Shown piece after piece: positions 1 to 7,063 of a stretch of DNA of 7,063 nucleotides. The stretch is from PVC group bacterium (GTDB taxonomy: Bacteria > GCA-001730085 > JADFSZ01), in the NCBI GenBank assembly GCA_022560555.1, contig JADFSZ010000091.1, positions 1 through 7,063 on the forward strand. The letters run 5' to 3'. Numbering within the stretch: the stretch's first letter is position 1; each line of letters opens with the position of its first letter. The position numbers and the translations under genes are program-made. Below the pieces are notes generated by a model that was given only the letters and a program-made list of their open reading frames with translations, ran no database searches and was not told the DNA's origin.

Positions 1-30
1 GGCTCTTCTAAATATTAGGCGTTCGAAGGG

Positions 31-42
31 CGAAGGCCTTCG
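31..42. other. 12-bp perfect palindrome CGAAGGCCTTCG downstream of uvrB; weak candidate terminator hairpin
   Basis: cgaaggccttcg at 31..42 is self-complementary and is preceded by a partial direct copy, cgaaggg, at 24..30. No U-run follows on either strand, so it is not a canonical intrinsic terminator. Confidence 0.25.
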
Positions 43-59
43 GAAATCCAGGCAACCGT

Positions 60-94
60 CTGTGGACTGTCGACTGTCTTCTGTTGTCTGTTGC
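60..94. repeat. Five tandem 7-nt units CTGTnnn, bracketed by a 7-bp inverted repeat (50..56 / 90..96), immediately 3' of the uvrB stop
   Basis: CTGT recurs at 60, 67, 74, 81 and 88 with exact 7-nt spacing: ctgtgga/ctgtcga/ctgtctt/ctgttgt/ctgttgc. aggcaac (50..56) is the reverse complement of gttgcct (90..96). The uvrB stop codon is at 97..99. Confidence 0.5.
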
Positions 95-96
95 CT

Positions 97-2103
97 TTAC
101 GCTCCCATCAACAATGACTGCATTTTACGAATTTCATCTCTAATGTCAGCCGCTTCTTCAAAATCTAACTTTCGCGCGGCCGCTTTCATGGCTTCTTCCA
201 TCTCGATAATTTCGCTGGCTAATTCCTCTTGGTTCAAACCTTGAGTCATCAGATCGTGTTTTCTGCTTTTCCGCTTTTTTCCCTTTTTGCTTTTTTGAAC
301 AAGGTCCTCGATCCCCATTAAATCACGAATCTCATTCACAACGGTGCGAGGTGTAATCCCCATTTTTTGATTGTAGGCAAATTGTACTTTTCTTCGTCGC
401 TCCGTTTCCTGGACAGCCTGTTGAATGGATTTCGTAAAACGATCAGCGTACAAAATCACTTGGCCATGAATATTTCTGGCCGCACGACCCATGGTTTGAA
501 TGAGAGCACGCTCATTTCTCAAGAACCCTTCCTTGTCAGCGTCAAGAATGGCAACAAGGGATACTTCCGGCAAATCCAAACCCTCACGCAGCAGGTTCAC
601 ACCGACAAGACAGTCGTATTTCCCTTTTCGAAGATCCCTTAAAATCATCGAGCGCTCAAGCGTTTTTACCTCCGAATGAAGGTATTGACTCCGGATTTTT
701 ATTTCACGAAGATACTCATCCAAATCCTCTGCCATTCGCTTGGTGAGTGTTGTAACCAGCGTTCGTTCTTTTCTCTCGGCACGAATTCGGATTTCTTCGA
801 TAACATCATCAACCTGATTTTTAAGCGGACGAACGCTCACGCTGGGATCAAGCAAGCCTGTCGGCCGGATCACTTGTTGGACAATATTTTGACTTTCTTT
901 CATTTCATACGGACCGGGAGTTGCTGAAATACACACAAGCTGGTTAATTTTTTTTTCAAACTCTTCGAATTTCAGAGGCCGATTATCTTTCGCGGACGGC
1001 AGCCGGAACCCGTGCTCAATAAGCACTTTTTTTCGCGCTTGATCTCCTTCATACATCCCTCTTAATTGAGGAAACGTGGCGTGAGATTCATCGATAAAGA
1101 TGAGAAAATTCTTAGGAAAATAGTCAATAAGAACACTTGGGGCTTCTCCCGCGGCTCTCCCGCTCATATGCCGGGAATAATTCTCAATTCCCTTGCAGTA
1201 CCCGATCGCGTCCATCATCTCAAGATCATACTCTGTTCGTTTTCTCAATCGCTCAGCTTCAACAATCATGTTTTGGCTTTCAAAATACTTCAATTGACCG
1301 GCAAGTTCCCTCTTAATATGCTTCTTGGCCCTTTGCATTTTATCGCGCGGTAAAACATAGTGACTGGCCGGGTTTATGAGGATCTCATTTTCTTTACGAA
1401 CGACTTTTCCCGAGACGGTTTCGATCTCATATAAGCCGTCTATTTCATCTCCAAAAAGTTCAATGCGCACGGCTTTATCACTTTCGTAAGATGGAACCAC
1501 TTCGATCACATCTCCCCTAACACGAAATTTTGTCCGCATTAAATCTGTGTCGTTCCGTTCATAGTACATCCGAACCAGAGCTTCGATGATTTCTTTACGT
1601 GTGATGGATTGACCGGCTTTTAAATGCAGATTCATGCTTTTATAGTCTTCGGGTGCTCCTAATCCGTAGATACATGAGACACTCGCGACAATAATCGTAT
1701 CCGGTCTTGTGAGGACAGATCGTGTGGCACGATGACGCAATTTATCAATTTCTTCGTTTACGGACGCGTCTTTTTCAATATAAATATCCCGTTGGGGAAT
1801 GTAAGCTTCCGGCTGATAATAATCATAGTAGCTGACAAAATACTCAACGGAATTTTTAGGGAAAAATCTTTTAAATTCATTGCATAATTGAGCGGCAAGC
1901 GTTTTATTGTGTGTGATCACAAGCACGGGGCGGTTAACTTTTGCAATCAAATTGGCAACAGTAAATGTTTTTCCGGATCCGGTTACTCCTTTTAGGGTCT
2001 GTATGCGCGCGCCCTGTTCAATGCCCTTTGAGAGCTCTTTGATAACTTTGGGCTGATCTCCACAGGGTTGAAAATCCGAGGTGAGTTCAAATTTTTGAGG
2101 CAT
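97..2103 (-). CDS. uvrB: Excinuclease ABC subunit B (UvrB), full length, 668 aa
   Basis: Uninterrupted 668-aa ORF. It carries Walker A GVTGSGKTF, the YYDYYQPEAYIP beta-hairpin region, helicase motifs (FIDESH, QTMGRAARN) and a C-terminal UVR domain (LDFEEAADIRDEIRKMQ). The ATG at 2103 overlaps the upstream thioesterase ORF by 17 nt. Confidence 0.97.
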   Translation of the reverse strand: MPQKFELTSDFQPCGDQPKVIKELSKGIEQGARIQTLKGVTGSGKTFTVANLIAKVNRPVLVITHNKTLAAQLCNEFKRFFPKNSVEYFVSYYDYYQPEAYIPQRDIYIEKDASVNEEIDKLRHRATRSVLTRPDTIIVASVSCIYGLGAPEDYKSMNLHLKAGQSITRKEIIEALVRMYYERNDTDLMRTKFRVRGDVIEVVPSYESDKAVRIELFGDEIDGLYEIETVSGKVVRKENEILINPASHYVLPRDKMQRAKKHIKRELAGQLKYFESQNMIVEAERLRKRTEYDLEMMDAIGYCKGIENYSRHMSGRAAGEAPSVLIDYFPKNFLIFIDESHATFPQLRGMYEGDQARKKVLIEHGFRLPSAKDNRPLKFEEFEKKINQLVCISATPGPYEMKESQNIVQQVIRPTGLLDPSVSVRPLKNQVDDVIEEIRIRAERKERTLVTTLTKRMAEDLDEYLREIKIRSQYLHSEVKTLERSMILRDLRKGKYDCLVGVNLLREGLDLPEVSLVAILDADKEGFLRNERALIQTMGRAARNIHGQVILYADRFTKSIQQAVQETERRRKVQFAYNQKMGITPRTVVNEIRDLMGIEDLVQKSKKGKKRKSRKHDLMTQGLNQEELASEIIEMEEAMKAAARKLDFEEAADIRDEIRKMQSLLMGA

Positions 2104-2521
2104 GGAGAATCTCGGTCAATTCTTGAGGCATGCGGGTCGGTTTTCCCTCTCTGTCGCAAAAACAGTGCGCTGTCCATCCTTCGGCAATGATCGCTTTATC
2201 GCCATTCTTAGATAATTTATAAGCAAATTTTAGTGAGCTTTTACCAACATGCGTTATGCTTGAAGAAACATGAATAATGTCATCATAACAGGCGGCCTTC
2301 CGGTATTTGCAATAGACCTCAAGCACAGGAAGAAACTCTCCCTTATGTTCGAGGTCCTTATAATTCACACCTAAAGAGCGGATATGTTCCGTTCGCGCCA
2401 TTTCAAACCAGGTCATGTAATTCCCATAATACACAAACCCCATTTGATCCGTATCTTTGTATGTTACACGAATTTTAAGAGTAGTTTCACTCATGTTTCG
2501 ATTTTTTTTCATCCCTCTCAA
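2087..2521 (-). CDS. YbgC/4HBT-family acyl-CoA thioesterase (hotdog fold)
   Basis: The motif VTYKDTDQMGFVYYGNYMTWFEMARTEHIRSLG is typical of YbgC-like thioesterases and includes the catalytic Asp in DTD. The start is ambiguous: TTG at 2521, ATG at 2512 or ATG at 2494. ATG 2494 (MSETTLKIRV...) best fits family N-termini and overlaps the nnrE stop as ATGAGTGA. Confidence 0.88.
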   Translation of the reverse strand: MRGMKKNRNMSETTLKIRVTYKDTDQMGFVYYGNYMTWFEMARTEHIRSLGVNYKDLEHKGEFLPVLEVYCKYRKAACYDDIIHVSSSITHVGKSSLKFAYKLSKNGDKAIIAEGWTAHCFCDREGKPTRMPQELTEILHASKI

Positions 2522-3197
2522 TTACCCGGCGAACGACCTGAGAAGGAAACCCGATATCAGCCACGATCAGATTCCCAACATAGGGCACGGCAGGCACCTC
2601 CAGTAAATGATTTTTGGCTAATCCGAAGGTTATAGTCTCTTTGGCTTGAATGCATGGGGTGCAAATTTGCTTGTTTTTTACACAAAGTCCTGAAGGAATA
2701 TCAACGGACAAAATGGGGATTCCCGATTGATTCATGGTGTTAATAATGTTTTGAAAGGAACCGTCAAGATCACCCCGGAATCCGGTGCCAAAAATCGCAT
2801 CGATAATAAGGTGTGATTCTTTAAACATTTCTTGGGAATCTTGATTAGGCCAATTCGTGACGGATATATGCAGCGCTTCGAGAATGCGGTAATTGACGAG
2901 GGAGTCTCCGTGGAATTGATCTTTTGATGACAGAATGCATACAGTGACGTCACCGCCCAAGTGATTCAGCCACCGCGCGGCTACAAATCCGTCTCCGGCA
3001 TTATTCCCTTTACCGCATACAATGACAAATTTCTTTTTCTGACGAGATCCAGCAAGTATCCAAGCCCGTTCGGCAACAGATTTACCAGCGTGTTCCATCA
3101 GAACAAGACCGGGAATACCAATGATCTGAATGGTCACCCGGTCAATCTCTCTCATCGTTTCATTCGATACGGCTATCACGTGACTTGATTCATCCAT
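2487..3197 (-). CDS. nnrE: NAD(P)H-hydrate epimerase (YjeF N-terminal domain only)
   Basis: 236-aa ORF with the YjeF_N hallmarks LMEHAGKSV, CGKGNNAGDG, IIDAIFGTGFRG and SVDIPSG. No C-terminal carbohydrate-kinase-like dehydratase domain is attached. No SD-like sequence precedes the ATG at 3197. Confidence 0.9.
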   Translation of the reverse strand: MDESSHVIAVSNETMREIDRVTIQIIGIPGLVLMEHAGKSVAERAWILAGSRQKKKFVIVCGKGNNAGDGFVAARWLNHLGGDVTVCILSSKDQFHGDSLVNYRILEALHISVTNWPNQDSQEMFKESHLIIDAIFGTGFRGDLDGSFQNIINTMNQSGIPILSVDIPSGLCVKNKQICTPCIQAKETITFGLAKNHLLEVPAVPYVGNLIVADIGFPSQVVRRVIERDEKKSKHE

Positions 3198-3215
3198 GAA
3201 TTGAATTTATTGATG

Positions 3216-3639
3216 GGGATCAAACGAGCAGATCTATAAGCCGAGTTCTGTTATCGATGGCTATTTATCTTGTCCCGATGTTACCATCGGGATCCAGCGA
3301 CCTACCCGAAAGGATATAAGCGGGCCGCTTCCCTTCGTATTTGGTCTTGCTCCGGATGGGGTTTACCCGGCCATGATGTCACCACCATGCCGGTGCGCTC
3401 TTACCGCACCTTTTCACCCTTACCCCGAACCTCTCACAAAGCTCAGGTCATACCTACATTATGAGAGACTTGTCTTTGTGCCTGAGTGTTGTGAGAGTTT
3501 CGGGGCGGTATCGTTTCTGTGGCACTTTCCTTCTCGTTACCGAGACTGGACGTTATCCAGCATCCTGCCCTATGGAGCTCGGACTTTCCTCTATGCCGAA
3601 TATTCGGCACAGCAACCATCCGATCTGCTTTTTGATCCC
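3216..3639 (-). ncRNA. rnpB: RNase P RNA, bacterial type A (M1 RNA homologue), about 424 nt
   Basis: The minus strand contains the universally conserved blocks GAGGAAAGTCCGAGCTCCATAGGGCAGG (P4 5' strand), AGTGCCACAGAAACGATACCGCC, GGTAAGGGTGAAAAGGTGCGGTAAGAGCGCACC (P13/P14, type A), GGTAAACCCCATCCGGAGCAAGACCAAATA and ACAGAACTCGGCTTAT (P4 3' strand). All are near-identical to E. coli M1 RNA. The terminal P1 helix pairs 5' GGGAUCAAA-A-AGCAGAUC (3639..3622) with GAUCUGCU-CG-UUUGAUCCC (3241..3216). There is a long P12 stem (ccccgaaactctcacaa.../...ttgtgagaggttcgggg). Local GC is higher than in the flanks. End coordinates are good to about 5 nt. Confidence 0.95.
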
Positions 3640-3653
3640 ATCAGATATGATTA

Positions 3654-4070
3654 TTAATTTTTGAATTCTAATACTTCTTCTAACGCTTCGTTGGCCAGAC
3701 GATCCGCCTCTTTGTTCTCGCTTCTCCTGACGTGGCGAAGGCTAAACTCAGGGAAATGAGTCACAAGGTTTTTTGCGATTTCAAAAAGAGGCTTTAATTT
3801 ATCATCACTGACTTTATATTGACCTAACAATTGTTTAACCACCAGTTCACTGTCAACATAGGCTTCAACACGTTTGGCTCTCAGGCCCAGAGCTTCCTGC
3901 AGGCCTAAAATCAACGCAGTATATTCCGCAACATTGTTGGTTGTTATACCAATAAATTTCTTTATTTCTTTTATAAGTTCATCCGGAGGCACGAGTATCC
4001 TGATACCCACCGCCGCGTACCCGGGATTTCCCCGTGATGCTCCGTCCGTATACACTCGTAAATGGTTCAT
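3654..4070 (-). CDS. Ribonuclease HI family protein (archaeal/Rv2228c-N-domain type, RVT_3-like), 138 aa
   Basis: DEDD catalytic pattern: VYTDGASRGNPG (Asp), NNVAEYTALI (Glu), YVDSELV (Asp), NKEADRLAN (Asp). The size and the absence of a basic protrusion fit the short archaeal-type RNase HI. The ATG directly abuts the upstream stop (TAAATG at 4073..4068). Confidence 0.85.
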   Translation of the reverse strand: MNHLRVYTDGASRGNPGYAAVGIRILVPPDELIKEIKKFIGITTNNVAEYTALILGLQEALGLRAKRVEAYVDSELVVKQLLGQYKVSDDKLKPLFEIAKNLVTHFPEFSLRHVRRSENKEADRLANEALEEVLEFKN

Positions 4071-4805
4071 TTATGTGGTCTCGCTTATTTTTTCCTTACA
4101 ATAAAGCATGCGGCTGCAATCTGGGCACATTTGAACGCCCAGGCCGGACATCGTTTCATTGATCAGTTGGGGTGAGAGACGCATGTGACATCCACCGCAT
4201 TCTTGACCTTCGATACTTACAATGGCCGTGTCTTTTGTTTTGATCAAAATCTTTTCATACTGATCGAGTGTCTTAGTGTCAACGGCCTTGAGATGCTCTT
4301 CACGCTTAGCCATCCAATCCTTGATTTGGGCATCCAGTTTAGCCACTTCTTCATGGCACTCTTTTTCTTTAGCATTTAAATCATCTTCCTGAGATTTAAG
4401 ATCTTTTTTCTTCTTATCGATACTATTTTCGGAATTTTCAATTTGTTCCATTTTATTTAAAATTTCTTCCTCGAGAAGAGAATTTTTATCTTTAGCGGTA
4501 TTGATTTCATTCTGCAAAGCTTTATAGGACTCATTATCTTTCACTTGGGTGAGTTGCCCTTCGTGTTTTTTTATACCCTCAAGATTCGTGGCGACTTCTT
4601 GTTCCAAGGCATTTTTAGAGACTTGAAGGTCCTTGAATTTTCCCACATATTCATTCAGATCCACCAAAAGGGCCTTCTTTAACACTTGCAGCCGTGTCAC
4701 TTCCCTTGGATATGTATCTCTTTTTGTCCTCAGCTCCAGCATCTTTAAGTCCAGTTCGCTCAGAGACAAGAGAGCTATTATGGTGTCTTTCATAGAACCT
4801 TCCAC
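4071..4805 (-). CDS. COG1579-type coiled-coil / C4 zinc-ribbon protein (HP0958/FlgZ-like, putative nucleic-acid binding)
   Basis: A long, heptad-rich, K/E/L/Q-dominated region of about 190 aa is followed by a CxxC...CxxC ribbon (CGGCHMRL ... CPDCSRML, 4116..4199). The ORF-track start is GTG 4805. ATG 4793 (MKDTII...) is more likely, since it is preceded by GGTGGAAGG as an SD. Confidence 0.85.
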   Translation of the reverse strand: MEGSMKDTIIALLSLSELDLKMLELRTKRDTYPREVTRLQVLKKALLVDLNEYVGKFKDLQVSKNALEQEVATNLEGIKKHEGQLTQVKDNESYKALQNEINTAKDKNSLLEEEILNKMEQIENSENSIDKKKKDLKSQEDDLNAKEKECHEEVAKLDAQIKDWMAKREEHLKAVDTKTLDQYEKILIKTKDTAIVSIEGQECGGCHMRLSPQLINETMSGLGVQMCPDCSRMLYCKEKISETT

Positions 4806-4831
4806 CTAGCAGGGATTTTAATCATTTATAA

Positions 4832-4848
4832 TGTGTCTTAGAGACACA
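4832..4848. promoter_or_regulatory. Perfect inverted repeat TGTGTCT-N3-AGACACA at about +3 to +19 of the predicted transcript (operator or 5' stem-loop)
   Basis: tgtgtct (4832..4838) and agacaca (4842..4848) are exact reverse complements with a 3-nt spacer. The element lies 9 nt downstream of the -10 hexamer on the minus strand. Confidence 0.4.
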
Positions 4849-4856
4849 GGGGTGAG

Positions 4857-4885
4857 AGTATAGCATCAGCTATGGGGAAAGTCAA
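4857..4885 (-). promoter_or_regulatory. Sigma70-type promoter with extended -10, driving the zinc-ribbon / RNase HI / rnpB unit
   Basis: The minus strand reads TTGACT (4885..4880), a 17-nt spacer ending in TGc, then TATACT (4862..4857). That is 5/6 at -35, 5/6 at -10, optimal spacing and a TGn extended -10. It sits in the only sizeable intergenic gap (4806..4946), about 57 nt upstream of ATG 4793. Confidence 0.6.
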
Positions 4886-4946
4886 ACAGTGTAAAGCTCC
4901 TAAAAATGAAGGACTTAGTGCGGTAAAGAACCCTTTGAAGGGGGCA

Positions 4947-6104
4947 TCAGGATTTCGCCCTCTTTTTAATTTTTGTGAAGGCGATGGCCACTTCAACCTT
5001 GTCTTTGGACATAACCCGGCTCTTTCGAACCACACGCCCAATGGCACTCACCAGAGATTTCTTTTCAAACGAATCGATATTCAACTCCACATCACGGCCA
5101 AAAGGAGGTTCTTTGGTACTTTCGAACAAAACACCATGAGAGCATATGTTTTTTACGATTCCGAACATTTCAATCGTTTCGCCTCCCTGGGAGTAAGAGT
5201 ACAAAATAGGGACCTCGAGATTTCTTCTTGTAGATTCTCTTTTTTCAACAAGATATTGGCGGATTTGATTTTTTCCGCCTCTTTTAGCGACATAGAGGGC
5301 CATATCAGATCGTTTAATCAGTTCTTTGGCGGCAATACCATCTTCGGGAAATGTTGCAACACCTCCGCTGACGGTTAACCCTGTTTGATTCGAAAAAAGC
5401 ATTAACTGACTTCGGCAAAAACGTTCGATTTTGTCTTTGAGACGCTTTCCGAGCTCAATGGCGGCTGATTTTTGAGTTTCGCGCATGACCATAACAAACT
5501 CTTCGCCCGCATAACGCATAATCATATCTTTACCTCTCACGTTCATACGTAACACGCTGCCGATCTTCTTTAACGCGTTATCCCCCTCTTGATGTCCAAA
5601 TGTGTCATTATACTTCTTAAAATTATCCACATCAAAAAAGAGGAGGCTGAGGTTCGTATTATGTTTATGCGCTTCCTGAATTTGTTTCTCAAGATAAATA
5701 TCTAAATAGCGTCGATTAAACAATCCGGTCAGAGGATCTTTAAAAGCGGATTCGAGAACACTCACAAAAACATCCTGTTCAATCACTTTCGGATTTTTGA
5801 TAAGCTTCGTGATATTGAGAAAGTAATCAAAGATGGCCACACGCAGTCCGACATCACGCATAAGGCTTTCCGACATATCTCTTTTGTGTTCTAAAATATT
5901 TTCCCAATGAAGCAGAGCTTCCTCACCGGGCAAATCAATATTCACTAAAAAGCGAAAAATATCTTTAAGATCACATCCTCGCGAAAGGCTCGGTTGATTT
6001 TTAAGCCGGTTGACCAGCTCTTCACATTCTTTGGATGGGTTTTCATGGAGCATGCGTATGAGATCTTTACGACTATGAACTGCATCAATGCCGACGATAT
6101 CCAT
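4947..6104 (-). CDS. Diguanylate cyclase (GGDEF domain with AGEEF variant and intact RxxD I-site) fused to a C-terminal PilZ domain; unassigned helical N-terminal domain of about 120 aa
   Basis: The GGDEF domain spans about aa 122-282 (DPLTGLFNRR, FFDVDNFKKYNDTFGHQEGD, RGKD-MIMRY-AGEEF, SGGVA, ADMALY-like SDMALYVAKRGGKN). AGEEF is encoded at 5496..5510 (gcg ggc gaa gag ttt) and RGKD at 5526..5537. The PilZ domain spans about aa 288-378 (4971..5243), with KRESTRR (RxxxR) and, 26 aa later, NICSHG in place of (D/N)xSxxG. A strong SD, AAGGAG, lies 6 nt upstream of the ATG. Confidence 0.9.
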   Translation of the reverse strand: MDIVGIDAVHSRKDLIRMLHENPSKECEELVNRLKNQPSLSRGCDLKDIFRFLVNIDLPGEEALLHWENILEHKRDMSESLMRDVGLRVAIFDYFLNITKLIKNPKVIEQDVFVSVLESAFKDPLTGLFNRRYLDIYLEKQIQEAHKHNTNLSLLFFDVDNFKKYNDTFGHQEGDNALKKIGSVLRMNVRGKDMIMRYAGEEFVMVMRETQKSAAIELGKRLKDKIERFCRSQLMLFSNQTGLTVSGGVATFPEDGIAAKELIKRSDMALYVAKRGGKNQIRQYLVEKRESTRRNLEVPILYSYSQGGETIEMFGIVKNICSHGVLFESTKEPPFGRDVELNIDSFEKKSLVSAIGRVVRKSRVMSKDKVEVAIAFTKIKKRAKS

Positions 6105-6110
6105 ACCGGT

Positions 6111-6116
6111 CTCCTT
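6111..6116 (-). promoter_or_regulatory. Shine-Dalgarno AAGGAG for the GGDEF-PilZ gene
   Basis: The minus strand reads TAA ggcctaga AAGGAG accggt ATG. The flhG stop is at 6125..6127 and the ATG at 6104..6102. Confidence 0.8.
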
Positions 6117-6124
6117 TCTAGGCC

Positions 6125-6979
6125 TTAGCTCACAATGGAAGCCAGGCGATACAAAGCTTTCTTCATATTTTCTTCATAACCCGCGTTCGATTTAAGATCC
6201 CTTTTCTGGCCGCTGATTTTATAGGCCATGGTTCTGACACATTCTGTCGCGCGTGAATACGGAAATTCCAAATAAAACGGCCGCTGCCGTTTGACAGATT
6301 TGGGCACGGCTTCATCCCGCACAATGAAACCTTCCATAGAAATACCGCGATTGAGAAACTGTTTCGTGATGGTGATCATTTTTTGTCCAAGTTTTTGAGC
6401 TTCTTTTTCATTTTTAACCATATTGAGGACAAGCTTAATATTGACATCATTATTATGCGCTAACAGGGTCTTGATCATGGCATAGGCGTCAATGGTGGAT
6501 GTAGGCTCCGGTGTGCATACGACAAAAACGTCATCAGCGGCCAGATTAAAATTAATGGCATTTTTCCCGAGGCCTGCTTCTGTATCAATGAGCACATAAT
6601 CAACATGTTTACGGACCTTTTCAAAGTGTTCCAAAAATATTTTTTGCTGAAGCGTATCGAGACTCGTCAGTTCCTCAATACCCGAACTTGCGGGAAGAAT
6701 ATTGAGTCCAAGTGGCCCTTCGATCATGATATCCAGAACATCTTTTTGTCCGCTTATCACGTGATGAATATTGTATTGGGGCGTTAATCCAAAAAGAACA
6801 TCCACATTCGCGAGCCCAAGATCGGCGTCAATGAGAACCACGCGTTTCCCCAATTGACATAAAGCTAATCCCAGGTTCACGGCTAAATTAGTTTTTCCGA
6901 CTCCCCCTTTTCCGCTTGTAATCGCGATCACTTTCACTTGATGAACCGGCTTTCTCGACATACGACTGTATAAACCCAT
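6125..6979 (-). CDS. flhG: MinD/ParA-family P-loop ATPase of the FlhG/FleN (YlxH) type, flagellar number/placement regulator
   Basis: VKVIAITSGKGGVGKTNLAVNLGLALCQLGKRVVLIDADLGLANVDVLFGLTP closely resembles FleN/FlhG. The deviant Walker A SGKGGVGKT is at 6890..6916. The C-terminal KKALYRLASIVS is a plausible amphipathic membrane-targeting helix. The start is uncertain: ATG 6979 or ATG 6961. The same frame stays open to the window edge at 7063 with no ATG/GTG/TTG, so the gene could be 5'-truncated here. Confidence 0.85.
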   Translation of the reverse strand: MGLYSRMSRKPVHQVKVIAITSGKGGVGKTNLAVNLGLALCQLGKRVVLIDADLGLANVDVLFGLTPQYNIHHVISGQKDVLDIMIEGPLGLNILPASSGIEELTSLDTLQQKIFLEHFEKVRKHVDYVLIDTEAGLGKNAINFNLAADDVFVVCTPEPTSTIDAYAMIKTLLAHNNDVNIKLVLNMVKNEKEAQKLGQKMITITKQFLNRGISMEGFIVRDEAVPKSVKRQRPFYLEFPYSRATECVRTMAYKISGQKRDLKSNAGYEENMKKALYRLASIVS

Positions 6980-7063
6980 AAAACTTGTAGTTTTCTGGTC
7001 CGGGCGAACAACATCAATGATTTCAACAAATGGGCCGACAATGTCGGGGTCAAATTGAGTGTT

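Follow-up and report, generated by a model that had tools for sequence, protein, structure and literature searches.

RNase P RNA is among the most studied RNAs, and its textbook gene, rnpB, is a stand-alone unit with its own promoter. The E. coli gene is of this kind, standing alone with its own promoter and terminators, and its RNA has a primary 5' end and undergoes 3' trimming. To our knowledge, what has been learned about the expression of rnpB comes mostly from a small number of model bacteria. We also know of no agreed molecular function for the proteins of the COG1579/DUF164 family (FlgZ, CdsZ, Rv2229c), for which the links known to us so far are to sigma factors.

In the mitochondria of S. 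cerevisiae, the RNase P RNA gene RPM1 lies between tRNA-fMet and tRNA-Pro. The mitochondrial rnpB of S. pombe, flanked by tRNA-Ala and tRNA-Glu, is excised from a polycistronic transcript (PMC6097661). In Borrelia burgdorferi B31, the gene order dnaG-rpoD(BB_0712)-BB_0713(zf-RING_7)-rnpB-BB_0714 has been reported (Pereira et al. 2011, PMC3372290, Fig. 3B legend), with rnpB treated as a 'unique' neighbour and not as a general pattern (PMC3372290). The 5' end of the Borrelia rnpB is listed as a TSS, and processed ends are also found upstream (Petroni et al. 2023, PMC10319736, supplementary data); an own promoter is, therefore, likely in this species. B. burgdorferi is the only cultured linked case with rnpB 5'-end data. 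The DUF164/flgZ gene is syntenic with NIF3, dnaG, rpoD, tRNA-Met and rnhA (Pereira et al. 2011, PMC3372290), COG0327 and COG1579 co-occur (PMC8469502), and in M. tuberculosis the COG1579 family is reported to be essential in certain conditions (PMC8469502). The mycobacterial operon reads Rv2231c-Rv2230c(NIF3)-Rv2229c(COG1579)-Rv2228c(RNase H/CobC) (PMC7466739). It displays the actinobacterial Rv2229c/Rv2228c adjacency that an earlier note on the DNA analysed here had mentioned, and the structures 5Y05 (MSMEG_4306) and 3HST (N-domain of Rv2228c) are PDB relatives of the two window proteins described below.

Gene content of the window

The analysed DNA, hereafter the window, is a whole 7-kb contig (7,063 nt) of a PVC-group MAG. 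The COG1579 gene and the genes that follow it are listed below:

4071..4805, (-) strand: COG1579/DUF164 gene (CT398/HP0958/MSMEG_4306 family), coiled-coil hairpin plus C4 zinc ribbon (PF24481, PF02591)
3654..4070, (-) strand: RNase HI gene (rnhA), RVT_3 type (PF13456/PF00075)
3643..3653, (-) strand: AU-rich 11-nt spacer (UAAUCAUAUCU) from the rnhA stop to the rnpB closing helix (sequence and fold)
3221..3631, (-) strand: class-A bacterial RNase P RNA gene (rnpB), full length (RF00010)
2487..3197, (-) strand: nnrE (YjeF_N, NAD(P)H-hydrate epimerase; domain match)
2521/2494..2087, (-) strand: YbgC-type thioesterase gene (4HBT; domain match)
2103..97, (-) strand: uvrB (UvrB domain match), forming the block 97..2521 with the thioesterase gene

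The COG1579 protein matched PF24481 (2e-12) and PF02591 (1.2e-8), as well as the PDB entries 4ILO (5.7e-24), 3NA7 and 5Y05. It has the architecture that defines the family, an N-terminal coiled-coil hairpin followed by a C-terminal CxxC-x(18-26)-CxxC zinc ribbon in about 240 aa, and its cysteines C203, C206, C227 and C230 are invariant in 39 homologues. The true start of the gene is probably the ATG at 4793, which is preceded by GGAAGG 6 nt upstream and gives a protein of 240 aa, as in the closest homologues. RNase HI matched PF13456 (1e-21), 3U3G (6e-25) and 3HST (2e-22), with 4H8K and 4E19 also among the best matches. Its relatives belong to the RVT_3 or type-2 group (LC9, LC11, Halobacterium, the N-domain of Rv2228c and ST0753), and its DEDD tetrad (D9, E49, D73 and D123) is invariant in the homologue alignment. 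The stop codon of COG1579 abuts the RNase HI start (TAAATG, a 0-nt spacer), just as the earlier note had read it, and the RNase HI gene ends in a double stop (TAATAA).

The comparison with Rfam RF00010 that the earlier note had proposed for fixing the ends of rnpB gave a match at 3631..3221 on the (-) strand with 308.5 bits (E=5e-101), above the gathering score of 100 bits; it spans model positions 1-367 and is not truncated. The universally conserved regions CR-I (GAGGAAAGUCC) and CR-V (ACAGAAnnnGGCUUA) are represented by GAGGAAAGTCCGAGCTCC and ACAGAACTCGGCTTA. In the MFE prediction as well as the centroid one, the 5' and 3' ends are joined by the expected P1 helix, and the fold z-score is -9.3. 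Judged by its sequence, the window rnpB is an ordinary class-A RNase P RNA gene. It carries a variable insertion of ~60 nt in the P12 region (about 3499..3435), the only part in which it differs from the rnpB of a related, near-identical contig (L204, 99%) with the same gene layout. No rnpA was found on the window contig.

The gene is tightly packed, beginning 11-22 nt past the RNase HI stop and ending 14-23 nt ahead of nnrE. The distances claimed previously were recovered on both sides: 14 nt behind the RNase HI stop (GGG at 3639, stop TAA at 3656..3654) and ~18 nt to nnrE, whose ATG at 3197 lies 18 nt after 3216. The nnrE start is 14 nt past the closing helix of rnpB with no terminator between them, and no purine-rich SD precedes it, also as claimed; nnrE is possibly transcribed by read-through from rnpB. 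The nnrE, thioesterase and uvrB genes overlap head-to-tail in an operon-like packing. The order of rnpB followed by nnrE is also present in L204 and is not conserved in other lineages.

The ends of rnpB are closed by an extended helix, of which the outer part is formed by two flanking strands:

3631..3642, (-) strand: outer P1 extension, 5' strand (GAUGGGAUCAAA), pairing with 3212..3224 in the MFE and centroid structures
3212..3224, (-) strand: outer P1 extension, 3' strand (UUUGAUCC(C)CAUC, C3215 bulged), from sequence, duplex energy and fold

The outer 9-bp pairing noticed earlier, GGGAUCAAA (3639-3631) with UUUGAUCCC (3224-3216), was reproduced, and a 1x2 internal loop divides it from the canonical 8-bp P1 (3629-3622 / 3227-3234). 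In the MFE fold, the outer stem grows to 12 bp (G3642-C3212, with C3215 bulged), so that the predicted closing helix is near-continuous over ~20 bp (12 bp with one bulge, the 1x2 loop and the 8-bp P1). The duplex energy of the outer extension is -17.0 kcal/mol, whereas cross-locus controls average -7.2 (sd 3.7).

Promoter and terminator signals

Promoters were sought by consensus match and by PWM, both of which target sigma-70-type signals, and promoters of the PVC group and Omnitrophota may follow other rules. The following sites were retained:

4857..4885, (-) strand: sigma-70-type promoter-like site TTGACT-17-(TGc)TATACT, 10/12 match plus TG extension
3650..3670, (-) strand: two -10-like hexamers without a -35, TAGAAT at 3670-3665 and AATAAT at 3655-3650 (PWM)

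The earlier note had singled out 4885..4857 as the one strong promoter, and by PWM (16.0) no other site on that strand of the whole window, the strand of the genes, scores higher. It sits in the sole sizeable intergenic gap (4946..4806), ahead of the zinc-ribbon gene, and is presumed to be the promoter of the COG1579-rnhA-rnpB(-nnrE...) unit. By contrast, neither scan found a promoter-like site in the 150 nt upstream of rnpB, in agreement with the earlier reading. Near rnpB, the consensus scan gave just one 9/12 match, ATAACA-18-TATACT at 3947..3918 inside rnhA, a weak internal site that could feed rnpB too. The best PWM scores upstream of rnpB were those of TAGAAT (6.1) and AATAAT (4.0), at the 0.476 percentile of the controls. 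The AATAAT hexamer overlaps the TAATAA double stop, and the closing helix begins 7 nt further on, at G3642. Transcription from such a hexamer would be expected to start there, which speaks against co-transcription. Downstream of rnpB, a terminator-like hairpin was sought and not found, as previously noted. By prediction, then, the window rnpB has neither a promoter of its own nor a terminator toward its neighbours.

Promoter-like sites were compared across rnpB loci, with 43 free-standing rnpB genes as the positive control and tightly linked loci defined by a gap of 25 nt or less (19 loci, including the window). A well-placed promoter-like site was present in 37 of the 43 free-standing genes (86%) vs only 2 of the 19 tightly linked ones (Fisher p=1.8e-8), and in 16 of 26 linked loci with wider gaps. 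Among linked genome loci with gaps of at least 27 nt, 13 out of 17 have such a site and are still linked; dependence on the upstream promoter is, therefore, not the sole force keeping the linkage. Promoters overlapping the upstream ORF are common at gaps of 27-83 nt (TTGATT-18-TAGAAT in L037, TCGACG-16-TATACT in L032 and TTAAGA-17-TAGAAT in L063).

Distribution of the linkage

The cross-genome enrichment test that the earlier note had suggested was positive, with linkage in many phyla and always on the same strand. In named genomes, rnpB is directly downstream of RNase HI on the same strand in 31 out of 80 RNase HI loci, and in none is it upstream or on the opposite strand (chance ~2e-19); 29 of these 31 rnpB genes were confirmed by Rfam at the gathering score. 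Linked loci occur in Omnitrophota, Nitrospirota, Desulfobacterota-type deltaproteobacteria, Planctomycetota, Actinomycetota and Clostridia, as well as in Saccharibacteria, Latescibacterota, Eisenbacteria, Elusimicrobia, Margulisiibacteriota, Bdellovibrionota and Dormibacteraceae. The presence of COG1579 upstream of RNase HI goes with that of rnpB downstream (25/40 vs 6/40, p=2.4e-5), also when only Pfam-verified COG1579 calls are used (23/37 vs 8/43, p=8.5e-5). A second sample, centred on rnpB, comprised 57 metagenome loci with at least 1 kb upstream. COG1579 and/or RNase HI were found just upstream on the same strand in 18 of them and on the opposite strand in none, against an expectation of ~6e-4 per locus (binomial p ~1e-44). 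COG1579 directly abuts rnpB in eight loci of this sample, and RNase HI lies in between in five.

All three pairs (COG1579-rnpB, rnhA-rnpB and COG1579-rnhA) were found, and the three genes lie on one strand with short spacers in the window, in L001 and in 23-25 genome loci. The median gap from stop codon to rnpB is 31 nt, and the RNase HI ORF ends within rnpB in 6 out of 30 cases. In one locus (L105), an RNB-domain exonuclease fills the slot between COG1579 and rnpB. Conversely, 14 or 15 COG1579-rnhA loci, consistently in Acidobacteriota, have no rnpB nearby, and 39 of the 57 rnpB genes have neither COG1579 nor RNase HI upstream. The genes downstream of rnpB vary among lineages. The recurrence of the linkage thus stands, whereas RNase HI does not hold as the core partner (8 vs 5 loci): the core pair is COG1579 followed by rnpB, and RNase HI is an optional insert.

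This pair forms part of a longer order. In at least 16 loci, COG1579 is preceded at a distance of 7-50 nt by tRNA(CAU), alone or together with tRNA-Val, and the primary sigma-70 gene is just upstream of those tRNAs in 10 loci plus 5 rnpB-centred loci. The fuller ancestral order is (dnaG-)rpoD, tRNA(CAU), [tRNA-Val(CAC)], COG1579, [rnhA], rnpB, and COG1579(-rnhA)-rnpB occurs as the rpoD-operon tail in at least a dozen bacterial phyla. In the window, no tRNA was found, and rpoD and tRNA(CAU) are not upstream of COG1579, where the GGDEF-PilZ and MinD-like ATPase genes are located; the window, therefore, holds just the tail of the order. In this organism, the GGDEF-PilZ gene and the strong sigma-70 promoter at 4885..4857 would have replaced the rpoD/tRNA head. 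The prior literature contains fragments of the rnpB linkage alone (Pereira 2011, Fig. 3B), and rnpB as a recurrent end of an rpoD-operon order seems not to have been described in general.

Expression of rnpB and maintenance of the linkage

For the window, we infer co-transcription from the missing recognisable sigma-70 signal: with no such promoter ahead of rnpB, read-through from 4885..4857 is its most likely source, and rnpB is probably co-transcribed with COG1579-rnhA and then excised. The promoter statistics of tight loci (2/19 vs 37/43) favour this proposal of the earlier note, which does not extend to all cases, since many linked loci with gaps of at least 27 nt have their own promoter and the rnpB 5' end in Borrelia maps as a TSS. 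Alternatively, rnpB may have a weak or non-canonical promoter of its own in the last rnhA codons, with AATAAT (3655-3650) or TAGAAT (3670-3665) as the -10 and a start at about G3642/A3641; the 5' end of the helix would then be primary, as in E. coli, and the tight packing would reflect compaction. The position of G3642, 7 nt downstream of AATAAT, fits such a start, TAGAAT agrees with the consensus at 5 of 6 positions, ORF-overlapping promoters are common in linked loci with gaps of 27-83 nt, and the 5' end of the Borrelia rnpB, 27 nt past the zinc-ribbon gene, is classed as a TSS. However, both hexamers lack a -35 and a TG extension, half of the equal-sized control windows in the contig score as well (0.476), the best nearby site comes 61st among the 7035 positions, and AATAAT is largely a product of the TAATAA double stop. 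In addition, the near-consensus site at 4885..4857 indicates that the organism uses canonical signals, and the contrast between free-standing (37/43) and tight loci (2/19) points the same way, so that we regard an own promoter as somewhat unlikely. A related question is whether the outer extension of P1 serves as a stalk dedicated to processing, in which an RNase III-type double-strand cut would free the pre-RNase P RNA, as for rRNA. Its two flanks together form the near-continuous helix of 12 bp + 8 bp, its duplex energy is far lower than that of the cross-locus controls, and extensions of 8-15 bp past the Rfam ends also occur in L015, L079, L045, L018, L041, L049 and L082. Yet such extensions are equally frequent in tight promoterless loci and in own-promoter loci, many tight loci have none (L013, L055, L029, L005 and L001), the sole close relative (L204) is identical to the window at the junction, and a long P1 may be simply part of the mature RNA. 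We consider a dedicated stalk unlikely.

As to why the genes stay together, a chance or purely local rearrangement without wider meaning could be suspected from the lineage-specific downstream genes and from the window's lack of an rpoD/tRNA head, but both the RNase HI-centred sample (31/31 downstream on the same strand, ~2e-19) and the rnpB-centred one (18/57, p ~1e-44) refute it, leaving it practically no probability. A direct functional tie, in which RNase P RNA or its gene is a target of the COG1579 protein and/or RNase HI and co-location reflects co-regulation, might take two forms: the COG1579 protein might be an RNA-binding or RNAP-bound factor for rnpB transcription, folding or RNP assembly, or RNase HI might clear R-loops at the highly transcribed, structured rnpB. 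Every pairwise combination of the three genes occurs, another RNase takes the intermediate place in L105, and the linkage is kept in 16/26 loci with an own promoter-like site, which suggests that something beyond promoter sharing may hold the adjacency. COG1579 proteins associate with RNA polymerase and with nucleic acid: MSMEG_4306 was identified in an RNAP pull-down and through its co-purification with DNA (PMC7092591), and an AF3 model places ML1638 on the beta' subunit (bioRxiv 10.64898/2026.07.15.738315). YlxR/RnpM (PMC11622646) is a precedent for a protein whose link to RNase P RNA had been overlooked. Nevertheless, no experiment known to us connects COG1579 proteins or RVT_3-type RNase HI to RNase P, and HP0958 and CT398 are known to partner with sigma-54, RNA polymerase, flagellar mRNA and the type III secretion apparatus; the available literature ties COG1579 to RNA polymerase and sigma factors rather than to RNase P. 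As rpoD heads the cluster, the zinc-ribbon protein may be connected with sigma/RNAP instead, and rnpB may do no more than close a housekeeping operon. With 14 or 15 COG1579-rnhA loci lacking rnpB and 39/57 rnpB genes lacking both proteins, such a tie appears quite unlikely. Doubtful to a similar degree, if not slightly more so, is a general ancestral role of COG1579 coupled to RNase P RNA, with the order as a stable-RNA biogenesis module on the rpoD operon. In such a module, COG1579 may, for example, be an RNAP-bound or RNA-binding factor that helps stable RNAs, rnpB and the upstream tRNAs among them, to be transcribed, folded or released, and the RVT_3-type RNase HI, or the RNB exonuclease of L105, may be an accessory nuclease.

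Under the favoured co-transcription, rnpB would be the 3' part of a COG1579-rnhA mRNA started at 4885..4857. Endonucleolytic cuts in the AU-rich spacers on both sides of the ~20-bp closing helix, with 3643..3653 as the candidate 5' cleavage site, would free it; exonucleases would trim back to the helix, and the folded, stable RNase P RNA would accumulate while the mRNA part decays. As no terminator follows, transcription may run on into nnrE, the thioesterase gene and uvrB. Operon membership would then best explain the adjacency across bacteria: an essential RNA gene relying on the promoter of its upstream neighbours would be locked to them, and once the spacer had grown to about 27 nt or more, rnpB could have gained its own promoter and the linkage could decay.

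Comparison with known systems

About a third of the metagenome class-A rnpB genes and 39% of the named-genome RNase HI loci are in a COG1579(-rnhA) unit, and the most closely spaced of these loci lack the promoter signature of free-standing rnpB genes. This points to a widespread production of RNase P RNA by excision from an mRNA-containing precursor and makes the linkage a concrete lead on the function of the COG1579 family. As in the window, the gene immediately ahead of the Borrelia rnpB belongs to COG1579/DUF164 and shares its strand, and rnpB lies between protein genes, with no separate operon; its spacers are 27 nt on each side and, unlike in the window, there is no RNase HI in between and rpoD is still attached upstream. 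The described DUF164 synteny involves the same family and the neighbours rpoD, CAU tRNA and rnhA, which were recovered independently here, whereas rnpB was not reported as a recurrent end member, nor were RNA genes beyond tRNA tabulated (PMC3372290 and PMC8469502). In mycobacteria, as in the window, an RVT_3-type RNase HI comes straight after a COG1579 gene, but there the RNase H forms a fusion protein with a CobC-type phosphatase, and NIF3 is upstream; in a metagenomic contig (L102) that encodes such a fused RNase H/His_Phos_1 protein, rnpB follows after 42 nt.

Mitochondrial RNase P RNA resembles the arrangement proposed for the window in having no own promoter and being cut from a longer precursor, a route that in the window would be analogous. 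In mitochondria, however, the ends are set by flanking tRNAs and cut by RNase P and tRNase Z. No tRNAs flank the window rnpB, so other endonucleases would be needed, and in the related bacterial loci the tRNAs are at the head of the unit, not adjoining rnpB. E. coli retains rpoD...ileX, with tRNA-Ile(CAU), of the rpsU-dnaG-rpoD region; we know of no COG1579-rnhA-rnpB tail behind ileX in this species. Its M1 RNA and the window rnpB belong to the same RNA family, and the order described here adds tRNA, RNase H and the RNase P ribozyme to the classical 'macromolecular synthesis operon' (primase, sigma-70).

Organization of the window around rnpB

Every gene of the window lies on the minus strand, and the RNase P RNA gene (rnpB) sits between the genes for RNase HI (rnhA) and nnrE.

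Genes of the window, in order of transcription
6979..6125, minus: MinD/FlhG-like ATPase
6104..4947, minus: GGDEF diguanylate cyclase with a C-terminal PilZ domain
4805..4071, start probably ATG 4793, minus: COG1579/DUF164 zinc-ribbon protein
4070..3654, minus: RNase HI, RVT_3-type
3631..3221, minus: rnpB, full-length class-A RNase P RNA (Rfam, 308.5 bits)
3197..2487, minus: nnrE/YjeF_N
ending at 2087, minus: YbgC-type thioesterase
2103..97, minus: uvrB

The earlier note had described a promoterless rnpB inside an operon, behind the zinc-ribbon and RNase HI genes, and this observation is correct. The RNA is identified by its match to RF00010. The zinc-ribbon gene is joined to the RNase HI gene through TAAATG, the rnhA stop codon (TAA, 3656..3654) is followed by a second TAA, with the GGG at 3639 lying 14 nt past the stop, and the nnrE ATG at 3197 has no Shine-Dalgarno (SD) sequence. 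By the mechanical call, the zinc-ribbon ORF starts at GTG 4805. An SD-like GGAAGG is found 6 nt upstream of ATG 4793, which yields a product of 240 aa, the same length as the closest homologues (P0001 and P0002), and is probably the true start. An exact-sequence look-up with the window RNase HI matched no record.

Recurrence of the linkage across genomes

The recurrence of COG1579 and RNase HI genes beside rnpB, which the earlier note had raised as a possibility, was borne out in samples anchored on either RNase HI or rnpB. A k-mer search for homologues of the zinc-ribbon protein gave five matches only, and RNase HI was then taken as the probe. Its alignment was scanned against one genome per GTDB species, and the best 80 loci covered a very wide range of phyla. 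The same gene order was present in an Omnitrophota MAG, with a zinc-ribbon protein of only 35% identity and with rnpB beginning 9 nt past RNase HI. A motif scan and an nhmmer profile detected rnpB in 31 of the best 80 loci, in all 31 directly downstream of RNase HI and on the same strand. Rfam at its gathering score backs 29 of these, the other two being retrieved by nhmmer only: L062, where the gene is cut by the contig end, and L080 (Elusimicrobia, 6521-7299). In the latter, rnpB lies behind COG1579-RNase HI as two nhmmer pieces about 300 nt apart, below the Rfam gathering score, and may be a divergent form or carry a large insertion.

About half of the 80 loci have a COG1579-type ORF upstream of RNase HI, and all 39 aligned ORFs of this type match PF24481 and PF02591, with four invariant cysteines. 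rnpB was located downstream in 25 out of 40 loci with COG1579 upstream versus 6 out of 40 without it (p=2.4e-5); counting only Pfam-verified COG1579, the figures were 23 out of 37 and 8 out of 43 (p=8.5e-5). In five loci (L006, L010, L016, L047 and L056, at about 4180-6400), a gene of the same RNase HI subfamily is directly preceded by recJ, the L010 RecJ having confirmed DHH, DHHA1 and RecJ_OB domains. No rnpB was found near these recJ-preceded genes, which belong to Patescibacteria, Gammaproteobacteria and Bacillota MAGs. A Bdellovibrionota locus (L046, 5986-6975) still has rnpB downstream of an RNase HI gene whose product carries a fused GNAT acetyltransferase domain.

For the rnpB-anchored sample, metagenome contigs were scanned for the CR-I motif GAGGAAAGTCCGRRCTCC, which is uninformative about the neighbouring genes. 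A genuine rnpB was present in 78 out of 80 loci, 57 of which had at least 1 kb of upstream sequence. COG1579 and/or RNase HI was encoded upstream on the same strand in 18 of the 57 (32%), while neither was found upstream on the opposite strand in any of them. Chance alone would give about 6e-4 per locus (p about 1e-44), which rules out chance adjacency.

Gene arrangements upstream of rnpB in the 18 linked metagenome loci
COG1579 directly abutting rnpB (7-85 nt): 8 loci
COG1579, RNase HI, rnpB: 5 loci
COG1579, another gene, rnpB: 3 loci
RNase HI only, rnpB: 2 loci

Since COG1579 abuts rnpB in eight loci and is separated from it by RNase HI in five, the core pair is COG1579 followed by rnpB, RNase HI being a frequent but optional insert. 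RNase HI was accordingly rejected as an essential partner of rnpB, direct abutment of COG1579 being the commoner form in this rnpB-centred sample. The metagenome locus L102 encodes (minus strand, 1305-2504) a 400-aa RVT_3 RNase H/His_Phos_1 fusion with the architecture of Rv2228c; COG1579 lies upstream of the fusion gene and rnpB 42 nt downstream, indicating that the actinobacterial version of the cluster likewise ends in rnpB. Other genes also occur between COG1579 and rnpB. In L105 (minus strand, 6979-8421), an RNB-domain RNase II-type exoribonuclease (PF00773 and PF18614) provides a different RNase in the slot held elsewhere by RNase HI, and in L126 (minus strand, 5311-6612) there is a serine recombinase gene, apparently a mobile-element interruption.

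The rpoD-tRNA head of the cluster

In at least 16 loci (Omnitrophota, Nitrospirota, deltaproteobacteria, Elusimicrobia, Acidobacteriota and Proteobacteria), COG1579 is preceded at 7-50 nt by a same-strand tRNA(CAU), as placed by Rfam and ARAGORN, and this tRNA is often followed by tRNA-Val(CAC). Just upstream of the tRNA, 10 loci carry an ORF for the primary sigma-70 factor (rpoD, regions 1.1 to 4).

tRNA(CAU) and rpoD upstream of COG1579
tRNA(CAU): L007 5072-5277; L013 5041-5211; L029 12-174; L055 4904-5249; L062 2245-2520; L080 4593-5017
Single tRNA(CAU): L009, L014, L017, L028, L037, L043, L052, L064, L067, L077
rpoD: L013 3360-4970; L014 2887-4611; L028 3248-5065; L037 3263-5071
rpoD, further loci: L052, L055, L062, L064, L077, L080
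rpoD, metagenome loci: L107, L124, L127, L144, L136

The same tRNA pair was found in an Eisenbacteria locus (L018, 3916-4107), in which no verified COG1579 ORF was identified. ARAGORN calls the tRNA(CAU) as Met. An initiator tRNA is excluded by its G1:C72 pair and GGGCCC acceptor stem, and a BLAST search against E. coli was uninformative, the best matches being tRNA-Lys and tRNA-Arg (76%). The tRNA resembles E. coli ileX, a tRNA-Ile(CAU) gene that comes after rpsU-dnaG-rpoD in the same orientation (L083, 3048-5674). From this resemblance, the rpoD-ileX synteny and general tRNA identity rules, it is probably a tRNA-Ile2 of the ileX type.

In the rnpB-centred sample, rpoD was found upstream only where COG1579 was present. 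With the tRNA(CAU) and rpoD upstream of COG1579, the ancestral order is (dnaG-)rpoD, tRNA(CAU), [tRNA-Val], COG1579, [rnhA], rnpB, so that an extended tail of the rpoD operon closes with rnpB. The window, where no tRNA was found, holds the tail of the cluster only, with the GGDEF-PilZ gene and a strong promoter in place of rpoD and the tRNA. The GGDEF-PilZ and MinD/FlhG-like genes that fill this place (4947-6979, minus strand) appear unrelated to the rnpB linkage.

Two modes of rnpB organization

We placed the best -35/-10 pair for a start at the rnpB 5' end and ranked its score against equal-sized windows tiled over the same locus, a control percentile of 0.1 or below being taken as positive.

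Loci with a promoter-like site at the rnpB 5' end
Free-standing rnpB (positive control): 37 out of 43 (median percentile 0.019)
Linked rnpB, gap about 26-250 nt: 16 out of 26
Linked rnpB, gap 25 nt or less or overlapping: 2 out of 19

The difference between free-standing and tightly linked rnpB is significant (Fisher p=1.8e-8). These counts define two modes, one tight and promoterless, to which the window (percentile 0.476) and all Omnitrophota loci belong, and a looser one with a promoter overlapping the end of the upstream ORF (for example, TTGATT-18-TAGAAT, TCGACG-16-TATACT and TGGTATAAT). The RNase HI stop codon falls inside rnpB in 6 out of 30 loci (L039 3223-3293, L029 1312-1377, L018 6414-6429, L005 6203-6214, L013 and L026), 2-71 nt within the Rfam match when ORF ends are taken mechanically. 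On this reading, the C-terminal tail of RNase HI would be encoded in these six loci by the same sequence that forms the 5' helices of RNase P RNA.

Borrelia burgdorferi data support the looser mode with its own promoter. There, rpoD (BB_0712) and the zf-RING_7 gene BB_0713, ending at 750789, are followed by rnpB (750817-751163) and by BB_0714 from 751191 (PMC10319736), so that rnpB is embedded with 27-nt spacers (PMC10319736, supplementary data). The main 5' end of this rnpB is given as a transcription start site (TSS), with processed ends just upstream, in a classification that many internal TSS calls within rnpB show to be noisy for so abundant an RNA (PMC10319736).

Expression of rnpB in the window

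The earlier note's reading of the promoter and terminator signals held up. With a score of 16.0, the promoter-like TTGACT-17-TGcTATACT at 4885..4857 outranks every other site on the gene strand of the whole contig. Close to the rnpB 5' end, no site exceeds 6.1 (TAGAAT, without a -35 element), AATAAT scores 4.0, and no terminator-like hairpin was found downstream of rnpB. The outer stem proposed there also stands, with base pairing between GGGAUCAAA and UUUGAUCCC beyond the canonical 8-bp P1. In a fold of 3665..3195, it comprises 12 bp, including G3642-C3212, with C3215 bulged, and forms with P1 a near-continuous closing helix of about 20 bp; the whole RNA folds with z = -9.3. Cis pairing of the flanks was more stable than trans pairing (p=2e-4), with flanks that include two terminal model pairs, and P1 extensions were equally common in loci with and without their own rnpB promoter. 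For these two reasons, the comparison was dropped as support for a putative processing stalk.

Both rnpB junctions are 100% identical between the window and L204, a 99%-related contig that keeps the order rnpB-nnrE-thioesterase-uvrB; gaps are wider in L205 and L206. The only part of rnpB to differ from L204, through indels and substitutions, is a P12-region insertion of about 60 nt (3435-3499, minus strand); elsewhere in the gene and at both junctions, identity is complete or nearly so.

We consider it reasonably probable that the promoter at 4885..4857 drives a COG1579-rnhA transcript whose distal part is rnpB. Endonucleolytic cuts in the AU-rich spacers flanking the closing helix (3653..3643 and 3211..3198; candidate sequences UAAUCAUAUCU and CAAUAAAUUCAAUUC) would then release the RNA, which would be trimmed back to that helix. 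Because no terminator follows rnpB, transcription may read through into nnrE, the thioesterase gene and uvrB. The main competing explanation, a weak local promoter consisting of a -10 element only, agrees with a closing helix that starts 7 nt after AATAAT and has a precedent in the Borrelia rnpB 5' end; with the low scores found there, we regard it as rather doubtful.

Persistence of the linkage and relation to known clusters

The conserved linkage is most simply read as the joint effect of two things: rnpB belongs to an extended rpoD ('macromolecular synthesis') operon, and it is subject to lock-in, by which an essential RNA gene without its own promoter could not leave its upstream neighbours. 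Many rnpB genes with their own promoter are still linked, which lock-in leaves unexplained, and for this reason we retain, as an improbable alternative, a functional tie of the COG1579 and RNase HI proteins to RNase P. The evidence on COG1579 points to RNA polymerase and sigma factors, and none of it to RNase P: HP0958 and CT398 interact with sigma-54, MSMEG_4306 was found in RNA polymerase pull-downs (PMC7092591), and ML1638 sits on the beta' subunit in an AlphaFold3 model (bioRxiv 10.64898/2026.07.15.738315).

In the literature searched, subscription-only papers aside, we found no statement that rnpB recurs at the end of this cluster or that promoters are absent from tightly linked rnpB, and a link between rnpB and COG1579/Rv2229c/DUF164/RNase H appeared only in a figure legend of Pereira et al. 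2011. That study, whose text deals with NIF3, rpoD and dnaG, drew dnaG, rpoD, tRNA-Met and rnhA beside flgZ homologues and a downstream RNase P RNA gene in Borrelia only, coloured as 'unique' (PMC3372290). A mycobacterial NIF3-COG1579-RNase H/CobC operon is also on record (PMC7466739). The RNase P RNA of the window is itself ordinary; what appears to be new is the way its gene is embedded in the genome and how widely the linkage occurs.
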